From positions 7,007 through 71,006 of the forward strand of contig CALMRZ010000065.1 of NCBI GenBank assembly GCA_937872225.1: a stretch of DNA of 64,000 bases, written 5' to 3'. Origin of the DNA: an uncultured Spirochaetota bacterium. Lineage in GTDB: Bacteria; Spirochaetota; UBA4802; UBA5550. How positions within the stretch are numbered: position 1 is the stretch's first letter; every line of letters begins with the position of its first letter. Shown here one piece after another: positions 1-64,000 of the stretch. The translations under genes and the position numbers were made by a program. The notes beneath the pieces were generated by a model. That model saw nothing but the letters and a program-made list of their open reading frames with translations, was not told the DNA's origin and did not search any database.

Positions 1-826
1 GCTGAAAAATGCTTCGTAGTATTCATCATATTTTACTATTCTTGCATCCTGTAGAGCGGCGGTCATATCTTCAATTTTAGGCAGTATCCATTGATCGAAT
101 TTTATCTTCACGTTATATATTTTTTCCGAGGGTGAACGGAGCCCGTATTTCCCGATAAACGCTCCACTTATTGATTTCTTCAAAATATAATCAGGTGTGA
201 TTATTTTTTCATTGAATGTTTCATTCATTATCTCGATGTCCTTGATTTTGCTTAAAATAAAGTAATTTGCTTCTCCGGAGTCGGTAGGTTTTCCGTACAA
301 ATAGAAATTGTCATTGGTGAGAATGATGAAATATGGATGCACAATGAATGATTCCTGCTCGTCACTGTAAGAGCGAGTATAGTTGAATTGAATTTTCTTT
401 TTTTCGATTCTTGCGAAGTGTATTGCGGTAAATATCCAGAGACATGATTCCGGAGTCCTTTTTACCAGGCTGGCTATGGCCCGTTTCCTGTGAAAGTCTT
501 CTGATGTAAAAATTGAATGGCTGAAGGAGATCTCCTCCAGTACTGTTCTGTGTATTTTATTTATTTCCCATTCACTCCTGCCCTGCCCTATTGAAACAAG
601 GCCTCTAGATTTCAAAAACGTCCTGGCGTTTTTGGCCACAGCAGCAGGGTTAGGTGAAAAATCTTTAGATTCAGCATAGTCGCCGAACAGTGATTTATCT
701 TTCCAAAGGGTGTTGGTAATATTCTGTGCATTCCACTTGCTATTAGCACTGTTATTTTGCAGAAGGCCGAGAATATGTAGGCATCTCTTGAAGATGTTTA
801 TTTTTATATTGTAAACATTAGTCATG
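1..826 (-). CDS. WYL-domain transcriptional regulator (HTH-WYL-WCX type), partial; ATG at 824-826, 3' end runs past the window start
   Basis: Own minus-strand translation; absent from the ORF track because there is no stop in the window. It reads MTNVYNIKINIFKRCLHILGLL...SFIVHPYFIILTNDNFYLYGKPTDSGEANYFILSKIKDIEIMNETF...EKIYNVKIKFDQWILPKIEDM. The central aromatic-YL-hydrophobic motif followed by an FxLSKI strand matches the WYL signature, and the C-terminal part looks like a WCX domain. The sequence is AT-rich. Confidence 0.5.
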
Positions 827-872
827 ATACACCCCCCGCTTCTATATTCTCAAAAATACACGAAACAATCAT

Positions 873-894
873 TCTACTTATAACTTTAAGTTAG
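873..894. promoter_or_regulatory. Nested palindrome ATAACTTTAAGTTAGAAGTTAT (inner AACTTtAAGTT) about 45 bp upstream of the WYL regulator start; candidate autoregulatory operator
   Basis: Inverted repeat read directly in the sequence, lying between the WYL start at 826 and the end of the DnaA-like gene at 942. Confidence 0.3.
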
Positions 895-941
895 AAGTTA
901 TGATGTATATTTCAACTGAATAATTTTGATCTTGGATGAAT

Positions 942-1529
942 TTATTGTATTTCTATAATTTGGCCCCGATTGATACGGGATTTAAGCTTTTTGTTGAAAC
1001 TTGTATATTTTTTTGGATGAAATAATCCTGAAACAACAATCATTTTGCCCTTATTATACAAGTCGTTAATGACATGACATACTTCAGTCTGAGTCTCTTC
1101 TTTATCCGTCAAATCGTCAAAATCATCAAGTAACAACATATCAAGATTAAAGTATTGATTAACAAAATCGTCCCCCGTCCTTTCCCTAATCGATTGGATG
1201 AAATCATGTACGAATTTGTAAGTTGGTATGTATATGATTCTATTCTTAGGAATTTCATTGATTAATGCATGATATGTGGAAATGAGCAAATGTGTTTTCC
1301 CTGAACCAGTCCTCCCATATAAATACATTATATTTGGTCCGGTCCATGAATTAGAAGCTAATTGGGAGCACATCTTGAACGCCTTTTTATTTCCTGGTCT
1401 TACATCAAATGTTTTAAAATTATAAATATTATTAAATTGTATTCTATTCGTTTTCATTGAATCAGCCCAATTGACTATTGAGGATAATATTGATACTAAT
1501 TTGAAATCAATAAAATGCATGTGACTCAA
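942..1529 (-). CDS. Stand-alone DnaA/Hda-like AAA+ ATPase (DnaA domain III only, no DNA-binding domain IV)
   Basis: Walker A is LYGRTGSGKTHLL and Walker B is LLLDDFDDL. The spacing and the C-terminal GKMIVVSG...LKSRINRGQIIEI resemble the sensor/box region of DnaA domain III and Hda. The protein is 195 aa and AT-rich. Confidence 0.6.
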   Translation of the reverse strand: MSHMHFIDFKLVSILSSIVNWADSMKTNRIQFNNIYNFKTFDVRPGNKKAFKMCSQLASNSWTGPNIMYLYGRTGSGKTHLLISTYHALINEIPKNRIIYIPTYKFVHDFIQSIRERTGDDFVNQYFNLDMLLLDDFDDLTDKEETQTEVCHVINDLYNKGKMIVVSGLFHPKKYTSFNKKLKSRINRGQIIEIQ

Positions 1530-1563
1530 AGTTAGATGTAATTAGAAAATAAATTAATATATT

Positions 1564-1669
1564 TGACATAACAATGTCAATAATGCATTCTAATATTTAA
1601 ATAATATTTTAAAGAGTTGGAGCCTTAATATTAAAAAGTAAAATTCATTGAGATAAAACAATAGTCTCA
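1564..1669. promoter_or_regulatory. Divergent promoter region with two palindromes: TTGACAtaacaaTGTCAA (1564-1580) and TGAGAtaaaacaatagTCTCA (1649-1669)
   Basis: Inverted repeats read directly. They lie between the minus-strand ATPase gene and the plus-strand 1672 gene, and the first includes a TTGACA -35-like hexamer. Confidence 0.25.
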
Positions 1670-1671
1670 AT

Positions 1672-2295
1672 TTGAGGTATTATATGTATTCTGATAAAAT
1701 AAAACTGCTTCCATGGGAAGGCTCAAATTATTTAGAACAAAATCCTAAAATACTAATTCTTGGCTTATCAATTTATGATAAGAAAAAAAGTAAACATGTT
1801 GTACAAGAATATATTGAGGGTTTAATAAATGATGACTGGAACTACCCATTCTTTACAAAAATTCAAAATATATTTTCTAATCCAAATCATTGGGATGAAA
1901 TTACACCAGAAAGATATGCCCTTAATAAAAAGCTCTTCTGGGATGATGTATGTTTTTATGAATATATTCAGGAACGAATGGACAATCCCAAACAGAAAGT
2001 ACCAGCAAAATATTGGGAAAACTCGAAAGGAGCATTCAAAGAAATATTGCAGAAACTTAAACCTGATATCGTAATTGCCTTAGGATACGAAATGTATATG
2101 AACTTACCTCAAGAAGGTTCAGAAGGGATTCTAATTAAGCATGGCAACAACATAATGGAGACATGGAAATATAATATTTCAGGTAACGATACTTATGTCT
2201 GCCAGGTTCAACATCCTTCTTCGGTTGGTTTTAAACAAGATATATGGATAAAGCTATTTGAAGTTTTTTTAAAAAAATTTAGTAAATTGAAATAA
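1672..2295 (+). CDS. Hypothetical protein, possibly a UDG-fold (uracil-DNA glycosylase superfamily-like) protein lacking the canonical GEAPG motif
   Basis: A beta-strand-like KILILGLSIYD lies near the N-terminus, DIVIALGYEMY sits mid-protein, and QVQHPSSVGF lies near the C-terminus. Spacing and order resemble UDG family motifs 1 and 2 (HPS). This is a weak call from pattern only. Confidence 0.35.
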   Translation: MRYYMYSDKIKLLPWEGSNYLEQNPKILILGLSIYDKKKSKHVVQEYIEGLINDDWNYPFFTKIQNIFSNPNHWDEITPERYALNKKLFWDDVCFYEYIQERMDNPKQKVPAKYWENSKGAFKEILQKLKPDIVIALGYEMYMNLPQEGSEGILIKHGNNIMETWKYNISGNDTYVCQVQHPSSVGFKQDIWIKLFEVFLKKFSKLK

Positions 2296-2369
2296 TACAA
2301 GAGTAACTAGCTCATAGAGCAATAAAACACACTTTAATTTTATATTTTATAATTTATCATGGAGGGCTT

Positions 2370-2621
2370 ATGGGAAATTATTATTGCGAATATTGCGGGG
2401 CAAAAGATACGAATATTCATCATTTAACATCTGGCCCATGCCAATATCATCCCAATGGCCCACTCAAAGGGAATCATAAACTTTATGAAGGAAGTGAAAA
2501 AACAAAATATTTTTGTAAATATTGTGGTGCCTCAGATCCCAGTCTCCATCATTTAACATCTGGTCCATGCCAAAAACACCCCAAAGGGGCTTTAAAGGGT
2601 TACCATTCTCCGGCATTATAA
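2370..2621 (+). CDS. Small protein with two tandem ~38-aa Cys/His repeats (C-x2-C-x9-HH-x5-C-x2-H), putative zinc-binding
   Basis: The two repeats are YCEYCGAKDTNIHHLTSGPCQYHPNGPLKGNH and FCKYCGASDPSLHHLTSGPCQKHPKGALKGYH. A GGAGG-like RBS (ggaggg) lies 6 nt upstream of the ATG. Confidence 0.5.
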   Translation: MGNYYCEYCGAKDTNIHHLTSGPCQYHPNGPLKGNHKLYEGSEKTKYFCKYCGASDPSLHHLTSGPCQKHPKGALKGYHSPAL

Positions 2622-2694
2622 AGTTTCAAAGGTACTGTCGTCGGATCCTGTCTTATGGACCCCAGTGAAGGGAGATGATAAGAAAAGACTTCAA

Positions 2695-3009
2695 TTATTG
2701 ATCGTATCCTGCCGTTAATAGCCACTCACCGCTTTGAAGATGAGTAAACATTTGTCCTTTTCTAGGACCCATCGTACAATCATATTTAATAAAACATCTG
2801 GAACAGATGCAGCCCCATGCATTCTTTTCACCATCCAGGCATGCGTCCAGCATAAGCCGTTTATTATTGAACGAAGCTCCGCACAGATCGCATGAATGGG
2901 AGTGTCCGGCGAAAATGATCTCTTCTTCTTGTAGAAGATTCTCATGCGCTATAAGTTGAAGCTCGAATTCATCCTGGGGCTCACAGAAAGGTGTATATGT
3001 TTTCATCAT
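2695..3009 (-). CDS. Cys-rich hypothetical protein (104 aa)
   Basis: The ORF carries multiple C-x2-C pairs (HSHSCDLCG, CICSRC); I could not assign a family. Confidence 0.4.
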   Translation of the reverse strand: MMKTYTPFCEPQDEFELQLIAHENLLQEEEIIFAGHSHSCDLCGASFNNKRLMLDACLDGEKNAWGCICSRCFIKYDCTMGPRKGQMFTHLQSGEWLLTAGYDQ

Positions 3010-3091
3010 ACCATCAATTCTCCTTAAACAACTAGCTTAATAGAAAGTATAGAATGTACCATGACAAATAGTGTCACATCGCATTAATTTT

Positions 3092-3544
3092 TCATCTGGA
3101 AGATCCCTTCACAAGAAAACGATCAAGCTGATTGGCGAAAGCCTGGCGGTCTTTCTGTCTGAAAGAGGAAGGCCCGCCCGTGTCCATTCCGCTGTTCCTG
3201 AGAAGGTCCATTAAATCGCGCGTGGCAAGGCGGTCCTTGATGTTTTCCGGTGTATAAAGATCGCCCCGGGGATTGAGCACGAAACCGCCTTTGGCGATCA
3301 CACGGTCCGCAAGGGGCAAATCAGCGGAAATGACAAGGTCATTAACCTCCACCATTTCAACAATGCGGTCATCCGCCACGTCAGGACCGGCCGAAACTTC
3401 AATACATGAAATATACGCCGAGCCCGGTACGATCAGGCACTGATTTGCAACAAGCACAAGGGGAACATGAACGCGCTCGGCCGCACGATACAGTATTTCT
3501 TTTACAACGACCGGGCATGAATCCGCATCCACAAGTATCCGCAT
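3092..3544 (-). CDS. YaiI/UPF0178 (DUF188) family protein
   Basis: The N-terminus [13 protein letters not shown] matches the characteristic MxIWVDADACP start of the YaiI family. GC-rich, unlike its neighbours. TAATG overlap with the upstream RNase H gene. Confidence 0.7.
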
Positions 3545-4110
3545 TAAACGCCTCTTTTAATCTCTTCCATCCATGATCGGAGGGCCTTCCTGACTTCCCT
3601 GTCGACGATGGAAAATATCCGATGAACAGTGTCATGCGAGGCGACACGGGAATGCCCCTCGACCTTGATAACGTTCATGTTCAGTTCATCATATAATGAA
3701 TATAATTTCCGGTATAATGACGCGTTCTTTATCTCGGTTTTTGTTTTCTTGCTGATGTAATTCTTGTTCTCCAGTCCGGATCTTCTTCGCGATAAATCCG
3801 CGACGCATTGGGAATCCGTGTACACTGACAATTCCCAATGGCGGGAACCGGTTGCTTTTTGATAATCCTCGAGCGCCCATACAATCGTACGAATTTCCAT
3901 TTGAGTTGAACCGGCGCCCGTACATCTGCGCAGCACCAACCGCCCGATTATATCCGCTTTATCAATACTGTCGGGACCGGCTTCCAGGAGCGCGGCAGGC
4001 AGAAAAAGATATCCCCCAACGCCGCGCTTGAGTTGTGAATTCACGCTTGCATCCGTGAAAAGAACATCACCTCTCACCAGAGAGTTTTCTTTCTTAGCCA
4101 TTTCAATCAC
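3544..4110 (-). CDS. RNase H (type 1) domain protein
   Basis: DEDD-type motifs in order: TDAS (Asp), [10 protein letters not shown] (Glu), YTDSQ (Asp), KVEGHS...HD. 188 aa. Translationally coupled to yaiI. Confidence 0.65.
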
Positions 4111-4516
4111 CCGTAAATGTAAACCATATCAAACAATTCTATTATATAATATTCAATGTCAATTACATCTTGATTTCAGAGCGATAATGAGAACCCGCGG
4201 GAAGCGGGATTCTTACTTCTGTCATTTACAAGTGGATTTCTGCCCCGCCTCCACTCTGATCAAGCATTGGCAGCATTTCACCTATTGCCGGAGAAGAGCA
4301 AAGTGTTGCGGATTTTTAAAACACGACCGTTGTGAAGTATAAATGACAATTCAAAATGATTTTTCGAAAAAGTGTAAAATTAAGCTAATTTATTAAAACC
4401 TCGAAATACTAATAAAATATAGCCATTGGGTTCTAGGCATCACCCTGACTCAATGGCAAGCGATAGAAGATGATTTTGAATATATCTTCTAAAATTTTAT
4501 TTTAAGGAGGTTTCTT

Positions 4517-4789
4517 ATGAAACCCTATAAATCAATTTTTAATACCAGCAGCAATACTCGACGATTTACCAGAGTATCAAGGCATCACAAACAACGCGAA
4601 AGTATGAATAGAAAACCAATCATACCGCCGAGATATATTCCACTAACGGAACGTCTCGGTGAGCAAGTAGAAGAAAAGCACGTTACTCCGGTTGTACAAA
4701 ATGTCTTTGTTTTCAATTTTAATGGCGGAGAAAACATTGAGGATGTACTAACCGGAATTCTGAAGTGTATTAAACAGGCAGCACTTTGA
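4517..4789 (+). CDS. Hypothetical protein (90 aa)
   Basis: A strong RBS AAGGAGG lies 7 nt upstream of the ATG, and the terminator hairpin follows. AT-rich. Confidence 0.5.
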   Translation: MKPYKSIFNTSSNTRRFTRVSRHHKQRESMNRKPIIPPRYIPLTERLGEQVEEKHVTPVVQNVFVFNFNGGENIEDVLTGILKCIKQAAL

Positions 4790-4796
4790 TGAAAAC

Positions 4797-4846
4797 TAGA
4801 ACTAAGATTTCAGGCAATTACAGTATTTCTGAAATCTTAGTTCTTT
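4797..4846 (+). terminator. Rho-independent terminator-like hairpin
   Basis: A 14-bp perfect stem AACTAAGATTTCAG/CTGAAATCTTAGTT with a 15-nt loop, followed by TTTATAATTTT. Confidence 0.5.
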
Positions 4847-4912
4847 ATAATTTTCCAAAGAGAATATCTCTAAGGATTACTAATAATTAAACAACTCTGG
4901 GAGGAAGATACC

Positions 4913-5710
4913 ATGTCCGGAATGAGTATTGATGATCGAACCTTAGTCAGATTCTTTTATAAATCAAAAAAGAATTTTATGGCTGAGATGCAGGGGAAAA
5001 TGAAACCTGAACTAATGGATCAAGCTATTAATATGTTTTTTTCACCTAAAAGAAAGAAGTTTACTGACCAGGAGAAAGAGGAGCGAAAAAGACGTATTTT
5101 GAACCAAGTTAGTCGGATAAATCGGGAATTTGGCATAAGTAAAAATTCCATAAAGATAAACCAAAAATCCCAAGACCAAGTTGACCTGCTTGTACGAGAA
5201 TCAGAGTTTTCAAAGAACAGGAAAGACAAACTCAGAATCTTTTTAATAGAATTAATTCGCTGGCGAAAATATTTTGAGAGTCTTACCTACGAACAGCTGA
5301 GGGCCATGGAGGGGATATACTGGGACGTTACAGTTCATGCCCTTAATGGTCTCACTCCCCTGCCATCAACCCTTTTAGGTCGCTGGGTATCCGGTGATGT
5401 GCCAGCAAGAAAGCCTGCTGATGCGTTTATGAACGATATCATAGCAAAAATAAAAAATGAAGATAAGAAGTTATTATTCATGGACGCCTATTACCTTGAT
5501 AAAACCGGAAAAAAGTATGTCCTTAAAAAGTCTGTTACAGAAGAACAAAAATCTGAGATGCGAAAAATCATGAACGAAATCAGTTATAGCAATAAAAGCG
5601 GTACAAAATATATCGATTTCCTAAAATACCTGATTGATAAAAAGGTAGTTGAGTTAAAAGTCCAATATTCAACGCTTGGGAAATGCAAATACTATAAAAT
5701 TAATATATAA
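4913..5710 (+). CDS. Hypothetical protein (265 aa), Lys/Glu-rich
   Basis: A GGGAGGAAG RBS precedes the ATG. No recognisable motif. AT-rich. Confidence 0.5.
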   Translation: MSGMSIDDRTLVRFFYKSKKNFMAEMQGKMKPELMDQAINMFFSPKRKKFTDQEKEERKRRILNQVSRINREFGISKNSIKINQKSQDQVDLLVRESEFSKNRKDKLRIFLIELIRWRKYFESLTYEQLRAMEGIYWDVTVHALNGLTPLPSTLLGRWVSGDVPARKPADAFMNDIIAKIKNEDKKLLFMDAYYLDKTGKKYVLKKSVTEEQKSEMRKIMNEISYSNKSGTKYIDFLKYLIDKKVVELKVQYSTLGKCKYYKINI

Positions 5711-5805
5711 TCTATACATAACTGCATAAATGTATTTATTTCTGGGGAAACATAATTGGAGAAAAAACAGCATTTTCAATACCCCAGAATTCTAAATGCC
5801 CACTT

Positions 5806-6002
5806 CCACCATCCAGATCATGAAATCCAGTAGGATATCATCAATCAATTGGTTCGAATACTGTCTTCCCGTGGGAGCATGGGCGCTTTTTCGAACTCCG
5901 GGAAGCGCCTTTTTATTTTCCGACCATTGTTGTTGCAATTATTGACAAAATGGTCGGTTCGGATAATGTCTTCCCGCAGCATTACGATAAGACTCGAACT
6001 CC
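5806..6002. repeat. Conserved intergenic repeat, copy 1 (~197 bp): 3' conserved block, terminator hairpin GGGCGCTTTTTCGAACTCCGGGAAGCGCC+T-run, then TTGACA-16-TAATGT promoter
   Basis: About 90% identical to 6705-6902. Contains an internal direct repeat GGTTCG(A/G)ATA(A/C)TGTCTTCCCG. The promoter elements are at 5942-5969. Confidence 0.7.
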
Positions 6003-6081
6003 ACAAACTACACTTAGAATAATTTATAGAAATCAAGATTTTTCTCTTGATTATTGTAACCCATTGGGTTACATTAATTTT

Positions 6082-6360
6082 GTGATAAAGAGTTTTAAAC
6101 ACAAAGGGCTGGAACAATTCTTTGATACTGGCAGCAAAAAAGGAATCCAGCCCGACCATGCATCGAAACTCGAACGTATTCTGGACAGGCTGGCAGCTGC
6201 CAAAAAACCGAAAGACATGAACCTGCCAGGTTATAAATTACATGTGTTATCCGGCAATAAGGCCGGTACCTGGGCAGTGAGCATCAGCGGTAATTGGAGA
6301 GTGACATTTAAATTTGAAGGTGAAGATGTGATAGTCGTTGATTATATTGACTATCATTGA
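6082..6360 (+). CDS. higB: HigB toxin (RelE/ParE superfamily mRNA interferase), GTG start
   Basis: (V)IKSFKHKGLEQFF...GNWRVTFKFEGEDVIVVDYIDYH aligns end-to-end with HigB (MIKSFKHKGL...ANWRITFQF...YEDYH). The ORF-track start at 5950 reads through the repeat and is rejected. Confidence 0.85.
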   Translation: MIKSFKHKGLEQFFDTGSKKGIQPDHASKLERILDRLAAAKKPKDMNLPGYKLHVLSGNKAGTWAVSISGNWRVTFKFEGEDVIVVDYIDYH

Positions 6361-6380
6361 AATCAACAAGGATTAACATC

Positions 6381-6680
6381 ATGAATATAACAAAAAGAAA
6401 ACCTGTGCATCCGGGGATCGTACTTCTTGAAGACGTGATAAAACCCCTCAATCTGACAATTACCAAGGCGTCTGAATGTATGGGTATATCCAGAAAAACA
6501 CTTTCAGAATTGGTGCATGGCCATTGTACGCTGACCCCCGAAATGGCCGTGCGGATTGGCGAAGCCACAGGTACCACCCCGGAAAGCTGGCTGGAAATGC
6601 AAAACAGGCTTTCTCTATGGGAAGCCAAACAGCATAAACCCCGAGTCAAACCATTGGCTGATATGTGTTGTGAAGCATGA
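6381..6680 (+). CDS. higA: HigA antitoxin (XRE-family HTH)
   Basis: PVHPGIVLLEDVIKPLNLTITKASECMGISRKTLSELVHGHCTLTPEMAVRIG...WLEMQNRLSLWEA matches HigA. An AGGA RBS lies 7 nt upstream of the ATG at 6381. The ORF-track start at 6357 is a TTG overlapping the higB stop. Confidence 0.85.
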   Translation: MNITKRKPVHPGIVLLEDVIKPLNLTITKASECMGISRKTLSELVHGHCTLTPEMAVRIGEATGTTPESWLEMQNRLSLWEAKQHKPRVKPLADMCCEA

Positions 6681-6704
6681 TAGATTTTAATCCTGTTTAC
6701 TGCC

Positions 6705-6902
6705 CCACCATCCAGATCATGAAATCCAGCAGGATATAATCAATCAGCTGGTTCGAATACTGTCTTCCCGTGGGAGCATGAGGCGCTTTTCGAAATCCGG
6801 GAAGCGCCTTTTTTATTTTCCGACCATTATTGTAGCGATTATTGACAAAATGGTTGGTTCGAATACTGTCTTCCCGCTGCATTACGATAAGACCCGAACT
6901 CC
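6705..6902. repeat. Conserved intergenic repeat, copy 2 (~198 bp): terminator hairpin GGCGCTTTTCGAAATCCGGGAAGCGCC+T-run, then TTGACA-16-TACTGT promoter
   Basis: Begins 25 bp after the higA stop. Promoter at 6842-6869, about 115 nt upstream of the mqsR ATG, the same spacing as copy 1 to the higB GTG. Confidence 0.7.
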
Positions 6903-6983
6903 CTTAAAGGCATTCATATCAATCATTTTTCTATTGACCATTCTGTATATTTTTAATATATTGACATTGTAAAGATATTATAA

Positions 6984-7286
6984 ATGGATAAATTTAAGGC
7001 ACATTATTCGCTGTTGCGGGTTAAGGCCCTGGTCAAAGAGGGCCGATATCGAATTACCGCTGCAGCTATTAAAAGCGGTTTTGAGGATTTTTCACTATTA
7101 TCAGAAGATCTTGCCGAATGTGAGCTCAGGCTTGAAGCATCGGACTTATACAAGTCAATGACGAGCCGTTTTGATGCAACCTTGTAGCAGGACGTTTATC
7201 ATACAAGGATTATTACCAAAATAGCCTATATTAAACTGCAAATTCTTGATGATGAAACGGTGATAATCTCATTCAAGGAGAAATGA
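6984..7286 (+). pseudogene. mqsR: mqsR toxin homologue interrupted by an in-frame TAG at 7185-7187 (conserved Trp codon TGG->TAG)
   Basis: MDKFKAHYSLLRVKALVKEGRYRITAAAIKSG...SDLYKSMTSRFDATL*QDVYHTRIITKIAYIKLQILDDETVIISFKEK matches MqsR, with the stop where MqsR has TIWQDVY. The reading frame continues intact to a TGA overlapping the mqsA ATG. Confidence 0.75.
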
Positions 7287-7287
7287 C

Positions 7288-7713
7288 ATGAAAGAAAAAA
7301 AATGGGTTGATTGCCCTTCCTGCGGGTCTAAAGGAACCATGAAATACAAAAAAGGCATGTCGGAAACATACCGCAACCCCGGATATGAACCGATAACCGT
7401 GACCAACCTTGACGGATATTTCTGCTCTGCCTGCGGTGAAGGGATATACAGCATTAAATCGAGTAAAATCATAACATCGAAGCTGACTGATGAAAAAGCG
7501 CGCCAGGACTCAAAACGGGTCGTCGCCTCTGACCTCATTGATGTTGATTCGGTTGCGAAGAAACTTTCGGTTACCAGGCAGCGAGTGCACCAGATGATGG
7601 ATGAAGGTAAAATATCATATGTGTATGTCGGGAAGCACAGATTCCCAGTCAGGGATAATGAAAGCTCGTATAAGAAGTTAAAGAAAAGAATACATACGAT
7701 AGCACATAATTGA
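7288..7713 (+). CDS. mqsA: MqsA-like antitoxin (N-terminal zinc-ribbon CPSCG...CSACG plus C-terminal XRE HTH)
   Basis: The zinc-ribbon plus HTH domain order matches MqsA, and the start overlaps the mqsR frame end (TGACATG). Confidence 0.75.
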   Translation: MKEKKWVDCPSCGSKGTMKYKKGMSETYRNPGYEPITVTNLDGYFCSACGEGIYSIKSSKIITSKLTDEKARQDSKRVVASDLIDVDSVAKKLSVTRQRVHQMMDEGKISYVYVGKHRFPVRDNESSYKKLKKRIHTIAHN

Positions 7714-7726
7714 TTATTTTATACTT

Positions 7727-7840
7727 CCACCGCCCAAATTATAAAATCCAGCAGGATATCATCCAAGAGCTGGTTCGATAACTGTACTCCCTTGGGAGCA
7801 GAATAGGACGTTTTAGAACTCACGGTAACGTGCTTTTTGT
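7727..7840. repeat. Conserved intergenic repeat, copy 3 (partial, more diverged): left block plus terminator-like hairpin GGACGTTTtagaactcacggtAACGTG + T-run
   Basis: Begins 14 bp after the mqsA stop. Shares AAATCCAGCAGGATAT..TGGTTCGA.A.CTGT..CCC.TGGGAGCA with copies 1 and 2 and lacks the promoter half. Confidence 0.55.
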
Positions 7841-8069
7841 TTATATGGGAACGCTTCGTGGTTCCGGTAAGGGCGGGATCATTATCCGTCAGCCCAGCTC
7901 CCGGTTGAATTTCTATCTGCTCATTCATGGCCATTATAGGCTCTTTCATCAAAAAGATGTAAGGCTTTTTCCATTGGATTCCCACAGTCTCTTTATTGAC
8001 AGCGATGCGCTCAGTCTTCTCATTTATTATCCGGGACTTTTTATCGTAATCAGCCGACGGCGGCGCACC

Positions 8070-10850
8070 CTACCGGGGATGCAGTACCATCAGGCATTTT
8101 ATTGTCAACTGATCCGGGAAATAATCATTCCTTGCCGCCCATTCATTGCGCGATTTTTCCACCCATCGGTCGAGCTCAAACGGCTCCATGTAATCGAGAC
8201 AGGTGTCCTCATCCGGTGCAGACCTGATGACCTGCATTATTTCATCCACATGATTGCTGTTAAGAACAATCCCCCCCTGTCTGTTAAAAATTGCGGGATA
8301 CAGTCTCGATTTGCTTGAAAATAAAACATACAAGCTCACGTCTTTTACTGCCGCCTGTTTAAAGCTCCTGATTCCGTCGGGAAGCCTTCTGTATTTTTTC
8401 AGCTCATGGTCCTGGAGGCCCGCCAGGTCATCAATGAAATTACTGGTGCTCAGATGGTCGGCATTTTCTATAAACCGCATGACCTCGTCGAGTTCAAGGT
8501 CCGCGTCGCCAAAATTATGCATGCATCGCGCAAGCTCGGTCATCTCGAAGGCCTCGCCTTTTTCCTCCACCATTACCGGGATGTCGGTGAAAGACCGCAT
8601 CTCCCTGTTTTTGGCCACAAGTCGGTTCTGCCAGTTAAGGGCGTGATGGATATCGCGATTGCCCATCGTTGACGGAATGAGATTGTACACGTATATCTCC
8701 CTCGGCACCTTCCATGGCCGCAGTATTCTTCCCATTCGCTGCGCCAGCACCAGGACGGTCCACGGCAGATCGAAATTGATCATTACCGAGGCGTCCTGGA
8801 AGTTGAACCCTTCGGACATGGCCGTGGTCGCCACGAGAATATCGATGGCACTCTCGTCGGTCTCCGCTCCATCGTCATCGCCCTGTATGTCAATGCTGTT
8901 GGCGACAGGGGCGAATCTCCTTATCAATTCCTCAATGTCTTCACTTTTATCCACGGTGTGCGCCACGGACTTCCCGGGAACAAGCCTTCCAATAATTTCG
9001 GTGATGTATTTGGCAGTCTCAATATAAAAGCAAAATATCACAATTTTCTTATCAACATGGGTTTTGACAATATCCATCAACCTGGCGATCTTATCCTCGA
9101 TGGCGGATGAATGTGCGGGATCGATATACGGAGCGATTTCCAGGCGCATCTCCGATGTTACCTGTGTAAGTTTGTCCTGGTTTTCAAAACGCATCTTCCT
9201 GAACCCCTCCTCCCTTTCCATCTTCGCGAGGAGTTCATCGGCCTGTTTCATGGAGGAGCAGAACTGGTGAACGACCCTCGCTTCGAAAAGCGGGTCGCGG
9301 TCGCCCGAGAGATAATCTTCGAAAAGAGAACCGTTGTCTTCATTGGCCGATCTGCGGTTGAGGAGCCCGCTTTTAAGAAGCCTTACCATCATGCCGTCGC
9401 ATTCGTTTCGGTATTCCATGTTCTTCATGTGTATGACCCTCGGGAAATACCTTTTCTGGTCGCCCGAGAAGAGGACAAAGCGCTCGTTCGCCGGATCCCT
9501 GTAGCTGAAGTGGGTCACCACCGTGGGCGATGTGAGGACTACTCCGGGGGAAATTTCCGAAAGCTCTCCGGCATTGATCACTTGCCAGGGGATGCCATGG
9601 TTTTCTCCCATGAGCGTTTTTTCCGTTCCACGAGGAGGAAGCAGGGCCAGCTGGTTATTGATATCATCAATTCCCCTGCTGTAGGGGGTCGCTGTCATGA
9701 GCAGCACTTTGGCCTGCTTGCTCACGGCGTCGATTATCCTTCTGTTGCGCAGCCGTATTTCGTTGCCTTCTTGGGAATTCCTCAAGTGGTGGCTCTCGTC
9801 AAGTATAATGATGGTTTTACCGTTCGCCCTTCGGAGTTCCCCCTCGAGCTCGGCGATATCACGGTAGTGCCGCCAATCCTCGACCGAAAGAATGTAATAT
9901 GAGAATTCGATGCTTGACAGGCGTGCAGCGCGCATCGTTCGCTGCCACATTCGTTTCAGCCCCGCTGGACACAAAACAATAGCTGCATCTATCTGGTTCT
10001 TCATCCGTAAGTATGCAACGGCATGAGCCGCCATAATGGTCTTTCCAAGGCCGGTGGAAGCCACAAGCATCGCGCCCCCGAATTCCTCGATATTACGAAG
10101 AATACGCGAGACCACAGGACGCTGATACCCTGCCAGCTGAGGCAACGTGCCCGTCTCTTCGTCGTCGGGAAGTCCGTACAGTTCGATGAGTGAACGAATA
10201 TATACATCAAAGGGTCGGTAAATTTTGAGCCATTCATCAAGACGATCGAGCAGCTCTTCGGCGATGCAGACGGCCTTATCGTAATAATAATCGAACTTTT
10301 CAACAAAAAATAAAACATCGTCGGTATCATAAATTGCAATACCCGCTTCACGGCTCGCAACAAGTCCATGCCTGGTAAAATTGGCCGAGGTGACCACGGC
10401 GGCCCGCTCATCGGCGATGTACAGCTTGGCGTGATGATATATATAGCGCGGGTCCATTGAGGTAGGGCCCTCATTGACCGAAACATTGACCAGGAACCTG
10501 CGGCTCCTGACAGCATCGCGAAGCTCCTCCATCGCTCTTGTCCTGTCATCTAATGGGGTCGTGGCGAGCGATTCAAAAAATTCCGAGATTACCTCGCTTA
10601 TCCTGTCTGCGCCCGTGTCCGGACGGCCCAACAGGAGCCTGACTTCCTTGCCTCGAAGCACCTCCCTGAGGCACTCATATCCCGCCGGCTCGAAATAGGC
10701 TGTTGCGATACGCACAACCGACGCGTCTTCAATCGTAGACCGTATAACGCGTAATGCCGCGCCCCCTCCTGAAAAGAAACGGGATAAGGATGCATTATTA
10801 TTTTGAGGAATATTCATAGTTCTATTTGCCCTGTGCATCTTTGTTGTCAA
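8070..10850 (-). CDS. Phospholipase-D-family (HKD) nuclease fused to an SNF2-family helicase (926 aa), with a ~200-aa C-terminal tail of unknown function
   Basis: N-terminal HxK-x4-D motif HHAKLYIADERAAVVTSANFT. SNF2_N features: QRPVVSRIL..MLVASTGLGKTIMAA (Walker A), ILDESHHLRN (DExH), LLMTATP. Helicase-C features: VATTAMSEGFNFQDASVMINFDLPW..QRMGRILR. Ends in TAG. GC-rich. Confidence 0.8.
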   Translation of the reverse strand: MTTKMHRANRTMNIPQNNNASLSRFFSGGGAALRVIRSTIEDASVVRIATAYFEPAGYECLREVLRGKEVRLLLGRPDTGADRISEVISEFFESLATTPLDDRTRAMEELRDAVRSRRFLVNVSVNEGPTSMDPRYIYHHAKLYIADERAAVVTSANFTRHGLVASREAGIAIYDTDDVLFFVEKFDYYYDKAVCIAEELLDRLDEWLKIYRPFDVYIRSLIELYGLPDDEETGTLPQLAGYQRPVVSRILRNIEEFGGAMLVASTGLGKTIMAAHAVAYLRMKNQIDAAIVLCPAGLKRMWQRTMRAARLSSIEFSYYILSVEDWRHYRDIAELEGELRRANGKTIIILDESHHLRNSQEGNEIRLRNRRIIDAVSKQAKVLLMTATPYSRGIDDINNQLALLPPRGTEKTLMGENHGIPWQVINAGELSEISPGVVLTSPTVVTHFSYRDPANERFVLFSGDQKRYFPRVIHMKNMEYRNECDGMMVRLLKSGLLNRRSANEDNGSLFEDYLSGDRDPLFEARVVHQFCSSMKQADELLAKMEREEGFRKMRFENQDKLTQVTSEMRLEIAPYIDPAHSSAIEDKIARLMDIVKTHVDKKIVIFCFYIETAKYITEIIGRLVPGKSVAHTVDKSEDIEELIRRFAPVANSIDIQGDDDGAETDESAIDILVATTAMSEGFNFQDASVMINFDLPWTVLVLAQRMGRILRPWKVPREIYVYNLIPSTMGNRDIHHALNWQNRLVAKNREMRSFTDIPVMVEEKGEAFEMTELARCMHNFGDADLELDEVMRFIENADHLSTSNFIDDLAGLQDHELKKYRRLPDGIRSFKQAAVKDVSLYVLFSSKSRLYPAIFNRQGGIVLNSNHVDEIMQVIRSAPDEDTCLDYMEPFELDRWVEKSRNEWAARNDYFPDQLTIKCLMVLHPR

Positions 10851-11093
10851 GAATTATCCTTATCAAGCGATTCCAGCAATAAGACCGATACCTCTTTTCC
10901 ACGGGAAGCTTAATAAGTTCCGGGCATTCTGTGGATACGGAGAGAAAATGAGAATTACATAACAGTACTTACCCAAAGCACATGCCTCGCCCTGGCATGA
11001 CCCACGTAGAGCAATTCCTCAGCAAGGAAGCGCGCCTTTTCTCCAGGGCCCGTTTGCAGAAGACACACTGTTTTTCAGACATGTTCCGATCTT

Positions 11094-12755
11094 CTATTCA
11101 TGCAAGAGTTGTTCCATCTCCGTGAGTTTATGCTTGACTTCATCAATACGGCCGGCGGTATCGGGGGTTCGCTCCATGAGGGATTCAACTAATTTAAGCT
11201 CGTTGTTGACATACAAGAGGGTCTGCTCCATCATGCGGTCCATTTCCCTGTAAATCTTCCCCGTTAAGTCCGAAACAAGGCGGTGGATATTTTTGTCCAC
11301 TTCACCGGGGATCTGACCGGCGAAAAAACGGGCGAAAATCTTCCTGAAGATAAACATGGGGAACAGGAACCAGAACATGTCGAGATGGAAATCAAAAGCC
11401 CTGCTTATTGAGATATCCGGTCGGCGTATATCGAACACAAGTTCTCCCCATTCTTCGGAATGCATGGAAATTCCGAGAGACTTGCTTATGTTTTCATTAA
11501 GCCGCTGGCGGAAAGACTTGAGATAAAAAGACAAGTGCTTCTTTGCGCCGGTTATAATATACGAGGAACGATCCTCTTCCAACAACAGCTTTTTTATTTC
11601 CGATGAGAGGGAATCTTTTATCCATGCTTCATATTGTTTCGTAAACGAGTAAAGCGTGCCTTTCCACCCGGGAAATGATTGTAAAAAATCAGCGGTCAGT
11701 CTCTCTATAATGGGTTTAATATACTCCTTCATATATTCGAACAGCGTCTCACGCGTTTCGTTTTTATAGCTGTCAAGAATGAACAGAAGTTCACGGCGGA
11801 CATAGTGGGCGTTCATATGCTCTTCAAAGACGGCCTTTTTGAGTTTTTCAAGCTCGCCGCGTTCGACCTTGGATGCCTGTCTCGCAATTTCAAGGTATGA
11901 AATACATGATTTTATCAGCGTGGATGCCTTATGGCGCACGATAGTATTGCGAACTTCGTCAACACGAACAAGCAGAGGACCAATGATCGAGGTTTCAATT
12001 TTATCAACATGCTTCCGCGTGTCCTTAACGGTAGAAAAGGGACACAGGGGAAACGAGCGCTCAAGGTTTGTATTTAACGCGTTTTCCGTAAAAGATACAA
12101 TATCCGCAACCTGCTTTTCAGAATACAGGTCAATCTTTGTAATTATTATATAAACTTCCGGGGAATAACGGAGGACATCCTCCAAGAGACGCATTTCGAC
12201 CTCTGAAATCGGACGTTCGGCGCTCATCACGAAAAGAACGGCGCCAGTCTCGGGAAACCAGCCAAGGGCCGTTTCAGTGTTGTGCTTCCATACGCTCCCG
12301 ATCCCGGGCGTATCGATGAGCCGGGCGCCGCCCCATTTTCTGAGTTCCGTGAGCTCGACATCGACTATGGCCACACCCTTCTCGTTTTCAGGATTGCCGG
12401 ATTCGGATACATATTCGTCGAGATCTTCAATTGTTGTTTCACGCACGCCGCCGCCGTTGAAGGTCACGAGCGCACGGTTGTTTTCCCCCGGAGAAAGCCT
12501 GGTAATGACTGACGTCACGGGAATACTGCCCACGGGAAGGACCGCCGTTCCGGTGAGGGCGTTCAGGAACGAACTCTTGCCGGCTTTGAATTGTCCGAGA
12601 ACGGCTATGTCGAGGTAACGCTGTTCGTTGACGAAACGCAGCACGGAACCGGCGACCTTTTCAATGCTTTGAAGGTTAAATTCAGTGCTTACAGCTTCAA
12701 CGACATGAATCGCGCTTATTGCGCGTTCGCGTAAAGAAACCGCATTTTCAATCAT
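11094..12755 (-). CDS. Dynamin-family large GTPase (bacterial dynamin-like / LeoA-like)
   Basis: G1 P-loop GQFKAGKSSFLNALTG, G3 DTPG, G4 TKID. The rest is long helical stalk-like sequence. A GGAGG RBS and 13-nt gap couple it to the upstream small membrane gene. Confidence 0.8.
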   Translation of the reverse strand: MIENAVSLRERAISAIHVVEAVSTEFNLQSIEKVAGSVLRFVNEQRYLDIAVLGQFKAGKSSFLNALTGTAVLPVGSIPVTSVITRLSPGENNRALVTFNGGGVRETTIEDLDEYVSESGNPENEKGVAIVDVELTELRKWGGARLIDTPGIGSVWKHNTETALGWFPETGAVLFVMSAERPISEVEMRLLEDVLRYSPEVYIIITKIDLYSEKQVADIVSFTENALNTNLERSFPLCPFSTVKDTRKHVDKIETSIIGPLLVRVDEVRNTIVRHKASTLIKSCISYLEIARQASKVERGELEKLKKAVFEEHMNAHYVRRELLFILDSYKNETRETLFEYMKEYIKPIIERLTADFLQSFPGWKGTLYSFTKQYEAWIKDSLSSEIKKLLLEEDRSSYIITGAKKHLSFYLKSFRQRLNENISKSLGISMHSEEWGELVFDIRRPDISISRAFDFHLDMFWFLFPMFIFRKIFARFFAGQIPGEVDKNIHRLVSDLTGKIYREMDRMMEQTLLYVNNELKLVESLMERTPDTAGRIDEVKHKLTEMEQLLHE

Positions 12756-12768
12756 GTTTATGACCTCC

Positions 12769-12987
12769 TTATTGCCCTCTGAATAGAAACAACGCGACCC
12801 CCGAGCAGATGATCGCCATGATAAAGGCCAATACGGCCATTTCTACGGCAAAAGCGGTTTTCTTTTTTCTGCTTATTCCCGGAAAATGACTCCAGCCGCT
12901 GTAAGCATTCATAAATGCCATGACTGACCCAATTATGCCGAAAGGGACGGCGAGAATCACGATTGCAAATATGACCCGCTTGTCCAT
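12769..12987 (-). CDS. Small two-helix membrane protein (72 aa), first gene of the dynamin / PLD-SNF2 module
   Basis: Two hydrophobic segments (VIFAIVILAVPFGIIGSVMAF and FAVEMAVLAFIMAIICSGVALFLF) separated by a basic loop. Confidence 0.5.
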   Translation of the reverse strand: MDKRVIFAIVILAVPFGIIGSVMAFMNAYSGWSHFPGISRKKKTAFAVEMAVLAFIMAIICSGVALFLFRGQ

Positions 12988-13104
12988 GTGCGCATCCTCA
13001 TTGCTTCAGCTTGGTCGCGAACACGGCTGATGCGCCGAGTTCACGCTCTATTTCAAGGAGACGGCTGTATTGTGCGATCAGCTCGCTCCCGCAGGCCGAT
13101 CCAG

Positions 13105-13365
13105 TCATGGTCTGTCCGCCTCACATAATGTGGTCAAAGCCCCGAGAAAGCCGGTAACGAAAAAAAGACGAAAGGACGGATTTATCATGTTTTTTTCGCT
13201 GGCGAGAGAGAATATCGAGTTTATCAAAAAACAGCCGGAAAGATTTACGAACAATGCGCCTATGGGGAAACGATCGGTGAATAATTTGTCGGCCAGCAAT
13301 GAGATTAAATAACGGGAAACCGCCCCGATGCTACCTCCAGCCGCTACGAAAAGTATCTTTTCCAA
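13105..13365 (-). pseudogene. crcB: crcB (FluC fluoride channel) remnant: N-terminal 86 codons only; all three frames hit stops where the last ~40 residues should be
   Basis: (M)EKILFVAAGGSIGAVSRYLIS...FPIGALFVNLSGCFLI...VTGFLGALTT matches FluC through TM3 and then ...LCEADRP*. TTG start with a GGAGGAG RBS. Sits directly downstream of a fluoride riboswitch. Confidence 0.6.
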
Positions 13366-13398
13366 ATCTCCTCCATAAATATATATCCATAGTATTCA

Positions 13399-13450
13399 TG
13401 CAGGAGTCATCAGCCATCGGGCAGTTAACGGTGAACTCCATCACCTTTGG
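13399..13450 (-). ncRNA. Fluoride riboswitch (crcB RNA motif) aptamer
   Basis: The minus strand reads AAAGGUGAUGGAGUUCACCGUUAACUGCCCGAUGGCUGAUGACUCCUGCA, containing GGnGAUGGnGUUCnCC, AACUGCC and CUGAUGAnUCCUnC of the consensus. The 3' CUCCUGCAU can pair with the downstream AUGGAGGAG covering the RBS, a translational ON-switch design. Confidence 0.7.
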
Positions 13451-13540
13451 CACGGTGATCATTACATATTCAGGTTAACACAAAAACATAATAGACATTT
13501 ATATGTCAAGAACATATTCATTACGTGACCACTGTTTGCA

Positions 13541-14128
13541 TTAAGACTCTTCGATACGTTGTTTCACCATCACTAGTGCCTTTAATCGTCCGTCAGCCAT
13601 ACGGACTTCTTCGGGCATCTCCATACTCAGCGCCATTTCTTCCATAATTTCACAAATGGATTCATTTTTCATATCAACCAGAATATCCTCAATGTCCTGC
13701 CGCAGGTGCCATGGGGCATTTATTATTTCAATCATCCGGTTCACGATGGTACTGCGATCTGCACTTGAAGCAAAGGCCCTGCCGATCGGATGTCTGTGCA
13801 TGTGACTTTTCTTTTCCCTCTCGGTTTCAGGCCAGGACCTGACTGAGCCGGCAATTGACGACTTGACCCCCGCAAGAAAAAACAGGAATACCGGCATTAT
13901 CTCGCCCCGGGCGTCGATCAGCATTTTCCCGGCGACAGCGATGATCTCTCGCCCCTCATAGCCTATTACCGGTCCGACGAAAACATAAAAGACCCGAACC
14001 TTTACGCCCGGTTCACGCTCACCACAACGAAAATTTATGCGATACTGGGCCACAAGACCGACCGCATCTTCGCCGGTGTCAAACCCCTGCTGGAGCATTC
14101 GATCTATGCGGCCTGGAGGTCCTACCAA
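13541..14128 (-). CDS. Hypothetical protein (up to 195 aa; start uncertain)
   Basis: ORF on the minus strand with moderate GC. No motif recognised. Competes with antisense ORFs. Confidence 0.35.
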   Translation of the reverse strand: MVGPPGRIDRMLQQGFDTGEDAVGLVAQYRINFRCGEREPGVKVRVFYVFVGPVIGYEGREIIAVAGKMLIDARGEIMPVFLFFLAGVKSSIAGSVRSWPETEREKKSHMHRHPIGRAFASSADRSTIVNRMIEIINAPWHLRQDIEDILVDMKNESICEIMEEMALSMEMPEEVRMADGRLKALVMVKQRIEES

Positions 14129-14157
14129 CAGGGATATGACGACAGGCGTCGTACCAC

Positions 14158-14817
14158 TTGTACCGCCTGTCGGTATTGACGCCCAATGGGCACAAATACG
14201 TCAACATGCCGCGCCGGCATGGGCAGATCAAGCCGGGCATCGAGATAGTGTTGAACGACGTACAGGATAAAAGCATGGAACGTGTCAATCACGGCTACAT
14301 GGTCCGCCTTGCATACAATTACGCCCGGCGCATCGGATACGGAACCTGGCATGACTACGACCGTCTCTTTTTCAGGGAAAAACTGGGCACAAACCGGGCC
14401 CCTCCGACCGGGCACACCGAGGGGATCTGGTGCGAATCCGGCATACGAAACACGCACCGGTTCTATTCCAACGCCGGCGGCTATTACGACTTCAAGGGCG
14501 ATTTCAATCTGCTGGTTGATGTATACGGTGGATATTTCATCGGCGTGGACCGGAACAATGCCGAGCAGATCGGCGGCTATCTTCAGGATTACGGGGTGAC
14601 GCACGGCTATTAGTCGCCGAATTTCTACCATCGCTTGTACGTGATCTCGCGCCTACAGGTCGGATTCCCGATCCCATTCTGGGACGCCCGCATCCAGCCC
14701 GGGTTCAACATGATATACATGCCGACAAAGAACCAGGTCATCGGTATGGGCAGGGGAGCCATCTGGAACCGGTGGCTGGTGCTCATGGCGTTTGAAAAGA
14801 ACCAGACGCCCCAATGA
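14158..14817 (+). pseudogene. Outer-membrane beta-barrel-like protein fragment interrupted by an in-frame TAG at 14611-14613 and lacking a signal peptide
   Basis: A Gly/aromatic-rich sequence (GGYYDFKGDFNLLVDVYGGYFIGVD...GYLQDYGVTHGY*SPNFYHRLYVISRLQVGFPIPFWDARIQPGFNMIYMP) continues in the same frame across the stop (the 14635 ORF). The N-terminus looks truncated. Confidence 0.4.
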
Positions 14818-14840
14818 TGAAGGCTACCGCCGGGTAACGG

Positions 14841-16652
14841 CTACCTGCGTCGAAGCAGAATGGCGGTGAGATCGTCCCTCAGGGGCCGGTTGCCGATGAA
14901 GCGTTCCATGTCTCCGATGATGCGGGCCATGGTCCCGTCGGTGCTTCCGGCCGGGGCCCGCCTGAAGGAATCAACGAGACGGTCAAGGCCGTAGCGGTTT
15001 TTCGCGCTGTCGATGCATTCCACGAGGCCGTCCGTGTAGGCCAGTATCAGGTCGCCGGGGTTGACTTCAAACGTGACAACCGTGAATTTCGGCACGATGG
15101 AATCAATGCCGAGGAAGCCTCCCCGTATGTCCTGTCCCGCGTTGTCGATCACGCTGACGTCTCCGGCGGCGCTTCGCATGAGGAGGTGCGTATGGCCGGC
15201 ATTGACGTATTCCGCCGTGCCGTCGTTGAAGCGGATAAGCATGCCGGTCATAAAATCGTCCAGCTTCCCGATCTCCTTCACCAGTTCATTGTTGATGGCC
15301 GTCAGCACCTCGTCCAGCGGCCGGTCCCTCATGGCATTGAACCCTTTAAAGACAAGGGACCGCGCTATTATCGTTATAAGTCCCGCGGATACGCCGTGGC
15401 CTGACACATCGAAAAGGGAAACGCCCCGCAGCGTGTCGCCTGCCTGGTAAAAGTCATAGAAATCTCCCGAGACCGGCAACAAAGGCCTGAAGACGGTGCT
15501 GATCTCCCACGCCGTATCATCAGGCGGCGTACTGTGAAACAGCCTGGACTGTATCTGCGCGGCCATCTCCATCTCGACCTGCATCATGGCCTGGAATTTA
15601 CGGAGCTGGCGGTTCTCCCTGAGGTCATATCCGACGAACACAACGCCCAGCAGGTCGCCTTCGCTGTCGCGGAGGGCCGACATTGACAGCCGCACCGGGA
15701 TATCACTCCCTGCACGCGGCATGATATTGACCTCTATGCTGTCGTGGTCCAGGGGGGACTCCTTGAACCGTGAAATCGCGTCCCCGACAAGTTCCCGCTC
15801 CCTGATCAAGGAGTGGATCGCCTTTCCCGTGATATCGTCCTGTTCCATCTCCATGATTCTGCGCGTATGCGGGTTTGTCTGCCGTATGAAGCCTTCGTGG
15901 TCTGACAGGAAAAGGAGATCGTTCATGCTGTTGATGATCGTGCTGGCCGCGAAGGACGTGTCGATCTTCATCATGCCGTATTTGTGTATCGCGTACCAGA
16001 GGCCGAACATCCAGACCAGGATTATGATTGGCGCGATCAGGGGATAGCGGACAACGCCGGCGAACGGAAGGATGTTGTCGAAAACCGAGGCGCCTGTCAG
16101 CGAGATAATGGAGGTCACGAGGAAAATCCGTACCTGTTTTCTCACGCGCCGGTGGGGGCTCTTCTTACCCCACCGGTACAGGGCGTACCAGGCGATCCCC
16201 AGGACCAGGTAATAGGCGGTAAGGTAAAGAAATATCCAGACCGGCCCGATATCGTAGACCGTTATCCACCCGCCTGACACGCGGTGCATCAGGGAGGTGT
16301 CAATAAGAAAGCCGTTGACCCATATGAATGCCGCCGCCGGCGTCCCGTAGACCACAAGGTAAAAGACCTTCCCCGTCAGATGCTCATTTCTCGACAGCAG
16401 CATCACCAGGTGGAGGATGAAGGGGATGAAGAACAGCCATCCAAAGGTCGACAGGTGGTACCAGCAGAATGCCACATCCACGTCTTCACTTATATGCATG
16501 AAGGCGTAGGCGAAGGACCATAACGCAAAATTCATGCAGACAACAAGCATCTGGATGTTGATGCGGGATTGCCTGTTAAGCTGATAGGTCGTTATGCCCA
16601 GATACAGGTATATCAGGAAAGAGAAAAGCAACAGGGTGGATACAACATTCAC
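14841..16652 (-). CDS. Membrane sensor: N-terminal multi-TM domain, PAS-like region, and PP2C-family (SpoIIE/RsbU-like) Ser/Thr phosphatase
   Basis: N-terminal multi-TM region, then the PP2C motifs SGDFYDF and DVSGHGVSAGL and a later DGLVE. Confidence 0.75.
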   Translation of the reverse strand: MNVVSTLLLFSFLIYLYLGITTYQLNRQSRINIQMLVVCMNFALWSFAYAFMHISEDVDVAFCWYHLSTFGWLFFIPFILHLVMLLSRNEHLTGKVFYLVVYGTPAAAFIWVNGFLIDTSLMHRVSGGWITVYDIGPVWIFLYLTAYYLVLGIAWYALYRWGKKSPHRRVRKQVRIFLVTSIISLTGASVFDNILPFAGVVRYPLIAPIIILVWMFGLWYAIHKYGMMKIDTSFAASTIINSMNDLLFLSDHEGFIRQTNPHTRRIMEMEQDDITGKAIHSLIRERELVGDAISRFKESPLDHDSIEVNIMPRAGSDIPVRLSMSALRDSEGDLLGVVFVGYDLRENRQLRKFQAMMQVEMEMAAQIQSRLFHSTPPDDTAWEISTVFRPLLPVSGDFYDFYQAGDTLRGVSLFDVSGHGVSAGLITIIARSLVFKGFNAMRDRPLDEVLTAINNELVKEIGKLDDFMTGMLIRFNDGTAEYVNAGHTHLLMRSAAGDVSVIDNAGQDIRGGFLGIDSIVPKFTVVTFEVNPGDLILAYTDGLVECIDSAKNRYGLDRLVDSFRRAPAGSTDGTMARIIGDMERFIGNRPLRDDLTAILLRRR

Positions 16653-16940
16653 CGTTTCACCCCATGCCGGCGGTTGCTACGCCTGGATCCGCGATTTTGA
16701 TCATATCGCACACATGGCCCCCATAGTCTAAAAAAATTCAAAACCATTCAGTTTATCATTAAATCTTTATTATAGCAAGAAAAAAAAACCGCTATTTGAC
16801 CTCTTTAAAACAAGGAAAGCCCCCACCAATTCTGCTCGATCACGGTATGAAATGCGCAAAAAAACCTGTTGTTAATACGGTGTTGTCGCGAGTACCATGT
16901 GTGCGGGTGACGTGCAACTGCGGGCCACACAACGGCAGGG

Positions 16941-16974
16941 GTGAAAAGCCGCATCCCGCCCTTCCCCATGCGGC
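16941..16974 (-). terminator. Rho-independent terminator for the outer-membrane-protein gene
   Basis: On the minus strand, GCCGCATggggaagggcgggATGCGGC followed by TTTTCAC. Confidence 0.5.
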
Positions 16975-17036
16975 CCTTCCGAAAAACCGGCATTAAGAAA
17001 CAATCACCATCAGCGGAATGAACCCGGGCTGTCCGG

Positions 17037-17765
17037 TCATTCATCATCCTGCATGTTCCTTGATTTTTCCGTGAACCGGTACAGGACACCCACCGTGGCA
17101 TATCCCTCGTATCCCGTCGCTGACGCCTTGCCGTCGCCGACCTCGTGAGACGATCCGTACACCGACGTGGAGAGGTGGAAGCCGCCCTCGAAAGAAAGGC
17201 GCAGATTGGGGTATACCTCATAATCCACTCCCAATGCCAGGCCCGTTCCGATGGGAAGTATCCTATATCTCCTTTTTCTGTAAACAGGGACATTGGTGGC
17301 AATAAAATCGCTGTACAGAAACATGCTGCTGGATGAATCCTTGCCCCAGATATAGAAGAGGTTCAGCTGGGGCCCGAACCAGACGAAGAAATCATCGGTC
17401 CTGAACGGCACATAGGAGAAGGTATTGACCAGGGAAAAGCGGGCTATGTCAAACCGTTTGGCAATAAACGCTTCCAAGCCCAGGTTCTGCCTCAGCATGA
17501 ACCGTCCGTCAAGAAATTCACCGGTCCACACCAGTCCGCCGCCAGCCATCACCGCGGTGCTCATTGAAGGCGGTGTCCGCGTGACAAAAATATAAGTCGA
17601 TGACCGGGACACGCTCCAGGTGTAGCCGCCGGCCTCTGTTGAAATATAGGCGCCGGCGCAATAGGTGTTGGCCAGGGAAGCTGCCGGACGCAGCATGACA
17701 CACCCGATAGCGATGAACGCCGTCAAACATATCGCGCCTGACAGATGGGTCTTCAATGGATTCAT
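17037..17765 (-). CDS. Outer-membrane beta-barrel protein (start taken at MNPLKTHLSGAICLTAFIAIG signal peptide)
   Basis: Signal peptide, alternating aromatic/Gly beta-strand pattern, and a C-terminal ...VGVLYRF. The longer ORF-track start at 17840 is rejected. Confidence 0.55.
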   Translation of the reverse strand: MNPLKTHLSGAICLTAFIAIGCVMLRPAASLANTYCAGAYISTEAGGYTWSVSRSSTYIFVTRTPPSMSTAVMAGGGLVWTGEFLDGRFMLRQNLGLEAFIAKRFDIARFSLVNTFSYVPFRTDDFFVWFGPQLNLFYIWGKDSSSSMFLYSDFIATNVPVYRKRRYRILPIGTGLALGVDYEVYPNLRLSFEGGFHLSTSVYGSSHEVGDGKASATGYEGYATVGVLYRFTEKSRNMQDDE

Positions 17766-18029
17766 GGTTTTACTCCTCATCGTGGTTCCCGGTTCCGACG
17801 CCGAGGTTCTTACCCGGCGCATCGTGCATGGTGCCTGCATGAAAAAGCATTCATTCGGGCAACATGGACAAGTATGAAAAAAAACAGTCTATCCGGTGTC
17901 CCGCAATCAACAGATACCATCCCGGTCAGATGTCCAGCGCTTTTCTCATGGCATTCATTGTACCCGGAGCGTTCAATTCCCGGATCAGGGAAATATCTTT
18001 TCCCGGTTCGTCGCATCACGAAAACATTT

Positions 18030-19517
18030 TCATTGGGACAGGGTCACCCAAGCCTTCCCCGTGCCGGAGCCGGTGCAGGACAATAATTGTCCCGAGACGG
18101 CACAGCTGCCGCCCGGTATGCTGTGTGAAAGCGTTTTATCATTTTTATAGTCTTCCGGTAAATAAATCTCTGTCGCGGCGTCGGGCAGCGTTGTGGTCCA
18201 TGTCAGGGTAAACCCGGCATCTGTAAGGGTAAAGATCCCCGGCGTGCCCGCAATTTTCTGCGGATAGGGCCGCGGGGTATAATTTGCCCGCAGCCGGCCG
18301 GCATCGTCAACAATGCTGAAGTCCTCCATGTTCCATCCGTCCTTTAACGCGCTTGTCCAGCCGGGGGTATAGCACCAATGGATCCCCGACGCGAAGTGGT
18401 CATCAAGCCAGTCATACTGGGCCGCTATGTACCCGGCTACATTATCGGTTTCCGCAGGCGCGCCGAATTCGCTCAACACCAGGGGGACGCCCCAGGATCC
18501 GGCCTTGTCAAGGAGGGCATTCAGCGAATCCCCGGGATCATTGCCCCGCCAGGACTTGAAAAGGGCCACCATGCCGTCGTAGAAATGCGGGGAATAGGCG
18601 AAATTGGCGAAGGACGGCTTTGCCATGGTGTTGGACGCCATGCCGCTGGACACGATGGCCTTGGGCGGCACAAAGAGTATGGTGTTGGGGTGCCGGCCGC
18701 GGATTTTGCCGGCAACCAGCTCAAAAAACTCCTCCAGCTGATCATTGGACCCCCAGGGCTCGTTGATCAGTTCGTACCCTATGACATTGTCGTATTGGGA
18801 CATCCGGTAGGCGACGGCCTCCACCATGTCCAAATACCTGGTGCGCACGCCGTAGAGGTCCCGGTGAAAGTCCCGCCACGTTTTCTGGTGCGACAGGCTG
18901 AAAACCATCCGCAGGCCCCACGAGGAACAGGCCTCGCCGTTGTCAGGGGTCGCGTGCTTCACCGCCGGCGTAACCGCCCATTCCGGAAAACCCTCGCCGC
19001 AGCCGCCGATGGAATAGCGTGAATAGGCATCCTGGTGGAAGTCCACCAGCACATACAGGCCCCGTTCCCTGGCCCAGCTAACGATCCGCTCGTAATAATC
19101 CAGGTAGTCTTCGTCATAGGCGCACCGTGTCGACTCCAATGCTTCCCAGGTGAAGAGGAGCCTGATCGTGTTGAATCCCCAGCCGGGAAGCGGGTCAAGC
19201 ATGTCGCCGCTGGCAATGGGCATGAAGTCCGGGACCTTCGAATTTCCGGAGACATTGATGCCGCGCAGGATGACTATCCTTCCATGGCTGTCTTTGAAAT
19301 AATTCCCGTCAACGACGAGTGGGGCCGCGGCGGGCGCAGGCGGATCATAGGCGACCGCAGGGCACGGTTCCGGCACCGGGGCGACAGGGGTTCTATCAGC
19401 CTCGAACAACAAAAGCGCGGTTTCAGTCAACGATTTTGAATCCTCCTTGTTGTCGGTATCGCATGAAACAGCAAGAGAGACAATAGCGACCATGATCATT
19501 GTAGCAATTTTTTTCAT
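18030..19517 (-). CDS. Glycoside hydrolase family 5 lipoprotein (endoglycoceramidase/cellulase-like)
   Basis: Lipobox in MKKIATMIMVAIVSLAVSC. GH5 acid/base LINEPW and nucleophile LSEFG. A proline-rich linker follows the signal peptide. Confidence 0.75.
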   Translation of the reverse strand: MKKIATMIMVAIVSLAVSCDTDNKEDSKSLTETALLLFEADRTPVAPVPEPCPAVAYDPPAPAAAPLVVDGNYFKDSHGRIVILRGINVSGNSKVPDFMPIASGDMLDPLPGWGFNTIRLLFTWEALESTRCAYDEDYLDYYERIVSWARERGLYVLVDFHQDAYSRYSIGGCGEGFPEWAVTPAVKHATPDNGEACSSWGLRMVFSLSHQKTWRDFHRDLYGVRTRYLDMVEAVAYRMSQYDNVIGYELINEPWGSNDQLEEFFELVAGKIRGRHPNTILFVPPKAIVSSGMASNTMAKPSFANFAYSPHFYDGMVALFKSWRGNDPGDSLNALLDKAGSWGVPLVLSEFGAPAETDNVAGYIAAQYDWLDDHFASGIHWCYTPGWTSALKDGWNMEDFSIVDDAGRLRANYTPRPYPQKIAGTPGIFTLTDAGFTLTWTTTLPDAATEIYLPEDYKNDKTLSHSIPGGSCAVSGQLLSCTGSGTGKAWVTLSQ

Positions 19518-19715
19518 TACCCGGCGTCTCCGATTACTGGTATTGCAGGCACGATGCATGAACACCTGTTCTTGACAGTGGGAGATAATGACCACCGTGT
19601 TCAATATGGCAAGTGCTTTTTGCAGGACCATGACGTCAAATAGGCATTATAATGAAGCGGTATTGACCCGGCGTAAAAAATGCTTGATGCCACCCCCCCT
19701 TAAAAATCATAATGC

Positions 19716-21221
19716 ATGATATTCTTTATGACAAGCGGGCTTCCCATGAACCAGAAAGAACAATACCGGGCCTTGTTCGAACCACGGTCGATAGCATTCA
19801 TCGGCGCGTCAACCGCGGTGACCAAGTGGGGGTTCAACATCCTTCACCACCTCTACAGGGGGGGGTTCGACGGCGTTATTTATCCGGTCAATCCCCAGGG
19901 AGGGACCTGGTTCGGCAGGGAAATGTATAAAAGCCTTGCCGTTGTCCCCCGCCCCGTCGACCTGGCCGTGATCGTCGTGCCCAAGGAACTGGTGCCCGGG
20001 ACGATGCGGGATTGCGCCGCCGCGGGCATACGGGCCGCGGTGGTCATCACCGCCGGTTTCAGCGAGACCGGTCCGGAGGGCGCAGCGCTGGAACAGGAGA
20101 TGCTTGCCATCGCCGGCGAAAACGGCATCCGCGTCGTGGGGCCCAATACCATGGGCGTCTTCAGCGCCTATCCCTCTCCCGTGCAGTCCGTCATGATGTC
20201 GACGAAGATCAGGCAGGGCGGCGTCGCCATTGTATCCCAGAGCGGCAACCTGGGGACCTCCATGACGTACCGTTTGAACCGCCGCGAGATCGGCATAAGC
20301 CGCCTTATCAGCTCCGGCAACGAGGCTGACCTGAAGATCGAGGATTACCTGGAGTACCTTGAAACTGACGATAAAACGAGGATCATATGCCTCTACGTTG
20401 AGGGGTTGCGGCAGGGACGCCGGTTCCTGGATACAGCCCGCCGGGTCGCCCTCAAAAAGCCAATCATCCTCCTCAAGGGCGGCACCGGGACCATCGGCGC
20501 AGGCGCGGCCATGTCCCACACCGGCGCGCTGGCGGGAAGTTACGCCGTGTTTCACGCCATGTGCAGCCAGGCCAATATCATCCTGGCCGATACCCTTGAC
20601 GAAGTGGCCGACGTGGCGGGCCTCCTGCTCTCCCAGCCGGAGTTTATCGGCAAGCGGATCGGCATCGTGACCCAGGGCGGCGGCTGGGGCGTCATATCGG
20701 CCGACCTGTGCGAGAAGGCGGGCCTTGAGGTCCCTCCCATAGATGAACGCGTCGTGTCGGAGCTTGACGCGATCCTGCCCCCCTTCTGGAGCAGGCGCAA
20801 CCCCATCGACCTCGTCGCGCCGGGGAAAATATCCATGATCACGGATTCCATCGCCGCTCTGCTGGAGCACGGGGACATGGACGCCATACTGCTCCTGGGG
20901 CTCGGGTACATGACCGCCCGGGCGCGGCGCTGGCTCGATTCGCCGATCCTTCCCGTCGAGGCCATGGAACAGCCCGCGCGCAAGATGATCGACGGCGAGA
21001 TGGAGCTCCTTGACCTCGTGGTGAAGCAGATACGGAATTTTAAAAAGCCGATAATCCCGGTCATTGACCTGGTGGCCTTCGACGAACCGGCGGCGTGCAA
21101 CATTGTCAGGCACCTGGACAGCGAGGGGATCATGGCCTACTCTTCACCGGAACAGGCCATCGGCGCCATTGCCAGGGCGCAGGACTATTTCAGGAAAAGA
21201 CGCGCCCGTGCAGACCGCTAG
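19716..21221 (+). CDS. Acyl-CoA synthetase (NDP-forming) / CoA-binding domain protein (acetate-CoA ligase alpha-like); start possibly at 19746
   Basis: CoA-binding N-terminus (SIAFIGAS...GFDGVIYPVNP) followed by a succinyl-CoA-synthetase-like ligase region. Confidence 0.65.
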   Translation: MIFFMTSGLPMNQKEQYRALFEPRSIAFIGASTAVTKWGFNILHHLYRGGFDGVIYPVNPQGGTWFGREMYKSLAVVPRPVDLAVIVVPKELVPGTMRDCAAAGIRAAVVITAGFSETGPEGAALEQEMLAIAGENGIRVVGPNTMGVFSAYPSPVQSVMMSTKIRQGGVAIVSQSGNLGTSMTYRLNRREIGISRLISSGNEADLKIEDYLEYLETDDKTRIICLYVEGLRQGRRFLDTARRVALKKPIILLKGGTGTIGAGAAMSHTGALAGSYAVFHAMCSQANIILADTLDEVADVAGLLLSQPEFIGKRIGIVTQGGGWGVISADLCEKAGLEVPPIDERVVSELDAILPPFWSRRNPIDLVAPGKISMITDSIAALLEHGDMDAILLLGLGYMTARARRWLDSPILPVEAMEQPARKMIDGEMELLDLVVKQIRNFKKPIIPVIDLVAFDEPAACNIVRHLDSEGIMAYSSPEQAIGAIARAQDYFRKRRARADR

Positions 21222-21288
21222 GCGGCGCCCGGGATTATCCGCTGGATTAACAAGTCGGGATGCACGACAGGAGGCCGCTGCGGGCCCC

Positions 21289-23118
21289 TCATTCTTCCGA
21301 ATAGAGGCGGTCGATATCCTCCTGGTACCGCTTCAGAACTTCCTTCCGCTTGAGCTTGAAGGTCTGGGTCAGGAGACCGTTCTGGAGTGTGAACCCCTCG
21401 GCGAGCACCAGGACCTTTTTCGGGATCTCGTAGGAGCCGAACTTCCCCTTGAGGTGCGATGTTATTTCCCGGGTAAAATATTCATGCACCGCTTTCACCT
21501 TCACCATTTCCGCCGGGTCCGCGGGCCAGCCGTTCTTCTCCGCGATCGGCTTCAGCACGTTCAGATCGGGAAACACGAGGCATATGGTATAGGGCTTGTT
21601 GAGGCCGTATATCATCGTCTGCTCGACGATCGGCAGCAGGGTGATTTCCTCCTGCATGGCCACCGGGAAAACGAACTTGCCGTTTTCAAGCTTGAACTGC
21701 TCCTTGATCCTGCCGGTGATATAGAGGAACCCGTCCTCGTCAACGAAGGCACGGTCGCCGGTGCGGAGGCCGCCGTCTTCGGTCATGGCGGCCCGGGTCT
21801 CCTCAGGCTTGTTGTGGTACCCCTTCATGACGTTGGGGCCGTATATGACAAGCTCCCCTTCCTTGCCGTGGGGATCGTCTTCGATGACGCTCCGGTCGAT
21901 ATGCAGCGTCACCTTGTCGATGGCCCTGCCGCAGCTTCCGATCTTGTACGCCTCCGGGCTGTTCATCGAACCCGCCGGGGAAATTTCCGTCATCCCCCAG
22001 GCCTCATATATGGGAATGCCCAAGTCGAAGAAGAACTCGCAGATGACCGGGCTCAGGGCCGCGCTCGAACTCACGCACTGGGACAGCTGGCCCCCGAAAC
22101 GCTCGCGGATTTTTGAAAACACCACTTTATCGGCAATCCTGAATTTTAGTTCGGTGAGGGCGCTCGTTTTCCCCTCCTTGAGGAGTTCCCTGCGGTGACG
22201 GCCGGCTTCGACCCCCATGTCGAAGAGCTTTTTGGCGAGGCCGCCGGTCTCGTTCATGCGCGCGCACAGGCCGTCATAGATGCGGTTGAACACGCGCGGT
22301 ACCGCGACCAGGAAATTCGGCTTCACCACGGCAATATCGTCCACGATGGTCTGCGGGCTTTCGGCGAACCCCGTCGAGCCGCCCAGACGCATGACGACAT
22401 TCAACTCGCCGGTCTGGCCGTAGGAATGGGCCCAGGGCAGAAACGAGAGCGTCCTCACGGTATCGTCAAGCTGATTGAGCGTTTTGATGACGGCATGGAC
22501 GTTGCTGGAAAAATTCCCGTGCGTGAGGAGCACGCCTTTGGGGTCCCCGGTGGTCCCGGAGGTGTAAATAAGGCCGGCCACGTCGTCAGGCTTGGGATAC
22601 CTGGCCTTGACCGGCGAGGCCTCGCCGGTTTTTTCGAGGCCTGCCATGGTCCCCGGGCCCGTTCCTTCGATCCGGATCACGTACTTGAGGCCCTTCACCT
22701 CGCCGGGCCAATCCTTGACCTTGTCGTATATTTCTTCGCCCGAAACAAACAGGACCTTCACCCCGCTGTCTTCCACGATATACTTCCATATCTTCGGCAG
22801 CTCGACCTTGTACATGGGGACATACCGGGCGCAGAGTCCGTAGGCGGCGAAACAGGCCGTGGCCCAGGCCACGCTGTTGTTGTCGATTATGCCCACGGCA
22901 TCGCCCTCTCCAACGCCAAGGGAGGCGAGGCCCGCCCGAAGATTGTCGACCCGCTTCGCGACCTGCCGGTAGGTGACCCATTCGTACACCTTGTCGCTGT
23001 TCTTGGTCCCCATCCACTCCTTGTCCCCGAATTTCGCGACCGATTCTTCGAACATTTCCACCAGGTTGTCAGGCTTATCAAGGACATAGGTAAATCTAGG
23101 TTTCGCTGTTTCCGCCAT
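21289..23118 (-). CDS. Long-chain-fatty-acid--CoA ligase (AMP-dependent synthetase/ligase)
   Basis: AMP-binding motif IYTSGTTGDPKGV, a later YGMTE-like WGMTE, and 609 aa. Confidence 0.85.
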   Translation of the reverse strand: MAETAKPRFTYVLDKPDNLVEMFEESVAKFGDKEWMGTKNSDKVYEWVTYRQVAKRVDNLRAGLASLGVGEGDAVGIIDNNSVAWATACFAAYGLCARYVPMYKVELPKIWKYIVEDSGVKVLFVSGEEIYDKVKDWPGEVKGLKYVIRIEGTGPGTMAGLEKTGEASPVKARYPKPDDVAGLIYTSGTTGDPKGVLLTHGNFSSNVHAVIKTLNQLDDTVRTLSFLPWAHSYGQTGELNVVMRLGGSTGFAESPQTIVDDIAVVKPNFLVAVPRVFNRIYDGLCARMNETGGLAKKLFDMGVEAGRHRRELLKEGKTSALTELKFRIADKVVFSKIRERFGGQLSQCVSSSAALSPVICEFFFDLGIPIYEAWGMTEISPAGSMNSPEAYKIGSCGRAIDKVTLHIDRSVIEDDPHGKEGELVIYGPNVMKGYHNKPEETRAAMTEDGGLRTGDRAFVDEDGFLYITGRIKEQFKLENGKFVFPVAMQEEITLLPIVEQTMIYGLNKPYTICLVFPDLNVLKPIAEKNGWPADPAEMVKVKAVHEYFTREITSHLKGKFGSYEIPKKVLVLAEGFTLQNGLLTQTFKLKRKEVLKRYQEDIDRLYSEE

Positions 23119-23444
23119 GCGTGTATTCCCCGTTATAATGTGATGATGACACGATCCATGTGGCTATACCTTTCCCCATCAATGACGGATGCGTCGCAGA
23201 CTGGATCGGATCATGCCGATGTGAATGTCAACAATTGTTTAGAAAGCCCCGGATTTATCAACCAAAAAACATATTGGGCCGATTTCCCCTGCAAAAAACC
23301 ATGGCGTGACGCCAGGTCCGATCCGGACTTGACTGGAGGGTCCCCTGGCCAAAACTTGTTGACCAGCCGGGCCCTTCATGGTACAATAAATCGTTCCGTC
23401 ATTTCAGGCCCTTTCCATGCCGGGCAGAAAGAGACGAGGTATTC

Positions 23445-25028
23445 ATGAAACGGTATTCATCCATTGCGTCAGCGCTCCTACTTGCCGCCATGGGCGCCAT
23501 CTTTTTCATTTCAACTCCGAATCACGCCGGCGACGGTCGTGTCCGCGGTTTTGCCGACCTGCACCTCCACCAGATGGCTGAATACGCCTATGCCGGCGCC
23601 TGGTTCCACGGGAGCCACCGGGGGCCTGAAAGCGAGGCACTCAAAAAATGCTCCGGCGGCGACATCCTGAGCGGCGACCACGCCCGCACCAGGTACGGCG
23701 TGTTGAACGAGTTCCTGGGCATGGTTGCCGGCACCGACGGAGACACGGGATGGCATTTCCATAAAAGAAACGGGTATCCGTCCTATTCAGGCTGGCCGCG
23801 GTGGAACACCATCGCGCACCAGCAGGTATGGGAAGGGCACCTCAAGCAGGCCCATGAAAACGGCCTGTCGCTGTATGTCATGTCCGCCGTCGACTTCACT
23901 CCGCTCTGCGCCTGCATGCCGAAAAAGAACATGAAGCCCGGCCTGAAATGCAACGAGATGTCCAGTGTTGACGTCCAGCTCCAGGCGGCAATCGATTTTG
24001 CCGCCGACAGGGACTGGGTGAAAATTGCCCGTACGCCGGAAGAAGCGCGGAGCATCATCAATTCCGGCAAACTGGCCATGGTCCTCGCCATCGAGGTGAC
24101 CGGCCTCTTCAACAATGACGACTGGCGGGAACGGCTTGATTACTACTACCGCCACTATCATGTCCGGTCGATACAGTTCGCGCACCAGCTCGACAACCGG
24201 TTCACCGGCGTGGCGCCTCACCATTTCATCTTCAAATTCTTCAAGATCATCGAGGATATCGGCGAAGGCGACATGACGCCTGGCTTCAACCTGGACGCCA
24301 GCGGCCGGAACAGGCTCGGGATGACCGCCGAGGGGAAGGACCTGGCCAGGGCCATGATGGAAAAGAACATGATCATCGACATCTCCCACATGTCCGAGCG
24401 CGCCGTCCGCGATCTGTACGCTATTGCCGCCGAGATGAATTATTACCCGCTGGTGCTTTCCCACGGCCACCTGCGCTCCATCATGACTGACAAAAAGCAG
24501 AAAGAGGAAAAGACCACGCCCGACTACATCATCCGAATGATACGAGAGACCGGCGGCATGATCGGATTGCGAACCGGCTCCGAACAGGTCAAGACCTATG
24601 GCGCATCGGGAGTGCCCAATGACTGCGACGGCTCCACGAAATCCTTCGCCCAGGCCTACCAGTACGGGACCCTCGGCCTCAAGGTGGACATCGCCTTCGC
24701 GAGCGACTTCAACGGCTTCATCCAGCAGATCCGTCCCCGCTTCGGCGGGCGGTATGAGACCTGCGGCGCATCGGGAAACCCGGCCTCCGCGGACAGGCAG
24801 CGGAAACTGCAGACCGGGCGCGTCGGCACGCCCCTTGATTACCAGGGGTTCGGCCATATCGGCCTCGAAGGGGACATCATCCGCGAATTGAAAAATTTCG
24901 GCGTAGACACTCATGGCCTTGAGAATTCGGCCGAAGCCTTCCTGAAGGTCTGGGAGCGGTGCCATGACAGGGACAGGACCGGTCCCTTCGACACCGGCGA
25001 CATGGACACGGGCGGCATAACTGAATGA
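23445..25028 (+). CDS. Secreted membrane-dipeptidase (peptidase M19)-like metallohydrolase
   Basis: Signal peptide. ADLHLH, VLAIEVTG, IIDISHMSE and LVLSHGH correspond to the M19 metal-ligand motifs (DGHNDL, lEGg, DvSHvS, SHSS). Confidence 0.6.
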   Translation: MKRYSSIASALLLAAMGAIFFISTPNHAGDGRVRGFADLHLHQMAEYAYAGAWFHGSHRGPESEALKKCSGGDILSGDHARTRYGVLNEFLGMVAGTDGDTGWHFHKRNGYPSYSGWPRWNTIAHQQVWEGHLKQAHENGLSLYVMSAVDFTPLCACMPKKNMKPGLKCNEMSSVDVQLQAAIDFAADRDWVKIARTPEEARSIINSGKLAMVLAIEVTGLFNNDDWRERLDYYYRHYHVRSIQFAHQLDNRFTGVAPHHFIFKFFKIIEDIGEGDMTPGFNLDASGRNRLGMTAEGKDLARAMMEKNMIIDISHMSERAVRDLYAIAAEMNYYPLVLSHGHLRSIMTDKKQKEEKTTPDYIIRMIRETGGMIGLRTGSEQVKTYGASGVPNDCDGSTKSFAQAYQYGTLGLKVDIAFASDFNGFIQQIRPRFGGRYETCGASGNPASADRQRKLQTGRVGTPLDYQGFGHIGLEGDIIRELKNFGVDTHGLENSAEAFLKVWERCHDRDRTGPFDTGDMDTGGITE

Positions 25029-25049
25029 GGGGCAATTGCCCCCGGTTCC

Positions 25050-26955
25050 TCATTCTGGGCTCCCGTCCGCGACAACACAGTCCCTGGCAAGGCGCTTTCC
25101 CCGGTACATGGCGTCATCAGCCCTGCGTATGTTGGCGTCACCGTTCATCGAATGATCGTATTCCGCCACACCGATGGTGACCGTTGTGGAAACGGGCATA
25201 CCCTTGTAATCGACCGACAGGCCGTTTATCTTTTCCCTGATCCGCTCGGCGGTCATCCGGGCGTCTTCCAGGGGCGTTTCCGCGAAAAAAAGCAGGAACT
25301 CCTCGCCGCCCCACCGCGCCACCATGTCCTCCTTCCGGATGCACTCCTTTATGGCCTGCGCGACCCCCTGCAGCACCATGTCTCCGCATTCATGTCCGCG
25401 GGTGTCGTTGATCGACTTGAAATTATCACTATCGGCCATCGCAATGGAGAAGGGCCTCCCCGTCCTGCCGGCCCAGGCGGTTTCTTCTTCGAGGCGTTCG
25501 AGGAGGTGCCGCCGGTCGGCAGCACTTCCACGAGGTCCCGGAACCGTTTTTCGCTCCGTTCAAGCTCCCTGTTGCGCAGGGCAAGCCGCTTTTTTTCTTC
25601 GGCAAGCTCCTCCGTGCGCTCATCGACGCGGAACTCAAGGCTTCTGCTGAAAGCTTCCAGCTGGTGCGTGAGCGTTTCAGCCTGGTCGTGGGAGCGTGAG
25701 AAACGGAGCGACAGCATGTACGCCTGGTTCATGGTGAAAAGAAGGAACCCGAAGGAAGCGATGTTGGCAGTCTGGACCAGGTACATGGTGCGCAGGATGT
25801 CATTTCCCACCGTCACCAGGGCGATGATAAGGCCGGCGACGAAGATCACCGAACCGTCCCGCTTCTTCCATACCGCCCTCCCCGCAATCCAGATCATGCA
25901 AAGGCCCGAAGCCACCATGATGAAATTGGACCAGTCAATGCTGTGGTGGTAAATGCGCGCCGGCGTTACAAGCACCAGCAGTGAAAACAGGATCCCGGGA
26001 ATGACAAGAATCATTCTGAGCGTCCGGGGGCTTTCTTCAGGGAATATGTCGAAGAGATATAAAAAGGAAGAGAGGCACCGTGGCATAGATGGTGAGTATA
26101 TCGGCCTTGAAAAAATACTCATGGGGGACGGAGGGAAAGGAAGCGCTGAGGATCCGCTCCCCGACCAGGATGCCGCGTATCCCCAGGATGATGCAGAAAA
26201 TGCCGAAATAGATTGTCGATTTTTCGCGCCGCCGGATAAAAAAAGAATCCGATATGATAGAGGCCTATGACGACCAGCCCTCCCAGCATGAAGTAATCCA
26301 GGAAAAGCTTCGTCTCCCACGAGGTATGGAGGGCCGTTTCCGGGCCCAGCGTTATTGACCTGGACAGCCCCCCGCCCTTGTAAACGTAATTGGAGACCTC
26401 GACCAGCAGTTCCAGGGTCTTTCCCCGTACCGGGATGGAATAGATGCGCGGTTCAAAACGCCAGTCAGACAACTTGGGGTCGGAGCTCACGACGCCGACA
26501 GAGCCGACCGGCATGCCGTCCGCGTAAAGATTATACGCCGTTTCGACATCTGGAATCCGGATTGCCAGGCTGTCGCTCGTTTCCGGCAGAATTACCTTCA
26601 GGCGGCATGTCCCGTAACCATGTGGGCCAAGTTTTGCCCCGGCGATCCTTGACGCGCTCCATGTTCCGGGGACGACAAGATATGCCGCGGGGGCATCAGT
26701 CGCAATTGCGCCGTGGAGCATTTACCAGTGGAATTCCCACTCGCCGTCGAGACAGACCGGCCCCTTTGTCTCAAAGTCCCAGTTGCTCAGTTCAAGCACA
26801 CCGAGCCTGGCTTTTGGCGGTGATGGACTGGAATTCAAGGGAGGAGGCGAACAGGCTGGAACCATCAAAAGCAACACCATGAGACCGGTTAACAGGGGCC
26901 CGATCATGGCGCGGCTATGCCGAAAACCCGGATCATTCATGGTGTCACTATTCAC
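25050..26955 (-). pseudogene. 7TMR-DISMED2 / 7TM receptor / GGDEF diguanylate cyclase gene broken by an in-frame TAA (26722-26724) and at least two frameshifts (near 26119-26320 and near 25440-25460)
   Basis: ORF 26722-26955 (LELSNWDF..GEWEFHW*) continues in frame into ORF 26119-26721 (DISMED2). The 7TM segment is in ORF 25349-26320. The GGDEF domain (RRHLLE..AWAGRTGRPFSIAMADSDNFKSINDTRGH...RWGGEEF) is in another frame (25050-25439), and reading upstream of its M gives the canonical cyclase sequence. Confidence 0.6.
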
Positions 26956-27181
26956 ATAACATATGACATGACTGCAACCCTATAATAGAGATACGATAAT
27001 AAAAGAAACCGATCAAGCTTTTTTTTATTAATAAAGCAGGAACGGTAAATCCGTCAAGCCCGCGTTATATTATTCTAATTTTTTTGCCGTTGATTGCCGA
27101 AAATCTAATGAATTTTTTTGTTTCGGTCAACCGGGCAGTACCACGTATTACGAATGGGAATCTGTCACTGGGACTTACAGC

Positions 27182-27610
27182 ATGAAAAGCGGAAAAAATC
27201 ACTCATCGACATTCAAAAAGGTCATCCAAAGCGATAAAGATGAAGCCAGGAAACTTATCATGGAAGCGCTTTCATTCCTGAACGACCTGCAGGAGTCGGG
27301 CCTGGCCTGCGAGATATCCGAATTCAACTTCAGGCTTGCCCTTGACGAAGCCATGGAAAACGCCATAAGTCACGGCAACGGCTATGATGCAGCAAAAAAG
27401 ATCCACCTGACCATACGGGGCTTTAAGAACAAGATCGACATGACCGTCGAAGACGAGGGGAATGGGTTTAAACCGGAAACCGACCCGCGGATGGAACTTC
27501 AAAAGAATTTATTCGCCTCCCACGGCAGGGGGCTCTGCCTCCTGAACACGCTGGGCTCCATACAGTGGAACAAGAAGGGAAACAGCATCAACGTTGTGCT
27601 GAAACACTGA
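27182..27610 (+). CDS. HATPase_c-type anti-sigma-factor-like Ser kinase (RsbW/SpoIIAB-like)
   Basis: N-box-like ENAISHGN and G-box VEDEGNGF. 142 aa. Confidence 0.6.
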   Translation: MKSGKNHSSTFKKVIQSDKDEARKLIMEALSFLNDLQESGLACEISEFNFRLALDEAMENAISHGNGYDAAKKIHLTIRGFKNKIDMTVEDEGNGFKPETDPRMELQKNLFASHGRGLCLLNTLGSIQWNKKGNSINVVLKH

Positions 27611-27631
27611 TGCAACGTCAGGGATGTCCCC

Positions 27632-28930
27632 TTAGTATCCCGCCATCGCCTCCACTTCCTTCACCGCGGTTATCGCGGCAACGGTCCCGTCCGCCACGGC
27701 GGTCGTTATCTGCCGGTACGGCTTGCTTCGCACGTCGCCGGCCGCGAACACGCCCGGCACATTGGTGTGCAGCAGCTCGTCTGCCGCAACGTAGCCCCAC
27801 TGGTCCAGTTTCAAGGCGCCGTTAAAGATGCTTATATTCGGCTTCAGTCCGGCGAAAATAAAGACGCCGTCGGTAGCCATTTTTCTTCTCTCGCCTGTTT
27901 TCAGGTCTTCTATGGTGACGTCCATGCCGCCGTCAGGCCGCCTTTCAAAGGCCCTGGGCTCATGCTCAAAGATGAATTCTATTCTCGGGTTGGCGAAGGC
28001 TTTCTCCTGGGCCTCCTTGTTGGCCTGAAGCTTGTCGAACTGGTGGACAATGGTGACCTTCCTGGCGAACCTGGTTATGAAGAGGGACTCCTCAACGGCG
28101 GAATTGCCTCCGCCGATGACGACGACTTCCTTATTATCGTAATATTTCGCGTCGCAGGTTGCGCAGTACGAGATGCCCTTCCCCTTGTATTCGGCTTCGC
28201 CCGGCACATTCAGCTCCCGGTATGAGGACCCGGTGGCTATTATTATCCGCTTCGCACGGATCGTCTCGAAACCGTCAACAAGGATAGTCTTTGCCGCGAG
28301 ATCAACGTTCGTCACTTCGACGGCCTGGCGGAACTCGACACCGGCGTGCTTGGCCTGCTCCGTCATGAAATGGGTAAGCATGAAGCCCTCAACGGGCTTT
28401 TCGAAGCCGGGATAGTTCGACACCAGGTGGGTCGTGGTCACCTGACCGCCCGGCAGGGCCTGGTCAACGAGGATGGTCTTCACCTTCGCCTGGGCGGCGT
28501 AGATGCCCGCGGTCAGGCCCGTCGGCCCGCCGCCGATGATGAGGATATCGCAGTCGGTCATGACCGGCTGCACCATGGCCCGGAGCTCATCTGCCTTTTT
28601 CTTATCGATCAGCAGTTCCAGGTTCCCGACAAGATCAGATCTTCTGATCCCGCCGCTCAGGCGCTGTCCCACTTCTTTGCCGTCCTTGAAAAAAATCACG
28701 GTGGGCGACGACATGACGCCGAGCTTCTCGGCCAGGGGCCGGTTCTCCTGCCGGAACATCTTCATGAACCTGATGTCCTTGCCGTATAGTTCGCTCAACG
28801 GTTCGAATTTAGCCGCCAGCGCCTCACAGGGAGGGCATTCCGTCGAATAAAAGTCCAGCACGACGCTGCCGCCGCCCAGCACTTCGCTTTCGAATTGAGA
28901 TGCGTTGATGTACGATATCAGTTCCGACAT
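27632..28930 (-). CDS. Thioredoxin - thioredoxin reductase fusion protein
   Basis: N-terminal thioredoxin fold with a CPPC redox motif (YSTECPPCEAL). The TrxR part has FAD/NAD GxGxxG motifs (IIGGGPTG, VIGGGNSA), the redox-active CATCD, and GVFAAGD. Confidence 0.8.
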   Translation of the reverse strand: MSELISYINASQFESEVLGGGSVVLDFYSTECPPCEALAAKFEPLSELYGKDIRFMKMFRQENRPLAEKLGVMSSPTVIFFKDGKEVGQRLSGGIRRSDLVGNLELLIDKKKADELRAMVQPVMTDCDILIIGGGPTGLTAGIYAAQAKVKTILVDQALPGGQVTTTHLVSNYPGFEKPVEGFMLTHFMTEQAKHAGVEFRQAVEVTNVDLAAKTILVDGFETIRAKRIIIATGSSYRELNVPGEAEYKGKGISYCATCDAKYYDNKEVVVIGGGNSAVEESLFITRFARKVTIVHQFDKLQANKEAQEKAFANPRIEFIFEHEPRAFERRPDGGMDVTIEDLKTGERRKMATDGVFIFAGLKPNISIFNGALKLDQWGYVAADELLHTNVPGVFAAGDVRSKPYRQITTAVADGTVAAITAVKEVEAMAGY

Positions 28931-28977
28931 GATGATTCTCCTGTTTTCTGTGCCGACCGCGGCCCGCCGCGGACGCG

Positions 28978-30294
28978 TTATTCATTCCCCTTGTCGAAAT
29001 AGAGCGAGATCCCCATTTCAAGCAGCGGCAGCACCGGACGGCAGTCCGGGGCATGGAGCTTCCCGGTCCTGTTCCGCGCAACCGAACCGCACCCGCCGCC
29101 GCAGGCCAACTGAAGGCTGCACCCGGCGCATTCCGGTATGGTGGTCACGTCCCGCGATTCCCATTCCTCGATGGCGTCCTCCCGCCTGGTCTCCGCGGGG
29201 TAGAAGGTGCCGACCTCTTCGCCGTCCTTGCCCACCGTTGCCGTGCAGGGATAGATCTTCCCGGCGTAGTCAAAGGCCCATTCGCTTTTGCATCCGGGGC
29301 AGGAATCATAGAGGGGCACCGGCAGATCTCCATTGTCGAAAAGGAAGCGCGAGACCGAATAAGCGGGCCGGTGAAATTCCAGCACGTGGGGGTGACGCTG
29401 GATGATCTCATAGAGCTTCTCGTACAATCCCGCCCGCTCGAAGAGGCGCGCGCTGTCGGCCTGGCAGCGGTGGAGTTCATAATTGCGGCCGAGCTGGGTC
29501 TTGAAGAGGGGGTTCTTCGTCCAGCCCTTCTCCATGGCAAACCAGGCAAGTGCCGGAAGATCATCTATGTTTTCCCGGTCGATGACCATGCGAAGATTCA
29601 CGGGAAAGCCCCTTACCAGGGCCCCGTCGATCCCCGCCACGATGCGGTCGAAGGTACCGCCCCCGCCTTTCAACGGACGCCGCCCGTCATGGACGCCGCG
29701 CACGCCGTCCAGAGTCACCTGTATCTCGCGGATCGAACCCTTTGCCAGAACATCGAGGTAATCGCCGAGATGGTAGCCGTTGGTCACCACCGCTACCGGT
29801 ATTCCCCGTTCCGCCGCCTTTGTGATGATCTGCTCAATACTCGCACGGGAACCGGCTCCGGGAAGAAGCGGCTCGCCGCCGAAAATGGTGATGTATTTCC
29901 TCTTGTCAGAAAATTCACGAGTGATATAAGCATAGAAAGCATTGATGACCTCCTCTGTTAACGGCGACTTATCCTTTGCGTATCCCTCCTGGTAGCAGTA
30001 CGAGCAGGAGAAATTGCAGGAATACCAGGGCACGAAAAACAGCTGCACCTCGTTCGATTCGCGCTCGTCGAGAAAATCGAGGTATTTGAGCCTGTAAAGG
30101 CGTTCTTCCTCCATTTCATCAACAAGATACCCTTTCGCGCTGTATTCTTCCACATCGGCATACGTTTTTTCGCTGATCTCTCTCGCCTTTTCCGGCGTAA
30201 GAATATCCGCGTTCCCCGAAAGGGGGTTGATAATGAAATAGTTTTCCGAATCCCTGATCTTGCCGAATATATTGTGTTTTGAAAAAGTTTTCAT
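28978..30294 (-). CDS. Radical SAM protein with C-terminal SPASM-type Cys cluster (start taken at MKTFSKHN, 30292-30294)
   Basis: CxxxCxxC is CNFSCSYC. The C-terminus has CPGC...CTATVG...CAGCSLQLACGGGCG, typical of SPASM/twitch domains. An AGGA RBS precedes. The longer ORF-track start at 30444 is rejected. Confidence 0.7.
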   Translation of the reverse strand: MKTFSKHNIFGKIRDSENYFIINPLSGNADILTPEKAREISEKTYADVEEYSAKGYLVDEMEEERLYRLKYLDFLDERESNEVQLFFVPWYSCNFSCSYCYQEGYAKDKSPLTEEVINAFYAYITREFSDKRKYITIFGGEPLLPGAGSRASIEQIITKAAERGIPVAVVTNGYHLGDYLDVLAKGSIREIQVTLDGVRGVHDGRRPLKGGGGTFDRIVAGIDGALVRGFPVNLRMVIDRENIDDLPALAWFAMEKGWTKNPLFKTQLGRNYELHRCQADSARLFERAGLYEKLYEIIQRHPHVLEFHRPAYSVSRFLFDNGDLPVPLYDSCPGCKSEWAFDYAGKIYPCTATVGKDGEEVGTFYPAETRREDAIEEWESRDVTTIPECAGCSLQLACGGGCGSVARNRTGKLHAPDCRPVLPLLEMGISLYFDKGNE

Positions 30295-30502
30295 TGTAAC
30301 GAATCCTGATCGTATCATTGTATCCGTGACGCCCGCCATGCCGGTACCCCGGCATGGCGGGCCCGGCCCCTTAATCGTGGCACCCTGCCACGATGGAAGA
30401 GATCTTCGCGCAGCACTGGGCTGTCGCGCAGCATTGTGCGGCACTCTTCTTCTTAATGAGTGTCTTCATTTAAAACATCTCCTTATTATATAAATTCCTT
30501 CA

Positions 30503-31144
30503 TTATTTATTGGCCGATATGGTCCAGCTTACAACCTCGATGGCGCCTTTCGCATAGGGGGCGCTTTCCTCGAGTATTGTGACATCCGAAAAACCGGCCG
30601 CCCTGACACCTTCAAGGTACTCATCGCGGGTCACTGACCCGGCCCAGCATTCGGCGACCGCCTGCGGGTCGTTCCGGTAGCGATCGGGGACAGGGGCCGT
30701 TGAATAGATATCGCTCACAATGAAGCGGCCGCCCTTCTTCATGACGCGGTATATCTCCTTCCACACGCGCCTCTTGTCCGAGGCGTGGTTGATGGTGCAG
30801 TTGGATATGACCACGTCGGCAACATCATCGTTCAGCGCGATCTTTTCCAGTCCAGATTTCACGAAAGAAACATTTGTTACTCCGAATTTTTTTGCCGTGG
30901 CCCTTGCCTTTTCAAGCATGCCGTCGGAAACATCTATGCCATACACAAACCCCTCCGGGCCGACGATATCCGCCATGCGGAGGGCGTCCGCGCCCCTGCC
31001 GCTGCCCAGGTCCACGCAGGTTTCACCGGGCCTCACCGCCGCGCGCTCCAGGGCTCCGCCGCAGGAAAGGCAGCAGTTCGACTCCGCGAGGTTGCTGTAC
31101 CGCGCATTAATTGTGTCGAGTTGTATCGGCGTCGACGTCCCCAT
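30503..31144 (-). CDS. arsM: Arsenite S-adenosylmethionine methyltransferase
   Basis: The conserved Cys cluster NCCLSCGG lies upstream of the SAM motif VDLGSGRGAD. ISNCTIN...DKRRVWKEIYRVMKKGGRFIVSD closely parallels ArsM (ISNCVINL..DK.RVL.EAFRVLKPGGRFAVSD). Confidence 0.75.
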   Translation of the reverse strand: MGTSTPIQLDTINARYSNLAESNCCLSCGGALERAAVRPGETCVDLGSGRGADALRMADIVGPEGFVYGIDVSDGMLEKARATAKKFGVTNVSFVKSGLEKIALNDDVADVVISNCTINHASDKRRVWKEIYRVMKKGGRFIVSDIYSTAPVPDRYRNDPQAVAECWAGSVTRDEYLEGVRAAGFSDVTILEESAPYAKGAIEVVSWTISANK

Positions 31145-31568
31145 TGTCGTCCTCCATGGCGAATATCAGGAGGCGCAGGGCCTTCTGTATGACGGCAAAT
31201 TCAGTCTCTGACATTCGTGCCCTTATTTTGTCTTCACATTGTTTCCTGAATACGGCGGTATCATGGTTCACCGAAATTCCTTCTTCCGTCAGCGATACCC
31301 GGCTGTAGCGCCTGTCATGTTCATCAGCTTCCCTGCGCAAAAATCCTCTGGTAGCAAGTTTGTCTATAATCCTGCTCATGCGCGATGGCGAGAGGGTGTT
31401 TCTCTTTGCCAGGTCTATAATGGGTACCGATTCCCCCGGATTGAGGGACGCAAGAACCTGTAGTTCCTTTGCGGTGAGACTGTTATCCTCGCCGCTGCTA
31501 TTGTTCAGGTGGCAGCACTGCTCATTGAGCATCATTATTGTCTCTACTATATTATATTGCATATCCAA
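31107..31568 (-). CDS. MarR-family transcriptional regulator
   Basis: The winged-helix region LTAKELQVLASL...RRYSRVSLTEEG is typical of MarR. It overlaps arsM by 38 nt, suggesting an operon. Confidence 0.65.
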   Translation of the reverse strand: MDMQYNIVETIMMLNEQCCHLNNSSGEDNSLTAKELQVLASLNPGESVPIIDLAKRNTLSPSRMSRIIDKLATRGFLRREADEHDRRYSRVSLTEEGISVNHDTAVFRKQCEDKIRARMSETEFAVIQKALRLLIFAMEDDNGDVDADTTRHN

Positions 31569-31727
31569 TTGCCCCTGTCAACTGTTGCTAATGGCAAATA
31601 TATATAATGCGAGCATGAATGTCAATACATTTTTTTAGTATTTTATAAAATTCTATTATTTATCAAGGTTTTTAAAATTTATTTAAGGATTTTAGCGAAA
31701 ACACAAATAATTGCAGGTATATAAAGA

Positions 31728-31770
31728 TGCAGGAGGTCCATGCTCAAAATAGCATGCTGGACCTCCTGCG
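31728..31770. other. Long near-perfect hairpin GCAGGAGGTCCATGCTcaaaatAGCATGCTGGACCTCCTGC in an AT-rich 490-bp intergenic region, flanked by two ~35-bp imperfect direct repeats (about 31634-31668 and 31928-31962)
   Basis: Read directly. Roughly 16 bp of stem. The direct repeats are TTTTTAG(T/A)ATTTTATAAA(A)TT(C/A)(T/C)T(A)TTTA(T/A)C. Confidence 0.4.
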
Positions 31771-32060
31771 GTAACGTATTTACCATCTGTATCTTCTGCC
31801 CTGTCCGGCCCAACGGGGAGTGCCATCAAAGCATTTCAATTCTACAACATCTGGAACCCCTCTTAATCGTTTTTGCCACAATGCCATTTTGCCCGTCAGT
31901 ATTGATCCTGGCGCCGGTAACTTCAATTTTTTTAGAATTTTATAAATTACTTATTTAACGATCATTAAGTTTTTTTTAATTTTTTTTAAAAATCGTGTCG
32001 GTACATTCAGACCTGTTACGTTGAACCTTTATAACAATATAAAAAAGGAGTTGCAGCAGT

Positions 32061-32564
32061 ATGAAAAAAATAATTCCATTCATCACCTCGCTTTTATTGG
32101 CCATGCCAATAATGATCTTTGCCCAGGAAAAGGAAATGGAGAAAGATCAACTGCGGGAAAAAATCCAGGAAAAAACGGTAAAGAAAGAAGCAGTCAAAGA
32201 GCAATTGCGCGCGAAGAAGCAGGACCGCGAACAGAAGCGTGACGCCGTGAAAAGCCAGATTCGGGAAAAAAAGCAGGACCGCGACAGGGTCCGTGAAGCA
32301 AAAAAAGACCAGGTCAAAGAAAAGAATCAATTGAAGAATCAGAACAAGATAGCCAACAAGGAACAGATCAGGAACAAACAGCAGGACCGCAAGCGCAAAC
32401 GCGAAGCCAGGAGAGACCAGATCAGGGAAAGAAACGAGGAGCGCAAAGCCAGCCAGGAGCTTAAGAGAGAACAGATACGGAACCAGGCCCAGCAGCGGGC
32501 CATCAATCAGGAAGTTATTAAAAATGCGGTTCAGAATCAAAACCGCAAGGGAGGGGGAAGATAA
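32061..32564 (+). CDS. Secreted low-complexity repeat protein (K/R-D/E-Q-I/L-R-E-K repeats every ~14 aa)
   Basis: Signal peptide MKKIIPFITSLLLAMPIMIFAQE, then repeats KDQLREK, KEQLRAK, KSQIREK, KDQVKEK, KEQIRNK, RDQIRER, REQIRNQ. An AAAGGAG RBS precedes. CpxP/Spy-like periplasmic proteins have a comparable repeat style, but this is not established. Confidence 0.5.
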   Translation: MKKIIPFITSLLLAMPIMIFAQEKEMEKDQLREKIQEKTVKKEAVKEQLRAKKQDREQKRDAVKSQIREKKQDRDRVREAKKDQVKEKNQLKNQNKIANKEQIRNKQQDRKRKREARRDQIRERNEERKASQELKREQIRNQAQQRAINQEVIKNAVQNQNRKGGGR

Positions 32565-32671
32565 TCCCCTGATTCACCGACGCGAAAACTATAAGCTTAA
32601 GAAGACCGGGTTGATGGCCATCACCCGGTCTTCTATAACATTATGCGGGGTTTGTTTACAGGAGCCTTGAC

Positions 32672-33805
32672 ATGGGACTTCGCACTTTTTTACGTATACA
32701 TAACATCACAACAGCTGTTCTCATCGTGGGTTTGGCGGCAACATTTTTATCCATGCCCTTATTTTCCCAAATCGATGAAACCGGTCAGTCGCCTCAGGAT
32801 GACAGGCCCATGCAGGAAGAGGCCAGAAAAAACGCCAGCGGGGAAGAGCCGAAAAAGAATAAAATATTCGGATTTGAGATCGGCATGAGCGGCGGATATG
32901 CGACAGGCATTTCCGTCAGCAACTGGCAATACAGGCCATACGCGAACCTGGTACTCAGTCACAAGTATATAAAAGGAACGGCCGGCGTTTACCGCTGCAA
33001 GAATTTCCTCATAACGGACGGGGAAGGCTCTTTTGAAAACATCAACTTCACACAGCCGAAGATAGGGCTTTCGCTATATCCCCATAATGTTATCGAGCTA
33101 TACGGCGAATACCGCTATTCAACCGGCGACTATTCCCATTATTACCGTGGTCACGAGGGGACCGCCGGTTTCCTGCTCGATTTTGACGTCGTGACCATCG
33201 ATGCATCATGTAACAAGCGTCTTGTAGAATACGAGTTTAAATCAGTCAACTGGGCAGACAAGATTACCCTCTTATACAGGGACATCAACATTCACGGCAG
33301 GGCAACCCAGCTCTATACCATTGACACGAACAGGACCAAGTATCTTGACGATACAACGGCAACCGTAAACCTGTCATGGAATATTATCGACACCACCAGT
33401 CTCGACCTGACCTACTATTACCTCTACAGCATATTCAAGTATCCCAGGGATTCATATTACAATCACACCGGAAGGGCCGGTGTATATTCCGACGTATGCA
33501 AATACATTTCAATCCACGGGGGCGCAAGTCTCGGTCTTGATGCGGAACGCTACCTCATTGCCGGCGGTGATTTCGGTGCGACGTTCAACATACTCGGCTA
33601 TGTGACAATTACCGCGTCCTACCTTCCAAGTTATTTCTTCGCGCCCGTCGGCGGCAGCGCGCTGAAACGCATTATAGACTCATATGTGCTTTATAGTTAC
33701 AGCTATAATAGCGCCGGATCTACCAACCCCTATCTCCAGCCATCGCAGATCGGGAAATCATTCTGGAATCACAGCGTGAATTTCAACATAACCTTCAGAT
33801 ATTGA
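32672..33805 (+). CDS. Putative outer-membrane beta-barrel protein
   Basis: N-terminal hydrophobic signal-anchor, Tyr/Gly-rich alternating pattern, and a C-terminal ...NITFRY aromatic terminus. Confidence 0.5.
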   Translation: MGLRTFLRIHNITTAVLIVGLAATFLSMPLFSQIDETGQSPQDDRPMQEEARKNASGEEPKKNKIFGFEIGMSGGYATGISVSNWQYRPYANLVLSHKYIKGTAGVYRCKNFLITDGEGSFENINFTQPKIGLSLYPHNVIELYGEYRYSTGDYSHYYRGHEGTAGFLLDFDVVTIDASCNKRLVEYEFKSVNWADKITLLYRDINIHGRATQLYTIDTNRTKYLDDTTATVNLSWNIIDTTSLDLTYYYLYSIFKYPRDSYYNHTGRAGVYSDVCKYISIHGGASLGLDAERYLIAGGDFGATFNILGYVTITASYLPSYFFAPVGGSALKRIIDSYVLYSYSYNSAGSTNPYLQPSQIGKSFWNHSVNFNITFRY

Positions 33806-33849
33806 ACCATAAAGGATACCTTCTCATACGTCAGAGCCGGGGCAGGGAC

Positions 33850-35016
33850 CTATCTTCCCCTCCTCATCTGCTGGTTCATATTGTTCCTGTTGAACCGGCG
33901 CATCTCGTTCATCTGCTGTTTCTTCAGTTCCATTCTCTGCTGCCGCGCCTCCCGCTCACGCTCCTCGCGTCCATACCCTTTTCCATCTGCGCCGTCATCC
34001 TGTCTGCTTCCGTCATTCTTCATAGTGGCGCTTCCGGAAGAATCACTGTCTTTCCCTGACATGTCAGCGCCGCTGCCGCCCCTGCCGGCAACAGGTCCGG
34101 CTGCCGCTGCTGACGGCAGGAGAAGATGATCGTATGCCCCCTTCCGCAGGGCATCGATATTTTCGAATATTGCCAATTCTTCGCTTGTCGCGGGAATGAT
34201 CCTGGCTGAATCTGAAATAATGCATTTTTCTCCCGCATGAACAACAATGCTTTCACGACTCCGCCTTGGGGTGACCCTTACACTGTCTTTTTTCATTATG
34301 ACAAGGCTCATGCCCCGGGTTGTCTGCAACAGGAACTCCGTGCCGAGGGATTCGATCCTGGCATTGGGCGTGATGTATTCATATGATATTGTCTCTTCAT
34401 TGCCGTGTATGGATGACAGCAGCAATCCATCATGGAGGCTGTTCTTCAGCACTATCCGGCCGGCTTTTTCCCGGACAAATGAGTCAATCGAAAGATCGGA
34501 CCTGTTTACCAGGGTTATGCTCGCTATTGAACCATGGACGATACGCGTTACGGCTTTATCCGGCACCCTGATCCATCCGCCGTCATAGATCTTCATGCCC
34601 GACACCAGCGGCTTTTCATTTAATGTGATTCCCATGTCAGCGACACCTGCCGTCATGGCGATCCGTCGGGGCCCGGCAGGCCAGTACAGAATGGTCCCGA
34701 TAACAATAATCACGGCAGCGGCTGATGATGCCAGTACGGCCCGGGGATACCTTCTGATATGGTCGAGGAGTCCCTTCGTCCCCGATGGCGTTTCACCGGA
34801 ACGTATTTCGCGCCATGAACGGACAATCCGTTCCTGGATACTGTCATTGAGCCGCACGTGTTGGTACCGTGGCGCTATCGCCGCCGCCAGCCTTTCCTGT
34901 TTCTTGCGGCATTCGGCGCATGAACGGATATGGCCCTCGAACCGCTCCCGCCGGACGGGCTTCATTGTTTCTGCAAGGTAGGCAGCAAGATCTTTGTATG
35001 TCAGATGTTTATTCAC
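33850..35016 (-). CDS. Anti-sigma factor (zinc-finger HxxxCxxC N-terminus, TM segment, FecR-like periplasmic domain)
   Basis: HIRSCAECR motif and a single TM (AVIIVIGTILYW). Directly downstream of the ECF sigma factor. Confidence 0.6.
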   Translation of the reverse strand: MNKHLTYKDLAAYLAETMKPVRRERFEGHIRSCAECRKKQERLAAAIAPRYQHVRLNDSIQERIVRSWREIRSGETPSGTKGLLDHIRRYPRAVLASSAAAVIIVIGTILYWPAGPRRIAMTAGVADMGITLNEKPLVSGMKIYDGGWIRVPDKAVTRIVHGSIASITLVNRSDLSIDSFVREKAGRIVLKNSLHDGLLLSSIHGNEETISYEYITPNARIESLGTEFLLQTTRGMSLVIMKKDSVRVTPRRSRESIVVHAGEKCIISDSARIIPATSEELAIFENIDALRKGAYDHLLLPSAAAAGPVAGRGGSGADMSGKDSDSSGSATMKNDGSRQDDGADGKGYGREEREREARQQRMELKKQQMNEMRRFNRNNMNQQMRRGR

Positions 35017-35033
35017 GCTCTATCAGACCCGCT

Positions 35034-35594
35034 CTATTGTATAACGAATTTGAATACAAACACCGCCAGCAAAATCAGCAATAAAAGCGTAAAACCGTAC
35101 TTTTCCAGCGATTCCGCCAGGTATTCCAGCATCTCCTTCATTTTTCTCTGGGCCGTCCGCTCGGAAATCCCCAGATTTTCGGCTATCTCGCCATAAGTCA
35201 TATCAAGCTCCATCTTCATGATATACACCGACCGCGAAACAGGATCTTTTTTATCTATAAGATCAGATACCCGGTTTCTCAGCTCCTCATATTCAATGTT
35301 TTTTTCGCTGTCACGGGGCGCGTTATAGGCAATATTTTCATCGAGGGGCATTTCCCGCGTTGAGCGGTTTTTCCTCAGGTAATCGATGCAGAGATTGCGC
35401 GCGATACGGTACAGAAAGGCGCGAATGTTGGTTTCATCTATTGCGCGGTCCCGGGAATGCCGAATGAGCCTCACGAAGGCATCATGGAATATATCCTCGG
35501 CCGTTTCCTTTATTTTAACGAACCCGAAGATATAAATAAGCAGTTCCCTGCCGTACAGGGAATACAATTCTTTTAATCGCTGTTCTTCTATCAT
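35034..35594 (-). CDS. ECF (sigma-70 family, group IV) sigma factor
   Basis: Region 2 (DIFHDAFVRLI, FLYRIARNLCIDYLRK) and region 4 (TYGEIAENLGISERTAQRKM). Confidence 0.8.
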   Translation of the reverse strand: MIEEQRLKELYSLYGRELLIYIFGFVKIKETAEDIFHDAFVRLIRHSRDRAIDETNIRAFLYRIARNLCIDYLRKNRSTREMPLDENIAYNAPRDSEKNIEYEELRNRVSDLIDKKDPVSRSVYIMKMELDMTYGEIAENLGISERTAQRKMKEMLEYLAESLEKYGFTLLLLILLAVFVFKFVIQ

Positions 35595-35804
35595 GATGAG
35601 GACGTGTGATAACTTAGCAAATCATTAATTTTACGCATTTACCGGTCGACACTGTCAACCGGGCAACCCGGCTGCAGGCACAGGGATAGTTGATGGTATC
35701 CCTGATAAACTAATTAGTCATCAGGCCAGCATGTCCATTACTTTTCTCATCATCCGCATTGTTATTTGTTATTTTCACCGGAACGATCCCGGCATCCGGC
35801 TGTT

Positions 35805-36167
35805 CTATTTCGCGAATAACATCTTCAGGGATATCAGCAGCAGCGCAACGCCGAAGATCTTCTCAAGAACACCATTGGATACGGCAGCGGCCAGCCTGGC
35901 CCCGAGAAAACTCCCCGCCAGGAAGCCGACCGCGATAAAAATGGCAGCCTGGAAATCCACATATCCCTGCCGGTAATAAGCCCATGCCGCGAGGATGCCT
36001 ATTGGCGGCACCATGAGGGCCAGCGTCGTGCCCTGGGCCTGGTGCTGGGAAAATCCGAAAAAAAACAGCAGCGCAGGAACGATAATAATGCCGCCGCCGA
36101 TGCCGATCAATCCGCTCAATGTCCCGGCAACCACGCCGAGGAGGATCAATAAAACAATTGTCATCAT
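35805..36167 (-). CDS. TSUP/DUF81 (TauE/SafE-like) membrane protein, single-repeat form
   Basis: GLIGIGGGIIIVP motif typical of DUF81. 120 aa with four hydrophobic helices. Confidence 0.55.
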   Translation of the reverse strand: MMTIVLLILLGVVAGTLSGLIGIGGGIIIVPALLFFFGFSQHQAQGTTLALMVPPIGILAAWAYYRQGYVDFQAAIFIAVGFLAGSFLGARLAAAVSNGVLEKIFGVALLLISLKMLFAK

Positions 36168-36437
36168 GGCAATTCACCTGATTCAAAGAATAGTTTTTAT
36201 AGATAAGTACCAGATATACCAGAATTGTTGCAGGCTGCACTTATTTTTCAATGAGCCATCACCAGTAATTCTTTAACACGCGGAACAGCATTACCCACCG
36301 GCCGCGGGCTGATTCCATCCCGCTATTTCAACTGTTTAATTCATCTATATTTTAAATGTTTATTATTTGATATCTTTATTGACAAATATATCCCGTTTCA
36401 TTAAATTGATGAAACCCTGTCATACGCGAGGTTATCC

Positions 36438-37550
36438 ATGAAGAATATTCTCTCATCAAGAATCGGCATGATAGTGGCCGGTTCGGCCATCGGGATCATT
36501 GCGGTTTTATTGCAGGCCGCGGGGAACCCGCCGAACATGGGGATCTGCGTCGCCTGCTTCGAGCGCGACATAGCCGGTGCTCTGGGGCTCCACCGGGCTG
36601 ATGTTGTCCAGTACCTGAGGCCGGAAATACCGGCAATCGTTCTCGGGTCGTTCATTATTTCCACCGTCATGAAGGAATACAAGCCGCGGGCCGGGTCATC
36701 AACGCTGATCCGCTTTTTTCTCGGGATGTTCGCCATGGTCGGCGCCCTTGTTTTTCTCGGGTGCCCCTGGCGCGCCCTTCTCCGCCTTGCCGGCGGCGAT
36801 CTGAATTCGCTCCTCGGCCTGCTCGGCCTTGTCTGCGGCATCGGCATCGGAGTGGTCTTCCTCAATAGGGGATACAGCCTTGGGAGATCGCACGACAACA
36901 GAAAAGCCAGCGGATGGCTATTCCCTGCCTTCATGCTGGGCCTCGTGCTTCTCAATGTATCCGGCGTGTCATTTTCCGAAGGCGGGCCCATATTTTTCAG
37001 CGCCAAGGGACCCGGCTCAATGCATGCCAACGTCATTATCAGCCTCGCCGCCGGCCTCGCCTTCGGGGCCATAGCCCAACGGAGCAGGTTCTGCACCATG
37101 GGATCCATACGCGACATCATCCTCGCCCGGGACTTCCATCTCATGACCGGCGTCGCATCACTCCTGACGACCGCATTTATCGGGAACCTTATACTCGGCA
37201 CATTCAATCCGGGCTTTACGGGCCAACCGGTGGCGCACAGCAACCATCTCTGGAACTTTCTCGGCATGACCCTCGCGGGACTGGCCTTTGCCCTCGCAGG
37301 CGGCTGTCCCGGGAGACAGCTCATTCTTTCCGGGGAAGGCGATGCCGACGCGGGGGTGTTCGTCATGGGCATGATCACCGGCGCGGCCTTTGCGCACAAT
37401 CTGTCCCTGGCCGGCAAGCCCGACACCATGGCCGGAGACGTGTTTACACTGGGAGGGCCCGGTATCTATGGCCAGGCGGCCGTTATCACCGGCATCATTT
37501 TCTGCCTCATCATAGGCTTCACCATGCGCGAAAAGCTGACAGTGAAGTAA
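36438..37550 (+). CDS. YeeE/YedE-family inner-membrane protein (thiosulfate/selenium-compound transporter family)
   Basis: Duplicated Cys-containing motifs GICVACFERD and SRFCTMGSIRD (the conserved Cys in both halves), with about 9 TM segments. Confidence 0.7.
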   Translation: MKNILSSRIGMIVAGSAIGIIAVLLQAAGNPPNMGICVACFERDIAGALGLHRADVVQYLRPEIPAIVLGSFIISTVMKEYKPRAGSSTLIRFFLGMFAMVGALVFLGCPWRALLRLAGGDLNSLLGLLGLVCGIGIGVVFLNRGYSLGRSHDNRKASGWLFPAFMLGLVLLNVSGVSFSEGGPIFFSAKGPGSMHANVIISLAAGLAFGAIAQRSRFCTMGSIRDIILARDFHLMTGVASLLTTAFIGNLILGTFNPGFTGQPVAHSNHLWNFLGMTLAGLAFALAGGCPGRQLILSGEGDADAGVFVMGMITGAAFAHNLSLAGKPDTMAGDVFTLGGPGIYGQAAVITGIIFCLIIGFTMREKLTVK

Positions 37551-37572
37551 TAATGACACAAAGGAGAACCCC

Positions 37573-37785
37573 ATGTCTGAACAAGTAATAGACGCCCGGG
37601 GCCTGTCGTGCCCCCAACCGGTGGTGCTGGTCCGCAAAGCGATCAGCGACGGACGCACGGAATTCAGTATAATCGTCAGCAGCGATGTGGCAAGGGAAAA
37701 CGTTCTGAGGACCCTGAAAAACAGCGGTATGAAGGGGATCGTCAGCAGCAACGGCGATGATATCATCATCAAGGCATCCAGATAA
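37573..37785 (+). CDS. TusA-like sulfurtransferase (YeeD/YedF-like)
   Basis: CPxP motif in DARGLSCPQPVV. 70 aa. An AAGGAGAA RBS precedes. Confidence 0.75.
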   Translation: MSEQVIDARGLSCPQPVVLVRKAISDGRTEFSIIVSSDVARENVLRTLKNSGMKGIVSSNGDDIIIKASR

Positions 37786-37815
37786 ATACATCTAATTAAA
37801 ATCAAGGGAGTAATC

Positions 37816-39087
37816 ATGAGCGGAGAATACGTAAACATGTGGAAAGAACTCGGGCTTGACCTGGAAGCCCACGACCAGTTACTTTCAGTGCTGGGACAGG
37901 CCTATGGCGACATTTTCCTTTCGCAGAAGAACAGGCCTGAAGGAATGAAATACTTCGACTTCGTCGTGTCCGAGGTCCACGGCCTCCGTATTCGGGAGAT
38001 CCTTGAGGAAAAGGCCAAGGGCAACATCATCGTCGGGACCTTCTGCGTATATGTCCCCGAAGAGCTGGTCCTGGCCGTCGGCGGCGTCCAGATCGGCCTC
38101 TGCGCCGGCGCAGAGATAGCCTTTGACAAGGTGGAAGAACATCTCCCTCGGAACACCTGCGCTCTGATCAAGTCGTCCCTGGGCTTCAGGCTGGGCCGCC
38201 TCTGCCCCTACACGGAAGCCTGCGACTTCATAGTTGGAGAAACCACCTGCGACGGCAAGAAGAAAGCCTATGAAATATTCAGCGGCATGAAGGACATGTA
38301 CGTCATGGAAATACCGCAGATGAAAAACGCATCGGACCGCGCCCTGTGGAAAGGCGAGATCGAGCGCTTCAGGGCGGAACTGGAAAAAAGGTCCGGAAGG
38401 AAAATAACGCCGGATTCGCTCCGAAACGGCATCCGGATCGTGAACAATAAACGGGCGGCGCTGCAGCGCCTTGCGGCGATCAGATATCAATACCCCGCCG
38501 TCATTTCCGGCAGAGACGCGCTCCTGATCAACCAGGTATCTTTTTATGACAATCCCGAAAGGTTTACGGACTCCGTTTCAAAGCTTTGCGACGAGCTTGA
38601 GGAGCGGGGAAAAAACAACGTCACCATCGGTAACGACGGAACCAAGAAAATCCTTGTATCCGGCTGTCCCATGGCCGTCCCGAACTGGAAAGTCCCCTTC
38701 GTTATCGAAAGCGGAGGTGCAGTCATTGTGGCCGAGGAGTCCTGCGTCGGGGAACGCAACACGAGAAACGCCGTCAAGGACACCGGCGCCACGGTCGAGC
38801 AGCTCCTCGACAATATCGTCGACCGCTACATGAAGATCAACTGCGCCTGCTTTACTCCCAACAAGGAGCGCATCGAGGACATCAGTTCGATCTACCGGGC
38901 ATCAGGGGCCGACGGCGTCATACATTATTCCCTCCAGTTCTGCACCCCGTACCTCATGGAATCAAAAAAAGTGAAGGACCTGTGCGTGGCCCGGGATATT
39001 CCATACCTCTCCCTGGAAACCGATTATTCCCCCGGAGACATGGAGCAGATCAGGACCAGGGTCGAGGCATTTATTGAAAAAATATAG
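37816..39087 (+). CDS. 2-hydroxyacyl-CoA dehydratase / BcrC-BadD-HgdB family protein
   Basis: VGTFCVYVPEELVLAVGGVQIGLCAGAE and additional conserved Cys (CPYTEACDF, SGCPMA) fit the HgdB/BcrC fold. 423 aa. Confidence 0.55.
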   Translation: MSGEYVNMWKELGLDLEAHDQLLSVLGQAYGDIFLSQKNRPEGMKYFDFVVSEVHGLRIREILEEKAKGNIIVGTFCVYVPEELVLAVGGVQIGLCAGAEIAFDKVEEHLPRNTCALIKSSLGFRLGRLCPYTEACDFIVGETTCDGKKKAYEIFSGMKDMYVMEIPQMKNASDRALWKGEIERFRAELEKRSGRKITPDSLRNGIRIVNNKRAALQRLAAIRYQYPAVISGRDALLINQVSFYDNPERFTDSVSKLCDELEERGKNNVTIGNDGTKKILVSGCPMAVPNWKVPFVIESGGAVIVAEESCVGERNTRNAVKDTGATVEQLLDNIVDRYMKINCACFTPNKERIEDISSIYRASGADGVIHYSLQFCTPYLMESKKVKDLCVARDIPYLSLETDYSPGDMEQIRTRVEAFIEKI

Positions 39088-39106
39088 TTTTCAATAGATA
39101 ACACTG

Positions 39107-39148
39107 ACCGTATCTTCCCATCCGTTTAGGGGAAGATACGGTTTTTTA
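39107..39148 (+). terminator. Rho-independent terminator
   Basis: ACCGTATCTTCCC-atccgttta-GGGGAAGATACGGT followed by TTTTTT. Confidence 0.6.
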
Positions 39149-39191
39149 TCAAGCAGTGCGTATTTACTGGACATCAGGGCGGAAACCATAG

Positions 39192-39407
39192 TTGTATTCA
39201 GTAATTCTTTTTCACTCAACGAATCACGCCATATGGACGGCAAAACTTCTGAAAAAAAAAGGGCTCCCGCACGTCATGATCCCCGTTCCCCGTCACCTCA
39301 GCTCGGATTGCGGATATTGCGTACGGATTAACGAAGAGAACGTCCGGGAAATCGAGGAAACCCTAAAATCATCAGGCGTTGAATATGAAAGTATCCAGCC
39401 ATTCTGA
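39192..39407 (+). CDS. DUF3343-like small protein (putative S/Se carrier often found with YedE/YedF), TTG start
   Basis: (M)YSVILFHSTNHAIWTAKLLKKKGL...SSDCGYCVRI matches the DUF3343 pattern (conserved Cys late in the protein). Confidence 0.5.
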   Translation: MYSVILFHSTNHAIWTAKLLKKKGLPHVMIPVPRHLSSDCGYCVRINEENVREIEETLKSSGVEYESIQPF

Positions 39408-39439
39408 CCCACGGCCGTACTGATGGCAGTGAAAACAGG

Positions 39440-39850
39440 CTACTTCTTGGGAATAACCAGCACCGGCACGGAAATTGAATCGATAATATTGACATCGGAA
39501 CTGTCAAAAAGCATTGAATAAAGCTTGTTTCTGATCTTGTGACCCGTCACGATCAGGTCTATATTGTTTTTTTTGCAGTATTCCTGAATCTCCTGTTCAA
39601 GTTTCCCCTTTGACACGGCATAGGTCACATTCAAACCGCCCAGCAATTCAGCAGGCGCCACTTCCTGCACCTTCAGGGCCACGGCGTCTTCCTTGTCAGC
39701 GGGGTACCGATACCCTGCGCCCTCGTCATTGACGTATAGGATATGCACCGTGCAGTTAAGGATGCGGGCGAGTTCCAGGACCTTGACAACGGTTGTTATG
39801 TTCTTTGAATTCAGATTGATCGGGTAGAGAATATTCTTGAACTCCAGCAT
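39440..39850 (-). CDS. Universal stress protein (UspA family)
   Basis: ILYPINLS...HILYV...DLIVTGHK...VPVLVIP is the typical Usp fold pattern. Confidence 0.7.
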   Translation of the reverse strand: MLEFKNILYPINLNSKNITTVVKVLELARILNCTVHILYVNDEGAGYRYPADKEDAVALKVQEVAPAELLGGLNVTYAVSKGKLEQEIQEYCKKNNIDLIVTGHKIRNKLYSMLFDSSDVNIIDSISVPVLVIPKK

Positions 39851-40128
39851 AGGCCCCTCCTGACGTAGTTACTTATGTATTCCGGCTATTGCGAAATATG
39901 TCAATTCATATTTCGCCGATTCGCGGCGGACCGGCCAGACCGGCCAGTGCTTTCTTCCGGCGAAAGTCGCGTGGCTCCGACAAGTTCCAGAATAATATTC
40001 TGCATCTATTCGAATATAATTCACCATATAGACACTATTATTGAATCATATTCCCGGAAGAATATGCGCTATGACCGTGATATCATTTGCCCAAACACCT
40101 GCTTTCAGTGCCATGGAGGCGTTATTTC

Positions 40129-41538
40129 ATGAAAAAGATACTCTTTATCAATCCGACCATAAACAACACGGTCTTCGGAAAAATGAAGATGCTGGCCCTT
40201 CCCCCCATGGGGTTGGGTGTTCTGGCGAGCAGGACGCCGGAGCGCTATTCCGTTGCAGTCATCGATGAAAATGTCGACACCCTGGACACCGGCGCGGACG
40301 CGGACCTGGTGGCGGTCACCGCCACCACCGGCCAGGCCCCGCGGGCCTACCAGATCCTTCATGAATTCAGGAGGCGGGGCATCCCGACTGTCATGGGAGG
40401 CATCCACGCTTCGGTCCTGTCCGGCGAAGCTGCCCGCCATGCCGACACGGTCGTCACCGGTGAGGCCGACGAACTGTGGCCCCGCGTACTGGATGATTAC
40501 GAGAAGAACAATCTGAAAAAGGTGTACGCCGCGGAAACGAGGCCGGGCCTTGAGAATATTCCAAAGATCGACCGGAGCATATATTCCAGTAAATACATGG
40601 TCCATTCCGTGCAGACGTCCCGGGGCTGTCCCTGCAACTGCAGTTTCTGCTCCGTGACGAAATTCAATGGGAGCAGGTACCGCTTCAGGACCCTGGACCA
40701 GGTCGTCGAGGAAATCGAAGGGCTTGAGGACCAACGGTTTTTCATCGCCGATGACAGCATCGTGGGCCTGGGCAACGACGGCATCGCCCACGCAAAAAAT
40801 CTCTTTGCCAGGCTGAAAGGCCTGGGAAAGTCATGGGGGTCCCAGGTCTGCATAACCATAGCGGAACATGACGACCTGCTCCGCGACGCCGCCGAGGCAG
40901 GGGCCAACACGTTCTACATAGGATTCGAATCCATAGACGCGGAAGCGCTCAAGTCGGTAAACAAGAAGATCAACCTGCGCCCCATAATCCGCAACTACAA
41001 GAAGACGATTAGAAAATTCCACGACCACGGGATCGGAGTCATTGGAGGGTTCATACTCGGCACCGACGCGGACACGAAGGACGTATTCGACAAGACCATA
41101 GAGTTCATCCACGAGACCGGCATAGACGGGAGCCAGTTTACCATCATGACCCCCTTCCCCGGCACCCGCCTCTACGAACAGATGAAAAAAGAAGACCGCC
41201 TCCTCTATACCGACTACCCGAAAGACTGGGTGCGGTACAACGCCTACGAGGCTGTCATACGGCCCCGCAACATGACCGTGGACGAGCTCATCAGGGGATG
41301 GCGCAGGGTGTATGATGAAACGTCATCTCCGCTGAATTCGATTAAGAGAGGTTTCAGGACCCTGGTGAACACGGGCAGCCTCGTCAATGCGTCGATCAAC
41401 CTTTTCTGGAATTATTACAACTACCGGGCGATACAGCACGCCAACAAACTGGAACGGGTTCCTGTTCCCGATGCCGGCGCCCGGCCCTGGGTCAAAGCCG
41501 TTCCTGGTCAATACTGCGGCGATAATCCGCCGGAGTGA
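40129..41538 (+). CDS. B12-binding-domain radical SAM protein (start taken at MKKILFIN)
   Basis: N-terminal B12-binding Rossmann-like region (LFINPT...LGVLAS), then CPCNCSFC (CxxxCxxC). A GGAGG RBS lies 10 nt upstream of the 40129 ATG. Confidence 0.75.
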   Translation: MKKILFINPTINNTVFGKMKMLALPPMGLGVLASRTPERYSVAVIDENVDTLDTGADADLVAVTATTGQAPRAYQILHEFRRRGIPTVMGGIHASVLSGEAARHADTVVTGEADELWPRVLDDYEKNNLKKVYAAETRPGLENIPKIDRSIYSSKYMVHSVQTSRGCPCNCSFCSVTKFNGSRYRFRTLDQVVEEIEGLEDQRFFIADDSIVGLGNDGIAHAKNLFARLKGLGKSWGSQVCITIAEHDDLLRDAAEAGANTFYIGFESIDAEALKSVNKKINLRPIIRNYKKTIRKFHDHGIGVIGGFILGTDADTKDVFDKTIEFIHETGIDGSQFTIMTPFPGTRLYEQMKKEDRLLYTDYPKDWVRYNAYEAVIRPRNMTVDELIRGWRRVYDETSSPLNSIKRGFRTLVNTGSLVNASINLFWNYYNYRAIQHANKLERVPVPDAGARPWVKAVPGQYCGDNPPE

Positions 41539-42580
41539 TGCCGGTCATCTTCTTGAAGGTGGCATGGAACGCCGAATAGGAATTGAACCCCACGGCAAAG
41601 GCGATCGATATGATCTGCCTGTCCGGTTCATCCAGGAGCATCTTCTTCGCCTCCTCGATGCGGTAGCCGTTGACGAAATTGTTGAAGTTCTTCTCGTGAT
41701 AGGTGTTGAGGAACTGCGAAAGCTGGGTTTTCGTCAGCTGCAGGGCCTCGCTGAGTCGTCCCAGGGACAGGTCCTCATCGCAGAAGAGCTTTTCCTCCTC
41801 CATGATTATCCTCAACTGCCGGTCAATGCCCTTCTGGTCGACCTTGTCAAGGTATGATTTCGCGTATTTCTTTTTTTTGGGCGGGATCGTGCCGAACTGC
41901 ATCAGGTAGGGATACCTGATCGATATCAGGTAAAATCCTATGACGATGAGGCTTATGATGATGCTGTCCAGGGCCAGGAGCGTCTCGGAAAGGGTGACGG
42001 AGCCGGCTATGCCTACGATTCCCAGGAAGAGCCAGATGATGAGGAGCGTGATGAGAAAGATCAGGGGCTGATACGCCAGGTTTTCACTCGGTCTGCGGAA
42101 CCATATCTGCCATATCGAAAGCGATATGTAAAAAATCGGCAGGACCACGGCGGCGATGGCGGAAACCAGGATCTGGATGAACTTGTAGTCCTCCTGGAGG
42201 AGGAACATCCTCACCAGTTCCCGCTTCTCATCAACCGAGACGAAGCCGAAGGGTATCATGATGATCACGACGATCATCATGGGGATGAAATTCAATATGT
42301 CATAGTAGTACAATTTCTGCTTGTTCTTGATGAAGCTCAGCACGTAAAGATACAGGAGCGGTCCGATGCTCATCTCGATGGGGAGCAGGATAAGAAAGTA
42401 TCCCGGGTACTGCAGGATCAGCTTCGTGTGGAGCATGTATATGAAGAGCGTGAGATAGCCCAGTTCGGCGATGAAGATCGCCAGGACCACGTTCCTGAAG
42501 CGCCAGGGCCTGATGAGGAGGCCGATCGCCATGAGAAAGCTCAGGAAAATGGTCGAATGAATGATCAGGGAGAGATCCAT
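41492..42580 (-). CDS. AraC-family transcriptional regulator with N-terminal multi-TM domain
   Basis: About 7 TM helices, then the AraC HTH (LSEALQLTKTQLSQFLN...IAFAVGFNSYSAFHATFKKMTGITPADYRR). Confidence 0.75.
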   Translation of the reverse strand: MDLSLIIHSTIFLSFLMAIGLLIRPWRFRNVVLAIFIAELGYLTLFIYMLHTKLILQYPGYFLILLPIEMSIGPLLYLYVLSFIKNKQKLYYYDILNFIPMMIVVIIMIPFGFVSVDEKRELVRMFLLQEDYKFIQILVSAIAAVVLPIFYISLSIWQIWFRRPSENLAYQPLIFLITLLIIWLFLGIVGIAGSVTLSETLLALDSIIISLIVIGFYLISIRYPYLMQFGTIPPKKKKYAKSYLDKVDQKGIDRQLRIIMEEEKLFCDEDLSLGRLSEALQLTKTQLSQFLNTYHEKNFNNFVNGYRIEEAKKMLLDEPDRQIISIAFAVGFNSYSAFHATFKKMTGITPADYRRSIDQERL

Positions 42581-42778
42581 AGTCTTCGAATCACCACGAC
42601 AGATCGGTATAGCGTTGCGTAATTATTCCGTCAGCAGGACATAACAAAGACACAGAGATCGGCTGATGTCAAGAGGATTATTGCGGTTCCCGCGTCGCAG
42701 GCGTGCCGAAATAATCCCTTGACAAGTATCCCGCCGGCTGTTTTCATTGAGACGCGGAACGACAGAAGATACCAAGCC

Positions 42779-43033
42779 ATGAATGAATCACATGATGCCA
42801 ACACGTCATACTGCCGCATGCTGGGACACCACGTGCCCTTCAAGTACTGCCGCACCGTTAACGACAGCCTGCCCTGCCGGAAGATAAAGGACTGCTGGTT
42901 TGAGCGGATGGATATTGAACATTTCATCGGAGAAAATTATACCGATGACGAAACAGGGCGGATCTTCGCCGCTCCGTCCCAGAAAATTACCGCGCTGATC
43001 GATCTCATAAACAAAGTAAAGAACAACACGTAA
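42779..43033 (+). CDS. Hypothetical Cys-rich small protein (start taken at MNESHD)
   Basis: YCRMLGHHVPFKYCRTVNDSLPCRKIKDCW. Divergent from the AraC gene. Confidence 0.35.
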   Translation: MNESHDANTSYCRMLGHHVPFKYCRTVNDSLPCRKIKDCWFERMDIEHFIGENYTDDETGRIFAAPSQKITALIDLINKVKNNT

Positions 43034-43251
43034 ACATCATTTCTTGATTCAGATATACGGTGGCATGTGGCGGCAATGACTTCTTTAAATTCTGCTGCAT
43101 GAACATCTCAAACTGTTTCACAATAATAATACCGGCTCATTGCCAAAATTTTTTAATTACGATATGAAAATTGAAAAATCTCCTTGAAAAACATTGATAT
43201 TTTAGTGTTTTATTATTTTATTATATTTAGCAATACATAGGATACCGAATC

Positions 43252-43404
43252 ATGAAGAAAGTATTAATTCTGGGGGGCGGTTTCCCGGGCCAGGTTTTCT
43301 ATGCCATAACAGTAGGCAATCCCGATTTTTTTTATAGTTCTGCATCTCGCAGAACTGCGCAATCTCTTCAAGACGGGATAACGTTCCCGCCCTGCCGCCG
43401 CTGA
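43252..43404 (+). pseudogene. N-terminal stub of an FAD/NAD(P)-binding oxidoreductase (MKKVLILGGGFPG...), terminated after ~50 codons, right after a T8 homopolymer
   Basis: GxGxxG Rossmann start with an AGGA RBS. The frame is lost after GATTTTTTTTATAG. The antisense 64-aa ORF at 43264-43458 is rejected. Confidence 0.3.
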
Positions 43405-43483
43405 CAAGGCCGTCGGCGTGCCGATAGATGCGCCTGGCATCCTCGCCCCTGTATACATCGAGGAGACCTTCCCTGATGCCGGC

Positions 43484-43750
43484 TCACCCGCCTAACGCAA
43501 CATCAATCCAGGTAATGGCTTCATGGGGGCACGCGGATATGCATCTGCCGCAGGCGTCACAGAGTTCGTAATCGAACACTATGCATTCCGGGCTGCAGGG
43601 TACGTCCATGGCAATGCAGTATTTGATGCATTTCGCGCAGCAGTTGCCGGAAGATTCATAAATCGCCTTTAGCGGACAGGCCTCAATGCATAGGTTGCAC
43701 TTTTTGCATTTTTTCGCATCTACCGCCGGCAGTCTTCTTTCAGCCTTCAT
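43484..43750 (-). CDS. 2x[4Fe-4S] ferredoxin
   Basis: CKKCNLCIEACP and CDACGRCISACP motifs. Confidence 0.7.
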   Translation of the reverse strand: MKAERRLPAVDAKKCKKCNLCIEACPLKAIYESSGNCCAKCIKYCIAMDVPCSPECIVFDYELCDACGRCISACPHEAITWIDVALGG

Positions 43751-44102
43751 GGCACCCGTGCTCGTGGGCGTGGCAGGAAATTCCTGAATCCTGAAGCGTG
43801 CCGGCGAGCCACTGCTCCGCTACCTTTTTAACGTCACCGGAGCATCCGCGGAGGACCCTGATGCCGTGGCTGTTGAGGACGTTTACCGCGCCCTCGCCCA
43901 TGTTCCCGGCGAGCATCATGGTAACTCCCATCTGCGACAGGGTATGCGCGATATCGGACTTGCATCCGCATCCTGCCGGCGACATGACCTTTTCTTCATT
44001 AACAATCTCATTGTTTTCATTGGTGGTGAATACGGTGAAATATTCACAATGCCCGAAATGAGCATCGACGTTGTTCCGGTTTGATGGCAGTGCTATCTTC
44101 AT
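43740..44102 (-). CDS. NifX/NifB-C-terminal-like dinitrogenase FeMo-cofactor-binding-domain protein
   Basis: MKIALPSN...DAHFGHCEYFTVF matches the family start (MKIA.p...v..HFG.a..f). Confidence 0.65.
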   Translation of the reverse strand: MKIALPSNRNNVDAHFGHCEYFTVFTTNENNEIVNEEKVMSPAGCGCKSDIAHTLSQMGVTMMLAGNMGEGAVNVLNSHGIRVLRGCSGDVKKVAEQWLAGTLQDSGISCHAHEHGCHEG

Positions 44103-44341
44103 GTAAAACTCCTTATAAATTTAAACATTGATGGTTACTGCGTCATGGTACATTCAATTTTGGGCATATGCCCATAATCTGTCAAGAGGAAAATTTCTTC
44201 TTGAATTTCAAAGAGATTGACATAGTATATATCAATATTTATTAGTGTTTACAAAAAATAGTAGAAACAACTAATTTAATTTGTTTAGTATATCACAACC
44301 TCTAAAGCAGACCTTGGGAACACACATGAAAAGGATTTGTC

Positions 44342-45151
44342 ATGGATAAATCAGTGATTTTTGCCTTTGCCCTGACAATAATTGCCGGATTATCCACGGG
44401 GATCGGCAGCATTTTCGCGTTTTTCACCAGGCGGACCAACACGAAATTCCTCGCCGTGGCCCTCGGTTTTTCCGCCGGCGTGATGATTTACGTTTCTTTC
44501 GTCGACATATTCATGGAGGCAAAGGACCTGCTGGTCATAGAGCTGGGCAAACAAGGCGGCATGTGGGCCACCGTGGGCGCCTTTTTCGGCGGCATATTTA
44601 TCATCGCCCTGATCGATTATCTGGTTCCATCCTACGAGAACCCCCATGAGTCGCACATGGTGGAGGAGATCGGCGCCTGCGAAACCATCCCGGTCAACGG
44701 GAAGCTTTTCAGGTCGGGCCTGCTGGTTGCGGCGGCGATCACCATCCACAACTTCCCGGAAGGGATCGCCACCTTCACCATGGCCCTGAAAAACCCGTCG
44801 GTAGGCATAGCCATCGCCTTCGCCATAGCAGTTCACAACATCCCGGAGGGCATAGCCGTCTCCATTCCGGTTTTCTGCGCAACGGGCAAGCGGAAAAAGG
44901 CCTTTTTTCTATCACTCCTTTCAGGTTTCGCCGAACCATTGGGGGCGCTCCTGGCATACATCATCCTTTTGCCATTTTTAAACAACTTCATACTGGGCAT
45001 CGTTTTCGCCTCTGTGGCCGGAATCATGATCTACATATCCTTCGATGAACTGCTTCCGGCCTCGCGTGAATACGGCGAGCATCACCTTTCGATGTATGGC
45101 CTGATAGCGGGTATGATCATCATGTCTGTCAGTCTTGTATTGTTGGGATAG
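44342..45151 (+). CDS. zupT: ZIP-family zinc transporter ZupT
   Basis: Two HNxPEG signatures (HNFPEGIA, HNIPEGIA). 8 TM. 269 aa. Confidence 0.85.
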   Translation: MDKSVIFAFALTIIAGLSTGIGSIFAFFTRRTNTKFLAVALGFSAGVMIYVSFVDIFMEAKDLLVIELGKQGGMWATVGAFFGGIFIIALIDYLVPSYENPHESHMVEEIGACETIPVNGKLFRSGLLVAAAITIHNFPEGIATFTMALKNPSVGIAIAFAIAVHNIPEGIAVSIPVFCATGKRKKAFFLSLLSGFAEPLGALLAYIILLPFLNNFILGIVFASVAGIMIYISFDELLPASREYGEHHLSMYGLIAGMIIMSVSLVLLG

Positions 45152-45293
45152 GTTTGAGCATGCACTGCCCGCATATATTGATGGTTAACGGCGCAGTGAA
45201 AGAACAGCCCTTTCCGCCTATTTCCCGATTTTATCATGGCAGCCCATGGTCTTTTCCTGTACAGGAAAAGACCATGGGCTATAGTTTTGTACA

Positions 45294-46610
45294 ATGAATA
45301 ACAGCGGAGAAAAAAATATCATCCTCAACAGCATCGCCGACGGGGTCTTCACCGTTGATATGGATTTCCGGATCACCTCCATGAACCGAGCAGCGGAGGC
45401 TATTCTGGGAATTGAAGAAAAAGACGCCGTGGGGAGGCTCTGCTTTGAAATTTTCCATGCCAACATCTGCGAGCATTCCTGCGCTTTGAAAGAAACGTTG
45501 GACACCGGCAATAATATAATCAATAAAACGATATATATCGTCAATTCCGGCGGGGAGAGGGTCCCCATCAGCGTAAGCACCGCGCTTTTAAAAAATGGGA
45601 AAGGCGATGTAATCGGCGGTGTCGAGACATTCCGCGATATCACCGCTATAGAAACACTCCGCAAGGAAATCGAATCGAGCTACACCTTCGAGGACATTGT
45701 CAGCAAAAACAAAGTCATGCGCGAGCTGTTCGGCATTCTCCCCGACATCGCGACAAGCGACAGCTCGGTCCTCATAGAAGGCTCCAGCGGCACCGGGAAA
45801 GAACTTATCGCCCGGGCCATCCATTCGTTGAGCAATAGAAAGACAAAACCCCTGGTCGTCATCAACTGCGCCGCGGTCCCCGACAATCTCCTTGAATCGG
45901 AATTATTCGGCTACAAGGCGGGCGCCTTCACCGACGCGAAAAAAGACAAGCCGGGAAAAATAGCCCTGGCCGAGGGAGGCACGCTATTTCTCGACGAGAT
46001 AGGCGAAATATCGCCCGCAATCCAGGTCAAGCTCCTCCGCTTCATCCAGGAGCGCGAATACGAGCCGCTGGGCGGCGTTTCCACCGTTAAATCCAATGTA
46101 CGAATAATCGCGGCCACGAATAAAATACTCACGGAAGAAGTCCGCGGCGGCAATTTCAGGGAAGACCTCTATTATCGGATCAACGTTATCAATATAAGAC
46201 TTCCTGCCTTGAGAGAACGAAAAGAGGACATCCCCTTCCTTATCAAACATTTTATCCACAAGTTTAATGTCCTCAAGGGCAAAAATATCGAGGGCGTGAG
46301 CGATGATGTCATGAACATACTCATGAACCATGACTATCCCGGCAATATCCGCGAGCTGGAAAATATTATCGAGCATGCCTTCGTCCTCTGCCGTGAACCA
46401 TATATCCGTCAGCTGCATCTTCCCAACCATTTTAAAAATATCGTAACGCCGCTTCACGACAATTTGACCCTCGAAGAAATGGAGCGAATTTATATACTCA
46501 AAGCGCTGGAAAAAAATTCATGGAACAGAAAGAATACGGCTAAAGACCTCGGCATTGACACAACCACACTCTGGCGGAAGATAAAAAATCTCAAGATTGC
46601 TAAAGAATAA
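45294..46610 (+). CDS. Sigma-54-dependent transcriptional activator (PAS sensor, AAA+ sigma-54 interaction domain, Fis-type HTH)
   Basis: Walker A GSSGTGKE, GAFTDA (GAFTGA variant), ESELFGY, and the C-terminal HTH NTAKDLGIDTTTLWRKI. Confidence 0.85.
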   Translation: MNNSGEKNIILNSIADGVFTVDMDFRITSMNRAAEAILGIEEKDAVGRLCFEIFHANICEHSCALKETLDTGNNIINKTIYIVNSGGERVPISVSTALLKNGKGDVIGGVETFRDITAIETLRKEIESSYTFEDIVSKNKVMRELFGILPDIATSDSSVLIEGSSGTGKELIARAIHSLSNRKTKPLVVINCAAVPDNLLESELFGYKAGAFTDAKKDKPGKIALAEGGTLFLDEIGEISPAIQVKLLRFIQEREYEPLGGVSTVKSNVRIIAATNKILTEEVRGGNFREDLYYRINVINIRLPALRERKEDIPFLIKHFIHKFNVLKGKNIEGVSDDVMNILMNHDYPGNIRELENIIEHAFVLCREPYIRQLHLPNHFKNIVTPLHDNLTLEEMERIYILKALEKNSWNRKNTAKDLGIDTTTLWRKIKNLKIAKE

Positions 46611-46615
46611 CCGGG

Positions 46616-46664
46616 CATTGCGAAATGCAATACTTAACATGTAATCACATTGCACTTTGCAATA
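46616..46664. promoter_or_regulatory. Two palindromic sites, CATTGCgaaaTGCAAT and ATTGCActtTGCAAT, about 190-235 bp upstream of the sigma-54 promoter; candidate enhancer-binding (UAS) sites
   Basis: Inverted repeats ATTGC-N4/5-GCAAT read directly. Their position is appropriate for bacterial enhancer-binding-protein sites. Confidence 0.35.
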
Positions 46665-46852
46665 ATTATAGTGTCATTCAAACATCACCGAGAACCATTA
46701 ACCGGTAATCAAGACTTCCAGAAAATTTTTTTTCACTCCAGCAGGCAATCTACCTTCCTGTTTATATAAAAACCCCGAAGAATATGCGTTTATTCAATGA
46801 AATCATTTTTACAGATGAGCTGATTGCATATTTATAACAAAAATTCATTCCC

Positions 46853-46868
46853 TGGCATGATAGTTGCT
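46853..46868 (+). promoter_or_regulatory. Sigma-54 (-24/-12) promoter TGGCATgatagTTGCT
   Basis: GG and GC sit at canonical spacing (consensus TGGCAC-N5-TTGCA). It lies about 12 nt upstream of the first ATG of the 46881 operon, so there would be a very short or no leader, which adds some uncertainty. Confidence 0.5.
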
Positions 46869-46880
46869 TTATAGTATAGC

Positions 46881-47303
46881 ATGAAGAACGAATTGATAGC
46901 GGTACCGGTATTCCAGGAACGTGTGTCTCCGCTGATGGATGTATCCAACAGATACATGATTTATGAAACGGAAGACGGCAGGATCAAACAGAGGATCGCC
47001 ATATCTCTGAACGCTGACGGTGAATCCCAGCGGGTGGAAAAGCTGAAAGAAATCGGCGTTAACACGATCATCTGCGGAGCGGTGAGCGGCTACATAGCTC
47101 ATCTCGTTAGTGATAGGGGAATGCGCCTACTCTCTATGATATACGGCCCCATTGACGAAATCATAACGAATTATCTTCAAAACACCCTCGGTTCATACTG
47201 CTCTGGCGGGGGGTGCAACGGCCGTAAAAGACAACGGCGTGGCCAATGCGGCAGGGATTCCGGGAGGGCGCGTCAAAAAAATGCAAGCGGGGAAAGAAAA
47301 TGA
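46881..47303 (+). CDS. NifX/NafY-like FeMo-cofactor-binding-domain protein
   Basis: MKNELIAVPVFQERVSPLMD...RYMIYETEDGRI...IICGAVSG is the family pattern. The Gly/Arg-rich C-terminal tail may reflect a frame problem or an overlap with the next gene. Confidence 0.55.
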   Translation: MKNELIAVPVFQERVSPLMDVSNRYMIYETEDGRIKQRIAISLNADGESQRVEKLKEIGVNTIICGAVSGYIAHLVSDRGMRLLSMIYGPIDEIITNYLQNTLGSYCSGGGCNGRKRQRRGQCGRDSGRARQKNASGERK

Positions 47304-47659
47304 AATTAGCGGTGTCAACCGGCGGGAAAAATCTTAATGCGCCAATGGACGAGCGGTTCGGCCGCGCCGTCGGATTTATTATTTTCGATACATCGACCGG
47401 TTCCTATGAATATATCGATAACGAAAAGAACATGGATTCCGCCCAGGGAGCGGGCATCCAGTCGGCGAAAACGGTCATCGATGCCGGCGCGGCAATCCTC
47501 ATCACAGGCAACGTCGGCCCCAAGGCGTATGCCGCCTTGGCCACCGCGGGAATCGAAATATATCTCAAGAACGGAGGTACGGTGGGCGAAGCGATTGAGG
47601 CGTATCGTTCCGGCTCACTGTCAAATACGCCGGAGGCGAACGTTGAGGGCCACTGGTGA
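47300..47659 (+). CDS. NifX/NafY-like FeMo-cofactor-binding-domain protein (start taken at MKLAVSTGG)
   Basis: MKLAVSTGGKNLNAPMDERFGRAVGFIIFD...ILITGNVGPKA. Confidence 0.65.
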   Translation: MKLAVSTGGKNLNAPMDERFGRAVGFIIFDTSTGSYEYIDNEKNMDSAQGAGIQSAKTVIDAGAAILITGNVGPKAYAALATAGIEIYLKNGGTVGEAIEAYRSGSLSNTPEANVEGHW

Positions 47660-47698
47660 GTACTGTTTCAAATCTGGTGTTCATATAAGGAGGCGTAT

Positions 47699-48172
47699 AT
47701 GGATAAATCGACGGTATATGATGAGTTCAAAGGCTATAATTGCTATCCTCTTGGAACGGGCGAGGAGATGATTCGGGCAAGGATGGTTGAGTTGTTTGAT
47801 AAAATCATCAAAAAGAATGAAACCTGTCTTGTCAAGGCGCGGGATAAGGGAATGGAAAAGTTGATGTCAAGGATACTGGCGGTTAAGGCGCGGATGGAAC
47901 GCATGCGGAAAGAAATGACCCATGTCGAACCGAACGTTGAATACAAGTTTGAACCCCTGTCTCCCTCTGACGAGGAAATGCTGAAGGAAATTGACGGTAA
48001 AATGGAAGAGATAATCCAGCAAACAATCGACGCAATCGAACCTTTGACCTGCATGGAAACCGACATGCATATAAGCGACCGGTTTGCCATGATGGATTCT
48101 TCCCTGCGGGAAATCGAGAATCTCTGCCACAGACGCATGGCAATATTTAAAAAGCTGCGCGTGTATGGATAA
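47699..48172 (+). CDS. Hypothetical protein (157 aa)
   Basis: A GGAGG RBS precedes. No motif recognised. Confidence 0.5.
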   Translation: MDKSTVYDEFKGYNCYPLGTGEEMIRARMVELFDKIIKKNETCLVKARDKGMEKLMSRILAVKARMERMRKEMTHVEPNVEYKFEPLSPSDEEMLKEIDGKMEEIIQQTIDAIEPLTCMETDMHISDRFAMMDSSLREIENLCHRRMAIFKKLRVYG

Positions 48173-48239
48173 AAATCCCGTAGCGGATTGAATGTAGAAG
48201 GAATTCAAAAAGAAATACTTTATACGGAGGTATTAGCAC

Positions 48240-48587
48240 ATGCCACGAGGAGATAGAACGGGGCCCGAAGGAATGGGACCAATGACGGGCCGGGGCGCCG
48301 GGTTGTGCCGGGGAAACGATACTCCCGGATATTTGAGCGCCGGTGGGGGCCGTTTCGGCGGATCCGGCAGGATGGGAGGCGGATTCGGCGGAAGACGCAG
48401 GGGATGCCGTAATATGTTTTATGCTACCGGGCTCCCCGGCTGGATGCGTTTCAATGGTGATACAGCCGGTTCCCGGGAAAACGAAATACAGCATCTCAAA
48501 TCACAGGCTGATTATTTAAACAGATCTCTCGATGCCGTTAACAAACGGTTGATGGATATTGAGAAAACAAGTAGCGCTTCAGAATAA
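48240..48587 (+). CDS. DUF5320-family protein
   Basis: MPRGDRTGPEGMGPMTGRGAGLCRG...C-terminal coiled coil, the hallmark start of DUF5320. Confidence 0.65.
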   Translation: MPRGDRTGPEGMGPMTGRGAGLCRGNDTPGYLSAGGGRFGGSGRMGGGFGGRRRGCRNMFYATGLPGWMRFNGDTAGSRENEIQHLKSQADYLNRSLDAVNKRLMDIEKTSSASE

Positions 48588-48674
48588 GCCTTCTTACCAT
48601 AGCGCCAGGCGCTCCCTGATGTCGGATTATTGATATCGGGGAGCGCTGAATTTATTACAATTTAAGGAAAGTAC

Positions 48675-49520
48675 ATGATAACAAAAATTACCGTCTTATG
48701 TGAAAACAGCGTTATTGTACCTGCCCCACCCCTCATCGGCGAGCATGGGTTCTCTTGCCTTATCGAATCTGAAGACGCCACCCTCTTTGATACCGGCCAG
48801 GGATTCGGGATCGAGAACAACATGGGCAAAATGGGGAAACAGTTCGATGCAATAAAACGTATCGTCCTCAGCCATGGCCACTTTGACCATACCGGCGGGT
48901 TGCTCACCGTGCTACAAAATCGGAAGGAGAAGACGCCCGTTTACCTTCATCCTGATGCCTTTAATGACAAGAAGGCAGTCATTCCCCTGCCGCAGAACAC
49001 CATTGAAATGCCCATCGGCATGAGGGCCTCTAAAGAAGAATACGAAAAGGCCGGTGCCGATTTTAAGTTCATCAATGGGTTCGTAAAAATCACGGATTCC
49101 ATATCGGCCCTGTCTGATGTCAAGCGTCCGTCTGACTGGAAAACATGGGATACCCGTCTCAAACAGAAGATCAACGGTGGAATAAAAGACGATCCTTTCA
49201 CCGATGACCTTTCATTGCTTATCAATACCGAATCTGGTCCAGTGGTGTTACTGGGCTGTGCTCACGCCGGCATCGTCGAGATACTGAATGACCTGTCGGA
49301 AAAAACCGGGAACACGGAATTCCACGCTGTCATTGGCGGAACACACCTTGAAAGCGCGCCCGAGGAGTACGTGGCCCTTGCCATGGACACGTTGAGAAAA
49401 TTCAAGGTGAAAAAAATAGCCGTATCCCACTGCACCGGACTTAAAATGGCCGGCAGGTTCGCCGCAGAATTTAAAAACGAGTTCGCCAACGCTTCAGTCG
49501 GCAGCGTTTTCGAGTTTTAA
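48675..49520 (+). CDS. MBL-fold metallo-hydrolase
   Basis: HxHxDH motif LSHGHFDHTGG and a downstream His/Asp pattern. Confidence 0.7.
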   Translation: MITKITVLCENSVIVPAPPLIGEHGFSCLIESEDATLFDTGQGFGIENNMGKMGKQFDAIKRIVLSHGHFDHTGGLLTVLQNRKEKTPVYLHPDAFNDKKAVIPLPQNTIEMPIGMRASKEEYEKAGADFKFINGFVKITDSISALSDVKRPSDWKTWDTRLKQKINGGIKDDPFTDDLSLLINTESGPVVLLGCAHAGIVEILNDLSEKTGNTEFHAVIGGTHLESAPEEYVALAMDTLRKFKVKKIAVSHCTGLKMAGRFAAEFKNEFANASVGSVFEF

Positions 49521-49534
49521 TGGGAGTCGATCAT

Positions 49535-50392
49535 ATGAATATAGCCATCGCAAGCGGGAAAGGAGGCACGGGGAAAACGACCATTGCCATGTCCCTGGCG
49601 TCCTGCTACGCAAGGAATGGCATGAATGTCGCCCTTCTCGACTGCGATGTAGAGGAGCCGAATGTCAATCTTTTCCTGAAAGCTGAAATCGAGAAGACGG
49701 AAACGTTCAGTGTGCTTGTCCCGCATGTTGACGGATCCCGCTGCAACGGCTGCGGAGAGTGCGAGCGTATATGCGCCTTCAGCGCCATCGTTCTCGTTAA
49801 GGGAAAGCCGCTGGTTTTTAGCGATATGTGTCATTCCTGCGGCGGGTGCTTTCACGTTTGTCCCGAACGTGCGATAGAGGAAACAGATAAAGCGACTGGT
49901 GTTATTGAATCCGGTTCAAGGGACGGAATATGCTTTGCCGGCGGCAGGCTCAATATCGGCGAGGCAATGTCCCCGCCGCTCATCAGGGAAGTGAAACGCC
50001 GTCATCCCGAATCGGAAGTACGGATATTCGACTCCCCTCCCGGAACATCCTGCCCGGCGGTTGAGGCCATGAAAGACAGCGATTTTGTCGTCCTGGTGAC
50101 GGAGCCGACCCCCTTCGGTTTGAACGATTTCATTCCCGCCGCGGGCGCGGTGAGGGCGCTGGGCATCCCCTTCGGTGTTGTTGTGAACCAGGCATTTGGT
50201 GACGGTTCGATCATGCGTGAATATAAATCAAGAGGATATAACGTAATAGCGTCCATCCCACACTCCCGCGGAATCGCAGAAGCATATTCGCGCGGAGATT
50301 GTATTTCATACATTCTCGAACACTTCCGGGAAGAAATAGAAAAAATTGCAAGCCATGCGGAATATTACAATAAAAGGACCGCGCGGGTATGA
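49535..50392 (+). CDS. MinD/ParA-superfamily P-loop ATPase with inserted 2x[4Fe-4S] ferredoxin domain (CooC-like)
   Basis: Deviant Walker A IASGKGGTGKTT. CNGCGECERICAF and CHSCGGCFHVCP. Start taken at MNIAIAS. Confidence 0.75.
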   Translation: MNIAIASGKGGTGKTTIAMSLASCYARNGMNVALLDCDVEEPNVNLFLKAEIEKTETFSVLVPHVDGSRCNGCGECERICAFSAIVLVKGKPLVFSDMCHSCGGCFHVCPERAIEETDKATGVIESGSRDGICFAGGRLNIGEAMSPPLIREVKRRHPESEVRIFDSPPGTSCPAVEAMKDSDFVVLVTEPTPFGLNDFIPAAGAVRALGIPFGVVVNQAFGDGSIMREYKSRGYNVIASIPHSRGIAEAYSRGDCISYILEHFREEIEKIASHAEYYNKRTARV

Positions 50393-51264
50393 TACAGGAA
50401 CTGGTCATCATCAGCGGCAAGGGAGGCACCGGAAAAACGAGCATGGCCGCATCACTCGCGTTCCTTGCAAAAAACAAGGTCATCGCCGACTGCGATGTGG
50501 ACGCCGCAGACATGCACCTGGTGTTGCAGCCGGAAGTTAAGCAGTCAACGGTATTTGAAGTCGGACTGAAGGCTTCAATCGGCAGGGATATTTGCAAATC
50601 GTGCGGCGAATGCCTCCGGTACTGCCGCTTTGACGCCATCAGCGATGATTTTGTCGTCGACCCGATATCCTGCGAAGGCTGCGGCGTGTGCGCCCATTTC
50701 TGCCCCCATGAAGCCATTGAAATGAAGCGTCACATGTCCGGTAAATGGTTCGTGTCCGATACGCGCCACGGCCCACTCGTTCACGCGCAACTGGGCATCG
50801 CCGAAGGGAATTCAGGCAAGCTTGTCACTCTTATAAAAAAGAAAGCCAGGGAAATCGCCACCGAGAAAGGACACGAACTCGTCATTGTTGATGGCTCCCC
50901 GGGAACAGGGTGCCCGGTCATCGCCACGGTGTCGGGCGCGTCGCTGGTCCTCATCGTGACCGAGCCGACGGTTTCGGGCATGCACGATTTACGGAGGGTA
51001 TTGGAGTTGGCCCGTCATTTCAACGTCAGGACAGCAGTCTGCGTCAACAAGGCCGACATCAATCCCGATAACGTCGCTGCAATTGAGGCATTCTGTTCGA
51101 ACAACGGAATCCCCATAGCCGGAGCCATTCCCTATGACACGGACGTGACCCGGGCGCAGATCGCCGGTAAAAGCGTCGTAGAGCATTCAAATGGACAGGC
51201 AGCTCGGGCAATAAAAACAACATGGAATACTATCTCTGAAATTCTATCAGGGACCAGTCAATAA
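50389..51264 (+). CDS. Second MinD/ParA-superfamily ATPase with ferredoxin insert (paralogue of the previous gene)
   Basis: IISGKGGTGKTS, CKSCGECLRYCRF and CEGCGVCAHFCP. Overlaps the previous gene by 4 nt. Confidence 0.75.
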   Translation: MIQELVIISGKGGTGKTSMAASLAFLAKNKVIADCDVDAADMHLVLQPEVKQSTVFEVGLKASIGRDICKSCGECLRYCRFDAISDDFVVDPISCEGCGVCAHFCPHEAIEMKRHMSGKWFVSDTRHGPLVHAQLGIAEGNSGKLVTLIKKKAREIATEKGHELVIVDGSPGTGCPVIATVSGASLVLIVTEPTVSGMHDLRRVLELARHFNVRTAVCVNKADINPDNVAAIEAFCSNNGIPIAGAIPYDTDVTRAQIAGKSVVEHSNGQAARAIKTTWNTISEILSGTSQ

Positions 51265-51283
51265 AAAAGGAGAATACATTATC

Positions 51284-52150
51284 ATGTGCAACAGCAAAGA
51301 AACAGACGTATCAGCAACAGCAGCGCCCAACCGCAACAAAGACGCCGAGGACAAGGCCTCTATCAACGAGAACATGGCCCGGATAGCCCATAAAATAATC
51401 GTACTCTCCGGCAAGGGAGGGGTGGGGAAAAGCACGGTCGCGGTCAACCTTGCCGTCTCCCTCGCGGAAAAAAAGTTCAAAACCGGCCTTCTCGACATAG
51501 ACATTCACGGCCCCAGCGTGCCGAAGCTCCTTGGAATTGACGGCGGACAGGTAATGGGGGCCAGAAACGGCAAAATGACGCCGGTTGAATACAATGAATG
51601 CTTGAAGGTTATATCAATAGGTTTTCTGCTACAAGATAATGACACCGCGGTCATATGGCGCGGCCCCATGAAATACACGGTGATCAAGCAGTTCCTGGCC
51701 GACGTCGATTGGGGCAATCTTGACTATCTTATCGTCGATTCCCCTCCCGGCACCGGTGATGAGCCGCTGTCGATATGCCAGCTTATCGAAAACGCGGACG
51801 GCGCGGTCGTGGTCACTACCCCCCAGGACGTGGCCCTCATCGACGTGCGCAAGTCAGTCAATTTCTGCAAACAGCTTCACATGCCGGTCATTGGCGTCAT
51901 AGAGAACATGAGCGGCTTTACCTGTCCCCATTGCGGAAAGGAAACGGACATTTTCAAAAACGGCGGCGGGAAGAAAATGGCGGAAGACATGGGCGTGCCG
52001 TACCTCGGGGAAATACCTATCGAGAGCCATATCGTGGCCAGCGGCGACAGCGGCAATCCTTTTCATGTCAATAATAATGCGGGCGAAACGCCTGCCCATA
52101 AAAGCTTTTCGGGTATCATTAATACCATACTGCACGGAGCAAAAAAATGA
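51284..52150 (+). CDS. Mrp/NBP35/ApbC-family Fe-S cluster carrier ATPase
   Basis: VLSGKGGVGKSTVAVNLA, DSPPGTGDE, and the CxxC FTCPHCG. Confidence 0.85.
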   Translation: MCNSKETDVSATAAPNRNKDAEDKASINENMARIAHKIIVLSGKGGVGKSTVAVNLAVSLAEKKFKTGLLDIDIHGPSVPKLLGIDGGQVMGARNGKMTPVEYNECLKVISIGFLLQDNDTAVIWRGPMKYTVIKQFLADVDWGNLDYLIVDSPPGTGDEPLSICQLIENADGAVVVTTPQDVALIDVRKSVNFCKQLHMPVIGVIENMSGFTCPHCGKETDIFKNGGGKKMAEDMGVPYLGEIPIESHIVASGDSGNPFHVNNNAGETPAHKSFSGIINTILHGAKK

Positions 52151-52485
52151 AGATTGCATTACCCGTATCAGACAAGAAGTTGTGCTTGCATTTCGGTCAT
52201 TGCGAACAATTCGAGGTGTTCGACGTGGACGAAAAAACAAAACACATAACCGGGCGGGCGACCTTCAGCGCGCCGCCCCACGAGCCGGGGCTTCTGCCAC
52301 GCTGGCTCGCCGACAAAGGGGTTAAGTGCGTCATCGCCGGCGGCATGGGATCCCGCGCCGTTGCCATATTCAAGGAAAACGGCGTCAACGTCATCACCGG
52401 CGCCCAGCCTGGAGAGCCGGCGGCCATTGTGAGGGACTACCTGGAAGGCCGCCTGGTTACGGGATCTAACGTCTGCGACCACTAG
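52147..52485 (+). CDS. NifX/NafY-like FeMo-cofactor-binding-domain protein
   Basis: MKIALPVSDKKLCLHFGHCEQFEVFDVD. Confidence 0.7.
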   Translation: MKIALPVSDKKLCLHFGHCEQFEVFDVDEKTKHITGRATFSAPPHEPGLLPRWLADKGVKCVIAGGMGSRAVAIFKENGVNVITGAQPGEPAAIVRDYLEGRLVTGSNVCDH

Positions 52486-52493
52486 GCGGCGAT

Positions 52494-52775
52494 ATGGATG
52501 AGACCATTCTCGTTCTGCAGCTCGGCGACGGATTCTGCATCGAATGCGCGGCAAAGCACGCGTACAACAAAATGGTGCTGGACATCATGACGTCAGATGA
52601 CACGCCCGGTCCCGGCATCGAGTCTATGCTTGACCTGTTGGTGGACTTCCTCGAAGGCGCTGATTTCGCACAGCTTCGCGGCTCCCATGAGGCCCTTGCC
52701 GGAGTTAAAGAATCGCGATGCAGCCTGCACAGAGACGAGCATGGACATCCATGCGTATCAGTGATTAGTCCATGA
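52494..52775 (+). CDS. Hypothetical protein (93 aa)
   Basis: ORF in the operon. No motif recognised. Confidence 0.4.
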   Translation: MDETILVLQLGDGFCIECAAKHAYNKMVLDIMTSDDTPGPGIESMLDLLVDFLEGADFAQLRGSHEALAGVKESRCSLHRDEHGHPCVSVISP

Positions 52776-52803
52776 CCTGACTTGACATTACGAAGGAGCC
52801 ACT

Positions 52804-53040
52804 ATGCCAACATATGATTATCTTTGTTATTCATGCGGAAACAGATTTGAAAGCTTCCAGAACATGAGCGACCGGCCCCATGAAACATGCCCTTCCTGCG
52901 GGGGTCCGGTAAAAAGGTTGATTTCCGGCGGGTCCGGATTTATCATAAAAAGCGGCGGTAAAACGAAAACCGCCTGCGGGAGCGATGTCCCCTGCTGCGG
53001 CAGGGGCGAGCCCTGCGGAAAATCAAATGGTTGCGGATAA
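52804..53040 (+). CDS. FmdB-family zinc-ribbon protein
   Basis: [16 protein letters not shown]...CPSCGG matches the FmdB pattern (MPIYEYxCxxCGHxFE). Confidence 0.7.
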
Positions 53041-53174
53041 TATCATTAAAGGAGGTGCCTATGCCTGAAGAATTCAAGCCTGGTTGCGCTAGGCCCACGG
53101 GAGGTCCCGTGGGGGAAGAACCGGTCAAAGCAGGGCCGGAAGAGACAAATATGAAAAAGGAGGAACGAAAAGCC

Positions 53175-53786
53175 ATGGTCCAAGTTGGTAAAAAAGCGCC
53201 GGATTTTACAGCGCCGGCTTATCTCCAGGGAAAATTCGTAAACGTCAAACTCTCTGAATATCTCGGAAAGTGGACGCTCCTCTGCTTCTATCCAGGGGAT
53301 TTTACCTTTGTTTGAGCAACGGAAATTTCGGCGGTCGCCGAAAAATATCCCGAGTTCCAGAAGCTCGGCGTGCAAATTCTTTCTATGAGCATCGACAGCG
53401 TATTCGTGCATAAAATGTGGAATGATAATGAACTTTCAAAAATGGTAAAGGGTGGCGTCCCCTTCCCCATGCTGTCCGACGCGGGAGGCAGGGTCGGCAC
53501 TGCGTATGGCATCTATGACGCGGACGCCGGAGTGGAGACCAGGGGCAGGTTCATCATCGACCCGGACGGCGTGGTGCAGGGGTTCGAGGTGCTCACGCCC
53601 CCAGTTGGGCGCAACGTGGCTGAATCCCTCAGGCAGGTTCAAGCCTTTCAACTAGTCCGTAACAGCAAAGGCACCGAAGCCACACCGTCGGGATGGAAAC
53701 CGGGAAAAATGACCCTGAAGCCGGGCCCGGACCTGGTGGGCAAAGTCTGGGAGGTTTGGAAAACGAGCATGGCTTTCGACGATTGA
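53175..53786 (+). CDS. Peroxiredoxin (AhpC/Prx) with in-frame UGA at 53313-53315 replacing the peroxidatic Cys: probable selenocysteine peroxiredoxin (PrxU-like). The ORF track splits it into 53031-53315 and 53370-53786.
   Basis: ...[16 protein letters not shown][TGA][35 protein letters not shown]... is colinear with the Prx active-site FYPLDFTFVCPTEI. The reading frame is continuous across the TGA. A hairpin follows (see SECIS feature). Start taken at ATG 53175 (RBS AAGGAGG); the earlier in-frame ATG at 53031 is possible. Confidence 0.7.
53318..53348 (+). other. Bacterial SECIS-like hairpin about 10 nt downstream of the UGA: UUUCGGC-GGUC-GCCGAAA
   Basis: A perfect 6-7-bp stem with a 4-nt apical loop GGUC containing G and U, at the distance from UGA expected for SelB-binding elements. 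Confidence 0.5.
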
Positions 53787-53883
53787 TTTTTTATGTGTCA
53801 GGAGCCCTTTTCGATAAGGTTTTCCTGACACATATTTGTATTTCTTTCCTTTAAAAACTATTTAACATATAAAGTGGTATATT

Positions 53884-55041
53884 ATGGTTTGTATACATCC
53901 TATTCGTGGTAGAATCTTAATGCTTTTTATATCAGCTTTGCTGATAAATGTTATACCAGGATCCATCCTTCTTGCAAAGGATCGAAAAACGTACATAGAC
54001 TCCCGTGAATTCGCCCGTGCTAAAGTTGAAAAAATTGAACGGACCCGCGGCGAGGGCGCCGGCGCGTCCTTCGTCGAGGTGCGCGTGCACCTGCGGATCC
54101 TGGACGGCGAGAAAAAGGGACAGACCCATGTTTCCGTTTATCGCGGCGAGGACGACATGCCCCGGGACATGTTCTACCATGAGGGAGACACCGTCTATAT
54201 CGGAATATCAAAAATGCCCGAAGCTGACGAAGTGGAGCACATCTCCATATACGATGTCGATAATACTGTCGGCATCATACTACTCGCCGTAATTCTCGTG
54301 GTATCGATACTCCTCGTCGGCAGATTGCGGGGCGCCCTGTCCATGCTTTCCCTGATCGCGACAATCATCCTGATATTCTATGTCCTGATACCCATGACCC
54401 TGAAAGGGCATTCCCCCCTTCCCCTTGCGGTGGGCACTTCCCTTTTCGCGATCGTAGTAACCATTCCCATCATACTCGGTTTCAAGACAAAGACCCTGGC
54501 GGCCATACTGGGGGCCACCTCCGGGGTGCTTCTGGCTACGCTGCTCGCCCTCTTCTCGGGATGGGTCATGCACCTGTCGGGCATCGTTACCGGGGAGATG
54601 ATGACGGTTTTTTACGCTTCAACAATCGATGTCAATCTGCGCGGCCTTGCCCTTGCCGGCATCGTTATCGCGGCCCTGGGCGCCATCATGGACGTGTGCA
54701 TCTCCATCGCGTCGGCAACGGAAGAGATTTTCCGTGTACACCCGGAGATCTCGGTCAAGGAGGCGTTTAAATCAGTCATGACCGTCAGCTCCGACATGCT
54801 GGGTGCAACGGTAAACACCCTCATGTTCGCTTACGTCGGGAGCGCACTGCCCCTGGTCCTTCTCATCGCCATGCGTTTTGACCCGCAGACTCCGCTCATG
54901 ATGGTTTTCAATTACAATCCGGTGCTCTCGGAGCTGGTGAAATCAGCGGTCGGCTGTATCGGCATGTTCCTGAGCATGCCCCTGACGGCATTTATCTGTA
55001 TCGAGCTTCATAAAGGGCACAAGAGAATAGAAAATTCCTGA
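53884..55041 (+). CDS. YibE/F-family membrane protein
   Basis: N-terminal extracytoplasmic region followed by about 8 TM helices rich in Gly/Ala/Leu, consistent with the YibE/F architecture. Start uncertain. Confidence 0.55.
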   Translation: MVCIHPIRGRILMLFISALLINVIPGSILLAKDRKTYIDSREFARAKVEKIERTRGEGAGASFVEVRVHLRILDGEKKGQTHVSVYRGEDDMPRDMFYHEGDTVYIGISKMPEADEVEHISIYDVDNTVGIILLAVILVVSILLVGRLRGALSMLSLIATIILIFYVLIPMTLKGHSPLPLAVGTSLFAIVVTIPIILGFKTKTLAAILGATSGVLLATLLALFSGWVMHLSGIVTGEMMTVFYASTIDVNLRGLALAGIVIAALGAIMDVCISIASATEEIFRVHPEISVKEAFKSVMTVSSDMLGATVNTLMFAYVGSALPLVLLIAMRFDPQTPLMMVFNYNPVLSELVKSAVGCIGMFLSMPLTAFICIELHKGHKRIENS

Positions 55042-55405
55042 CATCCCCACCATTACCTGATCTCAAGCCGGCTCTCTCCAGTGCCAATAACTCGCTGGAC
55101 ATGAATTAATCTTATCAAATCGCCTTTCATAATATGAATCCTCGAGCAGTGCGACTAAGCAAGGACTATACCATGGCCTCGCTTAATTTTATATACTAAA
55201 ACACTAAAATAATTCAATTAATACTTGATTTCAGAGGCTATTTCTATTATTAATGCAAAAAAATTCAAAAAAGCATGCAGAAAATAAGATTTGATTAATC
55301 TTCAAAGCCGCGCCTGCAGTCCGGCCGCATGCCTTTGATTATTACACCTTGCAATTCGTTATATACCGATTGCCATTAATTAAACATCGATCACACAGGT
55401 AAAAT

Positions 55406-56500
55406 ATGAAAGTTCAAGAAAAATATTTCGACCAGGCGACACAGGCCACCATCAAAGAAAAAATCAAGCCCCTTCTTGACAGCGTAACCAACGAGAAAGA
55501 GAAGCGACTGATTTCGGAATTCTGGGAAAAGGCCTCGGCTTATTTCGGCCAGCTCTTCGGTATCGACAGGGCCATAGACCAGGGGCTCATCGGCGAAGAT
55601 CCCGCCAGCGATATTGTAATAGAAGAAACCGATGCCATCCTCGAAGAAGGCAAGAAATTGGAGGAATCGATCGACAATCCCGAACTGATAAAAAAGATAA
55701 AGAAGCTCTTCCGCGAGTGCGGGATACCGGTCGGTATAAAATCCGAAATCGTAAAACACGCCTTCACCAAGCCGAGCGGATACGCGGGCGATTACGGGAT
55801 CATCGAAATGGTTTACAACGAAAAAATCATCTCCAGGGGATTCGGATACTGCGCCGACAAACGTTTCCTCAGGGACGACTATGCCCGGGCCGTTCGAAGC
55901 AGAAAGTCAAAAATGAGGGAGATACTGACCGACTACCTGCATTCCATTACATCCCCGGGCGTGGAGGTCCTCAATATCGCCTGTGGCTCATCCCGGGAAC
56001 TGCAGGAAATGTTCGACATAGCCACTTTTGATTCATCCAAAAAAATAAAGATCACCCTCGTTGACCATGACCAGGAAGCGCTGGATTTCTCCCGGAACGT
56101 ACTGAAAAACGTCCCTTCCAACGTGGAAATCTCGTTCCTGAAGCACAGCGTGTACGATTACGTAAAAAACCCCGACCCGTATAGAACAATACTAGCCGGA
56201 AAGGATATCGTGTATACTATCGGGCTGGCGGACTATATACCGGACCAACCCCTTAAAAGCCTCATCGCCTTTTTCTACAGCCTGCTGAATCACGGCGGCA
56301 AGCTGATCATAGCCCACAAGGACTCGAAGAATTACAGCCCCCTGGCGCCGGACTGGTGGTGCGACTGGACATTCCACCTCCGCAACGAGGCCGAGGTGAT
56401 CGACATCGTGAAGTCCAGCGGCATTGATAATTTCAAGCTGTCAATAGTGCGTGAAACAACTACGAACATTATTTTCTTCATCATGATAGAAAAAGAATAG
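55406..56500 (+). CDS. Class I SAM-dependent methyltransferase
   Basis: Motif I VLNIACGSSRE, acidic motif II LVDHD, and motif III-like HGGKLII. Confidence 0.6.
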   Translation: MKVQEKYFDQATQATIKEKIKPLLDSVTNEKEKRLISEFWEKASAYFGQLFGIDRAIDQGLIGEDPASDIVIEETDAILEEGKKLEESIDNPELIKKIKKLFRECGIPVGIKSEIVKHAFTKPSGYAGDYGIIEMVYNEKIISRGFGYCADKRFLRDDYARAVRSRKSKMREILTDYLHSITSPGVEVLNIACGSSRELQEMFDIATFDSSKKIKITLVDHDQEALDFSRNVLKNVPSNVEISFLKHSVYDYVKNPDPYRTILAGKDIVYTIGLADYIPDQPLKSLIAFFYSLLNHGGKLIIAHKDSKNYSPLAPDWWCDWTFHLRNEAEVIDIVKSSGIDNFKLSIVRETTTNIIFFIMIEKE

Positions 56501-56501
56501 A

Positions 56502-58649
56502 ATGAATTTTCTTGCCGTAACGGGACTGCTTAATTTCATAAGTTCAGCATTCATCGGGATTTTCGTACTCATCAAGAATCCCCGGGCCTCCCTCAACCGG
56601 CACTTCTTCAACATCAACGCCAGCATCGCGGTTTACAGCGTCGGGTACCTGCTGTGGCAGGTAAGCGGCCACCCCGATACCGCCCTGGCCTGGTTCAAGG
56701 TTCTCTTCTGCGGCATCATACTCATCAATGTCACGTTTCTTCATTACGTTTTTGCCATCCTGGGCAAACTGCCCCGGAAGAAATTCGAACTCATCGGCTA
56801 TTACCTGGCAAACGCAGTTTTTCTGGCCCTTAACCTGATGTCGCTGCTGTACACCGGACTCGAGCCCAGGCACGGTCACGGGTACTGGCCCGTTCCGACC
56901 ATCATCTTCAGCGTGTATCTCGCTTTCTGGATATGGCAGCTCCTGTACGGATTCATCCTTCTGCTCCTGAGCCTGAAAACCGTGACCGGCAGGCTCCGGG
57001 AGCAGGTAAAGTACACCATTGTCTCCGGCCTTATCGGATTCATAGGAGGCGCGTCCAATTGGCCGATGTGGTACGGCATCGATTTTGCGCCCTACGCGAA
57101 CATTCTCATAACAGGCTATATCGGGCTCATGGGGTTCGCGATCATACGCTTCCGCCTCATGGACATCAAGGTTGTCCTCACCCGGACCGGCATCTTCGTC
57201 GGGATCTATACTCTGGTGCTCGGAGGTCCGTTCCTGATAGGCGTCCGGACCGATTTCGGCTTCCTGTCCTTCCTGGCGCTGTTCGTTCTCGCCACCATCG
57301 GGCCCATCCTGTACCGATACCTCATGGGAAAGGCGGAAGGCGTCCTGCTGGCGAAGCAGAGGGAGTACCAGAGAATACTGAACGAATCCGTCGTCTTCAT
57401 GCTCCGCGAGCACAGCCTTGACCGGCTCCTCAAGCTCATCATTTACGGGATGAAGACGATCATCAAGGTCGATTACGCGGCGATTTTTCTCGATGACAAG
57501 GAGAATGAATGCTTCACGCTGAAGGTGGCGAATTCCTTCAGTGTCCTTCCGGAAGGCTTCTGCATACCCTACGACAACCCGACCATTGACCTCCTCAAGG
57601 AGCACAAACGCCCCCTGGTCCTGGAGGAAATGTCGCACCTGTTCCACAGCGACACGGACCGCAAGATCAAAATGATCGTCCCGTCGTTTTTCGACAACAG
57701 GCTCCTGGGGTTCCTTCTGCTGGGGGAAAAGGAGAGCAAGACCTTTTACACCATGGACGACCTGCAGACCTTCGAGCTGCTGTCCCACCAGACCGCCATG
57801 GCCATAGAAAACTGCCTCTACCTGGATGAGCGCAAAAAGACGCAGGAACGCCTCTTCCAGGCCGAGAAGCTGGCCTTCATCGGCGGCATGGCCGAAGGCG
57901 TCGCGCACCAGATACGAAACCGTCTCAACCATTTTTCACTCGGGTCCCGGCAGATACAGCACGAGATCGCTGATTTTCTGAAGGCGCATGCGGACCTGGT
58001 CAATCAAAACACGGCCATACGGGAGGCCTTCGATTCTCTCAACGACATCAGCGAGTCAATTGTCGAAAACGTGATACGGACCAATGCCGTCATCCAGGGA
58101 ATACTGAACTACACCCTCGCGGACGACAGGCGGAACACCTTCTCGGAACTCCCCTTTAAGGACGTCGCCGAGGGCGCCATTGACCTGGCCAAGATCAAGC
58201 ACGGCATCGATGAACTGCCCATCAAGACCGAGATCGACCCCGACGCGATGATCTACGGCATCATGACCCAACTCATGGAATCGCTGTACAATCTCATCGA
58301 CAACAGCTACGAGGCCATCGAGGAAAAAAGGAACACCTTCAAGAACGCCGAGGAAAGAAAAAGCTACGAGCCGTTCATCCTTATCAGGTTCACGCAGCAG
58401 CCGGACGGGTCCCTGATAGAGATCACCGACAACGGCATCGGCATAGCCAGCGAAGACGCCCGAAAGATCTTTGCCCCGTATTACACCACCAAGTCCTCCT
58501 TCAAGTCGCACTCGGAGCTGGGGATAGGCCTCTATGTCGTGCACCGGATCATAGAAGAGAACCACAAGGGCAGTATATGGTTTGAATCCAGACACATGCA
58601 GGGAACATCGTTTTTCATAAAGCTTCCGCTGCAGAACAATGCCGGATAA
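56502..58649 (+). CDS. Membrane sensor histidine kinase (multi-TM sensor, GAF-like region, HisKA, HATPase_c)
   Basis: About 7 TM. H-box EKLAFIGGMAEGVAHQIRNRLN. N/G boxes LIDNSYEA, ITDNGIGI and LGIGLYVV. Confidence 0.8.
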   Translation: MNFLAVTGLLNFISSAFIGIFVLIKNPRASLNRHFFNINASIAVYSVGYLLWQVSGHPDTALAWFKVLFCGIILINVTFLHYVFAILGKLPRKKFELIGYYLANAVFLALNLMSLLYTGLEPRHGHGYWPVPTIIFSVYLAFWIWQLLYGFILLLLSLKTVTGRLREQVKYTIVSGLIGFIGGASNWPMWYGIDFAPYANILITGYIGLMGFAIIRFRLMDIKVVLTRTGIFVGIYTLVLGGPFLIGVRTDFGFLSFLALFVLATIGPILYRYLMGKAEGVLLAKQREYQRILNESVVFMLREHSLDRLLKLIIYGMKTIIKVDYAAIFLDDKENECFTLKVANSFSVLPEGFCIPYDNPTIDLLKEHKRPLVLEEMSHLFHSDTDRKIKMIVPSFFDNRLLGFLLLGEKESKTFYTMDDLQTFELLSHQTAMAIENCLYLDERKKTQERLFQAEKLAFIGGMAEGVAHQIRNRLNHFSLGSRQIQHEIADFLKAHADLVNQNTAIREAFDSLNDISESIVENVIRTNAVIQGILNYTLADDRRNTFSELPFKDVAEGAIDLAKIKHGIDELPIKTEIDPDAMIYGIMTQLMESLYNLIDNSYEAIEEKRNTFKNAEERKSYEPFILIRFTQQPDGSLIEITDNGIGIASEDARKIFAPYYTTKSSFKSHSELGIGLYVVHRIIEENHKGSIWFESRHMQGTSFFIKLPLQNNAG

Positions 58650-58783
58650 CAAAGGGGGCACCCGTCAAGACCGGCCTCCCGGGGCATCGGATTGAAACCG
58701 TCCCCAATTTCAAAACAATGTATGCCATTCAGACGGAACAGCCTCTTTGTTCCGACAGGTGGCAGGCCCCTACATCCCGTTCA

Positions 58784-59629
58784 TCAGGGCATGGCCGCTG
58801 TCGCATCCCCCACGCGCAGCCTGACGGCATTCATATTTCCTCCCCTGCGGCAGGCAAGCACTGCCGCGCCAAGGGCCCCCATGAGCTGCGGATCGATCGC
58901 GAGGGGCGCGATCTCTATCCTGAGGAGCTCGCCGAGGGCCTTCATGAGGCCGGCGTTCTTGGCGCATCCGCCGGTCACGGTCAGTTTTTCCCTGATGCCG
59001 ATGCGCTTCAGGAGCGTGAAACACCGCTTGGCCACCGCGGCCTGTATACCGGCGGCGACGTCCGACGGCGGCTGTTTCTTCGCCAGGAGGCTTATGACTT
59101 CGCTCTCGGCGAAGACGCTGCACTGGGCGGTCACGGGGATCACCTTCCTGGCCTTCAATGACAGATGGGAAAATTCGTCAAGGTCCATGCGGAAAACCCT
59201 GCTCATGGCCTCGAAAAACCGTCCCGTCCCCGCGGCGCACTTGTCGTTCATGGCGAATTCCAGCACGGTCCCGTCACCGGCGACGGATATCCCCTTCAGG
59301 TCCTGACCGCCGATGTCCACGATCGTTTTAATGTCCTGGTCGCAGGAAAAAACGCCCATGGCATGGCAGCTGATTTCCGATATGTTCTCGTTGGCGAAGG
59401 GCACCTCGTTTCTGCCGTAGCCGGTCCCCACAAGATAGGCAAGGTCGCCGCTCCCCCCCAGTCCATCGACCATGGAGCATGCCCGTTCCATTACAAGACG
59501 CGATGTTTCCTCGGGATCGATCTCCGATGGCATGATGACCGTGGCCGCGACAGCCCCCCGCTCATCCAAGATGACCGCCTTGCCGGTTGTCGAGCCGATG
59601 TCGCATCCGCCGTACAATTTTCTTTCCAT
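58784..59629 (-). CDS. BadF/BadG/BcrA/BcrD-type ATPase (2-hydroxyacyl-CoA dehydratase activase, HgdC-like)
   Basis: Acetate/sugar kinase fold: N-terminal GCDIGSTTGKAVI. The cluster-ligating Cys lie in ...DKCAAGTGRF... and ...GGCAKN.... Confidence 0.75.
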   Translation of the reverse strand: MERKLYGGCDIGSTTGKAVILDERGAVAATVIMPSEIDPEETSRLVMERACSMVDGLGGSGDLAYLVGTGYGRNEVPFANENISEISCHAMGVFSCDQDIKTIVDIGGQDLKGISVAGDGTVLEFAMNDKCAAGTGRFFEAMSRVFRMDLDEFSHLSLKARKVIPVTAQCSVFAESEVISLLAKKQPPSDVAAGIQAAVAKRCFTLLKRIGIREKLTVTGGCAKNAGLMKALGELLRIEIAPLAIDPQLMGALGAAVLACRRGGNMNAVRLRVGDATAAMP

Positions 59630-59722
59630 GTCTGTCTCCTCATCAATACTATGGATCTGTCTTTTCGTACGAAGAGAGAAATCTTTATCGAATCACGCGG
59701 TGCTTCAAGATTTCTCCTCGCG

Positions 59723-61201
59723 TCACTCCTCTAAATGGCTTGCGCAAGCATCTGCCGTTACGTTACTGGCAACAGCCTCGCGCGTCGCATGTTCTTTCCC
59801 GTTCCTGCCCACCTTCATAACGTTCTGCATGAAATGGTCGATCTGGCGTATTATGCCTTCGTGGGAACAGATGCGCTGGTCCGAGAGATCGTACTCGATG
59901 ATAAGAAGGGGCACCCCTTTTTCCCTGCATGCCTCCCGGAGCATCTGGTTGAGAGCCATGGTGTTCTTGCAGCCGATATGTCCCGCCACCCATACCATGT
60001 CCAGGTCGAAGCGGTGATATATCCTGAAAATGTCGTCGATGTAGTTCTCCGCAGGCCCCCTGGTGTGCCGCGCCATCGGCCCCTGCATGATAATCTTGCC
60101 CAGGTCGCGGAGCATCGTGTCCGGCGTGGCAGTGTCTATCAGGGGCTGAGAGTTGTAGGTCATGCTGTCAATGACCAGGGTGATGCCGTATGCCTCCTCG
60201 GCCCACCTGAACAGTTCGGAGAAATGAAGGAGGGGCGGGTTCCAGAGCACGGCGCGGAACCGCTCATTGGGCACCGCACGAACTCCCGCCTCCAGGTTGC
60301 GCCGCGTCATATCGGCTATACGCCGAAAAAAGCGCGTTGCCTCAGGTCTGCCCGGGTCGGCATTGAACGACCAGAGGTGCCCCAGGTACACCGGCTCGGC
60401 CGCCATGGGAGCGGGCCTCGCGCTTATCATTTCCCATAGCTCTATCTCGATTTCCGCCATGCGGTTCCGCTCCTCGCAGATCTGTTTCAGGCGCTCCCAG
60501 TCCATCCTGCCCGGCGTGTTCTCTTCGAGCCAGGCGATCATTCTCCTGAGCTCCCCGGCGAAGTATTCCGCCGCCCGGTCGTCGTAGAAATTAAAGGGGA
60601 TATCAAGCCGGTATATCGACGCGTTGTTCCAGCGCCGGGTGATCTCGTACCCGGTCATATTGCCGTCACAGGGCAGGTTTGAGCTCACGATGACCGATGA
60701 TGGCGGCATTTGACCGCTCAGCACGATGCCAAGGGTCATTTTGACATGGCTGCATATGTCGGGCGGAATACCCTCATTCTCACTGCAGTCTATGTATTCT
60801 TCCGCGGCATGGCTGTCCAGGAGTGGAAGCAATATCGAGAGGAGCTCGGCCGGCCACACGGAAAGACCCATGGCGGTTGATATCTCCGGCGGCACCATTT
60901 CCTGGTGGAGTATGAATGTATCGCCCCGTTCGAGCGCGCGGACAAGTAGGCCGACCATTCTTCTCACTATAAATGAGATGAGCAGCTCATTGGCTTCACG
61001 GTAGAGGCCGGCCCGACCCGCGGCAAGGCGCCCCATCAGCAAGGGAGCCCGCAGCAGGGTGAACAGCCATGGATACCGTCTCATGTCGCGGAGCAGCGAA
61101 ACCGGTCCGCGCCGCAGGGCCAGCATCGTGAAACTGAGCAGTATTTGAACAAAATATTTTGCATGTATCAGGTAGTCGATAACGGTAGGCCTGTTGTTCA
61201 T
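59723..61201 (-). CDS. 2-hydroxyacyl-CoA dehydratase subunit (HgdA/HadB-like)
   Basis: Size and Cys pattern fit. The operon is positioned with the HgdB-like gene and the CooC-like ATPase. Confidence 0.6.
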   Translation of the reverse strand: MNNRPTVIDYLIHAKYFVQILLSFTMLALRRGPVSLLRDMRRYPWLFTLLRAPLLMGRLAAGRAGLYREANELLISFIVRRMVGLLVRALERGDTFILHQEMVPPEISTAMGLSVWPAELLSILLPLLDSHAAEEYIDCSENEGIPPDICSHVKMTLGIVLSGQMPPSSVIVSSNLPCDGNMTGYEITRRWNNASIYRLDIPFNFYDDRAAEYFAGELRRMIAWLEENTPGRMDWERLKQICEERNRMAEIEIELWEMISARPAPMAAEPVYLGHLWSFNADPGRPEATRFFRRIADMTRRNLEAGVRAVPNERFRAVLWNPPLLHFSELFRWAEEAYGITLVIDSMTYNSQPLIDTATPDTMLRDLGKIIMQGPMARHTRGPAENYIDDIFRIYHRFDLDMVWVAGHIGCKNTMALNQMLREACREKGVPLLIIEYDLSDQRICSHEGIIRQIDHFMQNVMKVGRNGKEHATREAVASNVTADACASHLEE

Positions 61202-61213
61202 GACGTTCCCCCC

Positions 61214-62344
61214 TTATTTCCCCATGCTCTCAATAAACGCCTGGACCCGCGTCCTGAGCTGGCCCTCGCCGCCATGGCGGTACTCCCGTTCCAGCCGAAG
61301 CACCGGGATGCCGGCGGAGCGGAGCGCCGCCGTGAGCGTGCTTCCCTCGACGCCCCAGGTATCGCAGAATTTTATCGCCTGGATAATGACGCCGTCGGCG
61401 CGGTATTCAAGGGCCGTCTGCCGTATCGCCTCCTCGCGCTCATCGAACTCCTCCATCATTCGCGGGCAGAGCACCTTGTAAAGGGTGTGCTGCGCGATCG
61501 CCCTGAGCGGGTCGCCGCTTTCCGGCACCGGTTCGAGCCCCGGAAGGGAACCGGTGCAGAAACGGTCCGCCACGACAAGGCCGCCCTGGGACTCGATGAC
61601 GTCGATAAAGGAAAGGTCATCCAGCTCCCCGCCGGCGACCATGATCCGCGCCCGGTAGGGCCCCACGCCGCCGCGCTCCACCGCCCTGCGGCGGAAATCC
61701 TCGACAAGGGGCATGAGAAGGTCCTTCGGCGACACCAGGGACGCTATCATGACCCGGTGAAACTCGCCGCCGGTGATAAGTGGCGGGTCCAGTTTCCGAA
61801 GATCTCCGATGGCGCGGAGCGCCTCTGCGAAGGCGTTGCGGCTTCGTATGGCGGCGGCCAGGTCGTCGCCGGCGGCGCTGACTCCGAAATGGGCCGACAT
61901 CTTATCGGCCAGCATTTTCAGCTCTTCCGTGAACCAGTCCAGGGCCGGCCCGCCCCGCTTGTGGGGCACGTCCAGGGTATGGCTGAAGGCCGGCTTCCGC
62001 AAATATTCAAGGTTATCCATCAGGCGGCGCATGTGGTCGCAGTTGGCCGTGAACACGACCCCGCCCAAGCGGTCATAGGCCCCGCCGATGGCGAATTCCA
62101 GGAGACTTTTCGTGTATGAGCAAATTACATTGGACATGTAGGTGTCGGCCATCTCGGTGCCGGCAATACCTGGCGCCCGGAGCCGCACGGGGAAGAGCTT
62201 TCCCGCGGAGAGGAGCGTTTCCGGGACGTAGCTGCAGGTATATCCCACGGGGACCCGTCCCTCGCCCATTGCCTGTTCCGCCAGGCGGTTCAGCGGCTCG
62301 GCCAGAAGATCATCAAAAAGCGAAATACCGGCGTACTGGTTCAT
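61214..62344 (-). CDS. 2-hydroxyacyl-CoA dehydratase subunit (HgdB/BcrB/BadE-like)
   Basis: PVGYTCSYVPETLLSAG...VVFTANCDHM is the typical family start with conserved Cys. Confidence 0.65.
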   Translation of the reverse strand: MNQYAGISLFDDLLAEPLNRLAEQAMGEGRVPVGYTCSYVPETLLSAGKLFPVRLRAPGIAGTEMADTYMSNVICSYTKSLLEFAIGGAYDRLGGVVFTANCDHMRRLMDNLEYLRKPAFSHTLDVPHKRGGPALDWFTEELKMLADKMSAHFGVSAAGDDLAAAIRSRNAFAEALRAIGDLRKLDPPLITGGEFHRVMIASLVSPKDLLMPLVEDFRRRAVERGGVGPYRARIMVAGGELDDLSFIDVIESQGGLVVADRFCTGSLPGLEPVPESGDPLRAIAQHTLYKVLCPRMMEEFDEREEAIRQTALEYRADGVIIQAIKFCDTWGVEGSTLTAALRSAGIPVLRLEREYRHGGEGQLRTRVQAFIESMGK

Positions 62345-63150
62345 GCCCCCACTCCTTCAATCTGTCTTTTTTTTGCGGCAGGGTACAGCCCGAAGGCGGA
62401 CAGGCACCGCCGCATCCCGGCCCGGACGGGGCATTCCGGTAGGTCCAGGAAGCTTTTTCCTTCGATATCAAATCTGCGGATGGTATCGTCCTCCGGGAGG
62501 ATGCCCAGGAGGGGCAGTCCCGCCGGGGCGCCCGTGCCGCTTTCCTCGCCGGCGCGGACACGGTTGACGACAAGGCCGCACCGCTCGAACCCGACCGCCC
62601 TGCTGGCCACGTCCAATATGCTGGAGGCAACGGCTAGGCCCTTGGCAGACTGGTCCGAAACGAGAAGGAGATGGCTCACGCGCTCCATAACGCGGCGGTT
62701 TACCTGCTCGATGCCCGCCTCCCCGTCGATCACCACGTAATCGAAATTGGTTGATATCGTTTCTATGACGTCTTTCAGAAAATCATTAACCTGGCAGTAG
62801 CATCCTTCCTGCTCGGGCCTGCCGATGGCGAGGAAGGCCAGGTTGTTCTTTTCCTCGAGGGCGGCAAGGACCTCGTAGTCGAGGGCCTTCGCCATCTGCC
62901 CCATGTCCCCGCGGACACCCTCCTTCACCCTGTCGATCAGGTCGTTCCGTATGTCGTCAACGGTCCTCCGGGCCCGGAAGCCGAGGGCGAGTGCAAGGCC
63001 CACGGCCGGATCGGCGTCAATGGCCAGGACCTTCTTCGCAGGGTCTTCGGCAAGCATGGCGGCCGTGACGGCGCTGACGGAGGTCTTGCCCACGCCGCCC
63101 TTGCCGCATACTGCTATGATAGCGGTGTTCATCGCTTCAGTTTCTTTCAT
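62341..63150 (-). CDS. CooC/MinD-like P-loop ATPase (start taken at MKETEAMNTAIIAV; AAGGAG RBS)
   Basis: Deviant Walker A AVCGKGGVGKTS. The longer ORF-track start at 63258 is rejected. Confidence 0.7.
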   Translation of the reverse strand: MKETEAMNTAIIAVCGKGGVGKTSVSAVTAAMLAEDPAKKVLAIDADPAVGLALALGFRARRTVDDIRNDLIDRVKEGVRGDMGQMAKALDYEVLAALEEKNNLAFLAIGRPEQEGCYCQVNDFLKDVIETISTNFDYVVIDGEAGIEQVNRRVMERVSHLLLVSDQSAKGLAVASSILDVASRAVGFERCGLVVNRVRAGEESGTGAPAGLPLLGILPEDDTIRRFDIEGKSFLDLPECPVRAGMRRCLSAFGLYPAAKKRQIEGVGA

Positions 63151-63886
63151 AAAGAGCTTTCTCCTTTCCGCGCAGCGTATCGCGCATTGACCTGAGCTCC
63201 GACACTTCCCCGCACACGTCGGTAAAATCGCAGGTGCCGCAGTCGAAGGACAGCTCACGGGCCATCTTGTTCATGGCGCCTATGAGACGCACGGCCCGCT
63301 CCCCGACATGCTGGAGGGAGCGGACGTCATCCGGCGACGACGTCACGATGAGAATTTCCGCGCCCCGCACGTAGTCCAGCCTGCGGTGCCTGTCCATGAG
63401 GGCCGAGGCGAGCACGTCAAGGGAAAACCCATCGGCGATTGCCTGCCTGCTGATCCTGCTCCATTCCCGCATGTACTGGGAAACGGCCCGCATCATGTAG
63501 CCCTTCAGGTTCACGTCATACCGCGCCAGCTCGATCTCGCGGTGACGCTCGTAGCAGTTTTCCTCGGTGAAGCCTTCAACATGGAGGATGACCGCCTTCC
63601 CCAGGGGGAGCCTCGCGCCGTCACTGCCTGCCGCGTCGGGGCCGATGCGGGTGATCATGCCGTCCCGCACCAGGTCAGCGTCCCCGGTCCAGACAAGGAA
63701 GGACGCCGATTCGTCCCGCGGATTGCCGAGCTCGACGGCGGTATCGCACTGCAGCACGATGTTGCCCTTCTCGCCCGCAGGCCATGGGCGGTGATCGGCC
63801 GCGGACTCCACGAATCCATGGGGCGACGTCCTCATCCCTTCCATCCAGGACCTGAGTTCATGTATTATTTCTTCAAATAGCTTCAT
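63137..63886 (-). CDS. Hypothetical protein with C-terminal CxxC-x5-C motif (FDCGTCDFTDVCGE)
   Basis: ORF in the operon between the partial activase and the CooC-like gene. No family assigned. Confidence 0.45.
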   Translation of the reverse strand: MKLFEEIIHELRSWMEGMRTSPHGFVESAADHRPWPAGEKGNIVLQCDTAVELGNPRDESASFLVWTGDADLVRDGMITRIGPDAAGSDGARLPLGKAVILHVEGFTEENCYERHREIELARYDVNLKGYMMRAVSQYMREWSRISRQAIADGFSLDVLASALMDRHRRLDYVRGAEILIVTSSPDDVRSLQHVGERAVRLIGAMNKMARELSFDCGTCDFTDVCGEVSELRSMRDTLRGKEKALYERN

Positions 63887-63896
63887 CGGGCATCAG

Positions 63897-64000
63897 TCGA
63901 CCAGTGCTCTCTCTTTACGCGGCACCGGCCCGCCGCCGGCGCCACGGGCCGCATCGAGAGCCATGAGGGCGGCCCCGATGGCCCCGTTTATCTGCGGATT
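63897..64000 (-). CDS. 3' end of a second BadF/BadG/BcrA/BcrD-type ATPase (activase), partial at window edge
   Basis: Own translation ...NPQINGAIGAALMALDAARGAGGGPVPRKERALVD* resembles the activase C-terminus. Confidence 0.4.

Follow-up and report, generated by a model that had tools for sequence, protein, structure and literature searches.

A candidate RiPP-like operon combining a conserved cysteine-rich peptide with a radical SAM/SPASM enzyme, an ArsM-like methyltransferase and a thioredoxin-thioredoxin reductase fusion

We interpret the locus described here, from an uncultured Spirochaetota bacterium, as a five-gene, MarR-controlled operon encoding a RiPP-like system, in which a radical SAM enzyme would cross-link a small cysteine-rich peptide, while an ArsM-type methyltransferase and a thioredoxin-thioredoxin reductase (Trx-TrxR) fusion would carry out thiol-based, possibly metalloid, chemistry on this peptide or together with it. 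Taken as a whole, this interpretation has in our judgement about an even chance of being correct.

Gene content and boundaries of the locus

Within the 64,000-nucleotide stretch of DNA that was analysed (hereafter the window), the four minus-strand ORFs that the first-pass annotation had placed at 27632-31568, namely marR, the methyltransferase, the radical SAM and the Trx-TrxR genes, were all recovered in the order described. The 38-nt overlap between marR and the methyltransferase gene (31107-31144) and the motifs NCCLSCGG, CPPC and CATCD were likewise found. This list of genes was nevertheless incomplete, as it had overlooked a fifth gene, encoding a 32-residue cysteine-rich peptide, located between the methyltransferase and radical SAM genes and directly upstream of the latter (Table 1). 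Pfam and NCBIfam agree on the families of the four larger proteins: MarR, a class I SAM methyltransferase nearest to ArsM, Radical_SAM, and Thioredoxin followed by Pyr_redox_2/TrxR. The promoter-like region upstream of marR is conserved in the closest relative (L007), and the promoter-like site and the terminator-like hairpin at the two ends of the locus are consistent with a single transcription unit.

Table 1. Features of the locus, with positions counted from the first nucleotide of the window
Feature	Position	Strand	Basis and remarks
Promoter-like site, 5' of marR	31597..31625	-	TTGACA-17-TATATT, 11/12 consensus matches
MarR-family regulator, 153 aa	31107..31568	-	Pfam MarR 2.6e-11
Compact ArsM-like SAM methyltransferase, 213 aa	30503..31144	-	NF008823; overlaps marR by 38 nt
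Precursor-like peptide gene, 32 aa, MKTLIKKKSAAQCCATAQCCAKISSIVAGCHD	30371..30469	-	Ribosome-binding site, ORF listing, orthologues
Perfect 14-bp GC-rich hairpin straight after the peptide stop codon	30331..30362	-	Folding energy
Radical SAM/SPASM peptide-maturase-like enzyme, 438 aa, predicted N-terminal RRE-like domain	28978..30294	-	Pfam Radical_SAM, NCBIfam, PDB, Cys motifs
Fusion of thioredoxin (CPPC) with thioredoxin reductase (CATCD), 432 aa	27632..28930	-	Pfam Thioredoxin and Pyr_redox_2
Terminator-like hairpin past the stop codon of the Trx-TrxR gene	27585..27613	-	11-bp stem, then T-rich tail

The peptide gene

The peptide ORF is preceded, at 9 nt, by an AAGGAG ribosome-binding site, and orthologous peptides were found at 77 loci. 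In the peptide, a lysine-rich leader (MKxLIKK) precedes a core of 16 residues, AQCCAKxSxxxxGCHD-COOH, in which three cysteines are invariant; this C-terminus is near-invariant across loci, allowing A, S or T after the CC pair (AQCC[A/S/T]KxSxxxxGCHD-stop), and the copy in the window has an additional QCCA repeat. Even at loci whose radical SAM enzymes share no more than 36-44% identity, the core stays near-invariant. Among the peptide genes, the invariant residues are encoded by freely varying synonymous codons and all three stop codons occur; therefore, selection acts on the protein sequence. This conservation and codon variation show that the 32-aa ORF is coding. Free-standing relatives of 30-41 aa are present in a library of 1.84 billion proteins, and no family model matches the peptide.

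The hairpin that follows the peptide gene lies in a region with a minimum free energy of -43.5 kcal/mol (z = -4.6), and a strong stem-loop (z <= -2), often with a T-run, is found 3' of the peptide gene at 53 of 76 distinct loci. A stem-loop in this position is common for precursor genes. The arrangement resembles that of SCIFF/CteB and ranthipeptide systems (PapB, CefB, TIGR04463), in which a short cysteine-rich precursor adjoins an RRE-radical SAM-SPASM maturase, and, as in SCIFF, the peptide is strongly conserved across taxa rather than hypervariable. However, the core motif QCC...GCHD-COOH differs from those systems, as does the obligatory linkage to a Trx-TrxR fusion and to a methyltransferase of the ArsM type, neither of which, to our knowledge, accompanies SCIFF/CteB or ranthipeptide systems.

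The radical SAM/SPASM enzyme

The radical SAM ORF was originally listed as 28978-30444, but its start is most likely the ATG at 30294 (MKTFSK...), in keeping with all homologues; the 50 additional codons that the listing places in front of this ATG cross the hairpin and the separate peptide gene. The CX3CX2C motif of the radical SAM cluster (CNFSCSYC, residues 93-100) is invariant in the family, whose members share 50-82% identity across phyla. A SPASM signature can be recognised by motif (CX9-15GX4C at 332-350, CX2CX5CX3C at 389-402, and C418) and its cysteines are invariant in 13 homologues, while Pfam's SPASM model reports no match on the enzyme. More distant relatives (28-29% identity) adjoin other small cysteine-containing ORFs.

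The best NCBIfam matches are peptide maturases: CefB (1.4e-42), TIGR04463 (2e-37), PapB and the SCIFF maturase. The scores fall far short of the cut-offs of these named equivalogs (146/600, 129/525, 101/340 and 71/425 bits, respectively). By sequence, the best PDB match is CteB (5wgg, 2e-15), which is also the best fold match in a Foldseek search with an AlphaFold model, the alignment spanning the full length. This model, which has moderate confidence (pLDDT 71) and a poor SPASM part, displays at residues 9-80 a beta3-alpha3 unit suggestive of an RRE-like, that is PqqD-like and leader-binding, domain. On the basis of these comparisons, the enzyme groups with CteB, CefB and PapB, and not with ArsS or ArsL.

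This placement bears directly on the first-pass annotation, which had noted that the SPASM enzyme looked unlike ArsS and ArsL, as is indeed the case, but had proposed that it may build C-As bonds in an organoarsenical and suggested an HMM comparison with ArsS and ArsL as a check. Neither ArsS (TIGR04167) nor ArsL appears among the best 25 of the 73 NCBIfam matches (all with E <= 1.2e-12), and the clustering with peptide maturases that the annotation itself had named as contrary evidence is what was found. Radical SAM enzymes also work alongside ArsM-type methyltransferases in the arsinothricin (ArsL+ArsM) and arsenosugar (ArsS+ArsM) pathways, and one could imagine a self-contained small-molecule arsenic unit in which an ArsS/ArsL-like enzyme builds a C-As bond on a free organoarsenical, the methyltransferase methylates this compound and the peptide is irrelevant. 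The ArsM-like cysteine triad would suit such a unit, as would a Trx-TrxR able to meet ArsM's need for a reductant. In contrast to those pathways, the radical SAM enzyme here is of the SPASM peptide-maturase type, with a predicted RRE-like domain and a CteB-like modelled fold, and a ribosomal peptide belongs to the system: its gene lies directly upstream of the radical SAM gene and is co-conserved with it at about 70 loci. The methyltransferase also scores far below the ArsM models of the two pathways (109.6 vs 500 and 76.6 vs 400), and an ars context is absent (see below). An ArsS/ArsL-type organoarsenical pathway was thus rejected because of the maturase affinity and the conserved cysteine-rich peptide upstream; the small-molecule unit, already largely refuted by the family placement of the radical SAM enzyme, is very improbable.

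The ArsM-like methyltransferase

ArsM is the closest relative of the methyltransferase both in NCBIfam (NF008823, 9.6e-57) and in the PDB, where the best matches are the ArsM structures 5evj, 4kw7 and 4fr0. The protein also matches Methyltransf_31 (2.6e-31) and has the class I SAM fold with its SAM-binding motifs. The earlier identification as arsM holds as to the nearest family and the cysteine triad but not at the level of the curated cut-off, which the protein does not reach (192.5 vs 263 bits). The As(III)-binding cysteines C72, C174 and C224 of CmArsM align to C28, C116 and C166, which are kept in all 69 orthologues examined. An adjacent CC pair is also well conserved in these orthologues (C24 93%, C25 87%) and, lying 3-4 residues before C28, could stand in for the fourth, N-terminal cysteine of CmArsM (C44), which serves in the disulfide cascade, but the pair does not align with it. 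About 57 N-terminal positions of the ArsM profile are unmatched.

As in ArsM/AS3MT, the enzyme combines the methyltransferase fold with the three As(III)-binding cysteines, and a thioredoxin system, the kind of reductant that ArsM uses, is encoded beside it. Unlike ArsM/AS3MT, it comprises only 213 residues, without those N-terminal positions and the whole C-terminal domain (the best 120 homologues all measure 207-227 aa), and its gene lies outside ars operons and without ArsR, always in the company of the peptide and radical SAM genes. Because the protein falls below the cut-off and misses the N- and C-terminal regions of ArsM, it is the cysteines that point to a metalloid, and arsenic is a possible substrate.

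The Trx-TrxR fusion and the regulator

The fusion, which has FAD/NAD(P)H domains, matches Pyr_redox_2 (8.6e-56) and Thioredoxin (6.2e-16) and, with 322.8 bits, is slightly under the cut-off of TIGR01292 (343.45); in most loci its gene comes after the radical SAM gene. CPPC is present in 54 of 65 orthologues and CATCD in 62. AhpF-like models are its second and third best NCBIfam matches, and it shares with AhpF/NTRC-type fusions a low-molecular-weight TrxR module (CATC) joined to a thioredoxin-fold domain, but differs from them in having one N-terminal Trx domain with CPPC, in scoring below the TrxR and AhpF cut-offs and in being dedicated to this operon. ArsM depends on a thioredoxin system as reductant, and the invariable pairing of the methyltransferase with a dedicated fusion fits this dependence.

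The MarR protein has the winged-helix MarR domain, scoring above the PF01047 cut-off (43.7 vs 24.6 bits), and reaches no equivalog cut-off in NCBIfam. It is found only in a spirochaete-type subset of loci, and its C18 and C111 are invariant among the 10 module-linked MarRs.

Conservation and genomic neighbourhood

The order methyltransferase - peptide - radical SAM - Trx-TrxR was found at about 70 of 80 genome loci, as well as at metagenome loci, in at least five phyla (Spirochaetota, Bacteroidota, Ignavibacteria, Myxococcota and Fibrobacterota). Since the same order recurs at about 70 independent loci, the arrangement is not due to chance. Across about 73 loci, none of ArsR, Acr3, ArsB, ArsC, ArsA and ArsD recurs beside the module, and there are no ars genes in the examined flanks of the window. 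Of the self-contained arsenic methylation unit previously proposed, the Trx-TrxR beside a Cys-triad methyltransferase stands, with arsenic as a possible substrate.

The recurrent accessory genes encode thiol-redox and cysteine-rich proteins (extra thioredoxins, DUF1847, DUF302, DUF6132, OsmC and rhodanese), and the neighbours include MarR beside thioredoxins, DUF1847 and DUF302. One could thus consider a system against thiol-redox or reactive-sulfur stress, in which the vicinal CC of the cross-linked peptide would be a small redox mediator, comparable to the CC/CU at the C-terminus of large TrxRs or MerA. The Trx-TrxR fusion would recycle it, and induction would pass through a MarR of the 2-Cys, OhrR-like kind. 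The two invariant MarR cysteines would agree with this, as would the enrichment of the neighbourhood in thioredoxins, OsmC, rhodanese/CoA-disulfide reductase, DUF302, DUF6132 and YeeE-type transporters, and the carriers all appear, judging by their record titles, to be anaerobes of sulfidic or sediment habitats. However, the SAM methyltransferase with its ArsM active site would have no part in such a system, yet is as well conserved as the rest, and the accessory genes differ between loci, so that we regard it as unlikely.

A distant actinobacterial cousin (L078) retains the trio of a peptide ending in CC...GCE-stop, a radical SAM/SPASM enzyme and an ArsM-like methyltransferase that has the Cys triad, together with TldD/PmbA and an OPT transporter. 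The persistence of the trio speaks for the RiPP-like module. The TldD/PmbA and transporter genes, as for a processed peptide, would also suit a metalloid-free alternative, an ordinary RiPP natural product or a peptide cofactor, whose peptide the radical SAM enzyme cross-links, the methyltransferase tailors by S-, O- or N-methylation, and the Trx-TrxR serves by keeping cysteines reduced or by supplying electrons to the radical SAM clusters. Methyltransferases are common as RiPP tailoring enzymes, a core so extremely conserved recalls peptides of the cofactor or SCIFF type, and both the missing ars context and the sub-cut-off methyltransferase score point the same way. Nevertheless, this leaves unexplained the invariant cysteine triad and near-invariant CC pair of 69 divergent methyltransferases, and the dedicated Trx-TrxR, ArsM's known reductant system, that always accompanies them. 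It is the most serious alternative, one that we consider possible but clearly less probable than a RiPP-like module with thiol-based, possibly metalloid, chemistry.

Proposed function

For the preferred RiPP-like module, we infer that the peptide is the substrate of the radical SAM/SPASM enzyme, which would bind it through the predicted N-terminal RRE-like domain and then modify it. By analogy with the nearest relatives (CteB/SCIFF, PapB and QhpD-type enzymes), the modification would most likely be one or more intramolecular thioether cross-links, in which a cysteine sulfur is joined to a carbon atom of some invariant residue; the C-terminal Asp, Ser, Lys or Gln are candidate acceptors. The methyltransferase, with its As(III)-type cysteine triad and CC pair, would perform a thiol-coordinated methyl transfer. 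As its acceptor we favour a soft metalloid, either As(III) or Sb(III) and possibly Se or Te, that free thiols of the peptide hand over or hold; S-methylation of the peptide itself seems less likely. With NAD(P)H, the Trx-TrxR would re-reduce disulfides of the methyltransferase and/or the vicinal cysteine pair of the peptide in each cycle. The signal for MarR, in which two cysteines are invariant, is probably a thiol-reactive inducer.

A CC pair with a third cysteine is the classical tri-thiolate ligand set for As(III)/Sb(III), exemplified by Cys12-Cys13-Cys18 of ArsD. What stays invariant in the peptide core is likewise a vicinal CC pair together with one further cysteine, although there is no sequence homology with this metallochaperone, and a 30-aa peptide with CC-x10-C spacing, coupled to a radical SAM enzyme, differs from a thioredoxin-fold protein. 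There is a conflict within the model, because thioethers would use up the very thiols proposed as metalloid ligands; its two halves would be compatible only if just some of the cysteines become cross-linked.

We found neither a family model for the module nor a paper describing such an operon, so that it is apparently a widely conserved, hitherto undescribed peptide-modifying operon. No protease or exporter recurs with it among the examined loci, which would be unusual for a secreted RiPP, and the modified peptide may therefore have an intracellular role.

Operon layout and flanking genes

The four minus-strand ORFs named in the first-pass annotation (marR, arsM, a radical SAM/SPASM gene and a thioredoxin-thioredoxin reductase (Trx-TrxR) fusion) were found where it had placed them, and the motifs NCCLSCGG, CPPC and CATCD quoted for them are all present in the translations. 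Our main finding extends this observation by a fifth gene, encoding a small peptide, and identifies the block as a conserved, uncharacterised Cys-peptide maturation module. Upstream of marR lies a sigma-70-type near-consensus promoter (TTGACA-17-TATATT), and downstream of the Trx-TrxR fusion, the last gene, a terminator-like hairpin, so that the block looks like a single transcription unit. A chance juxtaposition of these genes was ruled out because the same gene order recurs across phyla.

Table. Features of the operon and its surroundings in the window
Feature	Coordinates	Strand	Remarks
MarR-family gene	31107-31568	minus	Pfam and NCBIfam assignment
Methyltransferase, 213 aa	30503-31144	minus	38-nt overlap with marR; Pfam and NCBIfam assignment
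Peptide gene, 32 codons	30371-30469	minus	separate ORF with an AAGGAG ribosome-binding site upstream
Radical SAM gene, 438 aa	start ATG 30294	minus	start as in every homologue; Pfam and NCBIfam assignment
Trx-TrxR fusion, 432 aa	27632-28930	minus	Pfam and NCBIfam assignment
TTGCC-N19-GGCAA	31570-31600		candidate MarR operator
HATPase_c_2 protein, 142 aa	27182-27610	plus	anti-sigma-factor kinase-like
ECF sigma/anti-sigma pair	33850-35594
TauE/SafE-type sulfite-exporter fragment	35805-36167	minus	4-5 kb from the operon
YedE/YeeE-like 'Sulf_transp' membrane protein	36438-37550	plus	4-5 kb from the operon
Low-G+C segment	1-8000		G+C 33-43% vs 50-62% in the remaining window

Regarding the flanks, the HATPase_c_2 gene is convergent with the Trx-TrxR gene, with 22 nt between their ends, and shows no obvious connection with the module. 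The ECF sigma/anti-sigma pair separates the operon from the TauE/SafE and 'Sulf_transp' genes; in the Ignavibacteria locus L005, a YeeE-rhodanese pair is located directly upstream of the module. The low-G+C end of the window may represent foreign or mobile DNA.

A small peptide gene within the operon

The peptide ORF (MKTLIKKKSAAQCCATAQCCAKISSIVAGCHD) occupies the approximately 200 nt separating the methyltransferase stop from the radical SAM start and is directly followed by a perfect 14-bp GC hairpin (region MFE -43.5 kcal/mol, z = -4.6). A longer radical SAM ORF of 488 aa, starting at GTG 30444, was rejected: it overlaps both the peptide gene and the hairpin, no homologue aligns with its extension, and all homologues start at the internal MKTFSK... 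sequence.

Across 77 loci we obtained 72 distinct peptides of about 30-47 aa, which share the start MKSL[IV]KK and the near-invariant C-terminus A-Q-C-C-[A/S/T]-K-x-S-x-x-[V/I/A]-[A/V/S]-G-C-H-D-stop. At the invariant residues, every synonymous codon occurs (all four for Ala, both for Gln, Cys, Lys, His and Asp, and all three stops), and selection therefore acts on the amino-acid sequence of the peptide; judged by this codon usage, it is the product of a real, selected gene. The core is unaltered even at loci where the radical SAM enzyme is only 36-44% identical, about a quarter of the peptides, including the window copy, have a further CC or CxC motif upstream, and at 53 of the 76 distinct loci a strong stem-loop, often with a T-run, is found 3' of the gene. 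When 1.84 billion representative proteins were searched without a profile, only free-standing peptides of 30-41 aa of the same type were retrieved, and searches against Pfam, NCBIfam (E <= 10) and the PDB (E <= 10) gave no match. In-frame TGA (selenocysteine) variants of the peptide, or of the CC-LSC motif of the methyltransferase, were absent from the loci searched. That a 16-residue core stays almost unchanged between Spirochaetota and Myxococcota speaks for a specific role inside the cell (cofactor, carrier or sensor) and not for an antibiotic under diversifying selection; as no protease or exporter is conserved alongside it either, an intracellular carrier or cofactor is a better fit to this extreme conservation than a secreted antibiotic.

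Distribution and gene neighbourhood

Besides neighbourhood look-ups in Spirochaeta isovalerica, a MAG labelled Syntrophomonadaceae by NCBI and an Ignavibacteria MAG, we scanned one genome per GTDB species, which yielded 482 confirmed radical SAM relatives; at least several hundred GTDB species have such a relative. Among the 80 loci retained and examined by tblastn and a loose motif scan, about 70 display the order methyltransferase (~215 aa), small peptide, radical SAM/SPASM, Trx-TrxR. The carriers belong to Spirochaetota, Bacteroidota, Ignavibacteria, Myxococcota, deltaproteobacteria and Fibrobacterota, and loci whose radical SAM enzyme is less than about 35% identical lack the module. An apparently decaying copy (L079:4699-7317) has a peptide ORF frameshifted after AQCCAKTSK, a radical SAM gene broken into several ORFs and a truncated methyltransferase.

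MarR is limited to a spirochaete-type subset of the loci. Two cysteines, C18 and C111, are invariant in 10 of 10 module-linked MarRs, and residues 17-20 of the window protein, QCCH, echo the QCC of the peptide; these features suggest that it may be a thiol- or metalloid-sensing regulator, presumably comparable to 2-Cys thiol-sensing MarRs such as OhrR. An operator search detected only AT-rich, low-complexity inverted repeats. By eye, the alignment of the window with its closest relative, L007, displays a common TTGCC-N19-GGCAA element between the -10 box and the marR start (L007:4700-4730), a candidate operator.

In place of MarR, Bacteroidota loci often contain an IS1595-type zinc-ribbon protein, DUF6132, DUF1847, DUF302 and extra thioredoxins. 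The zinc-ribbon gene is often divergent and upstream of the module, and possibly encodes a regulator in MarR's stead. The expanded arrangement, DUF6132 - methyltransferase - (extra Trx) - peptide - radical SAM - (DUF1847) - Trx-TrxR - DUF302, is seen in Williamwhitmania taraxaci (L087, FMYP01000010.1) and in L088, where a separate TrxR, a Trx and OsmC precede it. Such accessory genes suggest, as one option for the whole module, a role in thiol-redox or persulfide stress. In the fused reductase itself, the CPPC motif of Trx is found in 54 of 65 orthologues and the CATCD motif of TrxR in 62 of 65.

The radical SAM/SPASM enzyme groups with peptide maturases

The radical SAM family is tight (50-82% identity across phyla), with an invariant CX3CX2C motif and full SPASM cysteine signature. 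Its best NCBIfam match is CefB, the 'Cys-every-fifth' maturase (1.4e-42), followed among the top matches by TIGR04463 (rSAM_vs_C_rich, a radical SAM/SPASM RiPP maturase family), PapB, Clo7bot, the geopeptide maturase and the SCIFF maturase; the score is below the equivalog cut-off of each of these models. The sole strong sequence match in the PDB is the SCIFF thioether synthase CteB (5wgg, 2e-15). In the AlphaFold model (pLDDT 71), the N-terminus forms a beta3-alpha3 unit of the kind usual in leader-recognition domains, and the fold of the model is matched best by CteB, SuiB and anSME. More distant relatives (28-29% identity) adjoin other Cys-containing small ORFs. By every comparison, the enzyme is thus predicted to be a peptide maturase, and the 25 best NCBIfam matches include no ArsS or ArsL model. 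Of the earlier interpretation, the ArsM-like enzyme with a dedicated reductase stands; the ArsS/ArsL-type organoarsenical synthesis, which the first-pass annotation had itself made dependent on where the radical SAM enzyme would cluster, does not, as the enzyme groups with peptide maturases.

A distant cousin in the actinobacterium Sphaerisporangium melleum (L078:3840-10979, NZ_BMNT01000007.1) encodes a radical SAM/SPASM enzyme 34% identical to that of the window. Upstream of this gene are an OPT transporter and a 47-aa ORF ending in ...DCCTA...DPDGCE-stop; downstream are a full-length ArsM-like methyltransferase (same Cys triad, C-terminal PCC) and then a TldD/PmbA pair, and Trx-TrxR is missing. 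This arrangement suggests that the trio of CC...GC-acid peptide, radical SAM/SPASM enzyme and Cys-triad methyltransferase is older than the Trx-TrxR-containing module, and in this lineage it appears to be wired like a processed, transported peptide.

The methyltransferase and its possible acceptor

The best family match of the methyltransferase (METHYLTRANSFERASE) is ArsM (NF008823), at 192.5 bits, below the 263-bit cut-off, and over profile positions 58-233 of 272; its best PDB matches are ArsM crystal structures. C28, C116 and C166 align with the As(III) ligands C72, C174 and C224 of CmArsM and are conserved in all 69 module methyltransferases, and the CC pair just upstream of C28 (residues 24-25) is 87-93% conserved. 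On this evidence it is ArsM-like, not a certified ArsM. The lengths of its 120 closest homologues all lie within 207-227 aa, so it belongs to a distinct compact clade, many members of which bear the JGI label 'arsenite methyltransferase'. Speaking against arsenic as its substrate, none of ArsR, Acr3, ArsB, ArsC, ArsA and ArsD recurs among the module neighbours (recurrent neighbour clusters and the 150 nearest non-core ORFs) or occurs in the window flanks scanned.

We propose that the peptide leader would dock on the RRE-like domain of the radical SAM enzyme, which would abstract a hydrogen from the core and, by analogy with its nearest characterised relatives, most probably form Cys-derived thioether link(s). 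The ArsM-type enzyme would perform a thiol-coordinated methyl transfer, and the resulting disulfides would be recycled by the fused Trx-TrxR using NAD(P)H. With modest confidence, we favour a metalloid (As, Sb, Se or Te) presented by the peptide thiols as the methyl acceptor, because the cysteines of the metalloid-binding triad never vary and the peptide offers a CC-plus-C ligand set like that of known As(III) sites, for example in ArsD. The main rival is a methyltransferase acting purely as a peptide-directed tailoring enzyme. A peptide-templated metalloid machine, in which the matured QCC...GCHD peptide would bind As(III), Sb, Se or Te via its cysteines and both enzymes would act on the bound metalloid, seems unlikely to us. 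If true, it would be the first case of a ribosomally encoded carrier or cofactor serving to methylate metalloids in anaerobes without glutathione; alternatively, it would yield an organoarsenical linked to a peptide, in which a RiPP bears a C-As or methyl-As moiety.

Novelty and significance

Each part of the module has known counterparts, namely RiPP maturases of the radical SAM/SPASM type, ArsM-like methyltransferases and TrxR fusions. Neither the gene combination nor the peptide family is matched by a curated model (NCBIfam release 20, Pfam), and we know of no earlier description of a CteB-like maturase associated with an ArsM-type Cys-triad methyltransferase and a dedicated Trx-TrxR. The searchable literature contained no description of the module; it did not cover subscription journals, where an earlier one could exist.

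Should our reading hold, the operon in the window is one copy of a peptide system that is widespread and tightly conserved among anaerobic bacteria, apparently has no name yet, and is testable in two cultured carriers, Spirochaeta isovalerica (GCA_014207565.1) and Williamwhitmania taraxaci (GCA_900096565.1). It bears on how anaerobes lacking glutathione present metalloids to ArsM-type enzymes, and on whether metagenomic 'arsM' counts take in the compact subfamily, whose members labelled 'arsenite methyltransferase' may not be arsenic genes at all.

Follow-up and report, generated by a model that had tools for sequence, protein, structure and literature searches.

A 64-kb stretch of DNA from an uncultivated Spirochaetota bacterium (the window) carries at 45294-53786 a sigma-54 activator gene and a long row of genes for cofactor-handling proteins. 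Which system do these genes form, and how is it switched on? An earlier note on this DNA described an uncharacterised module whose client was still to be found. This description did not hold, as matches to ORP, MrpORP and OrpR identify the orp cluster. The gene set is a spirochaete copy of the described orp (orange protein) metal-cluster genes together with the redox-sensing sigma-54 activator OrpR. As a whole, the region can be read with good confidence as an OrpR/orp regulon.

The orp cluster and OrpR were previously studied in Desulfovibrio vulgaris. [quoted passage not shown] A link of the complex to cell division has been proposed in this literature. The earlier statement that the function is not established applies to the physiological role of the ORP complex, which is still unclear, but not to the cluster, which had already been studied. 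New are the occurrence of orp and OrpR beyond the Deltaproteobacteria, the single-operon layout, an AT-rich variant of the predicted OrpR binding site, a conserved hairpin within the operon and a conserved promoter-to-ATG spacing of leaderless type.

The comparison comprised 80 related loci from several phyla. Synteny was counted on 71 OrpR-like loci with enough flank; orp genes occurred nearby in 53 and directly downstream in 43. No orp genes lay nearby in 18 loci, therefore OrpR-like activators may have further targets.

Genes and transcript structure

Twelve co-directional genes are located downstream of the promoter, all on the plus strand like orpR. Matches to Pfam or NCBIfam bore out every gene type given in the earlier note. 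Three proteins carry Nitro_FeMo-Co, two are of the CbiA/MinD type with Fer4 inserts, and DUF5320, an MBL-fold protein, ParA/NUBPL (Mrp), Zn_ribbon_8 and an AhpC-TSA protein with an in-frame TGA occur once each. Two of the 12 ORFs, genes 3 and 10, had no family match. Gene 1 (46881-47303) combines a weak Nitro_FeMo-Co domain with a cationic Cys/Gly/Arg tail, an IssA-like architecture. Gene 2 (47300-47659) is an orthologue of the orange protein (ORP/Orp8; match to 2WFB, E 2e-21). The 157-aa product of gene 3 (47699-48172) is conserved in spirochaete relatives. Gene 4 (48240-48587) encodes DUF5320 with a Gly/Arg-rich N-terminal part, and gene 5 (48675-49520) an MBL-fold hydrolase with the motif HGHFDH. 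Genes 6 (49520-50392) and 7 (50389-51264) encode MinD/CbiA ATPases of the Orp3/Orp4 type with a ferredoxin insert, 2x[4Fe-4S] in gene 6; the likelier start of gene 6 is ATG 49535, preceded by GGAG.

The P-loop half of MrpORP is encoded by gene 8 (51284-52150; NF041136 positions 1-251, 393 bits), the Di-Nase half by gene 9 (52147-52485; positions 265-365, 126 bits). Singly, both scores are below the NF041136 cutoff of 450 bits; their sum of 519 bits is above it. Gene 9 contains CLHFGHCE and a C-terminal CDH, as described (PMC6345978). Judged by these matches, the two genes together are a split MrpORP. Gene 10 (52494-52775; 93 aa) is conserved in some relatives, and gene 11 (52804-53040) encodes an FmdB-type zinc ribbon with a Cys-rich tail. 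Gene 12 (53061-53786) encodes a peroxiredoxin whose peroxidatic residue is Sec (TGA 53313-53315), and contains a SECIS-like hairpin with a GGUC loop at 53326-53343. These genes would supply the ORP complex together with accessory proteins, namely the orange protein, two MinD-ferredoxin ATPases, the split MrpORP Fe-S carrier, the IssA-like NifX-domain protein, DUF5320 and lineage-specific extras.

The region is bounded upstream by a plus-strand terminator hairpin with an 18-bp stem (45241-45280), 3' of a ZIP transporter gene. After the peroxiredoxin gene, a hairpin at 53792-53834 (-23 kcal/mol, z -6.6) with a U-rich tract behind it is likely the operon terminator. A 17-bp hairpin at 48608-48647 (about -31 kcal/mol, z -4.3) follows gene 4 and is likely a partial terminator or mRNA stabiliser. 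It would lower or stabilise expression into the distal eight genes. Of the 12-gene operon proposed earlier, the co-directional arrangement stands, but this strong hairpin may split expression. Two expression units, in which most transcripts end after DUF5320 and genes 5-12 are read from another signal, are conceivable but doubtful. Besides the strength of the hairpin, its counterparts of different sequence at the same place in loci L003, L010, L013 (with a T tract) and L017 point in this direction, as do the D. vulgaris orp genes, which are likewise in two operons (PMC8359166). However, the ATG of gene 5 comes only 27 nt after the hairpin, no promoter-like element was found between them, U residues are only moderately frequent behind the stem, and genes 5-12 overlap or are tightly packed. 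The single 12-gene unit is the preferred reading.

Promoter and first start codon

The sigma-54 promoter TGGCAT-N5-TTGCT (TGGCATgatagTTGCT) is located on the plus strand at 46853-46868, with GG at 46854-46855 and GC at 46866-46867. TGGCATGATAGTTGCT is the sole exact TGGCAY-N5-TTGCW in 64 kb; 0.18 were expected, and at least one occurred in 16 of 100 shuffles. For the window taken alone, this match is not beyond chance, and the evidence of promoter and palindromes is only suggestive. The real support comes from the related loci, because they conserve both elements. TGGCAY-N5-WTGCW was found between orpR and orp in nearly every one of them, which together with the exact match bears out the -24/-12 element named earlier. 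The window contains no rpoN.

The first ATG (46881) follows the last base of the promoter 16-mer by 12 nt, so the earlier estimate of this distance (46868 to 46881) was right, and an in-frame TAG (46872-46874) closes the frame of gene 1 upstream. In 12 of 12 spirochaete loci the ATG lies 11-12 nt past the promoter element, with diverged spacer sequences; ten of the 12 have a purine at -2. Several loci of Zixibacteria, Ignavibacteria and Planctomycetota show a spacing of 12-17 nt. No Shine-Dalgarno sequence precedes any candidate start of gene 1, nor was one found in the 12 spirochaete loci; most other operon genes carry AAGGAG or GGAGG. From the 11-12 nt spacing without a Shine-Dalgarno sequence, a leader of 0-2 nt is therefore predicted. 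The edge of the sigma-54 site is at -11 in mapped D. vulgaris promoters (PMC3897727). With C46867 as -12, the start within 46879-46881 (plus strand) would be G46879, giving an mRNA that begins 0-2 nt before the AUG. The sequence thus suggests that gene 1 is probably translated without a leader, and the idea of a leaderless or near-leaderless first gene has gained strong comparative support from all 12 spirochaete loci. The downstream genes would be translated from Shine-Dalgarno sites of their own or by translational coupling.

It is unlikely that the sigma-54 promoter is real while gene 1 is not leaderless, owing to a longer transcript or a true start codon further downstream. Leaders of 1-3 nt are translated poorly in E. 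coli, and a 2-nt leader is not strictly leaderless. A longer transcript might come, e.g., from orpR read-through, since orpR is followed by no terminator ahead of the promoter (the palindromes fold no better than shuffled sequence, z -0.8), or from an upstream sigma-70 start, for which a weak match exists at 46644-46672. This match is at chance level, with 15 found against 13.9 expected. An in-frame TTG at 46893 could serve as a downstream start, but in most relatives this codon 5 cannot start translation, being TTG in the window and L003 and CTT, ATT or AAG elsewhere, and the upstream ATG is needed because the N-terminal strand (I/V)A(I/V)P is conserved. The fixed spacing in the spirochaete loci, its near equivalent in the other phyla and the lack of a Shine-Dalgarno sequence at every candidate start favour the leaderless reading.

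OrpR and its predicted binding sites

The gene orpR (45294-46610) encodes PAS, Sigma54_activat, AAA_lid_14 and HTH_8 domains. ESELFGY and GAFTDA occur in the translation, in agreement with the earlier assignment of a PAS/AAA+/HTH activator ending at 46610. TATAGT (45280-45285) is found 8 nt 5' of the ATG, with no Shine-Dalgarno sequence upstream of this start. The cysteine motif Cys50-X8-Cys59-X3-Cys63 is accompanied by Glu52. C-X8-C-X3-C is present in 120 of the 120 best OrpR homologues, and C50, E52, C59 and C63 are invariant in their alignment. These four residues of the PAS domain probably hold a redox-sensitive [4Fe-4S] cluster.

Two exact ATTGC-N5-GCAAT palindromes, distal ATTGCGAAATGCAAT (46617-46631) and proximal ATTGCACTTTGCAAT (46649-46663), start 7 nt past the orpR stop codon. 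Both were reported before downstream of the activator gene with spacers of N4/5; the spacer is N5 in both. From centre to centre they are 32 bp apart, and the promoter GG follows these centres at 230 and 198 bp. No other exact copies occur in the window (0.13 expected; at least two in 3 of 100 shuffles). Paired TTGC-N5-GCAA at 32-33 bp occurs in 12 spirochaete loci and three others, and its density is 1.55 per kb in these intergenic regions vs 0.032 per kb elsewhere in the loci. In other phyla, ATTGC-N6-GCAAT with the same half-site adjoins OrpR genes; the OrpR recognition helix (S/T)TLWRK is kept in both the N5 and the N6 group. Conservation of the pair at fixed spacing in the spirochaete clade strongly supports the earlier view of the palindromes as activator sites, here predicted OrpR binding sites (UAS). 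The AT-rich stretch towards the promoter (46664-46852; 33% G+C vs 52% for the window) contains an A/T tract and is a candidate looping spacer; no IHF consensus within one mismatch was found in it, while IHF is required in D. vulgaris. OrpR would bind both palindromes, which are spaced by three helical turns and precede the promoter by about 200-230 bp. When the redox potential is low, OrpR would loop across the spacer and open the sigma-54 closed complex using ATP. With an oxidised cluster it would remain bound yet inactive.

It is very unlikely that the palindromes serve a different regulator as operators or mark the end of the orpR transcript. Their closeness to the orpR stop codon, the overlap with the orpR end in L001 and L013 and a sequence unlike the experimentally defined D. 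vulgaris site would fit such roles. The pair is nevertheless conserved at 32-33 bp upstream of the sigma-54 promoter even where 100 nt lie between it and the orpR stop codon (L007, L017), its half-site adjoins OrpR genes across phyla together with the conserved recognition helix, and the same z of -0.8 denotes no significant RNA fold.

Of the other ORFs in the window, the ten largest include no nitrogenase gene, which agrees with the earlier note. A FeMo-co maturation module under a NifA-like activator is scarcely credible: the three Nitro_FeMo-Co (NifX/NafY-like) domains and a high partial NifA score speak for it, but this score (342 bits, cutoff 529) is confined to the AAA+ core, the sensor domain is PAS with a Cys triad instead of GAF, nif genes are missing among the ORFs examined, and ORP and MrpORP are the best matches of the cluster genes.

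Comparison with known systems

The window shares with OrpR (DVU2106) and orp1, orp2 of D. vulgaris a PAS/AAA+/HTH activator with the C-X8-C-X3-C triad and an acidic residue two positions after the first Cys, spaced as C52/C61/C65 with D/E54 (PMC8359166). The GAFTDA loop is common to both activators (PMC4641369, table), their likeness referring to motifs and domains as published. Both systems also have an activator gene adjoining orp genes, -24/-12 promoters and palindromic sites in 6-5-6 geometry, about 17 bp long, and both encode as core products ORP, MrpORP, two MinD-ferredoxin ATPases and additional NifX-domain proteins. In the window, one co-directional 12-gene unit replaces the two divergent 3-gene operons that flank orpR in D. 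vulgaris. Two tandem sites about 200 bp upstream differ from the site at about -88, and the half-site is ATTGC, not GGGCGC as in the D. vulgaris OrpR site GGGCGYRTTTTGCGCCC. The assignment of the sites rests on conservation and position, because the two sequences share only the 6-5-6 geometry and the inner GC. Unlike in D. vulgaris, no IHF site was recognised. Autorepression of the D. vulgaris type is not evident, because the orpR promoter of the window has no palindrome. Gene 1 is without the Shine-Dalgarno sequence drawn for the D. vulgaris operons, and the MBL protein, FmdB ribbon, Sec-peroxiredoxin and two unknowns are extras of the window. The host belongs to the Spirochaetota, whereas OrpR was held to be confined to Deltaproteobacteria in 2021 (PMC8359166).

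Genes 8 and 9 correspond to the P-loop and the Di-Nase domain (CXHFGHCE and CDH motifs) of MrpORP (Orp9, NF041136; PMC6345978). Here they are two genes with an ATGA overlap (52147-52150), unlike Orp9 and the D. vulgaris arrangement. ORP of Desulfovibrio gigas (PDB 2WFB) is the best solved-structure match of gene 2 and aligns over the full length. Both have a single Nitro_FeMo-Co domain and about 120 aa; binding of a Mo/Cu sulfide cluster by gene 2 is only putative. Gene 1 and IssA of Pyrococcus furiosus (PMC5524996) both have an IPR003731/Nitro_FeMo-Co type domain and a disordered-looking, Gly/Arg-rich cationic tail containing Cys (pI 11.3 in gene 1). The tail comprises 37 aa vs 70 in IssA and is without the aromatic, proline-rich character of the latter. 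The resemblance, by domain type and tail composition, is a lead and implies no membership.

In Leptospira interrogans, the primary start of about 440 genes is no more than 10 nt away from the start codon (PMC5243855). The earlier remark that a leaderless start is unusual for a sigma-54 promoter is fair but is tempered by these many leaderless mRNAs. They are not linked to sigma-54 promoters in that study, whereas the start in the window would be set by the -24/-12 element. As Leptospira belongs to the same phylum, it is plausible that the ribosomes of this lineage are able to translate such mRNAs.

Gene content and surroundings of the unit

The earlier note had described an activator gene, palindromes, a promoter and 12 genes, all of which were confirmed at their positions. 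Upstream, a terminator hairpin of 18 bp (45241-45280) parts the gene of a ZIP transporter from the activator gene orpR (45294-46610, plus strand). The unit itself comprises 12 plus-strand genes. Gene 1 (46881-47303) encodes a weak Nitro_FeMo-Co domain with a cationic Cys/Gly/Arg tail, followed by gene 2 (47300-47659, Nitro_FeMo-Co), gene 3 (47699-48172, no family) and gene 4 (48240-48587, DUF5320). Gene 5 (48675-49520) codes for an MBL fold protein, genes 6 (49520-50392) and 7 (50389-51264) for MinD/CbiA ATPases with a two-[4Fe-4S] insert, gene 8 (51284-52150) for an Mrp/NUBPL protein and gene 9 (52147-52485) for a Nitro_FeMo-Co protein. Gene 10 (52494-52775) has no family, and gene 11 (52804-53040) encodes an FmdB zinc ribbon. 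Gene 12 (53061-53786) encodes a selenocysteine (Sec) peroxiredoxin: an in-frame TGA (53313-53315) replaces the codon of the peroxidatic Cys, and a SECIS-like hairpin with a GGUC loop (53326-53343) lies 10 nt 3' of it. Most genes after gene 1 have ribosome sites of the AAGGAG/GGAGG type or overlap a neighbor; gene 1 has none.

The unit ends in a strong hairpin (53792-53834) that is followed by a U-rich tail. Another hairpin with a 17-bp stem (48608-48647, z -4.3) is located between genes 4 and 5. Gene 5 begins only 27 nt past it, and this gap shows no evident promoter. Hairpins of unrelated sequence occupy the same place after the DUF5320 gene in four related loci (L003, L010, L013 with a T tract, and L017). 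We read the structure as a partial terminator or stabilizer, which would yield different levels for genes 1-4 and genes 5-12. No Rfam match was obtained across the orp region. The sole Rfam match in the window is a fluoride riboswitch (crcB motif, RF01734; 13394-13454, minus strand) with 59 bits vs a gathering score of 34.

In orthologues of gene 1 from all phyla, the NifX-like domain is joined to a Cys/Gly/Arg-rich tail, which in the window has 37 aa and a pI of 11.3. A possible likeness to IssA, the thioferrate storage protein of Pyrococcus furiosus, is treated as a lead only, and sequence searches found no solved-structure relative of gene 1. Loci of the Zixibacteria type (L023, L054, L078, L079) encode long Gly/Arg/Gln-rich repeats (GGQGGGGR-like) right after DUF5320, extending the Gly/Arg-rich theme of the gene 1 tail and DUF5320. 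In a Desulfatiglans MAG (L021, 12092-12529), the orp cluster includes a peroxiredoxin gene with Cys instead of Sec, so the association of peroxiredoxin and orp genes recurs across phyla. Together with the IssA-like protein, this recurrent association may help to frame the physiology of the ORP complex.

Upstream, in divergent orientation (43484-44102, minus strand), the window has a gene for a 2x[4Fe-4S] ferredoxin and another Nitro_FeMo-Co gene, its fourth; the related loci L001-L005 share this arrangement. In L011, the orp operon has the pair at its 3' end (18372-19303, plus strand). These occurrences make it part of a wider orp neighborhood. In the window, the pair has its own Shine-Dalgarno sequence and a sigma-70-like promoter (44157-44185, minus strand), in which a perfect 12-bp palindrome, GGGCATATGCCC (44162-44173), is placed between the -35 element (TTGACA) and the -10 element. 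The arrangement TTGACA-N6-GGGCATATGCCC is repeated in L003 about 35 nt 5' of orpR, and the palindrome looks like a candidate operator. Beyond the terminal hairpin, a gene for a YibE/F-family membrane protein without Shine-Dalgarno sequence (53884-55041) follows the cluster; L001, L003 and L007 have such a gene as well.

Activator, promoter and predicted binding sites

OrpR of the window (438 aa) carries a PAS sensor, an AAA+ sigma-54 interaction domain with lid and a Fis-type HTH on a single chain (Pfam: PAS_9 16-118, Sigma54_activat 135-301, AAA_lid_14, HTH_8 392-431). Its translation contains ESELFGY and GAFTDA, a variant of the GAFTGA loop, within ...ESELFGYKAGAFTDAKKD.... The GAFTDA loop is also listed for DVU2106, the OrpR of Desulfovibrio vulgaris Hildenborough (PMC4641369). 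In D. vulgaris, OrpR requires C52, C61 and C65, and its PAS domain houses a redox-sensitive [4Fe-4S] cluster; an acidic residue (D/E54) is conserved, and OrpR activity is restricted to low redox potential (PMC8359166). The window OrpR presents C50, C59, C63 and E52 in identical spacing. These four residues are invariant across 19 aligned homologues, and the C-X8-C-X3-C motif was found in 120 of the 120 best database matches.

The predicted sigma-54 promoter TGGCATGATAGTTGCT (46853-46868, plus strand) is a -24/-12 element with GG and GC 10 bp apart; the window holds no rpoN gene. All 11 specified positions of the 16-mer fit TGGCAC-N5-TTGCW with Y at position 6. The gene of the cognate activator is directly upstream, and palindromes are nearby. 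The earlier note had placed two palindromes 3' of orpR with spacers of four or five bases; both are present beyond the stop codon, and the spacer is five bases in each. The distal one, ATTGCGAAATGCAAT (46617-46631), and the proximal one, ATTGCACTTTGCAAT (46649-46663), are exact, 32 bp apart from center to center, and 230 and 198 bp from the GG of the promoter. By chance, 0.18 exact promoter patterns are expected in the window (16/100 shuffles contain one) and 0.13 palindromes (3/100 shuffles hold two). Judged from the window alone, the matches are only suggestive.

The regulatory reading as promoter and activator sites is strongly supported by conservation. Relatives were searched for promoters by a weighted -24/-12 score, as many have ATGC instead of TTGC at -12. 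In nearly all related loci, the interval from orpR to the first orp gene contains TGGCAY-N5-(T/A)TGCW. Loci of the spirochaete clade carry two TTGC-N5-GCAA sites at a constant distance of 32-33 bp, located 150-240 bp upstream of the promoter, or 423 bp in a single locus that contains an insertion. The density of exact sites is 1.55 per kb in these intergenic regions vs 0.032 per kb over the remaining locus sequence. Outside the spirochaetes, many loci have ATTGC-N6-GCAAT in place of the N5 form. The predicted recognition helix (S/T)TLWRK(I/M)K is conserved in activators of the spirochaete clade and of other phyla alike, which fits the conserved half-site. In D. vulgaris, OrpR recognizes a 17-bp imperfect palindrome located 5' of the sigma-54 promoters of the orp genes (PMC8359166). 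This site, GGGCGYRTTTTGCGCCC, shares the 6-5-6 layout and the inner GC with the window palindromes, but the outer bases differ. The predicted sites of the window thus form a conserved pair at the expected position, though unlike the D. vulgaris site in sequence. As a simple conserved predicted binding motif, paired ATTGC-N5/6-GCAAT would serve regulon prediction in uncultivated groups.

The spacer of 189 bp between palindromes and promoter has 33% G+C vs 52% window-wide. No IHF site within one mismatch of WATCARNNNNTTR was present between them. Looping may proceed via AT-rich DNA or a protein recognizing another site. As RNA, the palindrome region folds no better than shuffled sequences, which rules out a terminator of orpR.

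In the window (45258-45294), orpR lacks a Shine-Dalgarno sequence and is preceded by TATAGT 8 nt 5' of its ATG, overlapping the ZIP terminator hairpin. Few spirochaete orpR genes have a Shine-Dalgarno sequence, and orpR itself may be leaderless, too. Just 5' of orpR, a palindrome TTGC-N5-GCAA or a half-site was observed in L014 (about 25 nt upstream) and L016 (9810), and half-sites in L006, L007, L008 and L011. These sites recall the negative autoregulation of OrpR in D. vulgaris, but none exists at that place in the window.

The sole candidate for another OrpR/sigma-54 target in the window is a one-mismatch promoter, TGGTATagtccTTGCT (55173-55158, minus strand). In this region (55054-55355, minus strand), a one-mismatch palindrome, ATTGCaaggtGTAAT, lies about 170 bp upstream of it, and GAGGA and a 25-aa ORF (55131-55054), convergent with the YibE/F gene, follow 3'. 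The pair was rejected as a second target: its match quality is at chance level, and nothing alike occurs in relatives.

Start codon of gene 1

The earlier note had proposed a near-leaderless first gene. The ATG of gene 1 (46881) is located 12 nt past the last base of the promoter element, and an in-frame TAG (46872-46874) closes the frame on the 5' side. Gene callers select the same ATG in assemblies with an identical activator. Its use as the real start is indicated by the conserved N-terminus MKNE(L/I)(I/V)A(I/L/V)P. The leader analysis covered 12 spirochaete loci with a gene 1 orthologue after a recognizable element, including L011 and L012, where gene 1 does not directly follow orpR. In-frame ATGs 6 nt past the promoter in five loci were left out, being upstream of any possible transcription start. 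The distance between element and ATG is 11 or 12 nt in all 12 loci, and the start codon is always AUG. In L009, gene 1 lies 5.9 kb from orpR, and no promoter element close to it exceeded the threshold of the scan. The bases between element and ATG are diverged and AT-rich among the 12 loci, a purine, mostly G, stands two bases 5' of the ATG in 10 of them, and neither the window nor any of the 12 has a Shine-Dalgarno sequence before gene 1. Together with the conserved N-terminus, these features argue for a functional spacing. The proposed closeness of promoter and ATG held among the spirochaete loci; the 5' end of the transcript is a prediction.

Mapped D. vulgaris promoters have the edge of the sigma-54 site at -11 (PMC3897727). 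By analogy, transcription is predicted from G46879, two bases 5' of the AUG, and the geometry predicts a leader of 0-2 nt. Several loci of Zixibacteria, Ignavibacteria and Planctomycetota have a spacing of 12-17 nt without Shine-Dalgarno sequence, and two loci of these phyla have leaders of 26-28 nt with one. Most Desulfobacterota have leaders of roughly 40-240 nt, usually Shine-Dalgarno-bearing.

A sigma-54-dependent leaderless mRNA (0-2 nt) of gene 1 was proposed, in which the fusion of promoter and ATG would be an old, selected orp trait, replaced in Desulfobacterota by leaders with Shine-Dalgarno sequence, and promoter choice would gate translation; the chances for and against this proposal appear evenly balanced. 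Transcripts initiated by OrpR and sigma-54 would be the only ones with a 5'-terminal AUG and, because gene 1 lacks a Shine-Dalgarno sequence, the only ones translated for gene 1. On read-through RNA from orpR, the AUG would be internal and remain untranslated. If true, promoter choice would control whether the Fe-S-binding, IssA-like product of gene 1 is made. Leptospira has many leaderless mRNAs, from about 440 genes (PMC5243855), so that a spirochaete translation machinery can plausibly use such a transcript. A limited literature search gave no example of a leaderless mRNA driven by sigma-54; the papers checked that mention both topics treat them separately. The conserved gap of 11-12 nt would offer a natural case for sigma-54-fed leaderless translation and expression gating.

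Distribution and comparison with Desulfovibrio vulgaris

A sequence identical to the window activator has been annotated in Spirochaetota MAGs, and many assemblies contain it. One genome per species was scanned with a PAS-domain alignment, which yielded at least 593 encoded relatives. The best 80 of these belong to Spirochaetota (some labeled Leptospirales), Desulfobacterota, Zixibacteria, Planctomycetota, Ignavibacteriales, Synergistia and others. The window proteins were mapped on these 80 loci. Among the 71 loci with sufficient flanking sequence, orp genes accompany the OrpR-like gene in 53; in 43, they follow it directly and in the same direction. The other 18 (L004, L008, L018 and 15 more) encode the Cys triad, and no orp genes were recognizable in the flanking sequence covered; the OrpR family may control other genes, or operons located elsewhere. 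OrpR has been held to be confined to Deltaproteobacteria (PMC8359166). Judged from the MAG taxon labels, it reaches well beyond them. OrpR and orp thus appear to be no deltaproteobacterial specialty, with several hundred species from Spirochaetota, Zixibacteria, Planctomycetota, Ignavibacteria and others.

In D. vulgaris, DVU2103-2105 and DVU2107-2109 flank DVU2106, and their sigma-54 promoters depend on OrpR and IHF (PMC3897727, PMC8359166). Gene 2 of the window has the orange protein of D. gigas (2WFB, E 2e-21) as best solved-structure match and is assigned by sequence as the single-domain Nitro_FeMo-Co member of the ORP/Orp8 type. The two paralogous MinD-like ATPases with two [4Fe-4S] ferredoxin motifs each, Orp3 and Orp4, correspond to genes 6 and 7, which encode CbiA/ParA proteins with Fer4 motifs inserted after the P-loop. 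MrpORP (Orp9) combines an Mrp/NBP35 domain and a Di-Nase domain with CXHFGHCE and CDH. In the window, it is halved between gene 8 and gene 9, the latter with CLHFGHCE and CDH; the NCBIfam model NF041136 yielded 393 and 126 bits, respectively, each alone below the 450-bit cutoff. Candidate counterparts of Orp5 and Orp7 are gene 1, which is NifX-like and, as is orp5, close to the promoter, and gene 4 (DUF5320). A NifA/nitrogenase reading was rejected on the gene content of the ORFs examined in the window and on family-model scores.

On sequence grounds, the system is the known OrpR/orp system and not a new kind. An "unknown sigma-54 operon" can now be named, and low redox potential, acting via the predicted Fe-S PAS domain, is its testable signal. 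For the Spirochaetota host, binding, redox response, transcription start and leaderless translation are all predicted. Several traits are new in comparison with the known system: it is found in another phylum and is more broadly distributed; the genes are laid out as one operon, in which MrpORP is split and further genes are included; the predicted binding sites are a paired, AT-rich variant; a conserved hairpin lies within the operon; and the promoter-ATG spacing is conserved, which predicts a sigma-54-dependent leaderless mRNA. The earlier note had assumed an uncharacterized module with a client still to be found. This view is replaced by the match of the gene set to the ORP system of D. vulgaris, in which MrpORP passes Fe-S clusters to the Orp3-Orp4-Orp8 complex (PMC6345978), so that the client would at least partly be the complex itself. 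A link of the ORP complex to cell division has been proposed.

Follow-up and report, generated by a model that had tools for sequence, protein, structure and literature searches.

A probable selenocysteine peroxiredoxin gene, split at an in-frame TGA by ORF calling, in an uncultured Spirochaetota bacterium

We analysed a 64,000-nt stretch of DNA, hereafter referred to as the window, from an uncultured Spirochaetota bacterium (assembly GCA_937872225.1, contig CALMRZ010000065.1, positions 7,007 to 71,006, forward strand; GTDB lineage Bacteria; Spirochaetota; UBA4802; UBA5550). We conclude, with a probability of about 0.93, that nucleotides 53061 to 53786 form a single gene, prxU, encoding PrxU, a selenocysteine (Sec) peroxiredoxin (Prx) of the AhpC/Prx1 fold, in which a UGA codon is decoded by way of a hairpin lying shortly downstream. 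The gene is an ordinary member of an already known, curated selenoprotein family.

Results

One gene across an in-frame TGA

The standard ORF caller divides the locus into two ORFs, 53031-53315 and 53370-53786, which the initial annotation had regarded as one gene. The features recognised at this locus were the following (coordinates are those of the window).

53049..53057, plus strand: ribosome-binding site AAGGAGGTG, read from the sequence, preceding the ATG at 53061
53061..53786, plus strand: prxU coding sequence of 241 codons including Sec85, for a predicted thioredoxin-dependent peroxiredoxin of the PrxU family (assigned from the frame, NF040737, Pfam and dN/dS)
53313..53315, plus strand: UGA codon, predicted Sec85, at the peroxidatic position of the P78-x3-T82-x2-U85 motif
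53326..53343, plus strand: putative bacterial SECIS hairpin, TTTCGGC-GGTC-GCCGAAA, with a perfect 7-bp stem (53326-53332 with 53337-53343) and the loop GGUC (53333-53336)

That the two ORFs are one gene was borne out by the reading frame, which runs without interruption other than the TGA at 53313-53315 from the ATG at 53061 to the stop at 53786, as well as by the selection acting on it. When the window was compared with its Spirochaetota relatives, dN/dS amounted to 0.02-0.05 for the part before the TGA and for the part after it (with dS ranging from 0.7 to about 2), and such similarly low values on the two sides indicate that both halves are translated in one frame and are under strong purifying selection. 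The GTG at 53370, with which the second ORF opens, has no ribosome-binding site before it. The start itself, which the initial annotation had placed at 53031, had to be moved to the ATG at 53061, the TTG at 53031 being an artefact of the ORF caller. Since the ATG at 53061 is preceded by a ribosome-binding site, the N-termini of the orthologues all read M-P-E-E-F-K-x-G-C from this same Met, and the PrxU family model aligns from residue 7 onwards, prxU was assigned to 53061-53786, with Sec at residue 85.

A PrxU-type protein with the TGA at the peroxidatic position

For profile scoring, the TGA of prxU was entered as Cys. The protein scored 420.6 bits against the NCBIfam equivalog model NF040737 (peroxi_PrxU; cutoff 270), residues 7-237 aligning with model positions 2-233, a result that upholds the PrxU type proposed at the outset. 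In Pfam, the joined protein matched AhpC-TSA (130 bits) together with 1-cysPrx_C, and its score against the AhpC equivalog TIGR03137 was 185.2 bits, below the cutoff of 272, which places it outside AhpC. The best matches among solved structures were typical 2-Cys peroxiredoxins (4fh8, human Prx2 and Prx1) and AhpC, with E values from 1e-48 to 1e-37 over residues 40-229. The printed alignments with 4fh8 and Prx2 have the TGA exactly in register with the peroxidatic Cys of FYPLDFTFVCPTEI. The location of the TGA at the peroxidatic Cys, which had been claimed from the sequence alone, is thus corroborated by the solved Prx structures as well as by Pfam and NCBIfam; alignment with AhpC/Prx and PrxU sequences, a comparison that the initial annotation had itself suggested, put the peroxidatic Cys at the TGA.

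The catalytic set consists of P78, T82, U85 and R161, with P78, T82 and R161 being invariant in alignment A2. Where the C-terminal resolving Cys (VCP motif) would be expected, the protein has Thr208. Two further Cys residues are invariant in all orthologues, namely Cys75, located ten residues before the Sec, and Cys9, which sits in a 38-residue N-terminal extension of this clade. In the AlphaFold model of a natural Cys-form homologue the core was confidently predicted and the N-terminal arm had a pLDDT below 50, so that closeness of Cys9 to the active site cannot be inferred from it. As to the family, "Peroxiredoxin (Prx), TxxU" figures among the experimentally verified bacterial selenoproteins (PMC13188914), its founder being PrxU of Eubacterium acidaminophilum (Sohling et al. 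2001, via PMC13188914 and PMC1794560), and the TxxU Prx family is common in Deltaproteobacteria and Clostridia (PMC1794560).

Conservation of the TGA codon

The orthologue set comprised 82 sequences, of which 80 came from loci retrieved by a scan with one genome per species, the other two being locus L001 and the window. A TGA occupies the peroxidatic codon in all of these orthologous loci (82/82), which belong to at least five phyla and include Spirochaetota (the nearest, at 87-96% identity), Thermodesulfobacteriota, Calditrichota, Acidobacteriota, KSB1, Fibrobacterota, and others. Among the closest proteins in the public collection, the best 120 of which were taken at this site, the residue was Trp in 107, Cys in nine, and Gly in one. 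For the sole Trp/Gly protein checked as DNA (P0006, from locus L001), the Trp proved to be a TGA translated with another genetic code. The natural Cys-forms that were read at the DNA level (n = 5) carry TGC or TGT at the site.

Elsewhere in the window TGA is an ordinary stop codon, from which it follows that the organism does not use a reassigned code. It ends the MinD-like gene at 50390 and the Mrp gene at 52148, each being then followed by the start of the next gene, and after the TGA stop at 47657 come a ribosome-binding site and another start. A six-frame scan of the window yielded no other convincing gene with an in-frame TGA. Two candidates were considered and rejected: the NifX-like ORF ending at 47659, taken as one TGA-containing gene with the same-frame ORF from 47699, was discarded on account of the AAGGAGG preceding the second ATG, and in the ferredoxin-like ORF at 43484-43750 the TGA is just the terminal stop codon.

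A conserved SECIS-like hairpin downstream of the TGA

The hairpin reported in the initial annotation was found as described, starting 10 nt after the TGA, so that its loop starts 17 nt after the UGA. It is contained in the minimum-free-energy fold of the region, and the 18-nt hairpin on its own folds at -8.8 kcal/mol. For its evaluation we used the bSECISearch consensus as given in Figure 2 of PMC13188914, namely a loop of 3-9 nt, a stem of 4-16 bp, a UGA-to-loop distance of 16-37 nt and a folding energy of -7.5 kcal/mol or lower, the loop having a G in its first two positions, usually followed by G/U, with pairable flanking bases (PMC13188914). With its 4-nt loop, 7-bp stem, 17-nt distance and energy of -8.8 kcal/mol, the prxU hairpin conforms to all the published sequence and structure criteria for bacterial SECIS elements.

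The hairpin was then followed through a covariation alignment (A1; n = 81 sequences). The stem was paired in 99.7% of cells, compared with 39-71% in slid controls, and 73 double-change cells were observed against 20.9 ± 3.3 in shuffles. Not one of 500 shuffles reached the observed percentage of pairing, the double-change count or the covariation score, and the same 7-bp stem was independently predicted by RNAalifold. Compensatory changes occur at alignment columns 24:39, 27:36 and the loop-closing 30:33, the variable stem pairs being synonymous third codon positions. The pairs are distributed as follows: (i) the third position of the Ile codon pairs with that of the Glu codon as U-A in 56 sequences and C-G in 22, (ii) the third position of the Ser codon pairs with that of the Ala codon as G-C (48), A-U (22), G-U (4), C-G (3) and U-A (3), and (iii) loop bases 1 and 4 (columns 30:33) covary as A-U (56), G-C (23) and G-U (1), with the G-U dinucleotide at the tip of the loop invariant. 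The apical loop reads GGUC in the window, and most orthologues have AGUU. The G-U pairs fit the sense strand only. Among the Cys-forms, the stem is weakened or missing in four of the five, and the fifth keeps the stem with a GAUC loop that is devoid of the G-U.

As a reference we took the SECIS element of Escherichia coli fdhF, read from the MG1655 record. Both elements are hairpins within the coding sequence just after the UGA, and both have the same GGUC loop, which starts 18 nt after the UGA in fdhF and 17 nt after it in prxU. The fdhF element, in contrast, has a bulged U where the prxU hairpin is a perfect 7-bp helix without a bulge, and no extended lower stem is evident in prxU; moreover, unlike the GGUC of fdhF, the loop of most prxU orthologues is AGUU, its first and fourth bases covarying. 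The SECIS-like character initially attributed to the hairpin is therefore supported by the covariation, by the bSECIS consensus and by the loop shared with E. coli fdhF. A search for the Rfam SECIS family, in the whole window at gathering thresholds and in 53200-53450 at E values up to 10, gave chance matches only. As bacterial SECIS elements are poorly covered in Rfam, we read the missing match as a gap in coverage and not as counter-evidence.

Alternative readings of the locus

A genuine stop at the TGA, which would leave either a peroxiredoxin pseudogene or two small ORFs, is what mechanical ORF calling delivers (53031-53315 and 53370-53786), and the Sec machinery is not seen within the 64-kb window. 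Such a reading is nevertheless difficult to reconcile with the occurrence of TGA at the same codon in all 82 loci across phyla, with a downstream dN/dS (0.02-0.05) equal to that upstream, with a break that falls inside one Prx domain and precisely at its catalytic residue, and with a second start, GTG 53370, that has no ribosome-binding site; we hold it to be extremely improbable. A reassignment of TGA to Trp or Gly (genetic code 4 or 25) would agree with the Trp and Gly residues in 107 and one, respectively, of the closest 120 database proteins, but TGA terminates well-supported genes of the window (50390, 52148), the enzyme would lose its activity with Trp or Gly as the peroxidatic residue, and Cys is the only natural variant at the site. 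Furthermore, Spirochaetota and Thermodesulfobacteriota, as far as is known, use the standard genetic code, and neither a tRNA-Trp(UCA) nor an in-frame TGA at conserved Trp positions was seen in the window. The probability left to reassignment is, in our view, negligible.

Even with Sec inserted at the TGA, the hairpin might be something other than a SECIS element, either a side effect of encoding the peptide I-S-A-V-A-E-K or a terminator of the opposite strand, read-through being driven otherwise. The stem does lie wholly inside conserved codons, the consensus scan reports its reverse complement as a terminator-like structure of the minus strand, and the 71-nt fold taken alone does not stand out (z = -1.49). 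Conservation of the peptide, however, does not account for synonymous third positions that vary in concert (Ile3-Glu3 and Ser3-Ala3; four types of pair), and Cys-forms having nearly the same peptide (EISAVAD in L086, EITAVAEK in L084) nonetheless show weakened stems or altered loops. The minus-strand terminator was dismissed because the G-U pairs fit the sense transcript only; in addition, no minus-strand gene ends at the hairpin. A hairpin without SECIS function thus appears very improbable, and we retain the reading of a Sec codon decoded through a SECIS element.

Selenium use and the proposed decoding and enzyme mechanism

ARAGORN found no tRNA gene, and hence no tRNA-Sec (selC), in the 64-kb window, and no selA, selB or selD was recognised among its ORFs (inspected by eye on both flanks, with part of them scanned against family libraries). 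The sole sign of selenium use within the window is a yedE/yedF pair, which we treated as a genomic marker of this trait.

36438..37785, plus strand: yedE, encoding a putative selenium transporter (TIGR04112, 485.1 bits, cutoff 200), and an adjoining yedF/TusA-like gene

In the light of the comparative evidence, absence of the Sec machinery from the genome would be very unlikely.

By analogy with the established bacterial pathway, when the UGA at 53313-53315 is reached, the hairpin 10 nt downstream would present its G-U on the closed apical loop; SelB-GTP-Sec-tRNA(Sec) would bind this G-U with the UGA in the A site, leading to insertion of Sec85, and translation would go on to the stop at 53786. 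In the finished enzyme, the Sec85 selenolate is expected to reduce peroxide and to be converted to a selenenic acid. Since the C-terminal resolving Cys is absent (Thr208), the selenenic acid may be recycled directly by thioredoxin, or else via Cys9 of the disordered N-terminal arm or Cys75, although a role of either Cys as resolver is speculative. A candidate reductant system for PrxU is encoded in the window.

27632..28930, minus strand: thioredoxin-thioredoxin reductase fusion with an N-terminal thioredoxin domain (TIGR01292, 322.8 bits, just below the cutoff of 343.45)

The initial statement that the Sec form would be substantially more reactive than the Cys form is retained here as an assumption.

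Gene neighbourhood and transcription

The genes and signals found around prxU were as follows.

45294..46610, plus strand: OrpR-like sigma-54 enhancer-binding protein with PAS, AAA+ (sigma-54 interaction) and HTH_8 domains (Pfam), and C50-x8-C59-x3-C63 in the PAS domain
46617..46663, plus strand: two exact palindromes ATTGC-N5-GCAAT (at 46617 and 46649), spaced 32 bp apart, some 200 bp ahead of the sigma-54 element
46853..46868, plus strand: sigma-54 -24/-12 promoter-like element TGGCATgatagTTGCT, followed after 13 nt by the first NifX-like gene
48675..52775, plus strand: orp-like genes upstream of prxU, encoding an MBL-fold protein, two MinD-like 4Fe-4S ATPases, the Mrp P-loop part and the NifX/Di-Nase part of MrpORP, and a 93-aa unknown protein
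52804..53040, plus strand: FmdB-family zinc-ribbon gene, 20 nt from prxU (TIGR02605, 67.7 bits; PF09723)
53792..53850, plus strand: intrinsic terminator after prxU, with a long stem and a U-rich tract (-23 kcal/mol, z = -7.25, 0 of 200 shuffles folding as well)

From 48675 to 53786 the gaps between genes do not exceed 29 nt. The MrpORP model NF041136 matched two separate ORFs with 393 and 126 bits, each below the cutoff of 450. The element TGGCATgatagTTGCT is the sole match with one mismatch to TGGCACG-N4-TTGCW in the 64 kb, and no second sigma-54 promoter was found before the gene at 48675. The ATTGC-N5-GCAAT palindromes may be considered as candidate activator binding sites, bearing in mind that the window-wide counts of the pattern are not above chance. 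The promoter-proximal genes comprise two NifX-like genes, a 157-aa ORF (47699-48172) that gave no family match, and a DUF5320 gene. Between these and the 48675-53786 block lies an 18-bp hairpin (48608-48647), the structure of which is kept in the relatives with a different sequence.

In the initial annotation, prxU had been described as the last gene of a sigma-54-controlled Fe-S/NifX-like operon. This description is supported in part, as there is an activator gene, a pair of palindromes, a -24/-12 promoter and a strong terminator directly after prxU. The hairpin at 48608-48647, on the other hand, separates the promoter-proximal genes from the prxU block, for which reason prxU can be regarded only as a possible member of the sigma-54 transcription unit.

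The adjacency of the FmdB gene and prxU is kept in the Spirochaetota relatives (L002-L007 and L009), and the block from the MBL gene to prxU, usually together with the YibE/F gene that comes next, shows conserved synteny in seven Spirochaetota MAGs, the contig being truncated in some of them. In about 10 other loci, too, genes of the orp type are found no more than 6 kb from prxU.

Discussion

PrxU of E. acidaminophilum, the founder of the family, reportedly has 203 residues with Sec47. The protein described here resembles it in having Sec at the peroxidatic position of PxxxTxxU, in being devoid of a C-terminal resolving Cys, and in its anaerobe-type host. It differs in that (i) the host is an uncultured Spirochaetota, (ii) the clade has the 38-residue N-terminal extension with the invariant Cys9, and (iii) the gene stands at the end of an orp-like cluster. 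Treponema denticola, the only spirochaete in a 2006 survey, was listed without a Prx selenoprotein (PMC1794560). With the typical 2-Cys peroxiredoxins (AhpC, human Prx1/Prx2, 4fh8) the protein shares the fold and the catalytic residues, whereas it has Sec85 in place of the peroxidatic Cys, Thr208 in place of the VCP resolving Cys, and the additional invariant Cys9 and Cys75.

The genes upstream recall the OrpR/sigma-54 orp cluster, of which the three-Cys PAS activator, the sigma-54 promoter, and the NifX-like, MinD-like and Mrp genes are all present. OrpR of Desulfovibrio vulgaris Hildenborough (DvH) binds an Fe-S cluster by C52, C61 and C65 (PMC8359166), and the activator of the window matches it in the order of the domains and in the C-x8-C-x3-C spacing within the PAS domain. 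The orp operons of DvH likewise have a sigma-54 -24/-12 element and encode NifX-like, MinD-like Fe-S and Mrp proteins. They form, however, two divergent operons, whereas all genes run in one direction here; MrpORP is split into two ORFs in the window; the OrpR site of DvH is GGGCGYRTTTTGCGCCC (PMC8359166), compared with the ATTGC-N5-GCAAT palindrome in our case; and the genes for the MBL-fold protein, FmdB and PrxU are appended. The orp genes, as named in PMC8359166 and PMC6345978, include no peroxiredoxin, and the term is absent from PMC8359166.

The main value of the present finding lies in correct annotation, as prxU is split by a standard ORF caller and the public entries of its orthologues mostly have Trp or Gly at the catalytic position, which hides the selenoenzyme; a current annotation pipeline equipped with the PrxU model would name the gene. 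The current understanding of selenoproteins is left unchanged. For this uncultured Spirochaetota lineage, prxU may serve as a cheap marker of the decoding of UGA as Sec, and the 81-sequence alignment, which displays unusually clean SECIS covariation at synonymous sites, could be the starting point of a covariance model for PrxU-type SECIS elements. Two modest leads may be added, namely the link to an OrpR/sigma-54 orp-like cluster, which bears on the protection or regulation of Fe-S machinery in anaerobes, and the invariant Cys of the N-terminal arm.

One could combine both leads and suppose that PrxU, both in this Spirochaetota lineage and repeatedly in Thermodesulfobacteriota, works within a redox-sensing OrpR/sigma-54 orp module and not as an independent antioxidant, with Cys9 acting as resolver through an Se-S bond to Sec85. 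The synteny in seven Spirochaetota loci, the orp-type genes near prxU in about 10 others and the invariance of Cys9 and Cys75 are compatible with this idea. We consider the combination rather unlikely; if true, it would represent an N-terminal-arm variant of the 2-Cys mechanism, on which the cited sources are silent as regards peroxiredoxins.

The surroundings of prxU vary among the loci of the orthologue set. Its other neighbours include Fur/PerR-like regulators (9 loci), KatG (5 loci) and CoA-disulfide-reductase/rhodanese genes, and the adjacency of other prxU genes to Fur/PerR-like or KatG genes does not bear out a role in an orp module. The distribution fits a general role of PrxU in peroxide defence, with a lineage-specific link to the orp genes.

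The selenocysteine codon and the Cys-forms of the PrxU family

Among the 120 closest PrxU homologues in the public protein collection (P0001-P0120), the residue stored at the selenocysteine position was found to be Trp in 107 and Gly in one. For one of these homologues, P0006, the codon was checked at the DNA level (locus L001, 135-857), and the codon at the Trp site is TGA; the Trp of this entry is thus a TGA rendered by a gene caller using an alternative genetic code. Natural Cys-forms of the family, with TGC or TGT as the codon, occur at five loci (L082 to L086). At L083 a full 7-bp "fossil" hairpin is retained (2723-2770) with the loop GAUC, while in the other four Cys-forms (L082 and L084 to L086) the stem is partly or fully gone. 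The stem and loop states at the five loci look like a series of decay steps following Sec-to-Cys conversion.

The protein itself carries an N-terminal extension (residues 1-38; window positions 53061-53174) that is present in all 82 orthologues (the window, L001 and 80 scanned loci), and which comprises a near-invariant 11-residue motif with Cys9 and, after it, a charged linker that varies. In the model of a Cys-form homologue, this extension has a pLDDT below 50. Cys75 is also invariant.

Genomic neighbours of prxU

The gene directly upstream of prxU (52804-53040, +) encodes an all-Cys version of the FmdB-family zinc ribbon; a recent review (PMC13188914) also lists the family as a selenoprotein with UxxU. 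In other genomes, PrxU genes of the Thermodesulfobacteriota often lie close to a CoA-disulfide-reductase-like protein fused to rhodanese, and Cys-form genes lie close to MBL-rhodanese fusions, as follows.

L023, 2020-3720: CoA-disulfide-reductase-like/rhodanese fusion
L076, 3979-5679: CoA-disulfide-reductase-like/rhodanese fusion
L083, 1053-2447: MBL-rhodanese fusion
L084, 4117-5553: MBL-rhodanese fusion

Fur/PerR-like regulators and KatG were found near PrxU genes at 9 and 5 other loci, respectively.

The upstream orp-like cluster

The following features lie in the orp-like cluster or in its putative control region.

45294-46868 (+): region of the OrpR-like sigma-54 activator
46617 and 46649: two exact ATTGC-N5-GCAAT palindromes
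46853-46868 (+): predicted promoter, TGGCAT-N5-TTGCT
47657-47699 (+): junction of a NifX-like ORF and the next ORF
48608-48647 (+): 18-bp hairpin
51284-52485 (+): MrpORP

In its PAS domain the activator has the same three-Cys signature as OrpR, the redox sensor of Desulfovibrio. In contrast to the single two-domain MrpORP protein of Desulfovibrio, the window has two overlapping ORFs, one for the P-loop part (393 bits) and one for the NifX/Di-Nase part (126 bits), a split likewise seen in Spirochaetota relatives. The 18-bp hairpin, intergenic between the DUF5320 and MBL-fold genes, has near-identical counterparts at two syntenic Spirochaetota loci (L002 and L006); at two others (L004 and L005) the sequence at the aligned position differs and, judged by eye, is still hairpin-like. 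This element may act inside the cluster as a terminator or attenuator, or it may be a processing site there.

A second TGA read-through was considered where the NifX-like ORF stops at a TGA and the next ORF begins 13 codons on in the same frame, and was rejected: AAGGAGG stands in front of the second ATG, so the two ORFs are separate, ordinary genes. A further copy of the palindrome, with one mismatch, is located at 55341-55355.

Other elements of the window

The window's sole marker of selenium use is a gene pair composed of yedE (in 36438-37785, +; TIGR04112, 485 bits) and a following TusA/YedF-like gene of 70 aa with a CPxP motif, downstream of which lies a double-cubane-cluster reductase (NF040772, 469 bits). 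An Rfam scan of the window gave no match besides a fluoride riboswitch (RF01734) at 13394-13454 (-), whose score, 59.3 bits, exceeds the gathering score of 34.
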